Below are positions 1-64,000 of a stretch of DNA of 64,000 nucleotides, piece after piece; within the stretch, counting starts at the first letter, position 1, and every line of letters begins with the position of its first letter. The stretch comes from an uncultured delta proteobacterium (GTDB taxonomy: Bacteria > Desulfobacterota > Zymogenia > Zymogenales > Zymogenaceae): positions 576,001 through 640,000 of the forward strand of contig CAVTLK010000001.1 of assembly GCA_963735595.1 (NCBI GenBank). The letters are read 5' to 3'. The notes under the pieces were generated by a model. That model saw only the letters and a list, made by a program, of their open reading frames with translations. It did no database searches and was not told the DNA's origin. The position numbers were made by a program, and so were the translations under genes.

Positions 1-9
1 ATATCTCCG

Positions 10-606
10 TTATAGTTCCCGGCGGTTTGTCAAGGCCGCCGTCAGCGTCTGGGAATCAAAATATTCGAGATCTCCTCCGGCCGGAAGCCCCTGAGCAATT
101 CGGGTGACCCGGACGTCCGTATCCTCAAGCCGCTGGCGTATCAGGTGCGAGGTCAGCTCCCCTTCCTTTGTCGGGTTGGTGGCGATTATGACCTCCCGCA
201 CCCCTTCGGCGGTAACACGGTGCCTCAGTTCCTCGATCCTTAGCTCGTCTACCCCGGTATTGGTTATCGGGGAGACCAGACCGCCCAGGACATGGTAGAC
301 CCCCTTGAACGACCCGCTCTTCTCCAGCGCGACAAGATCCCGCGGCTCCTCGAGAACACAGATGATCGACCGGTCCCTCCTGGGGTCGGTGCAGATCGGG
401 CACGGGTCTGTTTCGGTCAGGTTATAGCATACCGAACAGACCTTGATGCGTTCTTTTACCTCGATAATAGTCTGCGCGATGAGCCGCGCATCCCTGCCCG
501 TCATTCCGATGATGAAATAGGCAAATCGCTGCGCGGTCTTTTCGCCGACGCCGGGTAAGCGCCTGAGGGCGTCCATGAGGTTCTTTATCGGGTCTTCCCG
601 GATCAT
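10..606 (-). CDS. recR: Recombination mediator RecR
   Basis: LPGVGEKTAQR HhH motif, C4 zinc finger (CSVC..CPIC), TOPRIM domain, RIAQGLP; follows ybaB. Confidence 0.97.
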   Translation of the reverse strand: MIREDPIKNLMDALRRLPGVGEKTAQRFAYFIIGMTGRDARLIAQTIIEVKERIKVCSVCYNLTETDPCPICTDPRRDRSIICVLEEPRDLVALEKSGSFKGVYHVLGGLVSPITNTGVDELRIEELRHRVTAEGVREVIIATNPTKEGELTSHLIRQRLEDTDVRVTRIAQGLPAGGDLEYFDSQTLTAALTNRREL

Positions 607-609
607 CGA

Positions 610-936
610 CTATCCGGTAAGTCCCGGGATGGGCAGTCCCCCCGTTACCTTGGCCATTTCGCTCTTTGTCATTTCCTGCGCCTTTGCGATTCCCTCGTTG
701 ACGGCCGCCAGCACCAGATCCTGAAGCATCTCGATATCCCCGGGATCGACCACGTCTTTTTCAATCTTTATGGACACAAGCTCCAGCCGTCCGCTGACCA
801 CCACGGTAACCATGCCGCCCCCTGATGTCGCCTCTACGGTCTTTGTCGCTAATTCTTCCTGTATCCGCAGCAGTTCTTGCTGCATCTTCTGGGCCTGTTT
901 CATGATATCACCCAGGCCGCCGCCCATCCTGACCAT
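610..936 (-). CDS. ybaB: YbaB/EbfC nucleoid-associated protein
   Basis: MKQAQKMQ..SGGGMVTV..DIEMLQDL motif; between dnaX and recR. Confidence 0.95.
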   Translation of the reverse strand: MVRMGGGLGDIMKQAQKMQQELLRIQEELATKTVEATSGGGMVTVVVSGRLELVSIKIEKDVVDPGDIEMLQDLVLAAVNEGIAKAQEMTKSEMAKVTGGLPIPGLTG

Positions 937-953
937 AGCCGCCTCCTATTGTC

Positions 954-2619
954 CTATTTCTTACGGGGGGTATACCCTTCGATTGTCGCCTCGGAAAATA
1001 CTCTTCTTGACGTTCTGTGCCGTTTTTGATTCAACGATTTGCGTATATGTATCGCCGCCTTCCGAAACCGCCGGCGGAGCTTCGTCTGCCGGAGTATCGA
1101 ATTGCCCGTCGACACCGACCAGCGAAACGGATAAGCTCCCGTTTGAAATACTCGTAAAACTCCTTCTGTATCTTCTCGAACCGTATCCCTGCCCGAGACG
1201 AGGTGGAGGTATTTCTTGGGCAGCTCAATGACGGCTGTAGTCCCCTCAACTCGTATGGAAACCGCGTAGACGAGGTACGAATGAATGACCGGGTCCCTGC
1301 CCGCGAGATAGGAGAGAAATCCCTTTATCTGATCCTGCTCCGATCTCCCCGCCCTTAGCAGGCATCGTCCCCGTCTCCGGCTTTTCGGAGGGTATGCGTT
1401 GCCCTCCGAGGGACGCACGGGAAGGTTCGGTCTTGGGCTCAAATTCGAATGATAACGAGCCCGCCGCGGCACCCTCGGGAGCCTGACCCCCCAATCGGGA
1501 GAGCTTCTCGATGACGTCCGTAATCGACTCAACCGATCCGGCACGGGCCATCTTTATGAGCACCAGTTCCATCGCGATTCTCGGGTCACTGCTGTTCTTG
1601 ATGGAATACTCCGCCGAAAACAATATGTTGAATATCTGTGTCAATTCATCGATCGAGAGCGGCTGGCCGACCGCGGTCAGCTCCTCGCGCTCTTCGTTTG
1701 TCAGGTCGGGAGTCGATATCGTCGGGGCCGCCTTAATGAGGAGCAGGTTACGCATCAGCTCAACCAGCTCTCGATAGTACTGTATGATGTCGTATCCCTG
1801 GGTATAGACCTCCGCAAGATTGTGGATCGCCAGGGAAGCGTCGTATCGCGCCACCGCCTCGATCATCTTGAAAAGGAGTGCGCGGTCTGTAAGGCCGAGC
1901 ACCTCGCGTACTGCTTCTTCCGAGATCGAGTCGCCCGAATAACCAATGACCTGATCCATGAGGCTCTGGGCATCCCGCATGCTGCCGGCGGCTTCCCGTG
2001 ATATGATGGTAAGCGCCCCCTGGGCCGCGGTGATCCCCTCCTTCTGGGCGATATCGGCAAGCCGGCTCATGATATCTTTTGCGGCGATTCTCTTGAAATC
2101 GAAACGCTGAGTTCGCGAGAGAATCGTCACCGGGATCTTATGGGATTCGGTGGTGGCAAAGATAAAGATGACATGCGCCGGAGGTTCCTCGAGGATCTTG
2201 AGTAACGCGTTAAACGCGTTGATCGACAGCATGTGAACTTCGTCGATGATATAGATGTTATAACGTCCTGCCGACGGCAGATACCGAACGTTCTCCCTGA
2301 GCTCCCGGATATCGTCTACTCCAGTATTCGAGGCCCCGTCGATCTCGTAGACGTCCGTCACGTTTCCGTCAACGATTCCCCGGCACATGGGGCATTCGTT
2401 GCAGGGTTCCGGCGTGGGGCCCTTCTGGCAGTTGAGCGCCTTTGCCAGTAGTCGGGCGATCGTGGTCTTGCCTACTCCCCGGGGACCTGAAAAGAGGTAC
2501 GCGTGAGCGATTCTCTCCTGCGTGATAGCGTTTTTCAGGGTACGGGTCACGTGGCTCTGCCCGACCACCTCTTCGAAGGTCTGGGGACGATATTTTCGGG
2601 CGATAACAAGGTATGACAT
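954..2619 (-). CDS. dnaX: DNA polymerase III gamma/tau; C-terminal part broken by about 4 frameshifts (main ORF 1246-2619)
   Basis: MSYLVIARKYRPQTF, Walker A GPRGVGKT, zinc finger, DEVHML; C-terminus can be stitched across frames to ...VFSEATIEGYTPRKK* at 954. Confidence 0.93.
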
Positions 2620-2642
2620 CTATGTAACTAAAAACGGATATG

Positions 2643-2750
2643 TGTGATAGCTAGGCGCCCCTGCGGCACATAGAGAGGTCCTCTACCGCTGCTTCCTTCC
2701 GGACCTGGCGGGGTTCGAGGGCATCTATTGCACAGGACCCAGCTATCACA
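2643..2750 (-). ncRNA. ffs: Small bacterial SRP RNA (4.5S)
   Basis: Minus strand has CCAGGTCCGGAAGGAAGCAGC domain IV core inside a long hairpin closed by TGTGATAGCT/AGCTATCACA; canonical position upstream of dnaX. Confidence 0.95.
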
Positions 2751-2774
2751 GATATCCGTTTTTGATTGGTTTTG

Positions 2775-2865
2775 TGGCGGAGAGAGTGGGGTTCGAACCC
2801 ACGGTGCGCTATTAACGCACACACGATTTCCGGTCGTGCTCCTTCAGCCGCTCGGACATCTCTCC
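2775..2865 (-). tRNA. tRNA-Ser(GGA)
   Basis: GGAGAGATGTCCGAGCGG...CACGA-CCGGAAA-TCGTG, long variable arm, GTTCGAAC, 3' GCCA; C rather than U at position 33. Confidence 0.92.
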
Positions 2866-2936
2866 GTTAAATCGTTTCTTACCTGAATATCTGTCTACAC
2901 CGGGCTCTCGCGGTAACGATCCCAACCATCTAAATA

Positions 2937-2963
2937 CCGAGAAGGTCCTTCGGGCCTTCTCGG
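2937..2963 (-). terminator. Hairpin/probable intrinsic terminator downstream of tRNA-Ser(CGA)
   Basis: CCGAGAAGG-CCCGAAGGA-CCTTCTCGG followed by TATTT on the minus strand. Confidence 0.5.
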
Positions 2964-2991
2964 GTGCCGGCGGTCCGCTAAATCAAGTGTG

Positions 2992-3085
2992 TGGCGGAGA
3001 GGGTGGGATTCGAACCCACGTGGGGGGTATGAGCCCCCAAGCCGATTTCGAGTCGGCCCCGTTACGACCACTTCGGTACCTCTCC
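2992..3085 (-). tRNA. tRNA-Ser(CGA)
   Basis: GGAGAGGTACCGAAGTGG...GCCGA-CTCGAAA-TCGGC, long variable arm, GTTCGAATC, 3' GCCA. Confidence 0.95.
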
Positions 3086-3093
3086 CTGTTACC

Positions 3094-3576
3094 TCATCGC
3101 TTCTCTCTAAAAAAACGCGCAACAAGTGTTCGCGACTCTTCCTCGAGGATCCCCGCCGTTACCTCCACGCGGTGATTGAGCCGATCGTCACCCAACAGCT
3201 TATGGAGAGAATCAACGGCCCCCGCTTTGGGATCAGGCGCCCCATAAAAGAGCCTGTCCACCCGCGCCTGTATGATTGCCCCCGCGCACATTGCGCAGGG
3301 CTCGACGGTTACATAAAGGTCTACGCCGGTAAGCCGGTAGTTCCCGAGCTTTTGCGCGGCCTGCCTGAGCGCGACGACCTCGGCGTGGGCCGTGGGATCA
3401 GCATCGCCGATGACACGGTTAGAGCCCCTGCCGATTATCCGCCCTCCCATCACCGCCACCGCGCCGATGGGGACTTCCCCCTGCCCCAGCGCCCGTTCGG
3501 CCTCCCGCAACGCCTCTCGCATGAACGATGCCGGACGTTGCGAGGGTCCTTCCTCATAATCGCCTGTCGTCCCCAT
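3094..3576 (-). CDS. tadA: tRNA adenosine(34) deaminase (start uncertain)
   Basis: [34 protein letters not shown] motifs. Confidence 0.93.
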
Positions 3577-3745
3577 CGTCAGCACCCGGCATCGGCGCCC
3601 CTCACATGCCCCCGCGCTCTCGGTGGAGTAAACGCCGCGCAATTACAGCAGTATATCAAATATCAACGCCGTTTCAAGCGAAATAGATCATCCTACCCCA
3701 CCCGACCGTCCGGTATCGTTTGCCGATCCTCCGACGTTTTGAAAG

Positions 3746-3823
3746 TGGTGCGCCCGGCAGGATTTGAACCTGCGGCCTACAGATTCGTAGTCTGGCGCTC
3801 TATCCGGGCTGAGCTACGGGCGC
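3746..3823 (-). tRNA. tRNA-Arg(ACG)
   Basis: GCGCCCGTAGCTCAG...CCAGA-CTACGAA-TCTGT...GTTCAAATC...GGGCGCACCA. Confidence 0.95.
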
Positions 3824-3841
3824 ATTCAGTATGAATGGTAG

Positions 3842-3870
3842 ATTGTAACCTCTACCGTATATATTGTCAA
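3842..3870 (-). promoter_or_regulatory. Sigma70 promoter of tRNA-Arg
   Basis: TTGACA-17 nt-TACAAT just upstream of the tRNA. Confidence 0.8.
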
Positions 3871-4004
3871 TACGAGAGTTGCGAAAATTGTATAGATAGG
3901 TACGGTTACAGTGGACGGGTTTGATGTCGTAAGGCCCCGGACAGGTTGATGAGGTGAGCTTATGAGAGGTTCATCGGATCGGCCCGGGGCCCGGGACGCT
4001 GTTC

Positions 4005-4154
4005 TTATACGAAATAGCGCGGCAGCATGTGCGGCAGCGCCCGTATCTGTTGTTTGAGGAAGACCCTCTTGGCTTTACTCATCAACAGGTACCGAACCCA
4101 GCCCAGCAGGGCAATCCCCACGATAACCGCAATGATAATCAACAGGATTTTCAT
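4005..4154 (-). CDS. 49-aa single-pass membrane microprotein (not in ORF track)
   Basis: GGAGG SD, then MKILLIIIAVIVGIALLGWVRYLLMSKAKRVFLKQQIRALPHMLPRYFV*; starts 13 nt after the oxidoreductase stop. Confidence 0.75.
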   Translation of the reverse strand: MKILLIIIAVIVGIALLGWVRYLLMSKAKRVFLKQQIRALPHMLPRYFV

Positions 4155-4167
4155 ATCTGCCTCCACA

Positions 4168-5673
4168 TCAGCTGTTTTGCTCGTATGTTTTGATAAGCTC
4201 TGCCGCGATCACCGAGGAACAGATGACCGTGGGCAGGCCGCCGCCCGGATGCGTCGATGCCCCCACGAGATACAGCCCCTGGATGCTCTTTGATTTGGCC
4301 GATGGCCTGAAGACCCCTGAATGACCCATGTCCTGGGCGAGCTGATAGATTCCACCTTCGGGCGCCAGGAGGTCCCGCTCGAAATCTCGGGGCGTGCCCA
4401 GCATCGCGACCGTTACGTGTTTTTTCATCCCCGGCAGGTATTTCTTCGTGAAGTAATCGACGTACTGCTCCGTCAGGGAGTGCTTGAGGTTGTCCCAGTC
4501 GGTCCCGGCCAGGTGATACGGGCCGAACAGCGTCATCACGATCGTGTGGTGGCCCGTGGGCGCCATGCCGGGGTCCGAGTGGGTCTTCCAGCTGATGAGG
4601 CCGACCTGCCGGTCGGGGAGCCGCTTCTCGACGATCATCTGGTGGAAGAAGAGATCGAACTCTTCCGGCGTGGCCGTCAGAATGGTGTGATGCGACTTGA
4701 GAGGCGGCGCGGTATCGAGCCCAAGGAAAAACATGAGGGCCGAGGGAGAGTTTTTCAGGCTCTTGACACCACGGCGCGCCATCGGCCCCAGGTGCTCCAG
4801 CCCGATCAGGTCGGTATAGAGGGTCTTGGCGCTGATGTCCGAAACGACGACGTCTGCCGTGATCGTTGTTTTGTCGGAAAGGACCACACCGGACGCCCGC
4901 TTGTCTTTTACGATGATCTTTTTGACCAGCGTCTTCGTGCGAAATTCCATACCGGCCTTCTTGCTCACCCGAAGTATCGCCTCGGGCACGGCGATAAGGC
5001 CGCCCTTGCTGTAGTAGAAATCGTTGTGTTCGTTCCACGGCAGGATGGAAAAAACGCCGGGGACAAGGGTGGGCGGCATCCCCATGAACGTACCCTGGAA
5101 TGCGAGCATTTCACGAACGACGGGGTGCTTGAAATATTTATCCATAACCATCTGGTAGCTGGAGCCGAACAGCGAGCGGTACTTCAAGAGTTTCGGCTGC
5201 TCCTTGAACATCCCGACCATATCGCCGAGCGTGAGCATGGGGGCATAGAAGTACGCGGGGATTACCGCACTGAAAAATTCCCCCATGTCTTCGCAGTACC
5301 GGACCCATCCGTCGGCGTCGGCCGGCGAGAGCTTCCTGAATTCCTCGGCGACCGCCCGGCTTGGGGACGGGTATTTGACCTCGGAGCCGTCCCTGAGGAT
5401 ATAGGTATAGACCGGATCGATGGGAATCAGCCCAACTTCCTTGGCCAGGGATGTCCCCATGCGCGTGAAGAACTGGTCAATGACCTGCTCCATCTCGATG
5501 ATGGACGTACCAACGTCAAACCGGTATCCCTTGTGTTCGAACGTGGAACAAAAACCCCCGATTCGCTCGTTTTGCTCCAGGACGAGTGTCTTCCTGCCCT
5601 CTTTGGCCAGGAGCCCGCCGACGGCAAGGCCCGCGACCCCTCCTCCGATAACGATAACGTCATAGTCGGACAT
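4168..5673 (-). CDS. Phytoene desaturase (CrtI)-family FAD-dependent oxidoreductase
   Basis: VIGGGVAGL Rossmann motif, GYRFDVG, TPRDFE, GLYLVGASTHPGGGLP. Confidence 0.9.
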   Translation of the reverse strand: MSDYDVIVIGGGVAGLAVGGLLAKEGRKTLVLEQNERIGGFCSTFEHKGYRFDVGTSIIEMEQVIDQFFTRMGTSLAKEVGLIPIDPVYTYILRDGSEVKYPSPSRAVAEEFRKLSPADADGWVRYCEDMGEFFSAVIPAYFYAPMLTLGDMVGMFKEQPKLLKYRSLFGSSYQMVMDKYFKHPVVREMLAFQGTFMGMPPTLVPGVFSILPWNEHNDFYYSKGGLIAVPEAILRVSKKAGMEFRTKTLVKKIIVKDKRASGVVLSDKTTITADVVVSDISAKTLYTDLIGLEHLGPMARRGVKSLKNSPSALMFFLGLDTAPPLKSHHTILTATPEEFDLFFHQMIVEKRLPDRQVGLISWKTHSDPGMAPTGHHTIVMTLFGPYHLAGTDWDNLKHSLTEQYVDYFTKKYLPGMKKHVTVAMLGTPRDFERDLLAPEGGIYQLAQDMGHSGVFRPSAKSKSIQGLYLVGASTHPGGGLPTVICSSVIAAELIKTYEQNS

Positions 5674-5733
5674 ACGTTACTCCTCTATGAATTCAGTATA
5701 ACGACCATACTTCGCGTGAACCGCAAAAAATAG

Positions 5734-6372
5734 CTATTTCTGCGCCGGCCTGCCGCCTCCGGTCATCATCAGGTCAATTATCATTTTCCTGAAATAAACA
5801 ATGAAACGGGGAAAATCCGTCGTTTCCCGCGCAATCAGGTACGACATCGAAAACCCGTTTGCCATCGCTACCATCATCGAGGCCAGGACCTGAAGATCCA
5901 CCTCGAGCGATAGCCCTTCTTCATCCCGCGCCCTGCTCAGGGCTTGGGCCGTCAGATCCCGGATGCGGACGTGCTGTGAGAACACGTCGCGGGTACCGGC
6001 CGGATTCTTAATGCCCAGGAGCGTCAGCTCCATTACCACGACAAACCAGTCCGGGTTCTCCCGTATGTACGAATAGAACGCGTCAAACAGCATCCCGATC
6101 TTCTCTTCCAGCGGCGCCGGCCGTTCGAAGATCGAAATGGCCCTCCCCAGATACTCCGACATCGCGAAGTCATAGATCTCCCCCACCAGCGCGTCCTTGT
6201 CCTTGAAGTAGTAGTGGAGGAGCGCCTTGCTGATCCCTGCCTCCTTGGCGATATCGGCAAGGGATACGTTCACGAATCCCTTGCGGCCCATGATCCCGTA
6301 AGCGGCCCGGATGATCGTCTCCACCCGTTCGCTTTTTTTGGTCCCATTTTCTAAAACGGTCTGTTTCGTCAT
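5734..6372 (-). CDS. TetR/AcrR family regulator
   Basis: KGFVNVSLADIAKEAGISKALLHYYFKDKDAL HTH. Confidence 0.93.
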   Translation of the reverse strand: MTKQTVLENGTKKSERVETIIRAAYGIMGRKGFVNVSLADIAKEAGISKALLHYYFKDKDALVGEIYDFAMSEYLGRAISIFERPAPLEEKIGMLFDAFYSYIRENPDWFVVVMELTLLGIKNPAGTRDVFSQHVRIRDLTAQALSRARDEEGLSLEVDLQVLASMMVAMANGFSMSYLIARETTDFPRFIVYFRKMIIDLMMTGGGRPAQK

Positions 6373-6403
6373 AGCGGCACCCTCTCCGTACGAGCAGCAA
6401 TCC

Positions 6404-6455
6404 TGACTGGCCGGCCAATCAAGATTATGCTACAAAAAAATGCATCCCGTGTCAA
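6404..6455 (-). promoter_or_regulatory. tetR promoter with probable operator palindrome
   Basis: TTGACA(6455-6450)-17 nt-TAGCAT; near-perfect palindrome TGAcTGGCCGGCCAaTCA at 6404-6421 over the predicted start site. Confidence 0.65.
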
Positions 6456-6691
6456 GAGAATATGCGATCCTGCCGGCATGCTATTTTGTTTTATGATGTA
6501 TATGATCGCCGTCTCACCCGGTCAGCCAACGTCCTGCGCGGTATCGCCCCGTGCCGGGCCAGGTCTCCCTCAAAATGGATAAAAGCCCATGCGCGTGCTT
6601 TTCGCGACATTCGATGTCCTGCCGCCCAATGACGGACAGGCCTGTTTTTGTTGTACCGCCTTGCATACCCTGTTATCCCCTGCCCCTTCCG

Positions 6692-7795
6692 CTATCCTTC
6701 GATAATCGTCTCCTCTCTTATCTCTTTCTCGGTCCCGCCAAAGACGCCCGCGTCGATCTTCAGGTGTGCGTCGTCCAGGCTTTGAAGGAGCATCGTTTTC
6801 AACTCCGATAGGTCGCCCGGCCCCGATACCCGCCGGATGGTATCCCATAGGCTGGCAACCGCTTCCGTCGCACGGACCTTGAGATCAATGATAGAGGTGC
6901 CGGCAATAACGAATATCGTTGTAAACGTCCCTGTCTTTTTCAGCTCCTCCAGGAGCGTCGTGCGAAGGGCCGGGTGTCTCGTTCCCACGAAATCAAGAAA
7001 CGAGTTGACCGCGGACAGGAAAAACTCCTTTTGCGACTCCTCCTGCTTAATGATGTCAAAACCGACTTCGAGATCCATGAGCCGGGTCAGGAATTCAACA
7101 ACCAGGTCACCCCTGATCACGTCGCCGTGCTGAGGGGCTATAATATCGGGGATCGGATTCAGCAGGCCGATACGCTGGATTGCTTCGCGCAGCGCGCCCG
7201 TGGACGGCATATAGAGCTGATGGAAAATGGAAATACCGCTCCACGATTCCTCCGTCGCATAAATGCCGCTGCCTTTCCGGGTGTCTATCCCACCCAGAAG
7301 GTCACCCGAGAAGAGTATCCCGGACTCGAAATCATAGAACATCATCGCCCCCCGGAAGTGACAGAACTGCGCAGGGACGAATCGAACGCGATGTCCCGTC
7401 TTCCCAATCCTGAGAACCTTACTCTTGAAGTTCTCGACAGCATAGTAGCGGTTATCCTCTATGCCATACATCCTGACCAGTCGCCACGTGTCTATCGAGC
7501 AGACGATCTTGGCGGTAGGACTTCCCGTCAGAAATACGTTAATGTTGGAGGTAAGATCGGGGTCCTGGTGGGAAAGGAAGACCAGGTGGATGTTTTCGAT
7601 CCCGCGGGTCAGCTCCTTGAGTGCATCGATGACAAGGGCAATGTCCAAACGCGTGCCCGGATCGCAGATCATGTTAATGGACGATCCATCGCTTCCGAAA
7701 AAACGTTTCAGGTAAATATTGCGATGGAAATCCTTTTCATCACTTCTAAAAAGGAAAAAGTCCTTTCCAATTTCGTGTATCATTTCCTTTTTCAT
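6692..7795 (-). CDS. MBL-fold oxygen-binding di-iron (ODP-like) protein with C-terminal extension
   Basis: SHQDPD, AQFCHFRG, ILFSGD, FHQLYMPS, IAPQHG motifs. Confidence 0.8.
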   Translation of the reverse strand: MKKEMIHEIGKDFFLFRSDEKDFHRNIYLKRFFGSDGSSINMICDPGTRLDIALVIDALKELTRGIENIHLVFLSHQDPDLTSNINVFLTGSPTAKIVCSIDTWRLVRMYGIEDNRYYAVENFKSKVLRIGKTGHRVRFVPAQFCHFRGAMMFYDFESGILFSGDLLGGIDTRKGSGIYATEESWSGISIFHQLYMPSTGALREAIQRIGLLNPIPDIIAPQHGDVIRGDLVVEFLTRLMDLEVGFDIIKQEESQKEFFLSAVNSFLDFVGTRHPALRTTLLEELKKTGTFTTIFVIAGTSIIDLKVRATEAVASLWDTIRRVSGPGDLSELKTMLLQSLDDAHLKIDAGVFGGTEKEIREETIIEG

Positions 7796-7954
7796 TTCCC
7801 CTTGTCTCCACTAACCCCTAACGGAGGGTGTAAATAGTATGCATGCCTAATGATATTCCGCCGACATTATGCGTCGGCAGGGTAAAACAATATCCGATTT
7901 TCTCATCTTATATTCTACCCCGTCTGCTAAATACAGTCAATCTAATCATAGGGG

Positions 7955-7983
7955 TTGACAGGATATCCCCCTCCTGTTATGGT
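7955..7983 (+). promoter_or_regulatory. Sigma70 promoter
   Basis: TTGACA-17 nt-TATGGT with extended TG. Confidence 0.6.
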
Positions 7984-8009
7984 ATTTTTCTACTACAGTA
8001 AGGACGACC

Positions 8010-8678
8010 ATGAAGATCACCGATAACCTCTTTGCCTACCCGTGGACGAGCATGTGGGAAAATAACTGCAACAGCTATTATATCGGGAGCGACGCCCGTG
8101 TCCTGATCGACCCCGGACTGCTGATGTCTTTCCCGGAGCTGGTAAAGGGACTGGCGCGTGACGGTATCGATACCGAGACAATCCGGCACGTCCTGATTAC
8201 CCATTCCCACCCCGACCACTTCGAAGCGATCGAGCGATTCTCAAACAATCCCGCGGTTGAGCTTCTCATGAGCGGGGCGGAAGCCCGTTTTATGGAAGAG
8301 GTCGGATTAAAATTCTATCCCGCCTTCGGCCTGGATGTGCCCGAATACCGCATTGACCGGGAACTGGAAGACGGGACGATTGAACTGGGCGGCGAGGAGT
8401 TTGAGGTAATCATTACCCCCGGGCACTCGCCGGGGTCTCTCTGTCTCTATTGGCCCAAAGAAAGGGCCCTTTTTTCAGGTGATCTTATCTTCAGCAGAAA
8501 CGTGGGGAGAACCGATTTTCCCGGCGGCGACGGCTCGCTCCTTAAGGAGAGCATCGAGCGTATCTCGCAGCTCGATATCGAGTACCTGCTGCCGGGGCAC
8601 ATGGAGATAGTCGTGGGAAGCGACGAAGTCAAGAGGAATTTCGATATCGTCAAGCGGTCGGTCTTTCCCTATCTATAG
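8010..8678 (+). CDS. MBL-fold metallo-hydrolase (glyoxalase II-like)
   Basis: THSHPDH, TPGHSPG, LFSGD, GRTDFPGG, LPGH. Confidence 0.92.
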   Translation: MKITDNLFAYPWTSMWENNCNSYYIGSDARVLIDPGLLMSFPELVKGLARDGIDTETIRHVLITHSHPDHFEAIERFSNNPAVELLMSGAEARFMEEVGLKFYPAFGLDVPEYRIDRELEDGTIELGGEEFEVIITPGHSPGSLCLYWPKERALFSGDLIFSRNVGRTDFPGGDGSLLKESIERISQLDIEYLLPGHMEIVVGSDEVKRNFDIVKRSVFPYL

Positions 8679-8800
8679 ATCAAAACAGCGGGTCCGCGAG
8701 CTACGCTCCCGAAACCGCGCCCGGATGTCCCTGGTCTTTAAATACGCGTGAGCCGCCGGATCCGTCATCCGGCGCGCGTCTCCCAACGTAACCGCGCCGG

Positions 8801-9778
8801 TCACTCCGTTCCGCTATCCCGCCTGACCTTGCTGATCCCCCCCCAGCATCCGATCCACACCGTCCCCTCCCGGTCAACCGCGACGGCTGTCACCCGGTCG
8901 TCCACAATACCGCTCTCCGTATTCAGAAACATCCACTCTTTGCCGTTATAGACACCAACCCCGCCGCCCCAAAAGCCGGCCCAGACGTTTCCCTTCATAT
9001 CCACGGCAACAGCGGTTACCTCGTTTGATACCAGGCCGTTTTTTACCGAGAACGTCTTCTTTACCTTCCCTCCCGACAGGAAAGCCAGTCCCCGGGCCGT
9101 CCCCACCCACGCGTTGCCGTCTGCATCGAACGCAATCGCCGACACAAGATTTGACGGAAGGCCGGACGCATCGTCGACGATGCTCAGCGCCGTCCCTTCA
9201 ATGATGCCGATCCCCATTTCGTAGGTACCGATCCAGAGTGAGGCCGTTGGGCTCTTGACGATCCTATTGACGACCGGAGTGAGCATGTCCTCGCCAAACC
9301 CGAGCTTGGCCCACCGCTTGCCGTTAAACACACCGATCCCGGAGTGGGTGCCTACCCAAATGGTGCCCTCCGGCCCCGCCGCAATATCGTATATAGTGTC
9401 GCTGGGAAGACCGTCCCTGGAGCGGTAGGTTTTCCAGGTCCCGTCAAATACCGACACCCCGTTCTGCGTCCCGAACCAGAGCCTCCCCGCATCGTCCCGG
9501 GTCATCGACGTTACCAGATCATCGGCGAGGCCGTCCTTCTCCCGGTAGATCGTTACGCCCGTGTCGTATTTCAACACGCCGCCCTCGGTGCATATCCAGA
9601 CCGCTCCATCCATGCAGTATATGTTCGTTACGGCGTTCTGATCCTTGGCCTTGCTGACGATATTTTCTACGCGTATCGTATCCTGGGCAATAGCGGCGGA
9701 CGTACAGACACCAATGACCAGTGATATACAGACGACGTACGCTATCCGCCAAAATACGGTGCTCTTCTTCAGCGGCAT
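8801..9778 (-). CDS. Secreted beta-propeller protein (Reg_prop repeats)
   Basis: Signal peptide; repeated GL.s..V.ai..D..G.lW.GT..G units. Confidence 0.88.
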   Translation of the reverse strand: MPLKKSTVFWRIAYVVCISLVIGVCTSAAIAQDTIRVENIVSKAKDQNAVTNIYCMDGAVWICTEGGVLKYDTGVTIYREKDGLADDLVTSMTRDDAGRLWFGTQNGVSVFDGTWKTYRSRDGLPSDTIYDIAAGPEGTIWVGTHSGIGVFNGKRWAKLGFGEDMLTPVVNRIVKSPTASLWIGTYEMGIGIIEGTALSIVDDASGLPSNLVSAIAFDADGNAWVGTARGLAFLSGGKVKKTFSVKNGLVSNEVTAVAVDMKGNVWAGFWGGGVGVYNGKEWMFLNTESGIVDDRVTAVAVDREGTVWIGCWGGISKVRRDSGTE

Positions 9779-9855
9779 GCCGGACTCCAGTCGGTAAAAA
9801 GAATTCTATAGTAACAGAACAGATTACTATGAGTCAAGGAATGGTTTTTGTTGGA

Positions 9856-10740
9856 TCAAGAGCGGGGATGGTACTTTTTGTGGACCTGTTTGAGCCTCGT
9901 CCGGTCGACGTGCGTGTATATCTCGGTGGTGGCTATGTCGGCGTGGCCCAGCATCATCTGAACCGACCTCAGGTCCGCCCCCCCCGAAAGGAGGTGGGTG
10001 GCAAAGGAATGTCTGAAGGTATGAGGGCCGATCTCTTTCTTGATATTGAGCGCCAGTGCGTAGGCTTTAATCGTCCGCCAGAAAAATTGACGCGACAACC
10101 CCGCCCCCCGCCTGTTGAGAAAGACGAGGTTAGTGCCCTTTCCCCGGTCCAGGAGGGGCCGCGCCTGGGTCAGGTAGCGGTTCAGCCAGGAGAGCGCCTC
10201 TGTCCCGAGGGGGACGACGCGTTCCTTGTTCCCCTTGCCGGTTACGATCAGGAATCCCGCATCCAGGTTTATTCGATCTCGGACGAGGCCGAGCAGTTCC
10301 GAGACCCTGAGGCCGCAGGCATAAAGTACCTCGATCATCGCCCGATCCCGCATTCCCCAGGGCGTCGTCAGCGACGGCACAGAAAGGAGCTGCTGCACCT
10401 CGCGGTACGTGAGATATTCCGGGAGTCTCTTCGTGAATTTCGGCGTCTCCAGAAGCTCCATCGGGTTTTTCGGAATATCCCCCTCCCGGACGAGAAAGGT
10501 GAAAAACGAGCGGATCGAGCTCATAAATCTGGCCCGGCTCCTGAGCGAAGTGCGCGGGCAGCCGAACTCGATAAACGAGGTGATATGGCCCTCTTCAACC
10601 GCGGACGGTTCGGAGATCCCGTTTTCGATAAGGAACGATGAGAAGCGGGCGAGATCGCTCGAGTAGGCCCAGATGGTATGCCGGGAGAGGGCCCGCTCCA
10701 CACCGAGGTGCCGGAGAAACCGGTCGATCTGCTCGTTCAT
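9856..10740 (-). CDS. xerD: Tyrosine recombinase XerD
   Basis: LYACGLRVSEL, GKGNKER, PHTFRHSFATHLL, LGHADIATTEIYTH, HPR. Confidence 0.93.
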   Translation of the reverse strand: MNEQIDRFLRHLGVERALSRHTIWAYSSDLARFSSFLIENGISEPSAVEEGHITSFIEFGCPRTSLRSRARFMSSIRSFFTFLVREGDIPKNPMELLETPKFTKRLPEYLTYREVQQLLSVPSLTTPWGMRDRAMIEVLYACGLRVSELLGLVRDRINLDAGFLIVTGKGNKERVVPLGTEALSWLNRYLTQARPLLDRGKGTNLVFLNRRGAGLSRQFFWRTIKAYALALNIKKEIGPHTFRHSFATHLLSGGADLRSVQMMLGHADIATTEIYTHVDRTRLKQVHKKYHPRS

Positions 10741-10741
10741 G

Positions 10742-12454
10742 TCAGCCCCCGGCCCGGACAACGCTCGTCTCCTTGATGTATCGCTGGACCCCGTTGAAGA
10801 TTCCCCGCGCCAGCGACTTGAGATAGTCGTCGGTCATAAGCCGCTTCTCTTCCCGCCTGTTTGAGATGTAGGAACACTCCACCAATATCGAGGGCATTTG
10901 GGCGCCCACCAGGACCCAGAACGGCCCCTGACAGACACCGATGCTGTTTATGGTATCGTATCCCTTTTTTACCGAATTGACCATACCTTCCTGGACGAAT
11001 TTCGCGAGCAGGCTCGACTCATTGCGCTTGGCCGAAACCACCAGATCCGTGAGGATATAGTCAAGCTCGGATAGCTCCTCGATCGTCGTATCGTTCTCCC
11101 TTGCGGCCACGGTAAGCGCCTTCTTATCGGAGGTAACCGCCAGGTAGTAGGTGCTGACACCGTAGGGGTTTCGGCTCGTGCTCGCGTTGTTATGGATCGA
11201 TATAAAAAGGTCGGCGCCCTTGTCGTTGGCGACGGCCGTCCTCTTTTTGAGGTCGAGGTATGTATCACCGCTTCGAGTCATAATCACCGTCAGGCCCAGC
11301 TCCTTTTCGAGGTATTCCTTCAGGTAGAGCGCGATCTTGAGGTTGGCCTTTTTTTCATAGTATCCGGTCGGCCCGACGGCTCCCGGATCCTTGCCGCCGT
11401 GGCCCGGGTCAATGACCACAACCTTGATCGTCTTTGAATAAGTCTTGTCCGACGCGTCGTGGGTACCGGTTATCGTGTTTGCATCATCGGACGCCTCGCC
11501 GCTCCAATGTGAGTCGTAGACGTCGATGACAATCCGGTTGGGTCCTGAGAGCGCGAACACCCGATACGTTGAGGCGGCATTTGGAGAAAGCAGAACCCGT
11601 AAGGGATTCGATTTCGCATTGATGCTGATTGTCTTGACTATCCCTCCGGAAATAGGACAATCTCCGGGAACCCCCGCACCCAGAACACCGCCGGGTATTT
11701 CTATATAGATCGGCGACGCGCCCGTTTCCATTGCGCCGTCCTTGACCCTGCCGTGTGAGTAGTCGGCCGCCGCCGATATATCGAGCACCACCCGGGTGTG
11801 GTCGGTCGAATTAAAACTTCTTACCCCGGTGATCCGGGTGGTTTCCTTGGCCGGGCTTTCCTTACCGGGCATACTGTCCTTTTTTGAGATGCCGCTGGTA
11901 ATCGTATCGCAATCGGAAGTCGCAGCATATTCCCCGAGTTCCTTGAGCCGTGCCTTGGCCTTGGGGGCCATATCTCCGGACGGATACGAGGTCGTGATCA
12001 GCCGATACCAGCAGTAGGCCTGTTTCGGGTCCTTAAAATCGCTGCGCGTGATTTCCGCTATTTCGTATACTGCATCGTCTGCCAGCATGCTGCCGGGATA
12101 ATCCCGAACCAACCGTTCAAACGCCTCGACCGCTTTTTCGAGGTCTTTCTTGGCCCATGAGCGCTCATAGAGGCGTCCGTAGAGTATACCTGTCATATAG
12201 CCGGCGTCATCCGCCCGCTCATGAGACGGGTATTCGAGGTATACGGTGCCGAACGATTCGATTACGGAAAGCCAGCAGTCCCTGCGCGAGAGTTGCTTCT
12301 CCGACGCGTTGAGCAGGGCCAGCTTTTTCTTGGCGGATTCATAAGCGCCGGCGCCGTCCTCGGCGCCGGTCGATACCACCGGCGGAAAAGAGACGAGCAG
12401 CGTCGCGGCGGCAACAATGATACAGAACCATCGAATGGGCGATCGGCGGGCCAT
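10742..12454 (-). CDS. N-acetylmuramoyl-L-alanine amidase with TPR and AMIN domains
   Basis: Signal peptide, TPR-like YP....ADDA repeats, RVVLD/RIVID AMIN strands, IDPGHGGKDPG, FISIHNNA, SILVE. Confidence 0.92.
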   Translation of the reverse strand: MARRSPIRWFCIIVAAATLLVSFPPVVSTGAEDGAGAYESAKKKLALLNASEKQLSRRDCWLSVIESFGTVYLEYPSHERADDAGYMTGILYGRLYERSWAKKDLEKAVEAFERLVRDYPGSMLADDAVYEIAEITRSDFKDPKQAYCWYRLITTSYPSGDMAPKAKARLKELGEYAATSDCDTITSGISKKDSMPGKESPAKETTRITGVRSFNSTDHTRVVLDISAAADYSHGRVKDGAMETGASPIYIEIPGGVLGAGVPGDCPISGGIVKTISINAKSNPLRVLLSPNAASTYRVFALSGPNRIVIDVYDSHWSGEASDDANTITGTHDASDKTYSKTIKVVVIDPGHGGKDPGAVGPTGYYEKKANLKIALYLKEYLEKELGLTVIMTRSGDTYLDLKKRTAVANDKGADLFISIHNNASTSRNPYGVSTYYLAVTSDKKALTVAARENDTTIEELSELDYILTDLVVSAKRNESSLLAKFVQEGMVNSVKKGYDTINSIGVCQGPFWVLVGAQMPSILVECSYISNRREEKRLMTDDYLKSLARGIFNGVQRYIKETSVVRAGG

Positions 12455-12576
12455 ATTTTTATTCAATTATATCTTAATTTACTTATTATATGCATAATTA
12501 TACTATGATAACTCATATCTTTCAAGTATTTTTTTCACTTTTTGACTTTTCGTCTGATGTATGGTAGGGTATCGCC

Positions 12577-13002
12577 ATGTCTCGAGAGTACCCTGCCCGC
12601 CCCATCCTGGGCGTTGGAGCGGTGGTCGTCAGCGACGGCCGTGCGCTCCTGATCAAACGCGGCAAAGAGCCGGCCAAGGACGTATGGAGTATTCCCGGCG
12701 GAATGGTGGAGATCGGGGAGACGATTCACGATGCGGTTGTCCGTGAGATCAGGGAGGAAACGGGGCTCGAAATCGAGGTCGGCGACCGGCTCTCGACCCT
12801 GGAACGGATATTCAGGGATGATTCCGGACGCGTGAGATATCATTACGTCCTGATCGACTACCGCGCGGTACCTATTGGGGGGACGCTCGCCGCATCCAGC
12901 GACGCCACCGAGGCCGCATTCTTTACAGCCCGTCAACTGGGGCAATTGGGCCTTGCCGACGTTACCGCCCAGGTGGTGGCCCGTGCACTGGACGGCCGTT
13001 GA
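12577..13002 (+). CDS. NUDIX hydrolase
   Basis: Nudix box GMVEIGETIHDAVVREIREETG. Confidence 0.93.
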   Translation: MSREYPARPILGVGAVVVSDGRALLIKRGKEPAKDVWSIPGGMVEIGETIHDAVVREIREETGLEIEVGDRLSTLERIFRDDSGRVRYHYVLIDYRAVPIGGTLAASSDATEAAFFTARQLGQLGLADVTAQVVARALDGR

Positions 13003-13013
13003 ACTCATGCCAC

Positions 13014-13041
13014 GGAACATTTCCGGCCCGTTTGGGTCAAA
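13014..13041 (+). promoter_or_regulatory. ECF (sigmaE-type) autoregulatory promoter
   Basis: GGAACAT-16 nt-TCAAA directly upstream of the ECF sigma gene. Confidence 0.7.
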
Positions 13042-13057
13042 TAGATAGGATGACCCC

Positions 13058-13645
13058 GTGACTCAAAGAGAGTGGGACAGTCGTGACGAAGCCGAGCTGA
13101 TCGCCGCATCCCAGACGGGAGACCATGACGCGTTCGGGTTCCTCATGAGACTCTATAAGGACCGCGTCTTCAATACGGCGCTGCGTTTCGTCGGAAACTG
13201 GGCCATCGCCGAGGAGCTGACCCAGGATATCTTTATTTCGGTCTATCGGAACATCGGGGGGTTCAAAGGCGAATCAAAGTTTTCCACCTGGCTCTATCGC
13301 GTTACGGTGAATCACGCAAAGAACCGTATCGGGTATATGTCCCGAAAGGGGTATTTCAGGAGCGATGAGCTTTCCGACAATACCGGCGGAGACGGCGTAT
13401 GGGCCCTCACCGGCAGGACGTCAAATCCCGGAGAGTACGCCGAAGACAAGGAGCTGATCGGCATTCTCATGGAATGCTTCAAGAAGCTTTCGGACAACGA
13501 TCGGCGCATCATCACCCTCAAAGATTTCGAGGGATTGAACTACGATGAAATCGCCGGGGTCCTGGAGATTAATCTCGGTACGGTAAAATCGCGGCTATCT
13601 CGCGCGCGGGACCGCCTGAAAGAGATGATGAAGGAATACCTGTGA
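13058..13645 (+). CDS. ECF RNA polymerase sigma factor
   Basis: AEELTQDIF, FSTWLYRV, YDEIAGVLEINLGTVKSRLSRAR. Confidence 0.95.
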   Translation: MTQREWDSRDEAELIAASQTGDHDAFGFLMRLYKDRVFNTALRFVGNWAIAEELTQDIFISVYRNIGGFKGESKFSTWLYRVTVNHAKNRIGYMSRKGYFRSDELSDNTGGDGVWALTGRTSNPGEYAEDKELIGILMECFKKLSDNDRRIITLKDFEGLNYDEIAGVLEINLGTVKSRLSRARDRLKEMMKEYL

Positions 13646-13705
13646 TCGAGCCGCACGGCCGGCGCAGGTTTTACATTTGATATACCTTCGTATGACTATT
13701 GACGT

Positions 13706-14758
13706 ATGGACAGAGACCTAAAACGGGCAAAGATGCTTATTTCGCTGGTCCACGACGGCGAGCTCACCGACGAGGAGCACCGTTTTCTCGAACGGGCGGT
13801 TCTCCGTTATCCGGAGCTTAAGCTCGAGATCTACCAGTACGAGCGTCTCCACGACCTTCTGGGCATGGCACCGGCGGCAACCGCGCCTGCGGATGTCGAG
13901 CGCCGCGTCCTCGAGGCCATCCGGCCCCAACAGCTTACCGCTACTCCGGGCAGGGTCATACCCTTTGCCCGTTGGAGGTTTCCCGTCGAGGTCGCCGGCG
14001 CCGTGGCGACGGCCGTCATCCTCGTCTTTGTGGTCCTCATCTCATACCCCCGGCTGATGGGCACCGGCAGTAAAATGGCGGTCCTCCCTCATGATGCGGC
14101 CGGGACTTCGACCGCTTCCACGGTCATGCCTGATTCGACGCCGGCGGCCGCCGAAGACGTGGCTCTGGTCCCCCATACCGGCGAAGACAAATCAAGCGAC
14201 CCCCTCCTGATGGGCGAAATGGACGATACTATCCACCCTGCCCCCGGGGTTGACAAGAAAACCTTTTCCTCGGAAATTAGTCCATTCGGGACTGTAACCT
14301 CCGCCGGGGTGACCGCGGAGAAGGTCTCCAAGATCATCGTCCCCACGCGGGATGCCCTGCTGTCAGCCGCAAAGAAAGAGGCACCGATGATTTCCACGAC
14401 GTTCATATCCTCTCCCTCGGAAGAGCTTGTGCTTCCCACCATCCTCCTGATCTACCATAATGATCCAATGAAGGCGCAAAAAGATATCATGGATAAGGCG
14501 GTATCCCTGGGAGGGACTGTCACAAGAATGGAGATGGAGTATTTCAAGGGAAAAGACGAAGGCAAGACCGACGTGGACGCGGAGACGACGGAGGAAGAAG
14601 ACCAGGGAGAGATGATCAGCCTTCCGCCCGAAAAGGTCGGCGAGCTGCTCGATTACCTCGTTTCCCGGTATCCCGGGATAGACAAAGAGGTCGGTGACAT
14701 CAGGGCCAACAAGGCATCCCTATTTATCAGGATCGATGTCGTCCCGACCATCCAGTAG
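13706..14758 (+). CDS. Probable membrane anti-sigma factor
   Basis: Follows the ECF gene; SLVHDGELT anti-sigma-like N-terminus, one TM helix, periplasmic tail. Confidence 0.72.
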   Translation: MDRDLKRAKMLISLVHDGELTDEEHRFLERAVLRYPELKLEIYQYERLHDLLGMAPAATAPADVERRVLEAIRPQQLTATPGRVIPFARWRFPVEVAGAVATAVILVFVVLISYPRLMGTGSKMAVLPHDAAGTSTASTVMPDSTPAAAEDVALVPHTGEDKSSDPLLMGEMDDTIHPAPGVDKKTFSSEISPFGTVTSAGVTAEKVSKIIVPTRDALLSAAKKEAPMISTTFISSPSEELVLPTILLIYHNDPMKAQKDIMDKAVSLGGTVTRMEMEYFKGKDEGKTDVDAETTEEEDQGEMISLPPEKVGELLDYLVSRYPGIDKEVGDIRANKASLFIRIDVVPTIQ

Positions 14759-14760
14759 AT

Positions 14761-15249
14761 TCAGATATCCCGAACCATGATAAGAGCGTTTTCCTTCGTG
14801 TCGGTATAGTATCCCTTCCGCGTATACACGATGCGAAACCCCATCTTCTTGTAGAGGCCGATGCCGGCATCGTTATGCTCCCTCACCTCAAGAAAGACGT
14901 ATTTCCCTCCGAGCTGTTTGGCGGCGTCGAGTGAGCGTTCGATGATCTCAGTACCGAAGCCGAACCTCCTCAGGTCTCTGCGCACGGCAATGCTCATGAT
15001 GTGCACCTCACCCTCAATCAACCAGAATACAATATAACCCGCCACGCCCCCCCCAAAATCGAAAACATACCGGTGGGAGAACTCGAGCTCGAATTCCCGC
15101 ATAAAGATCCCCATTGTCCATGGGGTGGGAAACGACGACTCCTCGATTTGCATCACGTCGTCGAGGTCCTCAACGCCCATCGGCTTCATCTCCAGATCGC
15201 GGGCATCGGGACGGACGCCGGGCTGATGACGGCTGCTCTTCACGTTCAC
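14761..15249 (-). CDS. rimI: Ribosomal protein S18 alanine N-acetyltransferase
   Basis: IEESSFPTPW, FLEVREHN, LYKKMGF, RKGYY..ENALIM. Confidence 0.93.
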   Translation of the reverse strand: MNVKSSRHQPGVRPDARDLEMKPMGVEDLDDVMQIEESSFPTPWTMGIFMREFELEFSHRYVFDFGGGVAGYIVFWLIEGEVHIMSIAVRRDLRRFGFGTEIIERSLDAAKQLGGKYVFLEVREHNDAGIGLYKKMGFRIVYTRKGYYTDTKENALIMVRDI

Positions 15250-15301
15250 ATATCCCTGTGGTGTCGGTTCTGGTCGTTAACTCGTTGATTCGTGCGCGGC
15301 A

Positions 15302-15904
15302 TTATGTGGACTTCATCACGATAGACAGAATAATATTCGCGGCCTCGTCGCCCCGATCGGCGCAATTCGACAGGTGCCGATAGACCTCCCGCATCTTGAG
15401 CATATAGATCGGGTCGGTTCCCTTGAAAAGATCGGAGAGCGCCCGATGGTAGGCCTTCTCCATATCGTTTTCAAGCTTCTTGGCCCTCACGGCATGGTCG
15501 TTGGCGATATTCGGGTATTCCTTGAGGTATTTGATCGCGTTCACGAGCTCTTCATAGGCCAGGATCATAATGTCGATCATATTCCTGATATGCTCATCGG
15601 CCGAAAGCTCATAGGCCGTCATCTCGATGACGGTATTGTCCGCGTAATCCATGACATCGTCGAGCGCGCGGGAGAGCTGGAAGATATCCTCCCGATCGAT
15701 CGGTGTAGCGAATGTGCGGTTGAGCTCGGCGATAATGATCCTGCGGTGCTCATCGGCCTCCTTTTCGAGGGTTTTAACGGCCTGGGCGCAGTCGCTGCAC
15801 TGGTCGGTCGCATACCCCTTGAGCGCCTTGACGCCTTCCAGGACTTTCTCCGACTGTTTGCTGAGAAGCGAATAGAAATCGGGTTTCTTTTTAAAAAAGT
15901 TCAT
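15302..15904 (-). CDS. DUF47 phosphate transport regulator
   Basis: LEKEAD..R, TPIDREDI..L...LDD; adjacent to the PiT transporter. Confidence 0.92.
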   Translation of the reverse strand: MNFFKKKPDFYSLLSKQSEKVLEGVKALKGYATDQCSDCAQAVKTLEKEADEHRRIIIAELNRTFATPIDREDIFQLSRALDDVMDYADNTVIEMTAYELSADEHIRNMIDIMILAYEELVNAIKYLKEYPNIANDHAVRAKKLENDMEKAYHRALSDLFKGTDPIYMLKMREVYRHLSNCADRGDEAANIILSIVMKST

Positions 15905-16943
15905 GGATCTCCCGTATCGTTATGTAGATGATGCCTCCGGCTATGGCAGTGAAGGGAAACGTAATAGCCCAGGTCGATACGATCCTGCCGACCATATTCC
16001 ATTTGACGGCCGATATCCTCTGCGCCGCTCCGGCGCCCACAACCGACGACGAGATCACCTGCGTGGTGCTCATCGGAAATCCGAAAATAGCCGACGCGTA
16101 CACGATGGCCGCCGACGCCGTCTGCGCGGAGAAACCGTGCACCGACCGGATACGGTAGATCTTCGCGCCGAGGGTCTTCATCGTCCGGTATCCGCCCGTT
16201 AAAATCCCGATGAATATCGCCGCGGCACAACTGATCCTCACCCAGGCCGGCACGGACACATCCGGTCCACCCCCGAAGAAAGGGGACATCTCAGCCGGAT
16301 ACAGCCGATACATGATGAAAAGGCCCAGGGTCAAAATACCCACGGTTTTCTGCGCGTCGTTTGCCCCGTAGGCCACCGAGATAGCCGACGAACTGAGGAG
16401 CTGTAACCGTTCAAAGAACCGTCTTACCGTTCCCGGGGACTGTGCCCCGAATAGTCGCAGCGCACCCCTGGTCAATAGGTATCCGAAAAGAAGCCCCACG
16501 AAGGGTGAGATCAACAATACGAGCAGCATCTCGACGATGAATACCCAGTGGAGGGCATCCGGGCCGGCCGAAATCAGCGTTGGGCCCAGCAGGCCGCCGA
16601 TCAGGGCGTGCGTCGAACTGGTGGGTATGCCCCGTATACCGGCAACCACGTTCCAGAGCAGCGCCGAAACAAGCGCCGACCAGATCACGAGCAGATCCAG
16701 GCGCTCTGGATCGGCGATCCCCCGGACGAAGGTCAGGGCCACCGCCGTCGGCAGGAGGAGCGCGCCGAGGGCTGAAAAGATCGCGACGAGTACGAGGGCC
16801 CATCCCGGCGCGACCGCCCCGGTATATACCAGAGTGGCGACAATCGACCCGGAATCATTGAAGCCCTGGACATACTGGAAGAGCAGCGAAACCGCCGCCA
16901 ACCCACAGATAAGTATCAGGACGCTTGATACGGGCAAACCCAT
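15891..16943 (-). CDS. PiT-family inorganic phosphate transporter
   Basis: GFND, GIPTSSTHALIGG, GANDAQK, PMSTTQ motifs; multi-TM. Confidence 0.93.
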   Translation of the reverse strand: MGLPVSSVLILICGLAAVSLLFQYVQGFNDSGSIVATLVYTGAVAPGWALVLVAIFSALGALLLPTAVALTFVRGIADPERLDLLVIWSALVSALLWNVVAGIRGIPTSSTHALIGGLLGPTLISAGPDALHWVFIVEMLLVLLISPFVGLLFGYLLTRGALRLFGAQSPGTVRRFFERLQLLSSSAISVAYGANDAQKTVGILTLGLFIMYRLYPAEMSPFFGGGPDVSVPAWVRISCAAAIFIGILTGGYRTMKTLGAKIYRIRSVHGFSAQTASAAIVYASAIFGFPMSTTQVISSSVVGAGAAQRISAVKWNMVGRIVSTWAITFPFTAIAGGIIYITIREIHELF

Positions 16944-17389
16944 TACCTCATAACCTTAACCGTCAGCACCGGGCACTCGGCCCCCCGGAGAACGCGTTCT
17001 ACGGTGCTGCCGAAGATAAGGTGGTCGAGGCCCGACCTGCCGTGAGTCCCCATAATAATCACGTCCACCTTCTTCTCGGCGGCGATCTTCAGGATCTCCC
17101 GATAGGGGTCGCCCTTTGCCAGTATCGACTCATGCTGAATCTTCTTGTCGAAGTACTTCAGGCAAAACTCATTAAGGCTCTTCTTGGCGGAGAGATAGAC
17201 CTCCCCCATTACCGTCTCCAGCGAGATGTGCGGAAGGTAGAGTCCCGTGTAGTCATCGAGGCTTGACACAACATGCAACACAAATACCTTGGCCGAGAAG
17301 CATGTACCGAATGTCAGGGCGTATTCGGCCAGCAACTCCGACGAATCCGAAAAGTCCACGGGAATCAGAACCGTTTTGATTTCTTTCAT
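16943..17389 (-). CDS. Universal stress protein
   Basis: LIPVDFS, IIMGTHGRSG, GSTVERV, CPVLTV. Confidence 0.95.
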   Translation of the reverse strand: MKEIKTVLIPVDFSDSSELLAEYALTFGTCFSAKVFVLHVVSSLDDYTGLYLPHISLETVMGEVYLSAKKSLNEFCLKYFDKKIQHESILAKGDPYREILKIAAEKKVDVIIMGTHGRSGLDHLIFGSTVERVLRGAECPVLTVKVMR

Positions 17390-17656
17390 GGTCCGCTATT
17401 CCCCCCTTGATCTACCTATGCCGCCCTATGTTGCCCTATGTCGCCATGGCCGGGCCTATAACGATCAAGAGCGCCCCAAAGTCGACTAATTTTATCAAAA
17501 GCATCCGTCAAAGACAAGAAGGAATAAAATACTTGACATGAGAGATTTTTTAATATATATTTTAGGCATATTTATCTATATTTTTACGTATTTAAGACAT
17601 ATATAAGGTATAATTTAGCATATTTTAGAAGAATACCACGTCCGCACAGGACTTGA

Positions 17657-18582
17657 GTGACCATGAAAGGTAAGATTCTCTGTGCCGTCTCTCTCGCAAT
17701 GATGCTCGTCTTTGCCGCTTCGGTCCTCTGCGAGGCCGACACCGCCGGCGTCCTGATGAACACCGCCCAGGATAAATACGAGACACTTCTGAAATCCGAA
17801 AAACGGCGGTCGTCCAAGTCGATGTGGCTTGAGGTCATCAACGCGTTCGATCGGGTCGTAAAGGGGTATCCAGGCTCCGAGGAGGCGCCGCTGGCCCTCT
17901 TCGCAGAGGCGTGTATCTGGCGGGAGATGTTCAACTACTCTATCACGCTCGGTGAGCTCTACCGCTCCGAGGCGACGTTCAAGAAGTTCATCAAGACATA
18001 TCCCAAACACAAACTGGTTGTCGACGCTAAACGGAATATCGAGGAGATCCAGAACCAGAAGAAGAATAACAGCCTCATCACCGTATCGACGGCCAAACCG
18101 GATCCGGAAAAGTTCCCGGGCCGTACGACCGCCCTAAAGGACGACCCGAAGGACACCGCGTGTCCGCCAATCAATAGCTATTCCGAGAAGATCACGAAGG
18201 TCGATAAGAAAGACACGAAGAAATCCGGGACCGGTTCCGTTGCGTCGCCGGCGTCTATCGAGAAGATTCGCTATTTTACCGACGACGCACGGACACGGAT
18301 AGTGGTTGACCTGGACGCGACCGTTGCCTTTGAAGACGCGGCCCTGCCGCCCGATTCGCCCGGCGGCATTCCGCCCCGTATCTACGTGGACCTGGTCGGC
18401 GCAAGCGTCTCCTCGGGCCTGTACGGCCCCCTGGCCGTTAAAGACGGCCTGGTCTCGCGGATACGCTGGTCAAAAAAGGAAGGGGCCGTGCGGGTAGTGC
18501 TCGACCTGGAAAAAAAGGCGGACTACACCGTATTCCGCCTGGCGAACCCACACCGTTAGTCATCGATGTATCACGAAACTAA
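17657..18582 (+). CDS. Secreted TPR + AMIN-domain protein with no amidase domain; 1-nt deletion near the end
   Basis: Signal peptide, TPR region, TRIVVDL/RIYVDL/VRVVLDL; adding one T at about 18556 gives ...PHRLVIDVSRN* ending at 18582. Confidence 0.8.
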
Positions 18583-18762
18583 GCAATTGCTCCCTCATGA
18601 GATCCTGTAATTCCCAACACGGTTAACGTCAACTCCCGTAATCCCGTGCTCGCCACAGCACCCTTTCCCCCCGTACCGGGACAATCATAAGGGATAATAC
18701 CGCCGGCAAAACCTCAAGGACATCGAGGCTCCGTCCGATGGCACATACGGGATGCGGTGCCG

Positions 18763-19402
18763 TTAGGCCGAGAGGACATTCTCGAAGACCTTGACGGCCT
18801 TGACCGCGTCTTCGCCGTACGCGTCAACACCCATCTCTTTGGCGAGCTTTTCGGAGGTACAGGCCCCGCCGATAACGATCTTCACCTTGTTGCGAAGTCC
18901 CGCTTCCGTAAGCGCGTCAACGGTGTCCTTGATGCTGCCGATCATCGTGGTCAGCAGGATCGAGAGCCCCAGCGCCGGCGCCTTGGCGTCTCTAACGGCG
19001 GCAACGATCTTATCCTCGGGCACGTCAACGCCCAGGTCGACAACCGTATAGTCCGACGCCGAAAGCATCATGCCCACGATGTTCTTTCCGATATCGTGGA
19101 TATCGCCCTTGACGGTCGCCAGCACCACGGTCCCCTTCTTGCCCGCGTCTTTTTTGTCTATCTTATCGTCAAGAACGGCCATCCCCTCCTTCATCACCTC
19201 ACCGGCCAGAATCAGGTCGGCCAGGAAGTATTCACCGCTCTCAAAACGCTGCTCCGACTACCGCCATTCCCTCTCCCATTCCCTCTTTGATGATGGTCCA
19301 CGGATCGACTCCTTCGTCGAGGGCTTTCTTGATAAGGCCCTGAACATTGTCGAGGTCCAGGTCCACTATCGCCTCTTTTACCATCCGTACGGATTCCTTC
19401 AT
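18763..19402 (-). CDS. Corrinoid (cobalamin-binding) protein; frameshift at about 19245
   Basis: N-terminal cap MKESVRMVKEAIVDLD...GMAVVG in one frame, then FESGEYFLADL...GDIHDIGKNIV (DxHxxG) in the +1 frame. Confidence 0.88.
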
Positions 19403-19425
19403 GGTCGTTGCACTCCTTCTTGGAA

Positions 19426-20223
19426 TTACGGGATAATATTGTTCTTTCGAAACTGGGTAAGATAGTTCCTGCAGTAGGGATCTTTACCGAGGAGCATTTC
19501 GGAAACGGCGGCCGCCGTCGTGAGCTTTTTGTCAAGGGGGTCGATAATGGCCGCGTCAAGTCCCGCACCCACGGCCAGCGTCAGGAAGGTCCGATTGATA
19601 AGGAATCGCTCGGGCATCCCGTACGAAATATTGGAAAGGCCGCAGATGATGTGAACACCGGGTATCTCGGCCCTGATACGTCCGATCGTCTCCAGCACCA
19701 TCGTGCCCTTGGTGTGGTCGGCGCTGATCGTCTGGACGAGCGGGTCAAGGAATATGTGTTCCCGTGAGATGCCGATCCCCTCGAGGGTCTGGACCATCCG
19801 TTCGGCGTTGCTGTACGCCTGGTCGGCGGTCTTGGGAAGTCCCGAATCGTCCATGCAAAGCGCGACGATATCCGCCTCGCGCTCCGTCAGCGCGGGCTTC
19901 ATCTCGGCCAGCTTCTTTGACTCCAGCGAAACCGAGTTGATCATCGGGGTCTTGGTGAGCTTGTGGATATTCTTGAGGATTACACGGCTGCTGGAGCTGT
20001 CGATGGAGATGCGCGAGTCCACCACCCCCTGGACGAGGTCGATCATCCAGGCCATGTCGGCCTCTTCACGATCGGGGTGGGCCCCGGCGTTTATGTCGAT
20101 GATGTCGGCCCCCGCGGCGAACTGATCGGTCGCCTCCTTGATAACGAGGGCTTCATCCTTTTTCTCTATGGCTTCCCGAACCGCTTTCCGCGCGGCGTTG
20201 AGCCTTTCCGCAACAATGATCAT
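19426..20223 (-). CDS. Methyltetrahydrofolate:corrinoid methyltransferase (pterin-binding, AcsE-like)
   Basis: IVAERLN, GADIIDIN, ISIDS, INSVS, FLDPL, GLSNISYGMPER, GLDAAIIDP. Confidence 0.92.
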   Translation of the reverse strand: MIIVAERLNAARKAVREAIEKKDEALVIKEATDQFAAGADIIDINAGAHPDREEADMAWMIDLVQGVVDSRISIDSSSSRVILKNIHKLTKTPMINSVSLESKKLAEMKPALTEREADIVALCMDDSGLPKTADQAYSNAERMVQTLEGIGISREHIFLDPLVQTISADHTKGTMVLETIGRIRAEIPGVHIICGLSNISYGMPERFLINRTFLTLAVGAGLDAAIIDPLDKKLTTAAAVSEMLLGKDPYCRNYLTQFRKNNIIP

Positions 20224-20271
20224 CGCGATCCTCTCTCAACGATCAGAGCCTTGTACTCGTGCTGGATGACG

Positions 20272-21013
20272 CTACCATACCGCCCGGGTATTGTCAAGGC
20301 AAATGGGATACTGCACCGGCGCCTGCACCCGGTTATAATCGGCAACCGTCATTTGCTCATAACCATATGGAGCGCCGCCATCGTCGGGGGTATCAGCGGG
20401 AAATCCGCCCGATCGGTTTCGTTCGAGTGCCGCTGTCCGGCGTCGACCCAGAGCCACTGTTCGACCTCGGGACGTATTCCATCGCCCGCCTCCTGTCCCT
20501 CGGGCATCTCGGTGAGAAAGAAGACGGTGTAAAACCGCATCGGAGCAAACGCCGGCGTGGTAAAGAGCTGCAGGAACTCCAGCCGGTGTCCTGCAAAAGA
20601 ACAGGTTACGCGCGACCACCTCGTCGATGAATGGGATGTCTCCCCGGTAATCGACCGGCTAATCTCCCGGTAGGACTCGCCCGAGACTATCCTCCCTGCC
20701 TCATCGCACAGGAGCAGCACACCCGATTCCTCGAACAGCTCGCGCACGGCCGCCGTGTAGAATCCGAGGGGGTCGTGTCCGTCCCGGTCGAGTCTTTTCG
20801 AGGTCATCCGGACGCGCGCCCAGGATCCTGTCGGTCGCCCGGGATTCGTAGGTCGGCGGCATCAACCCTGCCGCCGGGAAAAACATAGTACCCGCCCAAG
20901 AAACGCCATGGATCGCGGCCTTCGGGTGAGGAAGACTTCCTGCGTCCCCCGGTTCGCCGCACAGCGACCACCGTGGCGGCAGGTTTCGGCGTTACCGGTG
21001 GATCAGGAGCCAT
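20272..21013 (-). pseudogene. NUDIX hydrolase broken by several frameshifts (probably assembly error)
   Basis: Fragments PKPAATVV, FLGGYYVFPGGRVDAAD, AAVRELFEESGVLL, TTP...MRFYTVFF in different frames. Confidence 0.72.
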
Positions 21014-21968
21014 TGATACTCCTTGATGTGGTCGATAAATTCCCCGATGATCTCGTGGCTTTTCCGTCTGTATGGAACCCGAAGGTGAGGATATAGCGAA
21101 TCTCGGGGTCGTCCCTGATCTGAAAGAGGTCCATCAGGCCGCCCCCCTCCCACGAAATGCCCCCTCGACGCAGCGCCCGCTTGAGGTGCTCGAAACAGAT
21201 CGTTACCTCATGGTGGGAAAAGAGGATGATCTTCTTCGGCCAGCGGTCGGTCCGGGTGTCGCGCAGGAGCCCGGTCATCGGCTCCGGACAGCGACCAGTC
21301 CGACGAGTGTTCGATGACAAACAGTCGATCGGTCTTGCCATCGCCATCCTCGATGAATCGACCGCGCCCGTGTTGAGGTGGATGGTATCGGGGGCCTCCG
21401 CGGATCGATGTCGAGCGTTCGGATGAAGTCGCGGGCCTGTTCGAGTAGGGAATCCTGTCGTCCGATCCGTTTGGCTCGCTCGGGCCCGGATGCCGCCCGG
21501 TAGCGCCGGTGAGGCGCCTCTTCGGTATATCGACCAGCGCCGGGAAGTCGCCCATGTTTTCGTTGGATATGATCAGGTCAAACCGGTCGGACCGCCCCAA
21601 GAAGTCGAATACGTCGGCCTCGATAACTGCGGCCCGGTCTCCAAAGCCGGCGAGCGTCTGCCGCTGGCGCCCGCAGAAGACCGGGCTGATATCCACCATT
21701 GTCATCGTTATGGCGGGAAACCGGCCGAGAAGGTATCGGGCGAGATTGCCGTATCCTCCTCCCACCTCCAGGATCCGAAAACCGTCCCGTATCATCCCCC
21801 GGCCTTCCAGGAAGTCGCCGATGACGTCGCCGTAGGCCCTCCGGACCTCAAGCGCCTCCGTGTAGGGAGACGCCGGGTCTCTCAGGCTCTCGCTGATTGT
21901 CTGCTCCCAGCCGAGGCTCGCCCGATCGGACCGGTGGTAGGGCTCGTGTCGTTTTCGGAGATGGTCAT
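21003..21968 (-). pseudogene. Class I SAM-dependent methyltransferase broken by frameshifts (probably assembly error)
   Basis: ILEVGGGYG, MVDISP, FDLIISNENMGDF; ATG at 21968 overlaps the probable ltaE stop. Confidence 0.72.
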
Positions 21969-23000
21969 CGGCCCTTCTGAAACACCTCCCGAACAGGCCC
22001 CGATCGCCGTCTCGATATCGTCTGAGGACACCTCGAGATTGGCGACACACCTGACCTTCGTCGGGCCGAAGGGAAACATCATCACCCCGCGTTTGCCCAT
22101 CTCGATGACGACATCGACCGGAGTCATCCGCGCGGGATCGACTTCAAATATAACGATATTGGTATCCACCTCTTCAGGATTTACGATAACGTCGGGAAGC
22201 CTGGAAAGCGCCTCCGCAAGCTTCCTGGCATTGGCGTGATCCTCGGCCAAGCGGCCGATGTGGTGGTCTATCGCATACAGGGCGGCGGCGGCGGCAATAC
22301 CAACCTGACGCTGCCCTCCGCCCACCATCTTCCGGTAGCGGTGAACCCGCTCGATAACGGCCCCGTCCCCGGCGATCATCGAGCCCATCGGGGCCCCCAG
22401 CCCCTTTGAGAAACAGATCGTAACGGTATCGAAGTGCTGCGTATATTGCGCGGCGGCGATCCCCGAGGCGACCGCGGCGTTGAGGAGCCGGGCCCCGTCC
22501 ATGTGCATGGATATCCCCCGCTCGGCGCAGAGCTCCCTGATACGCGCAATCTCGTCTATCGGGATGATGGCCCCCCCGGCGCGGTTATGGGTGTTCTCGA
22601 TGACGACGACCGAACTCCTCGGCTGGTGTACGTCGGGCGGCCGGATCGCCGCCTCCACCTGCTGGCGCGTGATGAGCCCCCGCCTGCCCTCGATGGGCCT
22701 GAGCTGCACGCCGGAAAAGACCGCCGACCCGGCGGCCTCGTAGATAAAGACGTGGCTTTCCGCCTCGAGGATAACCTCCTCCCCCGGCTGGGTAAGCGCC
22801 TTGATGGAAAGGAGGTTTCCCATCGTGCCGGAGGCGACCCAGAGGGCCCGCTCCTTGCCGAGGAGCGCGGCCACGCGTTCCTGAAGCCGGTTGACCGTTG
22901 GGTCTTCGTAGAATACGTCGTCCCCGACCTCTGCCTCGAAGATGGCCCGGCGCATCGGTTCGGTGGGTTTGGTAATGGTATCGCTTCTTAGATCGATCAT
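21965..23000 (-). CDS. ltaE: Low-specificity L-threonine aldolase (C-terminal indel; ORF track runs to 21882)
   Basis: IDLRSDT, VGDDV..EDPT, SGTMGN, ENTHN, HMDGAR, FSKGLGAP. Confidence 0.92.
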
Positions 23001-23026
23001 TGAGCGGCCTTTCATGGTATGGTGAG

Positions 23027-24247
23027 TTATGCTCTACTCCCGAGAGCCCGATCGAGCTCCCGCAGGAATGACTCGCTGTCGGTGACAATGCCGAGGGCCT
23101 GAAACGAGCCGCGGTCCGAGAGCTTCGTGGCGGCCGCAGGGTTTATGTCAACGGCTACCGTCCTGACGTACGCCGGCAGCAGGTTCCCGGTGGCCACCGA
23201 GTGGAGGGTAGAGGCCACCATGATCACCAGGCCGACGCCCCGCGACAGCCTCCTCATCTCGGCCTGCGCCTCCTGGGTGTCGGTGATCACCTCCGGCAGC
23301 GGCCCGTCGTCCCTGATGGAGCCCGCCAGCACGAAGGGGATGTCTTTCATGACCAAGCTATACATGACACCCGAAGTAAGGACTCCCTGCCGGACCGCGT
23401 TCCGTATCCCCCCGAGCCGGCGGATCGTATTGATGGCCCTCAGGTGATGTTCGTGTCCGCCGGCCGCCGGCATTCCCCGATCGAGATAGAACCCCAGGGA
23501 CGTGCCGAACAGGGCATACTCGATATCGTGGACGGCCAACGCGTTGCCGGCAAACAGGACGTCAACATACCCGGTCTCGATAATCCGGGAAAGATAGACG
23601 CCCGCCCCCGTGTGAATGACGGCGGGTCCGGCCACCACGAGGATCTTTTTTTTCGCCTCCTTGGCGGCCCTCATCTCGGCGGCTATCTTCTTAATCAGCT
23701 CGCCCTTCGGTTTCTCCGACGAGACCCCCGATCCCATGAACTCGAAGATCTCCCGTTCCCGTGACCGTTCGAGCGGGACGACCCTGATGCCGTCGTGCCC
23801 CACGACAAATGCGTCTCCCTTTTTCACCTCCCCGATAGGCACTGTCTCGGCATTGCCCTTTTTGGGATCAATCCTTATTCCGCAATCCATTTCCGGGTTG
23901 GCCACTTCACGCCAGAGACCTCCGATAAACACGCGGGTTTCCAGGTTTGTCGTCGAATAGAAACCTTCCGGAAAAACGCCGTCCATAGACGCATTCTCCC
24001 ATTTTACCTCGCGGTCATGGGCGACCAGCGCCCCCATGCCCTGGACCGTTTCCAGGATATCAATAAGGGAAGCGTCGGTATCGGCGAAGACCCGTATCCG
24101 GGCGTAGCTCGTCTCGGTCTTCTGCTTTCCCATTCGGAACTCTTCGACATCGAAGTTCCCTCCCCGTTCCATGATCTCGGTAAGCACGCGGGGAAGGATG
24201 AGAGAGTCGATGATGTGTCCCGATAGCTCGATCAATTCCTCGGGCAT
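23027..24247 (-). CDS. TIGR00300 family protein (LOR/SDH-region; AgrE-type ornithine cyclodeaminase-like)
   Basis: GHIIDS, FYSTTN, EMDC, FEFMGSGVSSEKP, GNALAVHDIE, AGSIRDDGPLP, KLSDRGS. Confidence 0.9.
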   Translation of the reverse strand: MPEELIELSGHIIDSLILPRVLTEIMERGGNFDVEEFRMGKQKTETSYARIRVFADTDASLIDILETVQGMGALVAHDREVKWENASMDGVFPEGFYSTTNLETRVFIGGLWREVANPEMDCGIRIDPKKGNAETVPIGEVKKGDAFVVGHDGIRVVPLERSREREIFEFMGSGVSSEKPKGELIKKIAAEMRAAKEAKKKILVVAGPAVIHTGAGVYLSRIIETGYVDVLFAGNALAVHDIEYALFGTSLGFYLDRGMPAAGGHEHHLRAINTIRRLGGIRNAVRQGVLTSGVMYSLVMKDIPFVLAGSIRDDGPLPEVITDTQEAQAEMRRLSRGVGLVIMVASTLHSVATGNLLPAYVRTVAVDINPAAATKLSDRGSFQALGIVTDSESFLRELDRALGSRA

Positions 24248-24379
24248 ACGATGGTTTCCTTGATTACGGTGTAGCTATTTATATCAAAAAAAGGGCATTC
24301 CGGCAACTCCATATTGACAGTTGCGGCAAATTTTGGTAAGAATCATTCATCAGATTATCAATGAAGATTGGAAGACTCC

Positions 24380-25420
24380 ATGGGTATTACCTATAAAGAC
24401 GCCGGCGTCGATATCAACAGGGGCAACCTTTTCGTCAGCATGATCAGGCAGGCGGTCGAGTCGACCCGGACGAAAGGAGTTATCGGGGGTATCGGCGGGT
24501 TCGGCGGTTTCTTTCGCCCGAATATTACCGGCATGAAGGAGCCGGTTATCGTCTCATCTACCGACGGCGTCGGAACAAAACTCGCCGTTGCCCAGATGAT
24601 GGGTATTCACGATACCATCGGGATCGACCTGGTGGCCATGTCGGTCAACGATATAGTCGTGACCGGGGCCCTTCCCCTCTTCTTCCTGGACTATATCGCC
24701 ACCGGAAAGCTCGAAGAGGGGGTGCTCGTCTCCGTCGTCTCCGGTATTGCCGCCGGTTGCCGGGACGCCGGCTGCGCGCTGATCGGCGGAGAGACCGCCG
24801 AGATGCCGGGATTTTACCCCGAAGGTAAGTACGATCTGGCGGGATTTGCCGTGGGCATGGTAGACCGGCGCTCCATCATCGACGGGAGCGCTATCAAGAA
24901 GGGGGACGTTATCGTCGGCATCCCTTCTTCGGGGCTGCACAGCAACGGTTACTCCCTGGCCCGCAGGATTGTCTTTGACACGCTTAAGCTCAAACCCGGC
25001 GATACCGTCCAGGGGCTTGAGAAAACCATCGGCGAGGAGCTCCTGGTTCCGACCAGGATCTACGTCCGGGCGATCCGCGCGCTGGTCGGGAACGTCACGA
25101 TAACGGCGCTGGCCCACATTACCGGCGGAGGCCTCATCGACAATATCGAGCGGCTGCTGCCCGAGGGGCTCTCTGCCGTTATCGACCGCAGATCCTGGGA
25201 GGTCCCGCCGATCTTTGCATTTCTTCAACGGGCCGGCTCCGTCGACTCCATCGAGATGCTGCGGACCTTCAACAACGGCATCGGGATGGCGGTCATAGTG
25301 CGGGAACGGACCGCCGATCGGGCCTTGAAGATACTCAGGACGATGGGCGAGGACGCTACCGTCATCGGCCGGATCGAGAAGCGGCAGGAAGCCGCACCGG
25401 CCGTATCGTTCGTACCATAA
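24380..25420 (+). CDS. purM: AIR synthetase
   Basis: TYKDAGVD, DGVGTK, GGETAEMPG, SGLHSNGYS, HITGGG. Confidence 0.97.
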   Translation: MGITYKDAGVDINRGNLFVSMIRQAVESTRTKGVIGGIGGFGGFFRPNITGMKEPVIVSSTDGVGTKLAVAQMMGIHDTIGIDLVAMSVNDIVVTGALPLFFLDYIATGKLEEGVLVSVVSGIAAGCRDAGCALIGGETAEMPGFYPEGKYDLAGFAVGMVDRRSIIDGSAIKKGDVIVGIPSSGLHSNGYSLARRIVFDTLKLKPGDTVQGLEKTIGEELLVPTRIYVRAIRALVGNVTITALAHITGGGLIDNIERLLPEGLSAVIDRRSWEVPPIFAFLQRAGSVDSIEMLRTFNNGIGMAVIVRERTADRALKILRTMGEDATVIGRIEKRQEAAPAVSFVP

Positions 25421-25438
25421 TGATCCGGGGAAGATGTC

Positions 25439-26098
25439 ATGTATTCTATCGCCGTTTTCATCTCGGGCAGCGGCTCCAATCTCCAATCGATCATCGACGC
25501 CATCCATGACCGCCGGGTGTCGGCCCGGATCGCTGTCGTCCTCTCCAACGAACCGGACGCCTACGGCCTTGTCCGGGCGCAGCAGCACGGCATACCCACC
25601 GCCGTCGTCAACCACCGGGACTACGCGAACCGTCAGGAGTTTGAAGAGGCCGTCCTTTCGGTGCTCGGGGATTTCCCGGTCGATCTCATCTGCCTCGCCG
25701 GTTTCATGCGGCTGTTGACCCCCGGGTTCCTGAGACGATTCCCCCATCGGGTAATCAATATCCACCCCGCACTCCTGCCGTCGTTCCCCGGCACGCATGG
25801 GCAACGCGACGCCTATAATTACGGGGTGAGGTTCTCCGGCTGTACGATCCACTTCGTGGACGACGGCGTTGATACCGGACCCATCATCATGCAGGCCGTT
25901 GTTCCGGTGCTGCCCGACGACGATGAAGAAAAGCTCAAGGCCAGGATTCTGGCGCAGGAACATAAAATCTATCCTCAGGTGATTCAGTTTTTCGCCGAAG
26001 GCCGCGTAACGGTCGCCGGCAAAAAGGTCGTCATCGCCGGAGCCAAGATCGATACCAAGCTCGCGTATACCAACCCGCCACTTGAGATATTTACATGA
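25439..26098 (+). CDS. purN: GAR transformylase
   Basis: SGSGSNLQ, LAGFMR, NIHPALLP, HFVDDGVDTGPII. Confidence 0.97.
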   Translation: MYSIAVFISGSGSNLQSIIDAIHDRRVSARIAVVLSNEPDAYGLVRAQQHGIPTAVVNHRDYANRQEFEEAVLSVLGDFPVDLICLAGFMRLLTPGFLRRFPHRVINIHPALLPSFPGTHGQRDAYNYGVRFSGCTIHFVDDGVDTGPIIMQAVVPVLPDDDEEKLKARILAQEHKIYPQVIQFFAEGRVTVAGKKVVIAGAKIDTKLAYTNPPLEIFT

Positions 26099-26538
26099 TC
26101 TACCTGGTCAGCGCCTGTCTTGTCGGGATCAATTGCCGCTACGATGGGGCCAGTTCTTATTCGGCGAGGGTAGCGTCGTTCCTTGAGAACCGGCAGTTCC
26201 TGCCGGTATGTCCCGAGATCCTCGCCGGCCTGGGGGTTCCGCGCCCTCCCTGCCGCTTTTCCGGTGGGGACGGGCAGGCATTGCTTGCCGGCTCAGCCCG
26301 GATCATGGACGAAAACGGAAATGACCTGACCGAATCGTACCTGATTGGCGCAAACAAGGCGCTGGCGTTTGTGCGGGAGAGGGGGATTGAGTACGCACTC
26401 CTCAACGAACGCAGCCCCTCCTGCGGGGTGCACGAGGTCTACATCGGCCGCGACAAGTCCCCGGGGATGGGCGTAATGACGGCCCTGCTCGTGAGAGAAG
26501 GGATCCGGGTGATGTCCGATGAGCGGCCTTTCATATAG
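26095..26538 (+). CDS. DUF523 (2-thiouracil desulfurase family) protein
   Basis: LVSACLVGINCRYDG, VCPE, RSPSCG. Confidence 0.9.
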   Translation: MIYLVSACLVGINCRYDGASSYSARVASFLENRQFLPVCPEILAGLGVPRPPCRFSGGDGQALLAGSARIMDENGNDLTESYLIGANKALAFVRERGIEYALLNERSPSCGVHEVYIGRDKSPGMGVMTALLVREGIRVMSDERPFI

Positions 26539-26660
26539 CGCGCGGTCTGCTATCGCCGCCGGCCGCACGCGACATTACCGTGGATTTATGTCTTCCTTTG
26601 TGATACCGTTTCCTTTACATACAGCCATTATCAATCTCACACCCTAACGGGGGACCTATC

Positions 26661-27584
26661 ATGAAAGCAAAGACGTTTACGATCAAGGGCAAGGGCGGGG
26701 CGAAGGTCTTCGTCTACTCCTGGCTTCCGGATTCAAAGCCGTTGGCCGCCGTCCAGATAGCTCACGGCATGGCCGAACACGCGGCCCGCTACGAGAGGTT
26801 TGCGGAGGCTCTGACGAAGTCGGGATTCGCCGTTTACGCCAACGATCAGCGTGGACACGGTAAGACCGCAGGCCCGCTGGAAAAGGTCGGCTGGGTCGCC
26901 GAAAACGACGGCTGGGACCTCATCGTTGACGATCTCCACCAACTTTCCGATACCATCCGCAAGGAACATCCCGGAGTCCCTCTCTTCCTCTTCGGGCACA
27001 GCATGGGCTCGTTTCTGTCCCGCAACTACATCTCCCGCTGGGGCGGCGACCTCCAAGGGGTCGTCCTGTCCGGTACGGGCGGAAACCCCGGCCTGCTGGG
27101 GAAGGTCGGAGCTCTCGTAGCGGGGTTAGAAAAGAAAATCAAGGGCGGTAAGGCCAAGAGCCCGCTCTTGACGTCGCTTTCGTTCGGCGCGTTCAATAAA
27201 CCATTCAAGCCCAACCGTACGGAATTCGACTGGCTCTCCCGTGATAACGCCGAGGTGGACAAATACGTCGCCGACCCCTATTGCGGCGGTGTCTTTTCTA
27301 CCGGTTTCTGGGTCGATTTCCTCAAGGGGCTGGCGGTCCTCTATCGGTCTGACTACTTCCCCAAAGTCCCCAAAAGCCTTCCCGTATACCTCTTTTCGGG
27401 GGAGAAGGACCCGGTGGGAAACAACACCAAGGGCGTGAAAGAGGTATACGACTCGTATAAGAAAGCGGGATTTACCGACGTGAGCATGAAGATCTATCCC
27501 AACGGACGCCATGAGATGCTCAACGAGACCAACCGCGCCGAGGTCTTTAAGGACGTAATCGATTGGCTCAAGAAACATATGTAA
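26661..27584 (+). CDS. Alpha/beta hydrolase (lysophospholipase-like)
   Basis: HGMAEH, DQRGHG, GHSMG, GEKDPV, RHEMLNE. Confidence 0.93.
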   Translation: MKAKTFTIKGKGGAKVFVYSWLPDSKPLAAVQIAHGMAEHAARYERFAEALTKSGFAVYANDQRGHGKTAGPLEKVGWVAENDGWDLIVDDLHQLSDTIRKEHPGVPLFLFGHSMGSFLSRNYISRWGGDLQGVVLSGTGGNPGLLGKVGALVAGLEKKIKGGKAKSPLLTSLSFGAFNKPFKPNRTEFDWLSRDNAEVDKYVADPYCGGVFSTGFWVDFLKGLAVLYRSDYFPKVPKSLPVYLFSGEKDPVGNNTKGVKEVYDSYKKAGFTDVSMKIYPNGRHEMLNETNRAEVFKDVIDWLKKHM

Positions 27585-27680
27585 TAGGCGATTGATCGCG
27601 AGGCGTGTCGCGCCGCGGCTGCCGGGGCACCGTTCATAGAAATGCACATGACCAGACTCCCGATATAAGAGGAGTTAACA

Positions 27681-27896
27681 ATGACCGACAAGATCATTAT
27701 TTACGGCAAGGGCGGCTGACCCTACACCGATAAGGCCAGGGCGGCCTACGGCGATCGCGCCACCTATTACGACGTTGACCGGGACTCGGAGCGGCTGGAC
27801 GAGATGCTCGTTTATTCAAAGGGTAAACGCAGCGTCCCGGTAATCGTGGAGGGGGGAAACGTCACCGTCGGATACGGCGGCACCTGAGGGGTATGA
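27681..27896 (+). CDS. Glutaredoxin-like Uxx-star selenoprotein, 71 aa, two predicted Sec residues (U13, U69); not in ORF track
   Basis: AGAGGAG SD; MTDKIIIYGKGG-U-PYT...YYDV...KRSVPVIVEGGNVTVGYGGT-U-GV*; in-frame TGA at 27717 and 27885. Confidence 0.88.
27727..27751 (+). promoter_or_regulatory. Putative bacterial SECIS element 1
   Basis: AGGCC-AGGGC-GGCCT hairpin (plus outer CCG/CGG), loop 18 nt after UGA 27717, G second in loop. Confidence 0.65.
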
Positions 27897-27897
27897 C

Positions 27898-27916
27898 GGC
27901 GCGCCGTGAGCGCGCC
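27898..27916 (+). promoter_or_regulatory. Putative bacterial SECIS element 2 (in the 3' UTR)
   Basis: GGCGCGC-CGTGA-GCGCGCC hairpin, loop 17 nt after UGA 27885, G second in loop, no U-tract. Confidence 0.68.
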
Positions 27917-28094
27917 TAATAAGGTACTGACAAATTAACCGTTCTATCGGCCGAGGGCGCCGGTTTCCCTCGATCTACTCGGTATAACCCGATCGTCCGG
28001 TCCCGTTAATCGGAATCCCCTGCCCGGGTATTGGCGGAGGTAAATGCCGCGGGGGACTGGGCACCACCGATACCGCGGGCCTTCAGCGCCCGCA

Positions 28095-28457
28095 TCAGTT
28101 CGCCTCAAACGCGTTCCGGATCACCCGGATGCGGGGCAGCATCCCGGACAGGTCTACGGTTACCACGTCAAATCGGCAGGCCGTGTCGTCTCCTCCGCCC
28201 CGTTGTGTCAAATACATGAGCGCCGTTCGCGCGATCTTCTGCCGTTTCTTCTCGTCAACGGCCTCCTCGGGCGGGCCGTAGTCTTTCGATCGTTTCGTCT
28301 TGACCTCAACGAATACCAGATCGTCTCCGTGTCCGGCCACGATATCGATCTCCCCGTACCGGGTGCGGTAGTTTGTCTCGATAATCCGATACCCGGAAAG
28401 GATAAGCCTCCATCGGGCAATCCGCTCCCCGAGCCTTCCCTCAGTATCACGCTTCAT
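28095..28457 (-). CDS. yraN: YraN (UPF0102) family protein
   Basis: GRLGE, NYRTRYGEIDIV, LVFVEVK, RFDVV, NAF. Confidence 0.95.
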   Translation of the reverse strand: MKRDTEGRLGERIARWRLILSGYRIIETNYRTRYGEIDIVAGHGDDLVFVEVKTKRSKDYGPPEEAVDEKKRQKIARTALMYLTQRGGGDDTACRFDVVTVDLSGMLPRIRVIRNAFEAN

Positions 28458-29055
28458 GGATCAATTCCTTCACGCCGGAAAAGGTTTTCCGATGGATGGG
28501 ACACGGGCCGTATCGGCGCAGGGCCCTCAGATGTTCCGCGGTCCCGTATCCCTTGTTTCGGGCAAAATTATATTGGGGATAGGAGGCATGAAAGACTTCC
28601 ATGATCCGGTCCCTCGTGACCTTGGCGATGATAGACGCCGCCGCGATGTGTGCGGATTTCCGATCCCCCCCCACAATGGCCCGGCACGGGACAGGCCCAC
28701 ACAGCCCGTATCTCCCGTCAACCAGTACGAGATCGCAGGCAATATCGAGACCCTGAACCGACTCTTCCATGGCCGCCAGAGACGCCCGTAGGATATTAAT
28801 CCGATCGATTACGTCGTGATCGACGACGGCCACCCGCCAACCGGCGGCGCGCTCAACGATCATGCAATACAGCGCTTCTCTTTTTCGGGGGGTGAGTTCC
28901 TTGGAATCCCTGACCCCCTCGATCCGCAGATCCGGGCCAAGCACCACTGCCGCCGCCACGACAGGCCCGGCCAGCGGGCCTCTCCCTGCCTCATCGACGC
29001 CGCAGACAAGCTCTACGCCGTCAGCGTAAAACTGGTGGTCGTATTGAAACAGCAT
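28447..29055 (-). CDS. rnhB: Ribonuclease HII
   Basis: GVDEAGRGPLAGPV, DSK, IAAASIIAKVTRD, NKGYGT. Confidence 0.97.
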   Translation of the reverse strand: MLFQYDHQFYADGVELVCGVDEAGRGPLAGPVVAAAVVLGPDLRIEGVRDSKELTPRKREALYCMIVERAAGWRVAVVDHDVIDRINILRASLAAMEESVQGLDIACDLVLVDGRYGLCGPVPCRAIVGGDRKSAHIAAASIIAKVTRDRIMEVFHASYPQYNFARNKGYGTAEHLRALRRYGPCPIHRKTFSGVKELIHEA

Positions 29056-29058
29056 GGG

Positions 29059-31020
29059 CTACTTTATCTGGAACGAAAGGTCGGCCCCCTTGGCGGCCGC
29101 CTGTTTTGAGGTCAGGTGGATAACCTGCGTCTTGGTGGAAAGCTCCTTAAGAATAGTCAGGACCGTCGCGAGCCGCTTGTCGTCAAACAGGAGGAACGGA
29201 TCGTCGAAGATGATCGGCAGCGCCCTCTTGGCGATGATCGAGCCGATGAGGGCGAACTTGAGCGAAAAGAACATGCTGTCCTTGGCGGCGGGCGACATAC
29301 TCTCAAGCCCCACCCGCATGAGGTTATCTCCTTTCAGGAACTTGATGATACCGTCATTACTGATGCTGGAGCGCGCGTAGTTGTTGTTGGAAAGGGCCTG
29401 AATGTACTTGTCGAAGTTTTTCTGAAGGTCACTCAGCGATTCCATCCGCCCTTTCTGTACCAGCTCCGTCGCGATGGCGATCAGGCGGGAGAAATGGTCT
29501 TCCGGGAAGCGGGAGGGCTTTCTTTCGGCCCCGAATGTCTTGACCGGCCCTGCGCCCCCCTCCTGGTATGGCGCTACCTGGATTCCCTTCTTTTTCAACA
29601 GCGTCTCAACCCTCTTGATCTCGTCCTTCATCTCCTGATGCGTATAACCGAGACCTCCGAGGGATTCCAGCTGGGACTCCAGTTCTCCGATCTTCTTTTT
29701 TATCGCGGCCTCGTCCGCGACGATGGCCTCGTATTTGTGCTCTTTCACGAGATCGCGGTAGCGTTGCTCAAGTGCGTTCTTCTTCGCCTCCGTCTGCTCA
29801 ACGCCGGCAAGTTTCGCCTTGAGGTCTTCGATGTTGCTTGAGCCGAGCGTCCTCATGACGTCTCTGAAGTCTTTCGTCTCGGATTCGAACTTTGCCTGGA
29901 TTTGTCTGATATCCGTATCGGCCTCGTTTATCGTCGACCTGAGGGCCTGGATCTGGTTCTGGGCGTTGATGAACTGCCAGACACCCCAGGCGACCAGCCC
30001 CAGCCCGGCCAGAATGCCAAACGTAATTATCTTAAAGGCTATCGAAATCGGGTTGGAGTATTCGGGTAGAAACGACAGGACGTTACCCTGGAAAAAGTTA
30101 AGAAGAATCCCTCCCAGGGCGATTCCGGCCCCGGGCAGGAGATACTTGTTGTCCTTCATGCTCGGCACGGCGGTATTGCCCAGCTGTGCCTCGGCCTGAC
30201 CCCGTCTGCTCTTGATCTCATTGATCTGGGCGTCCTTTCTCCGCTCTGAGTCGATATACCGGTCCATGCGGCTCTTGATTCCGGCGATATCGCCCAGTGA
30301 CTTGGATCGGTCGAAAAAGGCGTTGATCTCCTGGAGTTTTCCCTCCAGTTCCTTGACTTCCTTTGTCTTGGACTGGATATCATAGAGCTTTCCGTTGAGG
30401 TCATCAAGATCTACCTGAACCTGGTCGATCTCTTTGCCCCGGGAAATCTCCCGCTTGAGTGTTTCAAGCCGCTCCTTGAGGGTTTCCGGGTCTTCGTCGT
30501 CACCGTCGGCGTCTCCCACGGATGCTGAGCCGGACGGGGATGACGAGGCGACCGGTTTCGGAACGGCGCCGATAACCCCGAATGGATTGGAGGAAGGCAG
30601 GTGCAGGAAATCGGAATAAAAGACGCTTGAGTATATCTCTTCGTCAAAAAGGCCGAGCTTATCGGTCAGAAAACCGGCGATCTCCTTTTCGTCCTTGGTG
30701 ACCAGCGCAAAGGTCTTCTTATCCGGAACGTACCGGGCAAGGTTGGAAAGCTTCTGGGAGAAATCCCTGGTAAGCCGGTATACGTCGTTACCCTCTTTGA
30801 CGGTAACGTATGCACGGGATGTACCGGAAAGCTGCCAGTTGACAAAATCGGGGGCCTTGCCGTATACCTCCGGGTAGAACACCGCCATGGCCGCGCGGGC
30901 AAAGGTCGTCTTACCGGTCTCGTTCAGTCCGAAGACGACCGTATATCCCTTATGAAACGAAAACCGGGTAGGTTGAGCAAACCGGCCCACCCCCACGATC
31001 ACCAGGTCCAACAGAATCAT
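29059..31020 (-). CDS. SMC/Rad50-like (YhaN-like) coiled-coil ATPase with two central TM helices
   Basis: Walker A GLNETGKT, long coiled coil, hydrophobic hairpin, degenerate signature MSPAAKD, Walker B IIFDDPF. Confidence 0.82.
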   Translation of the reverse strand: MILLDLVIVGVGRFAQPTRFSFHKGYTVVFGLNETGKTTFARAAMAVFYPEVYGKAPDFVNWQLSGTSRAYVTVKEGNDVYRLTRDFSQKLSNLARYVPDKKTFALVTKDEKEIAGFLTDKLGLFDEEIYSSVFYSDFLHLPSSNPFGVIGAVPKPVASSSPSGSASVGDADGDDEDPETLKERLETLKREISRGKEIDQVQVDLDDLNGKLYDIQSKTKEVKELEGKLQEINAFFDRSKSLGDIAGIKSRMDRYIDSERRKDAQINEIKSRRGQAEAQLGNTAVPSMKDNKYLLPGAGIALGGILLNFFQGNVLSFLPEYSNPISIAFKIITFGILAGLGLVAWGVWQFINAQNQIQALRSTINEADTDIRQIQAKFESETKDFRDVMRTLGSSNIEDLKAKLAGVEQTEAKKNALEQRYRDLVKEHKYEAIVADEAAIKKKIGELESQLESLGGLGYTHQEMKDEIKRVETLLKKKGIQVAPYQEGGAGPVKTFGAERKPSRFPEDHFSRLIAIATELVQKGRMESLSDLQKNFDKYIQALSNNNYARSSISNDGIIKFLKGDNLMRVGLESMSPAAKDSMFFSLKFALIGSIIAKRALPIIFDDPFLLFDDKRLATVLTILKELSTKTQVIHLTSKQAAAKGADLSFQIK

Positions 31021-31050
31021 CGGGTAGACCCCTTAACACTCACGGGTATA

Positions 31051-31398
31051 TTAGAAGTTCCGCAGCTCTTTGATTCTGGCGGCCTTGCCCTTTCTCTGTC
31101 TCAGGTAGTAGAGACGAGCCCGGCGAACCTTACCCCTGGTAATGATATCTATCTTCTCGATAACCGGCGAATGAAGGGGGAAAATCCGCTCCACCCCTAC
31201 CCCGTAGGAGATCTTCCTGACGGTAAACGAGGAACGGGTCAATCCACCGGTTCTTTTGATCACCGTCCCCTCGAATACCTGAATCCGTTCCTTTTCGCCT
31301 TCCTTGATCTTGACGTGGACCTTTACGGTATCCCCTACGCTGAAGCGCGGAATATCCATCCGCATCTGTTCTTTTTCAATTGCTTCCAGTTGATTCAT
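31051..31398 (-). CDS. rplS: 50S ribosomal protein L19
   Basis: [34 protein letters not shown]. Confidence 0.98.
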
Positions 31399-31973
31399 GA
31401 CGTACTCCTCTCGTCTGTTCTTCCTCTGACTCTGTCCAGCACGATGGCCGCCGCCGATCTCACCGAAAGATGCTGATAATCGCCGGGACCTTGTATCGGT
31501 TCAACCATATAAGTGCATAAATCCTTGACTTCTTCCGTCATCCCCCATCCCGTCCCGAAGAGCAACAGGTACGGGGCACGATGCTCCCTGATCATGGTCC
31601 GCAGACTGTCGTAGTCTATCGTATCTTTTCCTGACCGCGCGGACGTCCCAACGATAACCGGCTCTTGTTTTGTTGCCTCGGTAATCCAGTCGATCGCCGA
31701 GGCCAGGCTATCCACGATCGAAATCGTGGTCAGCGCCCTTCCCCGATCGGGGTTATACGAGCCCCCGTACCCAACGGTCCAATGATCCACTATACGCCCA
31801 ACCAGCCGCCTTTGGGACTGCATGGGGGTAATGACAAAATAGCGAGAAACCCCATACGTTGCGGCCGCCCTGGCGATATCATGAATGTCCAGGTTCGTGA
31901 CCGCGGTGGCGACGACCTCTCCCCGCTTATTGGTCACCGGGTAGTGGACGAGGCCGATGAACAACTCACCCAC
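31395..31973 (-). CDS. SPOUT RNA methyltransferase (DUF2168-like)
   Basis: [35 protein letters not shown]; follows trmD. Confidence 0.9.
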
Positions 31974-32028
31974 GTTCTACCTTCCGTCCCTTTCCCGTTT
32001 CGGCATTTTTGCCGGCAGAACGCACGCC

Positions 32029-32838
32029 TCAGGAACGTTTTGGCGATTTTTTCCCGCTGGGCGCTCTGCGCCCCTCTCTATTTTCGGGGGCGGCGATTAA
32101 TTGATCGGCCGCCTTCAAATGATCGACTATCTTTCGCTCCGTTTCGGTGAGCATGCCCTCCTCAATGAGGTCCGGTCTTCGAAGAACCGTCCGAAGGATC
32201 GATTGGTTCAACCGCCAATCGTCGATCTTGGCGTGGTCGCCCGAAACCAGCACCGGGGGGACGGACATACCCAGGTAGTGCTGTGGCCGCGTATACTGGG
32301 GATACTTGAGAAACCTCCCGTAGAACGTATCCCCTGAGACCGATTCTTTATTGCCCACTACTCCCGGAATTTGTCGGGAAAGCGCCTCGATGATCACGAG
32401 CGCGGCGGCTTCGCCGCCCGACAGCACATAGTCGCCGATCGACAACTCCTCGTCCACAAGCCGCTCGGACACCCGCTCGTCCACCCCCTCGTACCTGCCG
32501 CATATAAAGGCGATCCTTCGGTAGCCGGCCAACTCTATCGCCTTTTCCTGATCGAACCGAGCCCCCTGAGGTGACAGGAGGATGATCCGCGGTTTATATC
32601 CATCCCCCTCCTGGATGTGCCGGATCGCGCGAAAGATCGGCTCAGGTTTCATGACCATCCCGGCGCCTCCCCCGAAGGGGTAATCATCAACCTGACTGTG
32701 GCGACTGGCTGAAAAACGCCTGATATCCACGAGCCGTATAGAGATCAGGCCGGCATCGATGGCCTTCTGTATCACCCCGATCCGAAACGGGGATTCGAAG
32801 TAATCGGGGAAGATGGTCAGTATATCAATGAGTCTCAT
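32029..32838 (-). CDS. trmD: tRNA (guanine-37-N1) methyltransferase
   Basis: VDDYPFGGGAGMVM, CGRYEGVDER, SIGDYVLSGGE, YPQYTRP. Confidence 0.97.
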   Translation of the reverse strand: MRLIDILTIFPDYFESPFRIGVIQKAIDAGLISIRLVDIRRFSASRHSQVDDYPFGGGAGMVMKPEPIFRAIRHIQEGDGYKPRIILLSPQGARFDQEKAIELAGYRRIAFICGRYEGVDERVSERLVDEELSIGDYVLSGGEAAALVIIEALSRQIPGVVGNKESVSGDTFYGRFLKYPQYTRPQHYLGMSVPPVLVSGDHAKIDDWRLNQSILRTVLRRPDLIEEGMLTETERKIVDHLKAADQLIAAPENREGRRAPSGKKSPKRS

Positions 32839-33347
32839 GGACTACCGGTACGAACAACGGATCGATGACCATCTTACGCTCCGGGACGTTTACCTCCAAG
32901 ACCGCGTCGAACGTGCCCGGAATCAAGATCTCCACCCCCGTTGATCCCTCGACGACAAAAACGTCGTTGGCTCCGGTGGGGAGAATAGAGGTTATTATTC
33001 CATAATACGTTCCCGTTGAATCGTAAACTCCCATCCCGATGAGGTCGTACCAGTAAAACTCGTCTTCTTCCGTATCGGGCAGGTCTTCCCGATTGACAAC
33101 GATCCGGCTGCCGATCAGATCCTCGGCCTGCTCCCGTGTATGGATTCCCTCAAGCCTCAGGGTAACGAGCTTACCCATTGGACTTGCGTCTCGAATTGAT
33201 ACTTCGATGACGGTTCCCATCGGCCGACACGAGAAAAACCCGGGCGGCCCTGGTAAAGCTCTCCGGTGAATCGGCAAAGCTCCTGACCTTGACCGAACCG
33301 TTTAGCCCGTGGGGCTTTACGATTTCCCCGAGGATTATCTCCTTCAT
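32825..33347 (-). CDS. rimM: Ribosome maturation factor RimM (frameshifted)
   Basis: True start MKEIILGEIVKPHGLNGSVKV at 33347; C-terminal EFYWYDLIG, TGANDV in another frame. Confidence 0.92.
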
Positions 33348-33349
33348 CC

Positions 33350-33589
33350 CTATTCGAGGATTTCGAGAACCGCCCTTTTATTGATCTTCGTGGATGCCGC
33401 CGAAAGGATGGTTCTCATAGCCCGCGCGGTGCGGCCCTGCTTCCCGATCACCTTACCCAGGTCTTCCTTGGCGACCTTGAGTTCGATGACCGATGTCTGT
33501 TCACCTTCTACTTCTGTTACCTCAACCTTATCGGGGTTGTCGACGAGGGCCTGAGCAATATACTTAATAAGCTCTTTCATCGCCATCAT
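33350..33589 (-). CDS. khpA: KH-domain RNA-binding protein KhpA
   Basis: [23 protein letters not shown]; between rpsP and rimM. Confidence 0.93.
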
Positions 33590-33634
33590 AGCTATCACCT
33601 CCAGTGTCAGCCTCACAACGGTAATACACGATGT

Positions 33635-33898
33635 CTACTCGGGTTTTGGTCCGTTAGCCGTTATCCCCTCATTCTTGAGGATGTTTCGTACGGTGCCGGT
33701 TACCTGGGCCCCACGGGTGAGCCACTCTCTGATCTTGTCTTCCTTAACCGTAACAGTGGCAGGTTCCGTCAGCGGGTTATACGTACCGACTATCTCCAAA
33801 AAACGGCCCCCCCTCGGTGCTTCGCTATTCGCAACCACGATTCGATAGAATGGTTTCTTTTTCGCTCCGGTTCGCTGTAGTCTGATTTTTACAGGCAT
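33635..33898 (-). CDS. rpsP: 30S ribosomal protein S16
   Basis: [24 protein letters not shown]. Confidence 0.98.
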
Positions 33899-33907
33899 GT
33901 TCGATCA

Positions 33908-35254
33908 TCACCCCCTTACATGGGGAAGGGTAGATCCGCCCCTTCCGAATTGCTTTAAACCGCCCTTGGACAGTTTCTTTAACATCTTGCGAGCGGCACT
34001 GTACTTCTTCAACAGCTTATTGACATCCTCAACTCGCGTGCCGCTGCCTGTGGCGATCCTTTTTCTCCTGCTTCCATTGATGATGGAATGGTTATCCCGC
34101 TCTTTCCTGGTCATCGAGTTTATGATCGCCTCTATCTTCTTGAGCTCGTGTTCCGCCTCACGATAATCGACCTTCGATGAAAGGCCTTTCATCCCCGGCA
34201 ACATTCCGAGGATCCCCTCCAGCGAGCCCATCTTCTTGATGCCTTTTATCTGCTCCAGAAAATCGTCAAGAGAAAAGTCTCCCTTTTTGATCTTCTTTTC
34301 GAGAGCCCTGGCCGTTTTCTCGTCAACTGCGCTCTGGGCCTTTTCCACCAGCCCGACGATATCCCCCATCCCGAGAATCCGGGTGGCCATTCGCCCCGGC
34401 TCAAAGGGGACAAAATCCTCCAGCTTCTCGCCCATACCGACGAACTTTATCGGCGCCCCGGAGACCGCCTTGATCGAGAGCGCTGCGCCTCCCCGTGTAT
34501 CCCCGTCGAGCTTGGTCAGGATTACCCCGGTAAGGCCGAGCGTCTCATGGAACTTGGACGCCACGGTAACGGCATCCTGCCCCGACATGGAATCGGCCAC
34601 CAAGAGCACCTCCCGCGGGGCGATAGCCCGTTTGAGGGCAGCAAGCTCGTCCATCAGTTGTTCTTCGACGACGAGCCTTCCAGCGGTGTCTATGATAACG
34701 GTATCGATCCCTTTCTTGGAGGCGTAAGAAAGCGCATCTGCACATATCCTGCTCGGGTTTTGTTCGTTCTCACTCGAAAAGACCTCGGTACCGATGCGCT
34801 GGCCGATCGAGAGCAACTGGTCACGCGCCGCCGGCCTCCTGGTATCCGCCGCAACCATGAGGACCTTCCGGTTCTTCCCCGACAGGTGCAGGGCAAGCTT
34901 GCCCGCCGTAGTCGTCTTACCGGACCCGACCAATCCCACCAGCATGATGACCGCAGGGCTCGGTCCCGAGAGAACCAGGCCTTGTGCCTCGGCGCCGAGA
35001 AGGCTCACAAGCTGGTCGTGGACGATCTTGATAAACTGCTGGCCGGGTGTTATCCGCGGCGCCACCTCCGTACCGAGGGCTTCTTCCCGGACGGAAGATA
35101 TAAACGATTTGACGATCTTGAAATTTACGTCGGCTTCCAGCAGGGCCAACCGGATATCTCTGAGGGCCTCCGAAATATTTTCTTCCGACAGTCGTGCGCG
35201 TCCTCTGACCTTGGAGAAGACTGCGTTGAACTTTTCGGAGATGGCGTCAAACAA
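33908..35254 (-). CDS. ffh: Signal recognition particle protein Ffh
   Basis: ALLEADV, GSGKTT, DTAGR, TKLDGDTRGG, M domain RILGMGD. Confidence 0.97.
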   Translation of the reverse strand: MFDAISEKFNAVFSKVRGRARLSEENISEALRDIRLALLEADVNFKIVKSFISSVREEALGTEVAPRITPGQQFIKIVHDQLVSLLGAEAQGLVLSGPSPAVIMLVGLVGSGKTTTAGKLALHLSGKNRKVLMVAADTRRPAARDQLLSIGQRIGTEVFSSENEQNPSRICADALSYASKKGIDTVIIDTAGRLVVEEQLMDELAALKRAIAPREVLLVADSMSGQDAVTVASKFHETLGLTGVILTKLDGDTRGGAALSIKAVSGAPIKFVGMGEKLEDFVPFEPGRMATRILGMGDIVGLVEKAQSAVDEKTARALEKKIKKGDFSLDDFLEQIKGIKKMGSLEGILGMLPGMKGLSSKVDYREAEHELKKIEAIINSMTRKERDNHSIINGSRRKRIATGSGTRVEDVNKLLKKYSAARKMLKKLSKGGLKQFGRGGSTLPHVRG

Positions 35255-35353
35255 GCGGTTACCCCGGAATTACGTAATAAAAAAAAGGCCCCTTATATTA
35301 CATATAATATATTTTTTCTTTTGTCAAGTATATGTTTTTCTTGCACATACCTG

Positions 35354-36031
35354 TCATCGGTCCGTGCCGGTATCGTCATTCTTTTTCGCGGCCGACTCCG
35401 CCTTCGCCTCCATCCCGAAAATGTAGGATGCAATCAGGAGAAAATAGAACGCCGGTATCATGGCAAAGAAGTGACCGAGCGGTAAAGAGATGACTAAAAG
35501 CATCGCCGCCACGAACAAGAAGCCGATAGCCCATACGCAGAGTGATCTGATTACGTAGGTAGTGGCATAGTCCCTCACGGCAATCAAAACATCCTCAAAC
35601 CGCAGGGCGGCCCGAAAGGAGCCGCCGGCGCGAATCATAAACAGGACGGCCATTGGGACAATAAATGCCGACGAGAGAAAGAGGATTGCGCTCAGTATAA
35701 GGAACACAAAGCCGATGTTCACGGCAATTACGTGGGGAATGACGAGGATGAAAAACAGGCCGAGCGAAAATGGAACGAGTGATACCAACCCGTATACGAA
35801 AAATATTCCCAGACCTTTAATCCCCAGCAGCAGGAGCCCGATAAAATCCTCCCACCGGCCGATCTCCGTAGCCCCTTCCATGACATCCCGGGTGCTTCGT
35901 ATCGCGTATCCCGCGGCGCTGAGACTGCCCAGGAGCGGGACCAGGCTTATCGCGCAGCCCAGGAGGAACCGCTTCGGGTACTTTTCCCCGATAAAGGGAT
36001 ATTTGAACGCACAGACTATTTCAGACCACAT
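35354..36031 (-). CDS. DUF4013-like membrane protein
   Basis: AFKYPF N-terminus, GY motif, about 5 hydrophobic helices. Confidence 0.7.
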   Translation of the reverse strand: MWSEIVCAFKYPFIGEKYPKRFLLGCAISLVPLLGSLSAAGYAIRSTRDVMEGATEIGRWEDFIGLLLLGIKGLGIFFVYGLVSLVPFSLGLFFILVIPHVIAVNIGFVFLILSAILFLSSAFIVPMAVLFMIRAGGSFRAALRFEDVLIAVRDYATTYVIRSLCVWAIGFLFVAAMLLVISLPLGHFFAMIPAFYFLLIASYIFGMEAKAESAAKKNDDTGTDR

Positions 36032-36039
36032 ATCTACTC

Positions 36040-36083
36040 AAATACGAAAGAGGTCGGCCCCTGCCACTTCACCTGCCGACCTC
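36040..36083 (-). terminator. Intrinsic terminator-like hairpin
   Basis: GAGGTCGGC...GCCGACCTC 9-bp stem then TTTCGTATTT. Confidence 0.6.
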
Positions 36084-36257
36084 GTTAATTTATAAATCGT
36101 AAATACTGTATCGCCCCGCCCCCAACCGTTTCCTCATGCGCGTCGCTTCCGCGCAGCTTTCCCGCCTTACCCTGCCTGGCTTACCCCTGCCCCCTGCCCG
36201 TGCAATCCATCCTCGGCCGCCGCTCTCCTTGCCTGCCGCAGTCAAAAGCAGGAAATT
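36040..36257 (-). ncRNA. Candidate sRNA or leader RNA with GGCAGG repeats
   Basis: Sigma70 promoter upstream, six GGCAGG copies, ends in a GC stem with U-rich tail; no credible ORF. Confidence 0.45.
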
Positions 36258-36263
36258 CTTTTG

Positions 36264-36292
36264 ACAATACCGTTGCATCGGCTAATTGTCAA
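36264..36292 (-). promoter_or_regulatory. Sigma70 promoter
   Basis: TTGACA-17 nt-TATTGT, within the inverted repeat TTGACAAT-16-ATTGTCAA. Confidence 0.6.
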
Positions 36293-36319
36293 GGTAAAAG
36301 AATCGCTCGTATCGTGCCC

Positions 36320-36763
36320 TCACAGGGTATAGAGTTTCCGCTCCGAAATCAGATGTACCCAGTTTTGTGTCAGGATCGCTAGAGCCTCGTCGATCTTATC
36401 CACCCCGAGGATCAGTATGGCGTTGTCCTTGATCCGTCCGATATAGGGATAGAGGTAATGGACATTGATCTGGGCGTCCCTCAGCGGCCTGAGCACGGCA
36501 TTGAGCCCTCCCGGGTGATCCGGGGTTTCTACGGCCAGCACCTCTCGCTGCCGGATGTTATACCCCTTGCTCTCAAGGACCAGTATCGCCTTGGCGGGAT
36601 CGTCCACGATCATCCTTACCGTCGTGAGGTCGGACGTGTCGGCCACCGTAATGGCCCGGATATTGATTCCCTCCGCTCCGAGGACGTCCGAGAGGCCGGA
36701 AAGCTTACCGGGGATATTTTCCATGACCACCGAGATCTGTTTGATTCGCATATTTTTCGTCAT
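36320..36763 (-). CDS. Tandem ACT-domain protein
   Basis: QISVVMENIPGKL, INIRA, DHPGGL, INVHYLY. Confidence 0.9.
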   Translation of the reverse strand: MTKNMRIKQISVVMENIPGKLSGLSDVLGAEGINIRAITVADTSDLTTVRMIVDDPAKAILVLESKGYNIRQREVLAVETPDHPGGLNAVLRPLRDAQINVHYLYPYIGRIKDNAILILGVDKIDEALAILTQNWVHLISERKLYTL

Positions 36764-36777
36764 TAATTAGCTACCTG

Positions 36778-38073
36778 CTACAGGATTTCAAAACCTTTTC
36801 TCAGTGCGTCGGCGTTCATGTCGATGACTTTTTTCTTCCCCTCGAAGATTTCTCCGAGGCCCGCGACCAGGTTATCGAGGGTGACCAAACCGGTCGTTCG
36901 CACAAATGCCCCGAGCATCACCATATTGGCCGTCCTCATATCGCCTAACTCCTCGGCGACCCTGCCTGCATCGATATTCACAACCTGGATATCCTGGCGG
37001 ATCGGCACCTGGTCGATCATCGTCGTATTGATGAACAGGATTCCGCCCGATTGGAGCTTGTTCTCGAAGGCCTGGAGTGACGGCTTATTCATCACGACGG
37101 CGTAATCGGGTGACGAAGCGATGGGAGACGCAATTTCCTCATCGGATATCGCCACCGTGCAGTTGGCGGTCCCTCCCCTTACTTCCGCACCGTAAGACGG
37201 GAGATACGTCACCTCCCTGTCCTCCCGCATGGCCGCCACGGCAAATGCATAGCCCATCATGAGGACGCCCTGACCGCCGAAACCGGAAAATACCGTCTTA
37301 ATCAGCATCGGACGGCCTCCTTTCGGCGTGACGCCTTTAGTGGTGTCCTTGATGACCCCGATCGGGTATTCCTTGCTCATTACTTCGTCGATCCACTTGC
37401 AGGAGGCCAGCGCCGTCATCTTCCAGTTCGTGGGACAGGGGGAAAGTACCTCCACGAGAGAGAAGCCCAGGCCTTCCTGCTGGATGGTGAATGCCTTCTT
37501 GATGGCCTTCTTTGTCGCCCTGATGCCGGAAACCGAACTCACCGAGGTTCGCTCGACATAGACGGCTCCAGGCAACACCGCCAGCATCTCGCTTATCTTG
37601 AGGGGCGAGCCCTCCCTGTCGATGTCTCTTCCGAAGGGCGACGTCGTTGTCTTCTGCCCCAGGATGGTGGTGGGGGCCATCTGGCCTCCAGTCATCCCGT
37701 AGACGGCGTTGTTCATAAACACGGTGGAGATCCGCTCTCCCCGGTTTGCGGCGTGGACCGTTTCGGCGGTCCCGATTGCCGCCAGGTCTCCGTCGCCCTG
37801 GTAGGTAAAAACGAGGCGGTCGGGCAAAACCCGCTTGATCCCCGTCGCCACGGCAACGGCGCGCCCGTGGGCGGACTCGGTGGTATCTACGTCGAGGTAG
37901 TTATAGGTTAGGACCGCGCATCCGGCCGGCGGGACGCATATCGTAATGTCAGCCACGTTCATCTGTTCGATGATCTCGGCGATCAGTTTGGTAACGATAC
38001 TGTGGCCGCACCCCGGGCAGTAGTGCATGGGGACGGGTTTCAGGTATTTCGGGCGGGCATAGACCTTCTTCAT
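36778..38073 (-). CDS. 2-oxoacid:ferredoxin oxidoreductase beta subunit read in frame into the gamma subunit (gamma starts at 37308)
   Basis: YCPGCGH, QGDGD TPP motif, GMTGGQ; then GFGGQG, SYGAEVRGG. Confidence 0.9.
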   Translation of the reverse strand: MKKVYARPKYLKPVPMHYCPGCGHSIVTKLIAEIIEQMNVADITICVPPAGCAVLTYNYLDVDTTESAHGRAVAVATGIKRVLPDRLVFTYQGDGDLAAIGTAETVHAANRGERISTVFMNNAVYGMTGGQMAPTTILGQKTTTSPFGRDIDREGSPLKISEMLAVLPGAVYVERTSVSSVSGIRATKKAIKKAFTIQQEGLGFSLVEVLSPCPTNWKMTALASCKWIDEVMSKEYPIGVIKDTTKGVTPKGGRPMLIKTVFSGFGGQGVLMMGYAFAVAAMREDREVTYLPSYGAEVRGGTANCTVAISDEEIASPIASSPDYAVVMNKPSLQAFENKLQSGGILFINTTMIDQVPIRQDIQVVNIDAGRVAEELGDMRTANMVMLGAFVRTTGLVTLDNLVAGLGEIFEGKKKVIDMNADALRKGFEIL

Positions 38074-39152
38074 TTAGATCAACCCCTTCTGGTAATACTG
38101 CCGGGTGATGAGACGCTGCACCTCTACGGGCGTCGGGACGACCCCACCGGGACGGCCGTAGAAGTAGATCTCGGATTCGCCGTTGAGGGCAAGCCGTACG
38201 TCCTCTACCATCTGGCCGGCGCTCATCTCGAATACAAAGAAGAGCCCGACTGTGGCAGCCCGGCGGCTTATCACCTCCGAGGGAAACGGCCAGACGGTGA
38301 TCGGCCTGATCAGCCCCACCCGCATTCCCTCGCTCCTGGCCCGTTTAACCGCCCCCTTGGCAATGCGCGCCGCCGTCCCGTAGGCTATCACCGCCACCTT
38401 GGCGTCATCCATCATGAATTCTTCGTACTTCGTCTCGTTCTTTTCGATGATATGGTACTTACGCGAGAGCTTCCAGTTGAATTCCTCCATCTCGTGAGGA
38501 TTGAGAATGAGGGATTTAACGATACGGGAGGGTCTGCCTTTGGCCCCATTCAGGATGTAGTCCTTCGGGGGAATCTCTCGAGGCTTGTAGGTATCGTACG
38601 TCACCGGCTCCATCATCTGGCCGAGCATCCCGTCGGCAAGGATCATGACGGGATTACGGTAAACGTCGGCGACGTCAAATGCCTCCATCGTCAGATCGGC
38701 CAGTTCCTGGCAGGAGGCGGGGGCATAGACGACCGAACGATAGTCGCCGTGACCGCCGCCCCGGGTGGCCTGAAAATAGTCGGATTGGGCAGGAGATATG
38801 TTGCCGAGATCCGGGCCCTCCCACGCGCCATGTTCACGATGACACACGGCAGCTCGCATCCGGCCAGAAATGAGATCCCTTCCTGCTTGAGGCTGATGCC
38901 GGGGCTCGAGGATGAGGTCATTACCCGGGCCCCCGCGACTGAAGCGCCCAGTGCCATGTTGATGGCCGAGATCTCGCTCTCCGACTGAATAAAGACGCCG
39001 CCGGTCTCGACAAGCCTCCGCGACATGTATTCGGGAAGCTGGTTCTGCGGGGTGATGGGATAGCCGAAGTAGCAGGTGCATCCCGCCTTGATGGCGGCCT
39101 CGCCGACAACGGCGTTTCCCCGCATCAGTTTTTTGTCTTTATTTCTCGTCAC
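38074..39152 (-). CDS. 2-oxoacid:ferredoxin oxidoreductase alpha subunit (VOR type); frameshift at about 38820
   Basis: [19 protein letters not shown]; continues [23 protein letters not shown] in another frame. Confidence 0.9.
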
Positions 39153-39360
39153 GGTAGACCTCTATAGCCGCTTCTGGACAGGAAACCGCACAAAGGGTGC
39201 AGGCCGTGCACCCTGTATCGTCGGACGGCTTGAATTCCGCGGGGTAATAACCCTTTGTATTAAGCCGGGTCGCCCCCGTAATGAGATCGTTTGGGCATGC
39301 CTCCACGCAATAGAGACACCCCTTACACAGTTCGATATCGATGATGATCTTTCCTTTCAC
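39139..39360 (-). CDS. 2[4Fe-4S] ferredoxin / oxidoreductase delta subunit
   Basis: [12 protein letters not shown] and [12 protein letters not shown]. Confidence 0.93.
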
Positions 39361-39626
39361 GGCATGTCCAAAAATTGTGTAATTAAACATTTTAAATGAT
39401 TTCAAATAATTATGTCAAGCATTTTTTCCCTTTTTATACGGTTTTACCGCAGACTACCCACGATCCCCCCCGTAGTCTACAACACCCGTTTCCGCTATAT
39501 GCGGCCGGTTGTGTCCCTCATCCTGAGCAACACGATCAGGCGCGAATTCCTTCCCTCCTTGCTTTTCTGCGGTTTTCGTACTATCATGAGATAGCTGACA
39601 ATAACCCCTCGGAGAGACGGACTGCC

Positions 39627-41114
39627 ATGACAAAAAACTTCACCGCCCAGCTCAATTCGATCTTCTATCCGGAGAGCGTGGCCGTAATCGGCGCCAGCAA
39701 CAGATTCGCCAAGTGGGGCTCCTTCATCATGTCCCATATGCTGTCGGGAGGGTATCAGGGTCGGGTTTACCCCATAAACCCGAAGGAAAAAGAGATATAC
39801 GGGAAAAAGGTCTACACAAGATCGGGGCCGTCCCGGAGAGGGTGGACCTTGCCGTCATCACTACGCCCGCCGAATCGATACTCGATGTTACGTCGGCAGT
39901 GTATTGAGAAAAAGGTCGGCGGCATGGTCGTCATCACCTCGGGATTTTCCGAGACCGGCGCGGACGGTAAAGTGATAGAGCGTGATCTGATTGACCTCGT
40001 TTCGTCGGCCCAAATCCCAACGGTCGGTCCCAATACCATGGGAGTGATGTGCACCCAGAAGAAACTGTTCGCCCTGGGCGCACCACTCTATCCCCGCAGG
40101 GGAGACATCTCTTTCATCTCGCAGAGCGGCAATATCGGCAATCAGATGCTCGAATGGGCCGAGGAACACGGTGTCGGGATGAGCAAGTTCGTCGGGTCCG
40201 GCAACGAAGGTATCGTTCGAAAAGACCACTATCTCGAATACCTTGCGGAGGACCCGGATACCAAGGTTATTCTCGTCTATCTCGAGGGTATTGCCGACGG
40301 CCACCGGTTCCTGGAAATCGCCGAAAAGACCTCGGTAAAGAAACCCATTATCGCCCTCAAGGGCGGGCGAACGGAGGCCGGCGGCGAGGCCGCCCGCTCG
40401 CACACCGGGTCGATGGCCGGAAACAGCGCCATCTTTACGTCCGCCTTCCGCCAGACCGGGGTCATCGAGGCGAGGAACCCCACCGACATGCTGGACTATT
40501 CCATGGCGCTGGCCAACCTGCCCCTGCCCCGGGGTAATCGGGTCGGGGTGATCACGTTCGGCGGTGGGTGGGGCGTTGTCGCCTGTGACGCGATCGTGGA
40601 ACAGGGTATGACCGTGGCAATCCTCGGACAGGATGTCATCGAGAAGCTGGATAAAGTCCTGCCGCCTTTCTGGAGCAGGAGAAATCCGGTGGACCTTGTC
40701 GGACAAATTAATCCGGAGGCATTCATCGAATCCGTAAAACTGGTAACGTCTTCACCCGACGTGGACGCGGTCGTCTGCCTGGGGATCGTCGGGGTATCCA
40801 GTATGGGCATCCGCTCATTTACCGCGTCGGCGACAGCCGCCGATCTTGACAACATCGAATACGCCGTCCGAAAGGCTCGGGACAAGCTCTTCACCATCGA
40901 GCGGGGCTTCCTCAATGAGGTCAACGACATCATGAACCAGACCCATAAGCCGGTTATCAACGTCTCTCTGTACGCCGGCGGCACCAGGGAGCGTTACCAG
41001 TCTAAAACCGGCTACTCCGAGGTGGTGTATACAACACCCGAAAAGGCGGTCGAGTCCCTCGTGGCCATGTACCATTACTACCTGCATCTCAAGGGACACG
41101 ATATGGTAGACTAG
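39627..41114 (+). CDS. ADP-forming acyl-CoA synthetase alpha subunit (compensating frameshift pair at about 39815-39900)
   Basis: PESVAVIGAS, GPNTMG, ISQSGN, AARSHTGS phospho-His, NPVD; VDLAVITTP lies in the alternate frame. Confidence 0.9.
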   Translation: MTKNFTAQLNSIFYPESVAVIGASNRFAKWGSFIMSHMLSGGYQGRVYPINPKEKEIYGKKVYTRSGPSRRGWTLPSSLRPPNRYSMLRRQCIEKKVGGMVVITSGFSETGADGKVIERDLIDLVSSAQIPTVGPNTMGVMCTQKKLFALGAPLYPRRGDISFISQSGNIGNQMLEWAEEHGVGMSKFVGSGNEGIVRKDHYLEYLAEDPDTKVILVYLEGIADGHRFLEIAEKTSVKKPIIALKGGRTEAGGEAARSHTGSMAGNSAIFTSAFRQTGVIEARNPTDMLDYSMALANLPLPRGNRVGVITFGGGWGVVACDAIVEQGMTVAILGQDVIEKLDKVLPPFWSRRNPVDLVGQINPEAFIESVKLVTSSPDVDAVVCLGIVGVSSMGIRSFTASATAADLDNIEYAVRKARDKLFTIERGFLNEVNDIMNQTHKPVINVSLYAGGTRERYQSKTGYSEVVYTTPEKAVESLVAMYHYYLHLKGHDMVD

Positions 41115-41250
41115 CCGCCGCCCTCCCACGAAAACTGTCGACGGCTTTTCACCGGTCACCGGCGGATTCGGGCGGTATCGAGCGCACCGGATATCGATTT
41201 CGCCCCGCGTACGCGGTTGCGGCTTCCGGAACGGTGCCTTTTTGACAAAT

Positions 41251-41287
41251 AAAAAAGGAAGAGGGAAATGTTCCCTCTTCCTTTTTT
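41251..41287. terminator. Bidirectional intrinsic terminator
   Basis: AAAAAAGGAAGAGGGAA-ATG-TTCCCTCTTCCTTTTTT perfect inverted repeat between convergent genes. Confidence 0.9.
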
Positions 41288-41295
41288 GCTTTAAA

Positions 41296-41371
41296 TGGTG
41301 GAGATGATGGGACTCGAACCCACGACCTCAGCGTTGCGAACGCCGCGCTCTCCCAGCTGAGCTACATCCCC
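41296..41371 (-). tRNA. tRNA-Ala(CGC)
   Basis: GGGGATGTAGCTCAG...CGGCG-TTCGCAA-CGCTG...GTTCGAGTC...TCTCCACCA; G3:U70 pair. Confidence 0.96.
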
Positions 41372-41641
41372 ACTGCTTTTTTATGTAGCACCTATCAGAT
41401 TTTTTGTCAATAGTTTGTTTTACCGCCGCACGTTTCGCGCACCGTTGCGGCAGAATTCGCCCGGACTGCTCGTAAATGGATCTAACCCGAATCGATGGAT
41501 AGGGTCATGGAACGTGTGTACCCTCTTTTTTTCGGCCCAACCCCTGCCCTTCACGCGGTTAAGCATTTCGCCCGGTGGAATGATTGCACCTGTCATATGC
41601 GGCCAGACCGTGTTGCGTTCGACGGCGCCAAGCCGAGCGTC

Positions 41642-41726
41642 TAATAACTATATCTTGATTTCCTCGAAAATAGTTATTAAAATGTACCGAAATATATTGA
41701 CTATTAATAGTTAAATGCGATATTAT
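41642..41726 (+). promoter_or_regulatory. padR promoter with palindromic candidate operators
   Basis: TAATAACTAT-18-ATAGTTATTA; ACTATTAATAGT overlapping TTGACT-18-TATTAT. Confidence 0.55.
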
Positions 41727-41779
41727 ATAGTCCAATATATCTTTTATATTATCCTAATTTAACTATCCGGGTGTGAAGA

Positions 41780-42301
41780 ATGCTTAAATTAATCCTCATG
41801 GGGCTTCTCATCAAGGGAGATAATCACGGGTATAACCTGCGTAAAATGATCGAGAAGGACCTTTCTAACCTGATCAACGTAGATAACACCTCTATCTACT
41901 ACACGCTCAATAAGATGGAAAAGGAGGGGCTGGTTACGTTTAAGATCATCTCCGATACGAAACGTCCGCAAAAGAACCTCTATTCCCTCACTGATAGGGG
42001 AAGAAAGGAATTTCGAGAACTCCTCCTTTCCAATATGAGCGACAACCGGCGCCCACTGTTAAACATCGATATTTCCCTCTATTTTATCGATATGCTCGAC
42101 AAGCAAGAGGCAATCGATAAGCTCACCGAACGATCCCGTGAGTTGAGAAAGCTGATCTTTTTTATGAAAGCACAACAGCGATCCGCCGAAACCGGAGATC
42201 CCAAGGGCAAGGAGTCCATCATTATCTCGCACAATATCAAACTGGCCGAGACCGAGCTTCTGTTCCTCAAAGATGTCGCCGAGACGATTAAAGAGAAGTA
42301 A
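41780..42301 (+). CDS. PadR family regulator
   Basis: HGYNL, SIYYTLNKMEKEGLV, YSLTDRGR. Confidence 0.93.
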   Translation: MLKLILMGLLIKGDNHGYNLRKMIEKDLSNLINVDNTSIYYTLNKMEKEGLVTFKIISDTKRPQKNLYSLTDRGRKEFRELLLSNMSDNRRPLLNIDISLYFIDMLDKQEAIDKLTERSRELRKLIFFMKAQQRSAETGDPKGKESIIISHNIKLAETELLFLKDVAETIKEK

Positions 42302-42775
42302 TCCGGATTGCCCGGAGGGTATATCTCTGCGTCGATCTCGATACCCGGAGTGCGTCTATCCGATTTATCGGAGCAAAGAGGGCACCGGCTGATCCCTGCC
42401 TCCCGCCGTGATATCTGATCCCCTCCCTTTACCGCCGCGCTTGTGCCAAACCGTCGACCTATCGTGACCGTCCCCGGGGGATACGGCGCTTCCATAACGT
42501 AATCACACCGGTCGGTCGCTGATCGCTTAATCCTGCGCCCCACCTCCCCCGTCTCTCTGCGCCGCTCCTTTCTCCCGGCTGATAGGCGGTATGCCGGAAG
42601 CCTACCCCAGCGCAGTTGACTGATTCATCCTCCCGAATAGTACCCGGTTACCTGGTGTTTTCGAGTCGGCAGTAGTAATTCGAAGGGCGACGGACCTACT
42701 ATTTTGTTGAATATTTTCCCAAAATAAGTTAAATAGTTAACTTAAAGTAGTTTGCTTCTTTACGGAGAAGACAAT

Positions 42776-44299
42776 ATGAATATCAGACAAGAGCTTAAGA
42801 AATCGGCCGAAAGGCTTCCCGGTAAGAACGGCGTTATCTACGGAGCACAAAAGATTACTTTTCCACAGCTCAAGGATAACGCCTTCAGGATCGCCTCCGC
42901 CCTGGGAAAATCGGGCGTCAAGAAGGGGGACAAAGTCCTCACCTACCTCCCCAATACCCCCGAGTTTGTGGAGATTTATCTCGGCGCGCTTTCGGCGGGT
43001 GTGATTTGCGTACCCATCGATTTCCGCATAATCGGCGATGAACTTAAACATATCATTGCCGATTCGGATGCGTCGATCATCCTGACCACCGTGGACATGG
43101 CAAAACCGATTAAGGCCGTCGGCGACCTTCCGCCTCGCGTCAAAAAGCTTGTTATCATCGGGCAGGGCGATAAATCTCCAGACACGGACTACACCGATTT
43201 CATTACCTCCGGCGAAACAAGCGAGCCGACCGTCCCTATTTCCGACGATGACGAAGCGCTCTATCTCTACACCTCCGGCAGTACCGGCAGGCCCAAGGGC
43301 GTAATCCTCCAATATCGACATCTGGACCTCTTCCCCCAGTCCCTCAACGCGATTATTCCGGAACACTGCACCGTGGATACCGTTATGGCCTGTATTCTGC
43401 CGATGAGCCACATCACCGGCCCTATCCTCGTCAACACCCAGCTCAAATACGGCAATTCGCTGGTCATCTTCGAGAGCTGGCGGCCAGACACCGTCTGGAA
43501 GGCCGTTGAACGCGAGAAGGTAAACCTCTTCAACAGCGTCCCGCCTATCAGCCAGATGCTGCTTGGCCGACCCCAAGCTCGAGCAGTATGACCTCTCCTC
43601 ACTGAAATATGTCTCGATGATGGGAATGAGCGTCCCCAAGGCCCTCATGGAGGAATACCGCAGGAGGATACCCCACCTCAAGGTCATCCAGGGCTACGGC
43701 CTCACGGAGACCTCCCCCCTGCTGACCCTCGTCCCCCTCAAGCACGCCGACGAGAAGCTCGGTTCGGTGGGAAAGGCCGTTCCGGGTGTCGAGATCAAGA
43801 TCGTCGACGAAGACGGCCGCCCCGCAAAACCCGACACACCCGGCGAGATCGTCGTGAGGGGGCCGCAGATCATGAAGGGGTACTATAAACACCCCGAAGA
43901 GACAGCCACGGTGATCAAGGACGGATGGTTCTGGACCGGCGACCTGGGCAGGATCGACTCGGACGGTTTTATCTATCATCTTGGCCGATCTAAAGAGATC
44001 ATCATCACCGGCGGTATCAATGTCTTCCCGGCGGAGGTGGAAAACGTGTTGGTTGCCCACCAGTCCGTCATGGACGCCGCCGTAGTCGGCATTCCCGATC
44101 CGAAGCGCGGCGAGGTCCTGTCGGCCTTCGTGGTCAGGCGGCCCGGCAGTCGATCGTTACCGAGAACGATATCGTAAAATACTGCAGGGAGAAGATGGCC
44201 GACTATAAGGTTCCCAAGATGGTGCGATTCATCGAGGCGCTTCCGATGGTAGGTCCGGGGAAAGTGAATAAAAAAGTCCTTATGGAATCGGCGGGTTAA
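42776..44299 (+). CDS. Long-chain fatty acid-CoA ligase family protein; frameshifts at about 43565 and 44155
   Basis: YTSGSTGRPKG, GYGLTE, TGDLG, final frame YKVPK...GPGKVNK..*. Confidence 0.9.
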
Positions 44300-44305
44300 A
44301 TTATC

Positions 44306-45256
44306 ATGTCCCGTAGTTTCAGGAAATTCGAGCGTTTCGGGTCGACGATTGTATCCCTGCCCGCGCAACTCTTTCTCTATCTGGCTTTTCGGCTCCCCGA
44401 GCCTATCCTTCGAGTTTTCGCGGAGACATTCGGGCGGCTCTTCTGGCTCCTCGGCGTTCCCTGGCGGCGGCTGTCTATGCAAAACCTCCGGCTCGTCTAT
44501 GGGGACGCACTCGCCGAAGGTGAATTGAGGAAGATTGCCAGAAAAAGCATGATCAATGTCGTTCGTATGATGGTCGAGATGACGGTATTCTTCCGCTATC
44601 CATATACTGCCGCCAAAGAAACGCCTGTCCGTGGAGAGGAATACCTTAAAGATGCGTTGCAGCAGGGAAGGCCCGTCCTTATGCTCGGCAGTCACGTGGG
44701 TAATTTTATCCTCATACTTTTCGCCCTCACGCAGCGCGGATACCCTATCCACTTCATATTTAAGCAGCCGCAGGCCAGCACATTTGGGGATTACGTTGAT
44801 AACCTCATCCGCGAGGCCAATCTCAATCCGATACACCTCAAACCCCGCAGCGAGGCGGTCAAACGTTCGCTCGGCGTCTTGAGGAATAAGGGTATCCTTT
44901 GGGTAGCGCTGGATCAGAATACGAGAGAAGGCGATGTGGGGGTACCCTTCTTCGGCGTCAAGGCCGCCACAGCCCGCGGACCCGCCGTACTGGCACTGCG
45001 GACCGGCGCCGTCGTTCTTCCCGTCTATGTCAAAAGGGATAAATGGCTCAGACACACTATCATCATCAAGGAGCCGATCGATCTCGAATACACGGGCGAC
45101 AAAGAGGATGACATCGATAAAAATCTCCGCCATTTCAATGCGATAATCGAACAGGAAGTGCTCGAAAATCCGATGGAATGGTGGTGGCTTCATGAGCGGT
45201 GGAAACGGGCCCATCGCTACGCACAGGAAACGACCTCGGAACCCGAGGCCGATTGA
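44306..45256 (+). CDS. Lipid A late-acyltransferase (LpxL/HtrB)-family lysophospholipid acyltransferase
   Basis: SHVGNF, LDQN, VPFFG, PMEWWWLHERWK. Confidence 0.88.
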   Translation: MSRSFRKFERFGSTIVSLPAQLFLYLAFRLPEPILRVFAETFGRLFWLLGVPWRRLSMQNLRLVYGDALAEGELRKIARKSMINVVRMMVEMTVFFRYPYTAAKETPVRGEEYLKDALQQGRPVLMLGSHVGNFILILFALTQRGYPIHFIFKQPQASTFGDYVDNLIREANLNPIHLKPRSEAVKRSLGVLRNKGILWVALDQNTREGDVGVPFFGVKAATARGPAVLALRTGAVVLPVYVKRDKWLRHTIIIKEPIDLEYTGDKEDDIDKNLRHFNAIIEQEVLENPMEWWWLHERWKRAHRYAQETTSEPEAD

Positions 45257-45420
45257 AGCGCCGCGTCGCCGGGTATCCGCGGCCCCGGAGGCGGTTCGCC
45301 GGCTACGAAAGCGGTTACCATACTCCGCACGCTCCGGGATCACGGACCGGCACGGGCGAATGCGCCCAAGGATACGCCGCTGTTATCAGATCGGGATTCC
45401 TCCCGATCGTTTCTTTTTTA

Positions 45421-45449
45421 TTGACAATATCGGAAAACGGCCATATTAT
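45421..45449 (+). promoter_or_regulatory. Sigma70 promoter of tRNA-Glu
   Basis: TTGACA-17 nt-TATTAT. Confidence 0.82.
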
Positions 45450-45467
45450 AGCAAAATTACTTTTCAC

Positions 45468-45543
45468 GGTCCCATCGTCTAGTGGTCTAGGATACTGGCC
45501 TCTCACGCCGGAGACACGGGTTCGAAACCCGTTGGGACTACCA
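45468..45543 (+). tRNA. tRNA-Glu(CTC)
   Basis: GGTCCCATCGTCTAGTGG...CTGGC-CTCTCAC-GCCGG...GTTCGAAAC...GGGACTACCA. Confidence 0.96.
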
Positions 45544-45609
45544 AAAACCGCCTCCTCAGGGCGGTTTTCGGCTTTTACAGAATCCCTCTTCCATAAAGAG
45601 GGTTTTTTA
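45544..45609 (+). terminator. Tandem intrinsic terminators after tRNA-Glu
   Basis: AAAACCGCC..GGCGGTTTT and CCCTCTT..AAGAGGGTTTTTT. Confidence 0.8.
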
Positions 45610-45624
45610 TTTGTATTGGAGATG

Positions 45625-45804
45625 TTATCCCGCCGTCTGTCTTTGCGGGAACGCGGACTGCTGCTGCCGATTCTGGTATCGGCGATACTGCCTCGTTATG
45701 GATATCAGAATTTTGAACTCCCGCCACTTCCTTTCTCTGCCGTGTCTTATCAGGCTTATACTCCTATTCAAGACATAATAAGAAGGAATCACGGCATCCG
45801 CCAT
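45625..45804 (-). CDS. Possible 59-aa basic small protein (not in ORF track)
   Basis: GAGGGGG before ATG; MADAVIPSYYVLNRSISLIRHGRERKWREFK...; lies between two hairpins. Confidence 0.3.
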   Translation of the reverse strand: MADAVIPSYYVLNRSISLIRHGRERKWREFKILISITRQYRRYQNRQQQSAFPQRQTAG

Positions 45805-45834
45805 AACCCCCTCAGCAAATTGTGCGGAACGAGA

Positions 45835-45862
45835 GGGGGGGAGGCAACTATTGCCTCCCCCC
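45835..45862 (-). terminator. Hairpin downstream of the ArnT-like pair
   Basis: GGGGGAGGCAA-TAG-TTGCCTCCCCC. Confidence 0.6.
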
Positions 45863-45891
45863 TTGCTGCCTCTATTTTCGTTAGCTAAAAA

Positions 45892-47562
45892 CTATTTTTC
45901 GAGTACTTCGTTGGATGTCATCACCATTTCCTTTTCCCCCACGGTAAAGGGCTTTACGGTCTTTAGCTCCGCCTTGATATCATCCGGGAGCTTTTTGAAG
46001 TCCTTGTCCCTCATGATTACAATAACCCGCCTGTCCTGCCCGTAATATTCTTTCAGTTCACCGGATTCGGAGAGGAGGTCTATATAGCGTTTGGAGTAGT
46101 AGAGGTATCCGTCCCATAGGTAGTCGCCCGAGCTGGAGTACGCGGCAAACCCGTCGTCGGGCCCGAGATAGGAGCTGATTTCCTCCGAGATCATCCGGGG
46201 CGACTTGAGGGGATTGGCGGCGTTCAGGATGGAAAGCTGGGTATAGAGCATCAGGATTCCCATAAAGACGATCAGGGTAATCGTGTAGAGGCGATTCCTT
46301 TTCGTAGTGAGGAAGAAGATCATCAGTCCCGATCCTAAAACGAAAAGCGAAACGATAGGAAGGGCGAGGGTTGTGATTCGTTTCGCGTCAAATCCGTATC
46401 CCAGCAACTCGGCGTAGACCTCGCCAAAGAGGCCCAGGGGATTTACGAGGAAGACGATCGACGCGAGCCCCGTAAGGCCCAGGGCAACGGCAATAATCCA
46501 TGCCGGAAGATCGGCCCAGAACCAGCGAAGGTTCTTTTGCTTTATCCACGACGAGACGAGCCAGCCCGTCAGGATTGCCGCCGCGGGATAAAGGGGAATG
46601 ATATAGGGCGACCGCTTGGAATCAGATAGCGAGAAGAAGATGAATATCGAAATAAGCCACGTCAGGAAAAACGATAGCTTCCCCTCCGGCAGCTGCTTTC
46701 TGGTTATAAAGGCATAGACGATCGCGCCGGGGACGAAGAGGGACCAGGGAGCGAAGTCGGACATCAGGACGCCAAAGAAATAATAAAAGGGCCTTTGGTG
46801 ATTGAACGCGTGGAAGAAGCGGATGAAGTTCTGGTTGATCACCAGTTCGTGCATGTATTCGTTTCCGGCCTGTGATTTTGCCAGGAGATACCACGGCAGG
46901 GCTATGGCAAAAAAGACAATGGGGCCCAGTATAAGCTCCATCTTGAGGAGTTTTTTAAGGTTTTTTGTGGCGACGAGGTAGGAGAGGATTACGACCGCCA
47001 CGACAACGCACCCAGCAACTCCCTTCATCAGCGTTGCCACGGCTGCGGCGGCATATCCCAACAGATAAAAGGTCCGGCTTCTTTCCTCGCGGTTCATCCC
47101 CATAAAAAAGAAAAAGAGGGAGAGGGTGATGAAAAAGCTAAAAACGATGTCGGCCTCGACCCACCGGGATTGCCACGCGATTTTAAAGGCCGTCGCCAGA
47201 ATAAGGCTGGAGAGTAGGGCGCCCTCCTCATCCATGATTCTTCGCGCAAAGAGAAAGGTCAATAGGACCAGTAGGATTCCAAAGACTGCCGAGGGGAGCC
47301 GGGCCGCCGTTTCGTTGAGGCCGCCCGTCAGCTTGGTGGACGCAATAATCAGCCAGTAGAAGGGAGCGGGCTTCATGCCCAGGGGCTCACCGTTTCTGGT
47401 TGGAAACAGATAATTATCCTTATCCATCATCTCCCGGGCCGATTCGCCAAAGTTCGGTTCATTGGGGGTCCAGAGGTCCCTCTCACCCAGGCCCGGAAGG
47501 TATAGCAATGAAGCGAAGACAATTACTATGAGAATATAGGCGTAGTTTTTCTGGATATTCAT
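45892..47562 (-). CDS. ArnT/GT83-PMT family integral membrane glycosyltransferase
   Basis: LWTPNEPNF..SAREM, KPAPFYW, ARLPSA, LMKG, PFYYF, KRSPYIIP. Confidence 0.9.
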   Translation of the reverse strand: MNIQKNYAYILIVIVFASLLYLPGLGERDLWTPNEPNFGESAREMMDKDNYLFPTRNGEPLGMKPAPFYWLIIASTKLTGGLNETAARLPSAVFGILLVLLTFLFARRIMDEEGALLSSLILATAFKIAWQSRWVEADIVFSFFITLSLFFFFMGMNREERSRTFYLLGYAAAAVATLMKGVAGCVVVAVVILSYLVATKNLKKLLKMELILGPIVFFAIALPWYLLAKSQAGNEYMHELVINQNFIRFFHAFNHQRPFYYFFGVLMSDFAPWSLFVPGAIVYAFITRKQLPEGKLSFFLTWLISIFIFFSLSDSKRSPYIIPLYPAAAILTGWLVSSWIKQKNLRWFWADLPAWIIAVALGLTGLASIVFLVNPLGLFGEVYAELLGYGFDAKRITTLALPIVSLFVLGSGLMIFFLTTKRNRLYTITLIVFMGILMLYTQLSILNAANPLKSPRMISEEISSYLGPDDGFAAYSSSGDYLWDGYLYYSKRYIDLLSESGELKEYYGQDRRVIVIMRDKDFKKLPDDIKAELKTVKPFTVGEKEMVMTSNEVLEK

Positions 47563-47643
47563 GGGCTACTCTCTATTTTCGTTCTTTAATTGAAAAGACG
47601 AGGGAAATGCCCTCCCCTTATGAAAGATTCCCCCGCGGCTCTC

Positions 47644-49344
47644 TCAGAAATAACCAAGGAATACCACCCCTCCCCTTTCGTCGAAGAAATCCGGGGCAGG
47701 CAGCGATTCCCGATACCGCTCATAATACTTCCTGGATAGAAGTATGACAACCCTTTTATCGCCGTCAGTGATGATTTTCCGTGTCTCTTCAAGGCCAAGG
47801 ATATAGTCGGAGGGATTTTCCATATACGATAGCCCTCCCGCAAGGGTGTTCCCTGTTCTTGTGAGAAAACGGACATCCGACCGGTCATAATACCACGCGA
47901 CCGCAGAGGGCAATTCCTTTTCGGAAATGAGTATGGTATCGGGAGTGATCAGCTCTTTATGGGAGATCAGAAAATCACCGGGGGCGCTTTTTTCCAGAAC
48001 GCTATCGGGAATGAGGAAGGGAGCGGTTACGAAGAAGATGACCGGGCCCAGGAGGAAAAGTGCGAGTTTTGTCTTCGCCTCCTTGCCATAGAGGGCAAAC
48101 ACCAGCAGTGATATCCAGATACCAATTGCAAGAACTGTAAAGAGGATTTTTGATAATTCCCCTCCTCCGAAGAATTTCGTGCCGATGGGGTCTATCGCTT
48201 CGTTGATGATAATCAGGAGCACGATCAGGGAAAGTAGACTGATGAGAACGAGCGTCCCGATAAAAAAGGGCTTCTCCCGTTTCATCTCCAGGGAACGAAT
48301 GGTCCCGGTTATGGTCAGGATGCTCAGGGGCACCAGGCAGGGGAGGATATAGGTCCCCAGTTTTACCGAGGAGGCCGAGAAAAACAGGAAGGGCACGACA
48401 CACCAGAGAAACAGGAAGCGAACCAGCGGGTCTTTTAGCCGGATCTCCTTAATCCCGATGTACGTACTAAAGAGAAGCACCGTCCACGGAAACCAGTCTC
48501 CCAGAAGGACGGGCAAAAAATACCAGAACGGTTGACCACCTTTGGGGCTCGACTCTGAACCTATAAATCGGTAAAGATGCTCGGTAAAGATGAAGTGATC
48601 CCAAAAGCCGACTTCCCTGGATGCGATCATTAACGCCCAGGGAGCAATAATAATGACAGCGGTAGCCAGCGGAATCCAGGGGAGCGTGAGTAGTCTTTTC
48701 GCGTTCTTTTCCCAGATCAGAAAGGGTACGATGACTATAACCGGAAGGACAAACGCCAGGAACCCCTTTGCCAGGAACGACAAGCCCAGAAAGAGCCCGA
48801 AAAGAAAGAGAAGGAATAATCGGTTCTTTAAATCTTTGCTCAGATACGCAAAAAAGAAACACACCAATCCGCCGGTAAGCAAAAGCGTAAGGAGGGCATC
48901 GAGGACACATGTCGTCCCGACGGCTATAACGAGGCCCGACGTTAAGAAGGCGCCTGCCGAGAGGAGAGCAGTTAAACGCGTCTTTGAGTACTTGCTCACG
49001 AGGAGGAAGATAAAGAGCGCGGTTATGCCCACTGCCAGGGCCGAAGGGAGGCGGACCGCAAAATTGTTCTTTCCCAAAAGGGTGATCGAAATAGTGCCGA
49101 GCCACGTACCCAGGGGCGGTTTGCTGAGGTAGGGGATCTCGTTGAGCCTCGTGACGACGTAGTCGTTCGTTACGATCATCTCCCGTGCGATTTCGGCATA
49201 ACGGGTCTCGTCCGGGAAAAGGAGGGGACGATGGCCCAGAAACGCAATATAGAGAAGGGAAAAAAGGACCAGCAGCAGGAGAATGCTTCTCGGATTGGTG
49301 AATATTTCGGGCTGTTTAAGACCGGATAACTTATCTTCTTTCAT
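47644..49344 (-). CDS. ArnT-like lipid-carrier-dependent glycosyltransferase
   Basis: PDETRYAEIAREM, KPPL, VRLPSA, LAKGF, PFWYF, KLGTYILP. Confidence 0.92.
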   Translation of the reverse strand: MKEDKLSGLKQPEIFTNPRSILLLLVLFSLLYIAFLGHRPLLFPDETRYAEIAREMIVTNDYVVTRLNEIPYLSKPPLGTWLGTISITLLGKNNFAVRLPSALAVGITALFIFLLVSKYSKTRLTALLSAGAFLTSGLVIAVGTTCVLDALLTLLLTGGLVCFFFAYLSKDLKNRLFLLFLFGLFLGLSFLAKGFLAFVLPVIVIVPFLIWEKNAKRLLTLPWIPLATAVIIIAPWALMIASREVGFWDHFIFTEHLYRFIGSESSPKGGQPFWYFLPVLLGDWFPWTVLLFSTYIGIKEIRLKDPLVRFLFLWCVVPFLFFSASSVKLGTYILPCLVPLSILTITGTIRSLEMKREKPFFIGTLVLISLLSLIVLLIIINEAIDPIGTKFFGGGELSKILFTVLAIGIWISLLVFALYGKEAKTKLALFLLGPVIFFVTAPFLIPDSVLEKSAPGDFLISHKELITPDTILISEKELPSAVAWYYDRSDVRFLTRTGNTLAGGLSYMENPSDYILGLEETRKIITDGDKRVVILLSRKYYERYRESLPAPDFFDERGGVVFLGYF

Positions 49345-49656
49345 GTGCGGCCCTTATTCTATCCAAATGAGTTGAACTTAGCTTGAAAAAGCGTATCAGT
49401 AACCGGCAAATACGATCTATGACGGTCAAGCATGTACTCCCATCTAAGAGAGTACACTATACGAAAAGTCTTTAACAATCCAGTCCATTCTACTAAAATA
49501 CTATCTGATTATCAACAAAAAGGCTGAATAGAAAGCTCACAAATCAGTTTATCTACTACAGCCGGTATTCCATGAATACATTTCTTCTCCCATTTCTATT
49601 GACAGGTGTGTTATAGTTATGTACAAAATAGCGGATTCGTTTTAAAAGGAAAAACA

Positions 49657-50616
49657 ATGGCAAAAGACCAAATAGAAATATCTGTAGTCATCCCGATGTA
49701 TCGGGAAGAAGAGGTTGTAGATAAGCTGTACGAAAAACTCACCGGCGCCCTCAATAAGCTGAAGAGAAGCTACGAAATTATTCTTGTCAATGACGGGAGC
49801 ACCGATAATACCCTCACAAGAATCCTGGCGCTTAATAAGAAGGACAGAAGAATTAAGGTTATTGACCTCATGGGTAATTTTGGGCAGACCGCAGCCCTTG
49901 CCGCAGGGTTCGATAACGCCGGCGGGAAACTCATCGTTACCATGGATGGCGACCTGCAGGATGATCCCGAGGATATCTCCAAATTAATCGCAAAGCTTGA
50001 AGAAGGGTACGATATTGTCAGTGGGTGGAGGAAGGAGAGAAAAGAAAGCCTCTTTATCAGGCGTATTCCCTCCCGGATCGCCAACTGGCTCCTGTCCCGG
50101 ATTTCCGGAATAGATATCCATGATTTCGGAGCGCCGCTGAAGGCGTATCGCGGCGAGGTCATTAAGGGCGTTCGCCTCTACGGGCAGTTTCATCGCTTTA
50201 TTCCCGCCATCGCCCGGGAGATGCGGGTGAGAATTGCCGAAGTCGTCGTGAGAAATTACGAGCGTCCCTACGGCCAGTCTAAATACGGCCTGAGCCGAAC
50301 TTATACCGTTTTCTTTGATCTCTTTCGGCTCAAATTCATTCTGGACTACCTCCAGAATCCCCTCAAAACCTTCGGGACGGTGGGGTTTCTCTTCTCCTCT
50401 GTGGGCTTCATCTTCTTTATCTATGTCTTTGTGGAAAAACTGGTCTTTGGTACGGAAATCATGAAAGAGCACGGCCCGATGTTCATCACGTCCATCTTTC
50501 TCATCACTGCGGGAATCAACTTTTTCACCATCGGGTTCCTGGGAGAGCTCATCATAAAAGTACTGTATGAATCCAGGGAAAAGAAAAACTACCATATCAG
50601 AAATATCTACGGGTAG
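49657..50616 (+). CDS. GT2 polyprenyl-phosphate glycosyltransferase (ArnC/GtrB-like)
   Basis: VNDGSTD, NFGQTAA, MDGDLQD, HRFIP, two C-terminal TM helices. Confidence 0.92.
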   Translation: MAKDQIEISVVIPMYREEEVVDKLYEKLTGALNKLKRSYEIILVNDGSTDNTLTRILALNKKDRRIKVIDLMGNFGQTAALAAGFDNAGGKLIVTMDGDLQDDPEDISKLIAKLEEGYDIVSGWRKERKESLFIRRIPSRIANWLLSRISGIDIHDFGAPLKAYRGEVIKGVRLYGQFHRFIPAIAREMRVRIAEVVVRNYERPYGQSKYGLSRTYTVFFDLFRLKFILDYLQNPLKTFGTVGFLFSSVGFIFFIYVFVEKLVFGTEIMKEHGPMFITSIFLITAGINFFTIGFLGELIIKVLYESREKKNYHIRNIYG

Positions 50617-50663
50617 ATGTTATCTCTTGCCCATTTTTCAAACTACTATAATATTGCCATACG

Positions 50664-51658
50664 ATGAAAATCCCTCCTTTAATCAAAACCTATGCCTTCC
50701 CCGTTGTCATCACCATCGTTTTCATCTTTTTTCTGACGAAAACCATTGACGTCAAAGAAAGCCTCGAACATTTCACCGGCATTAATACCCTGCCCCTTAT
50801 AGCCGCCTTCTTCCTATACATAATCCAGTATTTCTTCCTGGCCCTTCGATGGAGGCTGCTAACTGACAAGACAATCGGCGTCTCGCCCTTCTTTTACGTC
50901 ACCGCCATTCATACCATGACCAATAACCTCATGCCCATGAGGACGGGAGAGGTGATGTATCCGTTGCTTCTAAAGAGGTATTTTAATATCGGCTTTGGAG
51001 ATTCCACGGCAACTCTCATCTACGCCAGGATTTTCGATGTATTTGCCATGGGGGTATTCGTCCTGGTGGCCCTCGTTTTCGGATGGGACAGGCTTCATAT
51101 CTCTCTCGAGGGGCTCGGAGGCAAATCGTTTCATTTTCTTATATATGTTTTTCTATTGCTTCTTATTGTCTTCATCCTCTACAGGATATTTGCCCGCCTG
51201 ACCGGCGAAGAAAAAAGGCCGGGAACGGTTCCCTCATGGGGATGCTTAAAAACGGACTCGATTCCCTCGGCCGGGGGATGAAGCGGGTGGAAATATTTAA
51301 GGTCTCGTTGGAACTCATGCTATTGAGCCTTGCGGTCTTTTGGGCCCGCTATGCCTTTTTCATGTATACATTGATGGTCTTCGGAATCAGCGTTACCTTT
51401 CTGGAGGCGGTCCTGATGGCGTCACTTCCCATCGTTGCCGCGGTCATTCCCGCCCAGGGAATCGGCGGATACGGCACTATCGAGACGGGCTGGGTCCTGG
51501 GGTTCTTGTTGGTGGGATTAAGCAAAGAAATGGCGCTCATAGTCGGGTTCGGGATACATACGATGTACCTCGTCTTTTCCGTAGTGCTGGGGGGGATTTC
51601 CTTTCCTCTTTTGGGAATGGTCAAAAAGAGAAGGGAAGAACGGGAATCGGCGAAGTAA
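50664..51658 (+). CDS. Flippase-like LPG-synthase TM-domain (YbhN/AglD2) protein; frameshift at about 51230
   Basis: ALRWRLL, NNLMPMRTGE, RIFD; second frame IPAQGIGGYGTIE. Confidence 0.85.
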
Positions 51659-51722
51659 TGCCGGAATTATCCCGTATGTATCACTATAAACAGTACAATT
51701 AAAACGGGGTTCAGGAAACACG

Positions 51723-52685
51723 ATGAGATATTTCATTACCGGCGGGGCGGGTTTTATCGGCTCTCACCTTTCAGAAAGGCTCGTGGCCGAGGGTGGCGAG
51801 GTCATGGCCATCGACAATTTCGATCCCTATTATGATCCCGCTGTCAAACGGAGAAATATCGAGGGGCTCCTTTCTGCCGGGGGATTTTCCCTTGCCGAGG
51901 CCGATATTCGCGACCGCGCGGCTATTGAGAAGAAGATGGAGGAATTTACTCCCGATGTCATCGTTCACCTGGCGGCGAGGGCAGGCGTCCGCCCGTCGCT
52001 TCTCGATCCGCTTCTCTATCAGGACGTCAATATGATCGGGACCAACGTACTGCTGGAAGTTTCCCGGCAGATTGGCATAAAGAATTTCGTTTTCGCCTCG
52101 TCGTCGTCGATATATGGAAATTGCATCAACGTTCCCTTTTCTGAAGATGATCATTCGGCAACTCCCATCTCTCCCTACGGCGCCACGAAACGGGGCGGAG
52201 AAGTCCTCTGTGAAACCTACCATATCCTCTACGACATGAAAATTGCCTGCCTTCGGTTTTTTACCGTCTATGGCCCCCGGCAGCGGCCGGATATGGCGAT
52301 CCACAAGTTTACCAGGCTCATCGACAGCGGCGACTCCATCGAGGTCTACGCGTCCGACAACAGCGCCCGGGACTATACCTACATCGATGACATTCTTCAG
52401 GGAATCTGCGGCTCGATCGATTTCGTCTGCGAGACAAAGACTCCGGCCTACGAGGTGGTAAACCTCGGTGAATCGAGGACTGTTCCCCTCAACGAGCTGA
52501 TCGGCCTCATCGAGAAGAACCTCGGCAAAAGGGCGAAAAGGATAGAAAAGCCCCGCCAGCCCGGAGACGTGTTGACAACCTATGCCAATATCAATAAGGC
52601 TCGGCGGCTTTTCGGCTATGACCCAAAGACGCCCATAGAGGACGGGATAGAGAAATTCGTGAAGTGGTACAAGAAAAACGGGTAG
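51723..52685 (+). CDS. UDP-glucuronate 4-epimerase-like extended SDR
   Basis: GGAGFIG, HLAARAGVRPS, YGATK, RFFTVYGPRQRPDMA. Confidence 0.9.
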   Translation: MRYFITGGAGFIGSHLSERLVAEGGEVMAIDNFDPYYDPAVKRRNIEGLLSAGGFSLAEADIRDRAAIEKKMEEFTPDVIVHLAARAGVRPSLLDPLLYQDVNMIGTNVLLEVSRQIGIKNFVFASSSSIYGNCINVPFSEDDHSATPISPYGATKRGGEVLCETYHILYDMKIACLRFFTVYGPRQRPDMAIHKFTRLIDSGDSIEVYASDNSARDYTYIDDILQGICGSIDFVCETKTPAYEVVNLGESRTVPLNELIGLIEKNLGKRAKRIEKPRQPGDVLTTYANINKARRLFGYDPKTPIEDGIEKFVKWYKKNG

Positions 52686-52728
52686 CTTTTAAGAGTGTAA
52701 ACCCTTTATATTAATTGCCTTTTCATCT

Positions 52729-54051
52729 TTAACTGCGGGGGCTTCTTGAAACGTCTTTTCCACGTGGACGTTTCTTATTAAGCCCGTTGGACACGACTTG
52801 TGAGAGCACCGCGAAGTCGAAGGGCTTTTCGATGTAGTCCAACGCCCCGAGCCTCAGCGCTGCGATCGCCGAATCTTTTCCGCCCTTTCCGGTGATCACT
52901 ACCACCTGCGTTTGCGGGTTCAAGGCCTTTACCCTTCTCAGCACCTCAATACCATGCCGCTTCGGCATAGCGATATCAACGATGACGACATCATAGTTCC
53001 CGTTCCCGAAACAATCCAGGGCTTCCTGGCCGTCGCGCGCGGTATCTACATGGAGGAAACCGTCTTCTCTGAGGTACTCGGCGACTGTTGTCCTGATCCC
53101 CTCTTCGTCATCCACGACCAGCACCGCGGCCTCCCGCACGTTCGATTCTTTGCTATACGGCGCGGCGCCCTGTTTCTCGCGGCCCTTTTCTTTCCGGGCC
53201 GGGCCCTTATCTACTCCTTCCCTTTCTTCTGCTGAATAGAGATCTTCGAGTCTTTTCCCGTGTCCCTTAAGTTCGAGGATCATGTTTTCGTACTGAATCG
53301 TCCTCCATGAGTATCCCCGGAAATTGTCGTGAAAGCTGGAGAAGAGGGTGTGGATATGTCCCTCCTGTTGGATTGCATAGTCGACGATCTCCCGGCCACC
53401 CGCATCAGCGGGGATCGGCGAATTGTATATTCCGTATCGGCCGACTCGCTCGTCCATCCAATCGAGGACTTTTATGTCCGGGGCCTTAGGAGACCAGCGC
53501 GTTAACAGCGACTCAACCTCCCGGGCGTGCATACGCTTTTCCGCCGCCAATCGGTTACAGAGTTCTCTGACGCTCGTACCAGTGCTGTTTCCGGCCGCTT
53601 CTTCAAACAGGAGACTACCCCGCGCGTGTACCTTGGCCAGCACGCCCATGATATCGCGTAACGAGATCTCATGAGGAGACGGGCCGTTCCCCTGATGATC
53701 TTTCGTAACGATACCGTTCTGCGGTGGAATAACGTCGTTCTTTTCCGCCCCTTTGTGCCGAAGCGCTATCGACTTCTCAACATACAGAAACAAGGAGGCC
53801 AATCCCGTCCCGAAGAAAAGCCCCAGCAGGTCGGCGGCGATATCATCGGCAGAGATCTCCGTATCTAATAGAATCTCTTTTCCCACCATGAATGAGAATG
53901 AAAGTACGCCGACGAATATGAGAGTCTTGTACCATTGAGCGCGGTGCCCCCGCCAATACGGATAGAGTATCAGCGCCCAGCCTAAAGGAACGAGCAGGGC
54001 AAGCAGACCGTGATAGAAGATGGTAACGTCGCTATATGGCGCACTGCCCAT
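52729..54051 (-). CDS. Membrane response regulator: VanZ-like TM region + ferritin-like domain + REC
   Basis: GGAGG SD; 3 TM helices; LAAEKRMH/AIQQE/LELKGH helices; REC with VDDE, D, TG, KP. Confidence 0.82.
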   Translation of the reverse strand: MGSAPYSDVTIFYHGLLALLVPLGWALILYPYWRGHRAQWYKTLIFVGVLSFSFMVGKEILLDTEISADDIAADLLGLFFGTGLASLFLYVEKSIALRHKGAEKNDVIPPQNGIVTKDHQGNGPSPHEISLRDIMGVLAKVHARGSLLFEEAAGNSTGTSVRELCNRLAAEKRMHAREVESLLTRWSPKAPDIKVLDWMDERVGRYGIYNSPIPADAGGREIVDYAIQQEGHIHTLFSSFHDNFRGYSWRTIQYENMILELKGHGKRLEDLYSAEEREGVDKGPARKEKGREKQGAAPYSKESNVREAAVLVVDDEEGIRTTVAEYLREDGFLHVDTARDGQEALDCFGNGNYDVVIVDIAMPKRHGIEVLRRVKALNPQTQVVVITGKGGKDSAIAALRLGALDYIEKPFDFAVLSQVVSNGLNKKRPRGKDVSRSPRS

Positions 54052-54291
54052 TCGTTTGGCCTCCTATCCCGGGACGGCGGGGTTGGGAACAACCCGGATT
54101 GGCTTATCCTTCCAAGGAAAGCGAAAACCGGCCTGTATCATCGGGGTATCCCGTTTCCGGCGAATTCCACTCCCTCAAGTGCTGAAGGACTTTCGATCGG
54201 TACGTGAATCGGGGCGACCCCCGAATACAATATTGGCTCTTTGGCACGGGAGGTATACGTATTACCTCCGAATTTTTGTATCCCGGTGTGC

Positions 54292-57200
54292 TTAGCGTCG
54301 GTCTTCCCCAATCCGCTCGATCTCCTCCGCAAGCGAGTTCAGAATGAACCGGATTACTTCGTCATTGCGTTCTTTCGCGGCTGCCTCTATCTGTCTGCCG
54401 ATGATGCTGATCTTTTCTCTCCCGAAAGCCCCTCCGGTACCCTTCAGGTCGTGCCCTATTCGAGAGAGGGCCTCATAATCCCGATTGTCGGCCGCCTGCG
54501 ACAACTCACCGTATCTTTCGGGAAGACTCTCATCAAACTCCTTGAATATCTCCATGAGTTCTTCACTGACTGCCGGCTCGTCCTGTCGGCTATCGGGTGA
54601 AACGGCAGCCGGTATTCCCTGCACTACGTGAACGGTGATTTCACGGATTAGATCCTCTTTTTTCACCGGCTTGGTAAGATACCCGTCGAATCCGGCGGTA
54701 AGGATTTTTTCTTTCTCTCCCTTCATCGCATGGGCGGTAAGGGCAATAATGGGAATGTGGCTCACACGTTTATCTGATTTGATCAGGCGTGTCGCCTCAT
54801 AGCCGTCCATAACCGGCATCTGGATATCCATAAGAATGAGGTCAAACGATCCCGGTTCGACCATCTGCACAGCCTCGCGCCCGTTTGTCGCGGTCTTTAT
54901 CTCATAATTTTCCTTGAGAAGTATCCTCAATATCAGTTTACGGTTTAATTCGTTATCCTCGACCAGGAGTATGACCGCCTTCCGCCCCAGTCCCGAGTGT
55001 ATATATTTCCTGTGCGGTACGGCCGGCATCTTGAATTTGTTAATGATCTGCTCGATCTGGGACAGAACCATTCGCGAGCTAAGCTGGCTTTCATCCAGTA
55101 GTGAGTGCGTGATCCCTTCCAACTTCGCTGTGTCCTGTTCGGTTATCGGCTTTCCCGTGATGAAGACTACCGGGACATCGCGTATCGCAGATTCATGCTT
55201 GAGCAACAGGAGAAAATCGAAGCCGGTCGTCTTCTCCAGGAATACATCAAGGATAATGAGGTCCACTTCGTTACCGTCTTTCAGGTACGCGAGAGCGTCC
55301 GCCGGATCAGAAAAGGGGACGGAGACAAAGCCCTCTTCGCGTAACATCTCGGCCAAGAAATCGAGAACGGGCTGATCATCATCGATGATGAGAATCCTTA
55401 TTCTTTTTTCCACGCCTACGAACCTTCCGAGCGTTACTATCTTATTGATCAACGCTTCACCGACAATCGGCTTCTGGACGTAATCGATGGCTCCGAGAGA
55501 TATTGCTTTCTCCTTCTCCGATAATACGGAAATGACTACCACCGGTATATCGGCGGTCTTTTCGTTCTGCTTCAGTCGCTGAAGCACTTCCCATCCGGAA
55601 ATACCGGGCAGCATAATATCCAGAATAATGAGGGACGGGTTATGCTTAATAACAAGAGGCAGGACCTCTTTGCCGTTGGATGTGGTAAACACGGAAAAAC
55701 CATTATTCTCGAACAGATGCCGATAGAGCTTTAAGGTAAGAGGATCATCCTCTACAATAATAATTGTATTTGCGGGCTCCCGACCGGTCTCGGGATACCT
55801 CGGTTTGGGAAGCTGCACCGGTATTTGGAACGTAAAGACGCTGCCCTTCCCCTCCTCGGAAGATACATCGATCTCTCCCCCGAGCAACTCTACCAGCCTT
55901 TTCGCGATAAAGAGCCCCAGGCCGGTCCCGCCGTATTTGCGTGTCGTGAGCGCGTCGGCCTGTGTAAAGGGATCGAAGATGAGGTCAATCTTTTCACCGG
56001 GTATCCCGCAACCGGTATCCCTGACTGAAACGAAAATCCGTGTAGTTTCCTCATCAATCGTATCCGCGCGAACCGATATAAAAACGCCTCCCTCTTCGGT
56101 AAATTTCACGGCGTTTGAGACCAGGTTAACGAGAATCTGCCTGAGCTTGTCGGAATCACTGATGATCTTGGTCGGTGTATCCTGGTCAATTGTGAGATCC
56201 AGTTCTATTCCCTTTTCCCGGGCCTTCAGTCGTGTTATGGACACAACGCTGTTAAGAAGCTCAAAGAGGAAAAATTCCTCACTATTGATACTGGTTGCGC
56301 CGGATTCGATCTTGGACAGGTCCAAGATCTCGTTTATGAGATTAAGCAGCGTCTGCCCGCTTTCGTAGATCGCCTTGACGGATTCCCTCTCCTCTTCGGA
56401 CAGGTCTTCTTCCATCAGAAGCTCCGAAAAGCCGAGAATGGCATTCATCGGCGTCCTGATTTCGTGCGACATATTAGCGAGAAACTGGCTTTTGGCCATA
56501 CTGGCTTGTTCGGCACTGACCTTGGCTTCTTCTAGTTCGTTCAACAGTTTCCTTTTTTCCGATACGTCCCGTATGATACCCTGATACCCGACGATGTTGC
56601 CCGAATCATCTTTCCTCACTACCGCCGTCTCAAGACACTCAACGGGAGTCCCGTTCCTTTTCTTGTACAGTACTTCGAAATCTCGTACATATTCCTTGCT
56701 CTGTATCTCTTTTTCGAACGCCGCCCTATCGCCGCTAACGGCGTACAGATTGCGCGCATCGAGGGACATTAGTTCATTCTCCGAGTAGCCGAATAACGCA
56801 ATCCCCGCAGGATTAATATCGGTTATCTTTCCATCAACGTCCGATATATAGATAGCGTCTCTGGAAGTCATGAATATTCCCAGCCACTTAACCTCCGAGC
56901 TCCTTAATTCTATCGTCCTGTCAAAAAGGAGTTTATTTAACTCCTCCAGCTTCGTTTCCGCCTCCTTCCTTTTCGAGATATCAATGCCGACACCGGTCAG
57001 GAAGTGGTCGCCGCCAACCTGCACATCCGCGACCGACAGTAAGAACGGGATCTTTCCGCCGCCTCGTGATATGAGATTTGTCTCCACTGTAGACTGCGCA
57101 TCTGTTGAAACCTCGTTAATCCGTTTTGCTATCTCATCGCGTTTCTCCGTGTCAAAATAGTCAAAGAAACTCATCTTCGATATTTCCGTGTTGGAGTATC

Positions 57201-58086
57201 CCGATATTATTTCGAGGTTATTATTCCATCGGAGAACATTCAGCTGGTCGTCTAACAGGTAGAAGATGACGGGCAAGCTGTTGACGATCGACTCAAAAAA
57301 ATCTTTTTCTTTCCGTAGTTCATGTTCGGCTTTCTTTCTGAGCGAGATATCCCGGGCAATTCCCAGTACGAGGTTTTCACCACGAATCGCTACCGGGTAC
57401 GTGCGTACCTCCACATATATCTCGCTTCCGTCCCTTCGTATCACTGCCAGCTCGTCCGGGCCTGTGGGAAGACCCTGGATATTTTTTGCGAGGATCTCGG
57501 CCCCTTTCTCGGCCTGATCCTCACCAAATACATTAAGCTGCCGAAAAGTCCTCCCGATGAAGTCCGCCTTGCTACCGCCGATCATGGCCTGCGCCGCCTT
57601 ATTTGCGTCGACTATCCTGCCTTTGAGATCACTGAGGTAGTACGCATCCGGCGCGTCTTCAAAGAGCACTCTCAGTCTCTCTTCGGAATCCCTTATCTCC
57701 CGGTCTCTCGCCTTATGCTCGGATATATCCCGACAGATCCCGATCGAGTACCTGAACTCATCTTTCTGAACTATTGATACGGATAGTTCGACATCAAATT
57801 CCGAACCGTCTTTCCTCTTTGCCTCCAGCTGCACCGTCTTGCCTATGACCGAACCGCTCCCGGTTTTGCTGAAGATATCCAGGCCCTTCTTCTTGTCCTT
57901 TTTATATCGGTCCGGGACAATAAAACCAATAAGCGGCCTATCGATGACATCCTCGTATGAATACCCGAACATCGATTCTGCGGCCGAATTCCACAAAATA
58001 ACGTTAAAGGATTCGTCGATGACCACGATCGCGTCAACCGAGTTGTCAACTATTTCTTGATATGGTAGGTTGTGTTTCATTTTCAC
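54292..58086 (-). CDS. Hybrid histidine kinase (4 PAS, HisKA, HATPase, 3 REC, Hpt)
   Basis: FLANMSHEIRTP, NAVKFT, DTGCG, GGTGLGL, three REC domains, GHDLKGTG Hpt. Confidence 0.95.
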   Translation of the reverse strand: MKMKHNLPYQEIVDNSVDAIVVIDESFNVILWNSAAESMFGYSYEDVIDRPLIGFIVPDRYKKDKKKGLDIFSKTGSGSVIGKTVQLEAKRKDGSEFDVELSVSIVQKDEFRYSIGICRDISEHKARDREIRDSEERLRVLFEDAPDAYYLSDLKGRIVDANKAAQAMIGGSKADFIGRTFRQLNVFGEDQAEKGAEILAKNIQGLPTGPDELAVIRRDGSEIYVEVRTYPVAIRGENLVLGIARDISLRKKAEHELRKEKDFFESIVNSLPVIFYLLDDQLNVLRWNNNLEIISGYSNTEISKMSFFDYFDTEKRDEIAKRINEVSTDAQSTVETNLISRGGGKIPFLLSVADVQVGGDHFLTGVGIDISKRKEAETKLEELNKLLFDRTIELRSSEVKWLGIFMTSRDAIYISDVDGKITDINPAGIALFGYSENELMSLDARNLYAVSGDRAAFEKEIQSKEYVRDFEVLYKKRNGTPVECLETAVVRKDDSGNIVGYQGIIRDVSEKRKLLNELEEAKVSAEQASMAKSQFLANMSHEIRTPMNAILGFSELLMEEDLSEEERESVKAIYESGQTLLNLINEILDLSKIESGATSINSEEFFLFELLNSVVSITRLKAREKGIELDLTIDQDTPTKIISDSDKLRQILVNLVSNAVKFTEEGGVFISVRADTIDEETTRIFVSVRDTGCGIPGEKIDLIFDPFTQADALTTRKYGGTGLGLFIAKRLVELLGGEIDVSSEEGKGSVFTFQIPVQLPKPRYPETGREPANTIIIVEDDPLTLKLYRHLFENNGFSVFTTSNGKEVLPLVIKHNPSLIILDIMLPGISGWEVLQRLKQNEKTADIPVVVISVLSEKEKAISLGAIDYVQKPIVGEALINKIVTLGRFVGVEKRIRILIIDDDQPVLDFLAEMLREEGFVSVPFSDPADALAYLKDGNEVDLIILDVFLEKTTGFDFLLLLKHESAIRDVPVVFITGKPITEQDTAKLEGITHSLLDESQLSSRMVLSQIEQIINKFKMPAVPHRKYIHSGLGRKAVILLVEDNELNRKLILRILLKENYEIKTATNGREAVQMVEPGSFDLILMDIQMPVMDGYEATRLIKSDKRVSHIPIIALTAHAMKGEKEKILTAGFDGYLTKPVKKEDLIREITVHVVQGIPAAVSPDSRQDEPAVSEELMEIFKEFDESLPERYGELSQAADNRDYEALSRIGHDLKGTGGAFGREKISIIGRQIEAAAKERNDEVIRFILNSLAEEIERIGEDRR

Positions 58087-59627
58087 GTCTTCTGATCAAA
58101 CAGTAGTTTCAATTCCATGGCCTGCCGGACTATTTTGTTCAGTGCGCTGAAGTCAATCGGCTTTTCAATTAAACGGTGGGCTCCCAGTCTGAGGGCCGCC
58201 ACGGCCGCATCTTTATCGGCATGGCCCGTTATTATGATAACCTGGGAATGGGGGGACAATATCTTAACGTATCCGAGGACTTCAATGCCGTTTCGTTTTG
58301 GCATGACGATATCGGTAATCACCACGTCGTGCTTTTTCTCCGTAAACAGCGTTATTGCTTCCTGGCCGTCTTTGGCCAAATCAATGTGCGTAAATCCTTC
58401 GGTGCGCATAAACCCTTCCCCAAGCCTGCGTATCTCCGGCTCATCATCCACAAAAAGGATCTGCGCGTTCAGAATATCGGACTCGTCCTTGAACGAAACC
58501 GACCCTTTCCTGATGAGCTGACTGAGCAGCTCCTCTCGTACCGAGGCAAGCTGTTCCTTTTCGAGAAAGGCTTGCCGTTTGCCGTAGATGTTCTCGATAT
58601 TAAATGCTATTTCTTCAATGAACTGCGTAAGTAGCTGGCCCTTGTCACCCCTTCCCGGTAGTTCCATTTTCGGCTTCGGGATGAAATACGATGCCCCGAG
58701 GAAACTCGTCTCTATCTTCAGCTCCGCATCGTCCGAACCCGTCGTGATGACCACCGGTATCGATGGGAAGTTGCGGCTGATATACTTGAGAAGATCCATC
58801 CCCCCATAGACGTCCTTGTCGTCGTAGAGACCCGCCATCACCAAATCCAGAATTATGACCGGAGATACCCGTTCCATGTCGATCTGCTGAATTCTCTTCA
58901 GTGCGTCCTTTACGTTGTCGTACGCTTCCACATCGAAGCCGAAAGCGGTTAGCCCGTCGGTTATTATCCGTCGGATAAGCAGCTCATCTTCGACAACAAT
59001 AACTATCTCACGGGGTTTAAACGTTGTGAGGCTCTTTGCTACTTTCGATAACGTTTCGCTGATATCCTGCTCATATCCTCCCGGGGGTTTTGAACTTAGG
59101 CCGGTAAAGGCATTTTCCAGCTCATCGTCAAGCTCATCGATGGAGTCGTCGACCTTATTGAGGAAGTCATCGATATCTACCATCGGCACGGCCGCATCAT
59201 CCGCCGTGTCACCTGCCTTGAAACGATATATGCCTTCCCAAAAGAGCATCCCAAACAAAGCCTCTTCGCTTAGACCCCTTAGGATATCAGACAATGTATC
59301 TGTCGATAAACAACCCTCATCAATGAGCAGCTTCTCCAATCGGTAATGGGGATTGTTTTTCTGTTTCTCCTCCACTATCCGTAATTCATTTTCCGTGATT
59401 ATTCCCCGCTTCAGGATCTCCTCGCTCACCTTTTTCTTCAGCAATGGGGTCGTCGCGGAGACAATATCGCCCCTGTTGATCGTAATGGTCCCGAAACCTT
59501 CTCTCGCCTTTATAAGGAGCTTGCCCGTCTGCCTGTCTTGTTTGACGGCCCTCAGCAGCGATTGAAGGGTCCCCGCTTTCAGTTTCCCCGACGTTATCTC
59601 CTCGGATTGCTTAACCCTTTTTTCCAC
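58083..59627 (-). CDS. DUF4388/PATAN-domain protein with two REC domains
   Basis: GKL...LQSLL...QTGKL...GDIV, FWEGIYRF; two receiver domains. Confidence 0.85.
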   Translation of the reverse strand: MEKRVKQSEEITSGKLKAGTLQSLLRAVKQDRQTGKLLIKAREGFGTITINRGDIVSATTPLLKKKVSEEILKRGIITENELRIVEEKQKNNPHYRLEKLLIDEGCLSTDTLSDILRGLSEEALFGMLFWEGIYRFKAGDTADDAAVPMVDIDDFLNKVDDSIDELDDELENAFTGLSSKPPGGYEQDISETLSKVAKSLTTFKPREIVIVVEDELLIRRIITDGLTAFGFDVEAYDNVKDALKRIQQIDMERVSPVIILDLVMAGLYDDKDVYGGMDLLKYISRNFPSIPVVITTGSDDAELKIETSFLGASYFIPKPKMELPGRGDKGQLLTQFIEEIAFNIENIYGKRQAFLEKEQLASVREELLSQLIRKGSVSFKDESDILNAQILFVDDEPEIRRLGEGFMRTEGFTHIDLAKDGQEAITLFTEKKHDVVITDIVMPKRNGIEVLGYVKILSPHSQVIIITGHADKDAAVAALRLGAHRLIEKPIDFSALNKIVRQAMELKLLFDQKT

Positions 59628-59681
59628 GACTTAATCCCGTATCCTTTCGTTGCGGCGCTCTATCTATCGCCCCTCGGAATC

Positions 59682-60491
59682 CTACTCCGTTTCTCCCCTG
59701 TATTTTATCAGCATCCGCTTTTCCACCGCCCGCTTGGCGATCCGCGCAAGGCCAAACAGGTCAAACGGCTTTTCAATATAGTCGTAAGCCCCGAGCCGCA
59801 CCGCGGTTATGGCCGAGCTCTTGTCCGCGTTGCCCGTAGCTATTATCACCTGGGATTCGGGGGATATCGCCTTCACGTGTCTGAGTACCTCAATTCCGTT
59901 GGCTTTCGGCATTACGATATCGACAATCACAAGATCGTGCCTGACCTCATTGAATTTCGCTATCGCTTCCTGCCCGTCGCGCGCCGTATCCAGAGAAGTA
60001 AACCCCTCTCCGCCCAGGCATTCAGTGACTATTTTAACGATTTCGTCCTCGTCGTCGGCAATCAGGATACGCGCCCCTTTCATCTTCTCCATGTCAAGCC
60101 CGTGTGGATTGTCGTAGATGAACTCGATGGGGCCTTTTACCAGTTCATAGGCCTTATTAATCTCTTCGAGCTGTTCTATCGTGATCGGCTTGGTAACGCT
60201 GGCATATACGCCCTTCTTCAATGTTGATTCCGACAACCGCTGCACCGCGTTTCCGGAAAGGATTACCGCCGATATCGTTGGGTCTATGTCCCGCATTTTT
60301 TTCAGCGTTTCGTATCCGTCTATTCCCGGCATGACAACGTCGACATAGGCAAGGTCAACCCCATGATCTCTGACATAATCAATCGCGTCATATCCGTTTG
60401 CGACGGCTACCACGGTCTGACCCGAGAGTTCAAGGGCCTCTTTAAGGTACTCCCTGATTGCGGGATCATCATCCACGACTAGAATCTTCAT
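59682..60491 (-). CDS. Double-REC response regulator with no output domain
   Basis: Two receiver domains, each with DD, D-x-x-MP and KP. Confidence 0.92.
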   Translation of the reverse strand: MKILVVDDDPAIREYLKEALELSGQTVVAVANGYDAIDYVRDHGVDLAYVDVVMPGIDGYETLKKMRDIDPTISAVILSGNAVQRLSESTLKKGVYASVTKPITIEQLEEINKAYELVKGPIEFIYDNPHGLDMEKMKGARILIADDEDEIVKIVTECLGGEGFTSLDTARDGQEAIAKFNEVRHDLVIVDIVMPKANGIEVLRHVKAISPESQVIIATGNADKSSAITAVRLGAYDYIEKPFDLFGLARIAKRAVEKRMLIKYRGETE

Positions 60492-60718
60492 CGATTACCC
60501 CTCCGTATTACCCGTTTTCACATACAACTAATCCTCGATCATGCTCCGTATCTTTTCCAACGAGGTTAGGCCAGCGCATACAATAAACCGGCGTCCCCAT
60601 ATCTACGTCATGTCAACGGCACGACGCGACAGGCCGTAAGGCCGGGGAGATCGGACGGACAGAAGCCGTTGCGTTTTCTATTTCGGTAACAGGCCCGCCG
60701 AGAAAACGCATGCGTCGC

Positions 60719-63238
60719 TCATCCGATGATTTCATCGACTGTCTTTAATAATACACCGATCTCAAACGGTTTTTCAATAAATCTGTTGCCGGCGAGAGTC
60801 AGGGTATTTTGCAGTTCTGTGTCAAGAGCACCGCCCGTGACATAAAGCACTTTCCCCACCAAGTTCGGACAGTGAGTCTCAATATAATAATAGAATCCCT
60901 CTCCGATGGTCGCTCCCGTTTTCGGATCGGAAATGACCAGATCGTATCGATTCTTCTCCAATTCCCCGATGGCCCTCTCGCAGCCGTCGCAGCGATCAAC
61001 GTGATATCCCTCGTTCGAAAGTGCTTCTGAGATCATTGGCGCCAACCCGTCATCACCATCTACCAGCAGTATCGATTTAGCGCGTCGTAATGCATCCTCT
61101 TGCACGGGATGCCCGCCATCGTGTAACTCCCTTCTTTCTGCTCTTTCCTCCGGCGCACGTATCGGCAGCATAATCGTAAACGTTGTTCCATTGCCCGGTT
61201 GGCTGTCTGCAGAAATCGTTCCGTTGTGCTCATTGATGATGCCGTAGGCCATGCTCAACCCGAGGCCGGTTCCTTCGCCGACCTCCTTTGTGGTGAAGAA
61301 GGGATCGAATATTCTCTTGAGGCGTTCTTCGCTGATACCCGGGCCGTTATCCTCGAATTCGATGACGATCTTACCCTCCTTCCGAGATGTTCTGACGGCG
61401 AGAGTGCCGCCCCCGTTTTCCACCATGGCGTCGCGCGCGTTGTTGATGACGTTGATAAACACCTGCCGAAGCTGGAACGGATCACAGAGGGTCTTGGGGA
61501 GGCCGTCGTCCAGCAACAGCCGCACGCCTATATTATTGGCCCCCATTTCGTATTCCCCGGACTTAACGGACTCCGCAATAATCTCGTTGATATCGGTCGG
61601 CCTTCGCTCCGGCTTACGCTCCCGCGCAAAAGCGAGCAATCCGCTGACTATGCGGGCCGACCTTTGCGACTCCCTGAAAACAACATTCAGTTTCTCCCGT
61701 ACCTCGTCCGGGATATCCTTTCTCATGAGCAGCTGGACGTTTCCGATGATCGACGTCAACGGGTTGTTTAATTCATGGGCGACGCCAGAGATCATCGTAC
61801 CGATACTCGACAGCTTCTCGGTCTGCAGGAGCCGCCGCTCCAGCACTCGTCGTTCCGTGACGTCCCTGACGCTCCCCTGAAAACCGACGATATTACCGTC
61901 TTTATCCTTTCTGGTGACGACGGTTACCTCGCCGTCGATTATTGTGCCGTCTTTCTTCCGTAATTTCAATTCATGGCCTTCCACGTATCCCTTCTGCGCT
62001 ACTATATCCCTGAATCTTTCTCGTTCGCCGGGTTGCGCATAAAAATCGCTGATATTCATGGTCCGGATCTCGTCGAGTGAGTATCCGAAAAAGTCCCTGA
62101 CGGCCTCGTTGTTATCGAGGATCTTTCCGTCAAGCGTGCTTATGAAGGTGAAGTCCCGCGAGGTCTCGAACACGCCCCTGAATTTCCCTTCGGATTCCGT
62201 TAACGCATCTTCGGCCCGTTTTCTCTCGGTGACGTCCTCAAAGATGGTGGCAAATTGCCCCGGCTCGGGGCGGAAGGCCGAGATCTTAAAATGCTTATCC
62301 AATAGAGGAAAATAGGTATCGAACGAGGCCGGCTGCCCGGTCGCCGATACTTCCGCATAAATATCCAGGTACGGCGCCGCATCCGCACCATAGAGGGTGG
62401 AGGCCGTTTCTCCGATAACATTCTCCCGTTTCAACCCGAGGATGGTCTCGTAGGCCGGGTTCACGTCCAATACTCGGTAGTCGATCGGCCGGCTGTCCGC
62501 GTCGTAGATGATCTCGTGGAGCGCCATCCCTTCCCGCATGGAATTGTACAGTGATGCGTAATTGTGTTCCTGCGTCTGAACGTCATGGGCCAGACGCTGG
62601 GTAACCATCAGTATCAGGGCAAACGTCAGGGCGATACTGAGCATTTGGAAAACGAGAATGTACATGACCTGAAGCGTCGGAAGCTCGAAAAAAGACGTGG
62701 CGCTCGGAATCGGCTTCAGCAGCAGGACAACGGCTCTTGTCAGCGCGACAAACGAGTAAAGGAAAAAGACGAGACCGACCCCCAGCGTGACGCGACGAAG
62801 CGAGAGATCCACGCGTCTCACCATGAGCCATGCGCATTGCAGCGTCAGGATAACCAGAGCGCCATTGATGATTATTGTCCTGATTTCTATGTCGGGCAAT
62901 CCGAGCGTGAAATAGGACATCAGACCGATAAAGACGACGACGAGGATATAGTTATGAGTCTGCGGCCGCTGTTTCTGGACGAAACGCTCTAATCCGATAT
63001 ATATGAATACAATGCCGATAATGATCATCGAGTTTGCTATGACGATCGAGATATAATCGGGGATAACGTTGCGGAGCGAAAGCAGAATGAACCCGGCCAT
63101 CTGCAGGATAAAGTCCATCAGCCAGAACGAAAGGCCCTCGTATCGTTTCCGGTTCCGATACCACAGCAGTGCAATGAACAGGGTAACCAGCGCATTGCTG
63201 ATAACACTGCTCAACAGGACCGTTTTCATGTCAAGCAT
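60719..63238 (-). CDS. 7TM + PAS hybrid histidine kinase with C-terminal REC
   Basis: Hydrophobic N-terminus, 2 PAS, GVAHELNNPL, DNGPG, FFTTK..GTGLGL. Confidence 0.93.
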   Translation of the reverse strand: MLDMKTVLLSSVISNALVTLFIALLWYRNRKRYEGLSFWLMDFILQMAGFILLSLRNVIPDYISIVIANSMIIIGIVFIYIGLERFVQKQRPQTHNYILVVVFIGLMSYFTLGLPDIEIRTIIINGALVILTLQCAWLMVRRVDLSLRRVTLGVGLVFFLYSFVALTRAVVLLLKPIPSATSFFELPTLQVMYILVFQMLSIALTFALILMVTQRLAHDVQTQEHNYASLYNSMREGMALHEIIYDADSRPIDYRVLDVNPAYETILGLKRENVIGETASTLYGADAAPYLDIYAEVSATGQPASFDTYFPLLDKHFKISAFRPEPGQFATIFEDVTERKRAEDALTESEGKFRGVFETSRDFTFISTLDGKILDNNEAVRDFFGYSLDEIRTMNISDFYAQPGERERFRDIVAQKGYVEGHELKLRKKDGTIIDGEVTVVTRKDKDGNIVGFQGSVRDVTERRVLERRLLQTEKLSSIGTMISGVAHELNNPLTSIIGNVQLLMRKDIPDEVREKLNVVFRESQRSARIVSGLLAFARERKPERRPTDINEIIAESVKSGEYEMGANNIGVRLLLDDGLPKTLCDPFQLRQVFINVINNARDAMVENGGGTLAVRTSRKEGKIVIEFEDNGPGISEERLKRIFDPFFTTKEVGEGTGLGLSMAYGIINEHNGTISADSQPGNGTTFTIMLPIRAPEERAERRELHDGGHPVQEDALRRAKSILLVDGDDGLAPMISEALSNEGYHVDRCDGCERAIGELEKNRYDLVISDPKTGATIGEGFYYYIETHCPNLVGKVLYVTGGALDTELQNTLTLAGNRFIEKPFEIGVLLKTVDEIIG

Positions 63239-63378
63239 GGCACGTTCCCTGAATTAAACGAATTAAATATCGTGTTCCATACGCGTTCTACGGCCCGCCG
63301 TCTCCTGCCGAAGGCCCTCGTAGCACCCCCGGTCTGCTATGGATGAAGACGACCGTATTATTTCGGTTTTTTCACATA

Positions 63379-64000
63379 TCATGTAGATACCAAATCGTTG
63401 AGCATAGCCACCAGGGCATCGACGTCAAAGGGTTTCTCGATAAACCGATTATTGGTGATCTGTAAGAACGACTGCGTATCTTTGCTCAGTACGTCGCCCG
63501 TTATGAAGATGACTTTTTCGGCGATCTCCGGATGATGCTTCTGGATGTACAGGTAGAGTTCCCTGCCGCCGATCCCCGGCATCTTGATGTCCGAGACGAC
63601 TGCGTCGAAGTGTCGTATCTCAAGGAGGCTGACGGCTTCCTCGCCGGTTGACGCGGTTTCGAGGAGGAACCCGGCCTCTGCCAGGGCGTCGGAGAGGAGG
63701 TTGCGCAGCGACGCCTCGTCCTCGACCACCAGCACTCCTTTTGCGCCGGGTGGCGCCTGTATGTGCGCCCTGATCTCTTCCCGGACGGTTTTCCCGCCCT
63801 CTATGAGCGGCAGCGTTATGGTGAATTTCGACCCCTTACCCGGTTTGCTGTGAACCTCTATTGTGCCGTTGTGCTCATGGATGATACCGTAGGCCATGCT
63901 GAGTCCGAGCCCGGTGCCCTTCCCGACGTCTTTGGTCGTGAAGAATGGGTCGAAGATCCTATTGATGAGATCGTTGGGAATGCCCGGCCCGTTGTCCTCG
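63379..64000 (-). CDS. Hybrid histidine kinase, C-terminal part (truncated by window edge)
   Basis: [25 protein letters not shown] read to the window end; REC domain. Confidence 0.9.

Follow-up and report, generated by a model that had tools for sequence, protein, structure and literature searches.

The locus examined here raises two connected questions: whether a short reading frame interrupted by two TGA codons is a gene in which both are decoded as selenocysteine (Sec) and, if so, what a small protein with two Sec residues would do. It lies in the 64,000-nucleotide stretch of DNA that was analyzed (the window). With translation table 11, no in-frame ORF exceeds 27 aa, and ORFs overlapping the gene in other frames are only 22–67 aa long. 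Reading TGA as Sec instead gives 71 residues carrying the motifs U-P-Y-T, S-V-P-V-I, and G-G-T-U-G-V. The gene is flanked by an alpha/beta hydrolase gene (26661–27584, same strand) and a convergent yraN; no promoter or terminator was found on scanning 27450–28150. Contigs from RNA runs match short parts of the gene only, at <90% identity; they thus come from relatives and are uninformative about expression of the gene discussed here. The features are as follows.

27668..27674, plus strand: Shine-Dalgarno-like site AGAGGAG in the sequence, 6 nt 5′ of the ATG at 27681
27681..27896, plus strand: UXX-star family 1 gene, 71 codons, from ATG 27681 to the stop (profile match)
27717..27719, plus strand: TGA codon 13, putative Sec in the nucleophile position of UxxT (84 homologous loci: TGA in 70, Cys in 12, other in 2)
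27733..27747, plus strand: SECIS-like hairpin 1, in-frame, loop AGGGC, 18 nt past UGA codon 13 (folding, homolog hairpin test, Arg20 codon choice)
27831..27839, plus strand: cis-Pro loop S51-V52-P53, with which the tail is predicted to form a beta-bridge (all 68 aligned sequences have P53; AlphaFold models with and without the tail)
27885..27887, plus strand: TGA codon 69, putative Sec, third from the C terminus, U-x-x-stop (TGA in 84/84 loci; Cys in ~11/150 database representatives)
27894..27896, plus strand: true stop, codon 72, TGA here (TGA, TAA, or TAG among homologs; no hairpin at SECIS distance in 37/37 at −4 kcal/mol)
27898..27916, plus strand: SECIS-like hairpin 2, in the 3′ UTR, loop CGTGA, 17 nt past codon 69 (folding, homolog hairpin test, covariation)

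The family to which the protein belongs is already named. The readthrough protein matches the NCBIfam model NF041114 (UXX-star selenoprotein family 1) over positions 1–70 of 70 with 108.5 bits (cut-off 72) and the parent model NF041212 with 79.3 bits (cut-off 66), in keeping with the likeness to Uxx-star proteins seen in an earlier, sequence-only reading of this DNA. Scores for UXX-star families 2 and 3 and the HUGP fusion (NF041211, NF047338, and NF045501) are below cut-off (46.3/100, 48.7/97, and 52/325, respectively), as are those for the classical glutathione-dependent glutaredoxin model TIGR02181 (31.5 vs 90 bits) and for TIGR02196. Table 1 of a 2026 review (PMC13188914) lists NF041114 as "Distant Grx-like protein 1" with UxxT and two Sec residues (WP_258313609.1), and the entry for the same family in PMC9312934 also gives UxxT. 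Both features are present here as U13-P-Y-T and TGA codon 69, with Sec read from the codons, and the Sec third from the end that the family name implies is found in U-G-V-stop. The main text of PMC2398784, which PMC13188914 cites for the family, contains no match for "distant Grx". In its full-length match, its UxxT motif, its second Sec in U-x-x-stop, and its length (~70 aa), the protein agrees with family 1; it shows no difference of substance, being a short-loop member that lacks three residues before strand 2. A member scoring over the NF041114 cut-off is present in 70 of 301 genomes sampled from the phylum, and, of the named records, the nearest come from MAGs of a delta-proteobacterium (98%) and of Candidatus Zymogenaceae (78%). 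Since the two-Sec family is already catalogued (PMC13188914, Table 1), the gene call is an annotation fix, repairing a gap, and not a discovery. The literature searched contained no experimental or structural study of the UXX-star family.

Codon conservation among homologs bears directly on how the TGAs are read. Homologous loci were scored by profile; 15 duplicates were dropped together with loci of <60 bits (ordinary Grx/NrdH, one frameshifted copy, and one truncated copy), and five fusion loci, four of them parsed, were set apart. The final set comprises 84 loci including this one, from TGA-readthrough searches that covered Sec-using lineages of one phylum plus 10 further loci. Codon 13 is TGA in 70 of these, TGT/TGC in 12, TAT in one, and GGA in one, and codon 69 is TGA in all 84 and never TAA or TAG, these counts coming from kin and being neither independent nor probabilities. 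The stop that follows the three-residue tails of 69 loci is TGA in 37, TAA in 20, and TAG in 12. The pattern is retained in 47 representatives with <70% identity, with TGA at codon 69 in 47/47, TGA at codon 13 in 35, and TGA, TAA, and TAG stops in 16, 14, and 7. That codon 69 is always TGA, whereas codon 72 is TGA, TAA, or TAG, suggests that the former acts as a sense codon and the latter as a stop. Both TGAs are present in 8/9 same-family genomes.

The tail itself is conserved, with T/S-U in 78, U-G in 54, and a final V/I (residue 71) in 81 of the 84 loci. The second Cys of CxxC is absent in 74/84, and a +3 Cys is kept together with the tail Sec in 10/84. Cys forms exist for both sites. For the tail, the pattern finds Cys in 15 of the best 150 database representatives; three wrong-code readthroughs and one mismatch were set aside, and ~11 were judged genuine, so that a Sec/Cys pair exists for the second site as well. 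Ten of these ~11 carry CxxT/S as their N-terminal motif. Another 12/150 have Trp at the tail position, which fits the use of a wrong genetic code, and 78/150 stop ≤5 residues past the G-F/Y motif. Readthrough of the third TGA (codon 72) was considered and rejected, as the extensions are unconserved and the codon is TAA or TAG in 32/69 homologs; combined with the lack of a hairpin at SECIS distance, this agrees with the earlier assignment of 27894 as the stop. The homologs include some unusual forms. Two loci (L113:1989-2204, minus strand; L125:1986-2198, plus strand) have lost the position-13 Cys/Sec (Tyr and Gly, respectively) with the tail TGA kept, and L125 retains the first hairpin. Ten longer homologs mostly look like mis-called starts or readthroughs; two database proteins (P0025 and P0027) have a hydrophobic, Cys-rich N-terminal extension ahead of the domain. 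Nine loci (L077, L089, L092, L095, L098, L041, L103, L108, and L039) share an unannotated, putative long ORF that abuts the start codon.

Bacterial Sec insertion also calls for a hairpin downstream of each UGA. Hairpin 1 has the stem 27733–27737/27743–27747, and hairpin 2, with the stem 27898–27904/27910–27916, has its loop 8 nt past the last TGA and lies wholly in the 3′ UTR. Section 5 of PMC13188914 describes the bacterial SECIS as a 3–9 nt loop on a 4–16 bp stem, with G in the first two loop positions, 16–37 nt spacing, and MFE ≤ −7.5; both hairpins were called consistent with this consensus, with −13.6 for hairpin 2 and, for hairpin 1, −7.4 for the 5-bp stem alone and −12.1 with the lower stem. 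Folded as a single sequence, however, neither is more stable than shuffles (z +1.05 to −1.45, none beyond chance in 6/6 folds), and an Rfam search gave no matches at E up to 10. Hence, the single sequence is no proof, and the support is comparative. Requiring a stem of ≥4 bp, G at loop position 1–2, a spacing of 16–20 nt, and ≤ −6 kcal/mol, a hairpin was found after codon 69 in 63/84 loci, after terminal TGA stops in 0/37, and after 27/890 TGA stops of the genome. At this threshold, only 15/70 U13 sites pass; at −4 kcal/mol, 40/70 do, compared with 3/14 sites with a non-U codon 13 and 90/1000 Cys codons of the genome.

Hairpin 2 shows compensatory changes in 8/8 pairs and a covariation of 0.582 (0.258 when shuffled, 0.12–0.23 when slid) in 27/84 sequences picked for a shared stem register, a selection that favors structure. 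Hairpin 1 overlaps conserved protein sequence, and synonymous codon choice was therefore tested for it. The loop-forming Arg20 codon is AGG, CGT, or CGG (N-G-G/T) in 66/66 Arg-bearing Sec13 forms, while the same codon type accounts for 135/248 other Arg codons of the same genes and 7/11 in the non-Sec forms; the Ala19 codon is GCC/GCT in 70/70 Sec13 forms. The Arg20 bias matches the G[G/U] loop of the bacterial SECIS consensus as given in PMC13188914. Comparison of homologs thus supports both putative hairpins, hairpin 2 by covariation and hairpin 1, with weaker support, by synonymous-codon constraint. These data, together with the enrichment among homologs, bear out the two SECIS-like hairpins of the sequence-only reading, including the spacings of 17–18 nt and the 3′ UTR position of the second. 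In the established scheme of bacterial Sec decoding, SelB bound at each hairpin would deliver Sec-tRNA; termination would occur at the last TGA, which is just 8 nt away from the loop. A terminal Sec with its SECIS hairpin past the stop is also found in SaoC, a Cys-Sec C-terminal selenoprotein described in a preprint by Haft and Gwadz (10.1101/2022.07.06.499078); SaoC is a secreted protein encoded in a conserved operon and is unrelated to the protein discussed here.

The genome carries selB, selD (with its own in-frame TGA), and tRNA-SeC. Two genes are broken in the assembly (G000:C4:329754-331101 and C3:24665-25476), probably by indels: selA, which is split between two frames, and an additional selD-like gene, which is in two parts. 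All four components of selABCD are accordingly present, as expected for a bacterial selenoprotein. The selA frameshift is likely an assembly indel, because other genes of the assembly are frameshifted too and selA is whole in 4/5 relatives (fragmented in one). Could the TGAs then be artefacts, that is, sequencing errors or nonsense mutations, or does the protein simply end at codon 69? The indel errors in the assembly, which affect selA and a HUGP fusion gene, and the insignificance of the single hairpins would speak in favor of this. However, the gene is also spanned by an independent contig (run X1, record 1), which has 13 differences, none at the three TGAs; both TGAs are conserved across genera, residue 71 remains V/I in 81/84, and an artefact is contradicted by the TAA/TAG codons found at position 72 and never at 69, the hairpin test, the synonymous constraint, and the covariation. 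We regard it as extremely improbable. None of the outcomes named beforehand as fatal (no selABCD, homologs without Cys or Sec, base-call errors) was encountered. As judged from comparative sequence data, it is nearly certain that this is a real gene of UXX-star family 1, with both TGAs very likely read as Sec.

What would such a protein do? An AlphaFold model based on the 68-sequence alignment, with Sec modeled as Cys, has a pLDDT of 89 (90 for residues 61–70) and no helix past strand 4 (none after residue 63). Its top structural matches are BC3987, cGrx1, a hybrid-Prx5, and NrdH (Z 8.6–9.0, rmsd 2.0–2.5, 63–65 residues). The NrdH/YruB-like glutaredoxins Bacillus cereus BC3987 (3zij; Z 9.0, rmsd 2.5), cGrx1 (7c10; 8.9, 2.1), and Escherichia coli NrdH (1h75; 8.6, 2.0) share the fold over residues 2–67 and can be aligned at both the cis-Pro loop and the G-F/Y that follows strand 4. 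These three proteins continue with a C-terminal helix; in the model, this helix is replaced by the Sec-bearing tail. Helix-type tails are observed among the database representatives. With respect to classical glutaredoxins (TIGR02181), the protein has UxxT and not CxxC/S, and no helix is predicted after the GG kink. Among solved structures, E. coli Grx3 and Clostridium oremlandii cGrx1 are the best relatives by profile; Foldseek found nothing at E up to 0.001, and its weaker rows are glutaredoxins. The sections of PMC7642778 that deal with cGrx1 present it as a natively Sec-containing protein, with a U/C-P-x-C motif in contrast to UxxT here.

The tail had been pictured as flexible, but residues 61–70 are modeled as docked. 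A beta-bridge is assigned to residues 51–52, just before the invariant Pro53, and to 69–70; deleting residues 67–71 from the model removed the 51–52 bridge and left the rest unchanged. Judging from the deletion model, in which the bridge is lost, we infer the cis-Pro loop to be the partner of U69-G70, which would likely place the tail within the substrate groove, next to U13. AlphaFold may favor the pairing of two Cys. According to PMC2665069, thioredoxin-fold proteins and their partners associate transiently by an antiparallel beta interaction at the cis-Pro loop, and the distance between the cisPro-1 residue and the nucleophilic Cys is usually no more than 4 Å. This docking geometry, together with the cis-Pro bridge, predicts U69 at the place of the substrate cysteine, next to U13. 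The models thereby lend indirect support to the intramolecular U13–U69 relay that the sequence-only reading put forward as a possibility.

The model suggests a self-resolving thiol/selenol oxidoreductase with its C-terminal tail folded into the substrate groove, a reading to which we give about an even chance. In an NrdH/glutaredoxin fold whose last helix has become a G-G-T-U-G-V tail, U69-G70 is predicted to pair with the cis-Pro loop. U13 would attack a target disulfide or oxidized thiol, and U69 would resolve the mixed bond to generate a U13–U69 diselenide, thereby replacing the second Cys of CxxC or glutathione. Diselenides are hard to reduce, and the weakest step of this scheme is the last, in which a thioredoxin-reductase-type flavoprotein would re-reduce the diselenide. 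Two gene products of the genome are candidate reductants, a TrxR over cut-off (G000:C1:273243-274142) and a Grx-TrxR-like fusion (C1:779951-781114); the search for a ferredoxin:disulfide reductase gave nothing. Directly upstream of the fusion is a gene for a stand-alone Sec glutaredoxin (U-P-Y-C), the two together occupying G000:C1:779951-781491 on the minus strand (L019/L131/L133). Searches of the 93%-complete genome gave no match to gshA (PF04262, PF04107) or gshB (TIGR01380). Glutathione binds glutaredoxins in the same manner as partners bind thioredoxin-fold proteins at the cis-Pro loop. It is conceivable, though we consider it somewhat doubtful, that UXX-star proteins are glutaredoxins carrying their own cofactor, with the T/S-Sec-Gly tail acting as a tethered seleno-glutathione mimic in the glutathione groove and forming an intramolecular diselenide. 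This tethered cofactor is the only part of the analysis that could be new. If it is correct, anaerobes without glutathione could run monothiol-glutaredoxin chemistry. That the tail Sec is predicted to dock at the cis-Pro loop offers a cheap and specific experiment on a 71-residue protein, one that bears on how monothiol glutaredoxins are resolved in glutathione-free anaerobes and on whether catalytic cycling is possible for a natural two-Sec diselenide.

A relay that starts from U13 has the pattern of conservation against it: all 84 loci have U69, whereas 14 of them have another residue in place of U13 (Cys in 12, Tyr in one, and Gly in one). With U69 as the invariant residue, the relay could run in reverse, with Sec69 of the tail as the working nucleophile, or as a carrier swinging out to the target, and U13/C13 serving only to recharge it, as an analogy to the C-terminal Sec arm of animal thioredoxin reductases would suggest. 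The invariant U69 and the 10/84 loci that retain both the tail and an intact +3 Cys appear to fit a tail that is the business end at least as well, and the four parsed fusion domains, which also keep both, and the linker before the tail Sec that is longer by 11–13 residues in 8/84 loci point the same way. The docking of the tail at pLDDT 90 and the short G-Y-G-G-T linker, however, would leave it little reach, and the loci come from Sec-using lineages of one phylum plus 10 others, with Cys-tail forms existing elsewhere. On balance, we consider the reverse direction unlikely. It is very unlikely that the tail works in trans, on U13 of another copy in a swapped dimer or on a partner protein, since in the model a monomer accommodates its own tail with high confidence; yet monothiol cGrx1, a close structural match, is described in PMC7642778 as forming intermolecular disulfides and domain-swapped oligomers without a resolving Cys.

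Alternatively, the two selenols might serve to bind a soft metal or metalloid (As(III), Hg, or Cu), making the protein a chaperone or sensor and not an oxidoreductase. The text on the family in PMC13188914 suggests that UXX-star Sec may be a metal ligand or interact with unknown substrates, a paralog in the same genome is fused to a HUGP domain, and 12/84 loci, including all eight long-tail forms, are near genes that cluster with ACR3, an ArsP-type permease, ArsR, or an MTH895/ArsE thioredoxin, labels that come from annotated cluster representatives only. At the locus itself and in eight same-family orthologs, in contrast, the flanks examined hold no ars or mer gene, the neighbors being a hydrolase or DUF523 gene upstream and yraN downstream. 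Moreover, a passage of PMC2665069 reports that the cis-Pro keeps the thiolates in the active site of human thioredoxin from binding metal, and the cis-Pro is invariant here. A metal site is accordingly rather improbable, less so than the tail in trans, and the self-resolving oxidoreductase is the reading that we prefer.

The neighborhood names no substrate: no conserved neighbor that would do so was found among the 84 loci, and a conserved operon was rejected, with the largest neighbor cluster covering 9/84 loci (flanks 1.5–3 kb). The HUGP/GUXX-star fusion selenoprotein mentioned above carries the paralog as its C-terminal Uxx-star domain (G000:C2:755967-756173, minus strand; L018/L130; CPYC, tail G-U-A-V); it is apparently frameshifted in the assembly and is present in four further genomes (G001–G004). 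The long-tail subgroup (8/84: L099, L059, L118, L116, L058, L122, L123, and L057) has 11–13 extra residues before the tail Sec, mostly U/C-x-x-C, and tails of 4–8 residues, and all its members are near ACR3, ArsP-type, ArsR, or ArsE-like genes. From these sequences, the subgroup may be an arsenic-linked branch without a model of its own. Four loci with a five-residue tail (L117, L119, L120, and L121) are ~1 kb or less downstream of selB; between the two is a TIGR04076 or CMD/AhpD-like gene. Elsewhere in the window, the minus strand encodes a nickel-pincer-dependent ornithine cyclodeaminase (23027–24247; TIGR00300, over cut-off) and, next after it, a threonine-aldolase-type PLP enzyme (21882–23015).
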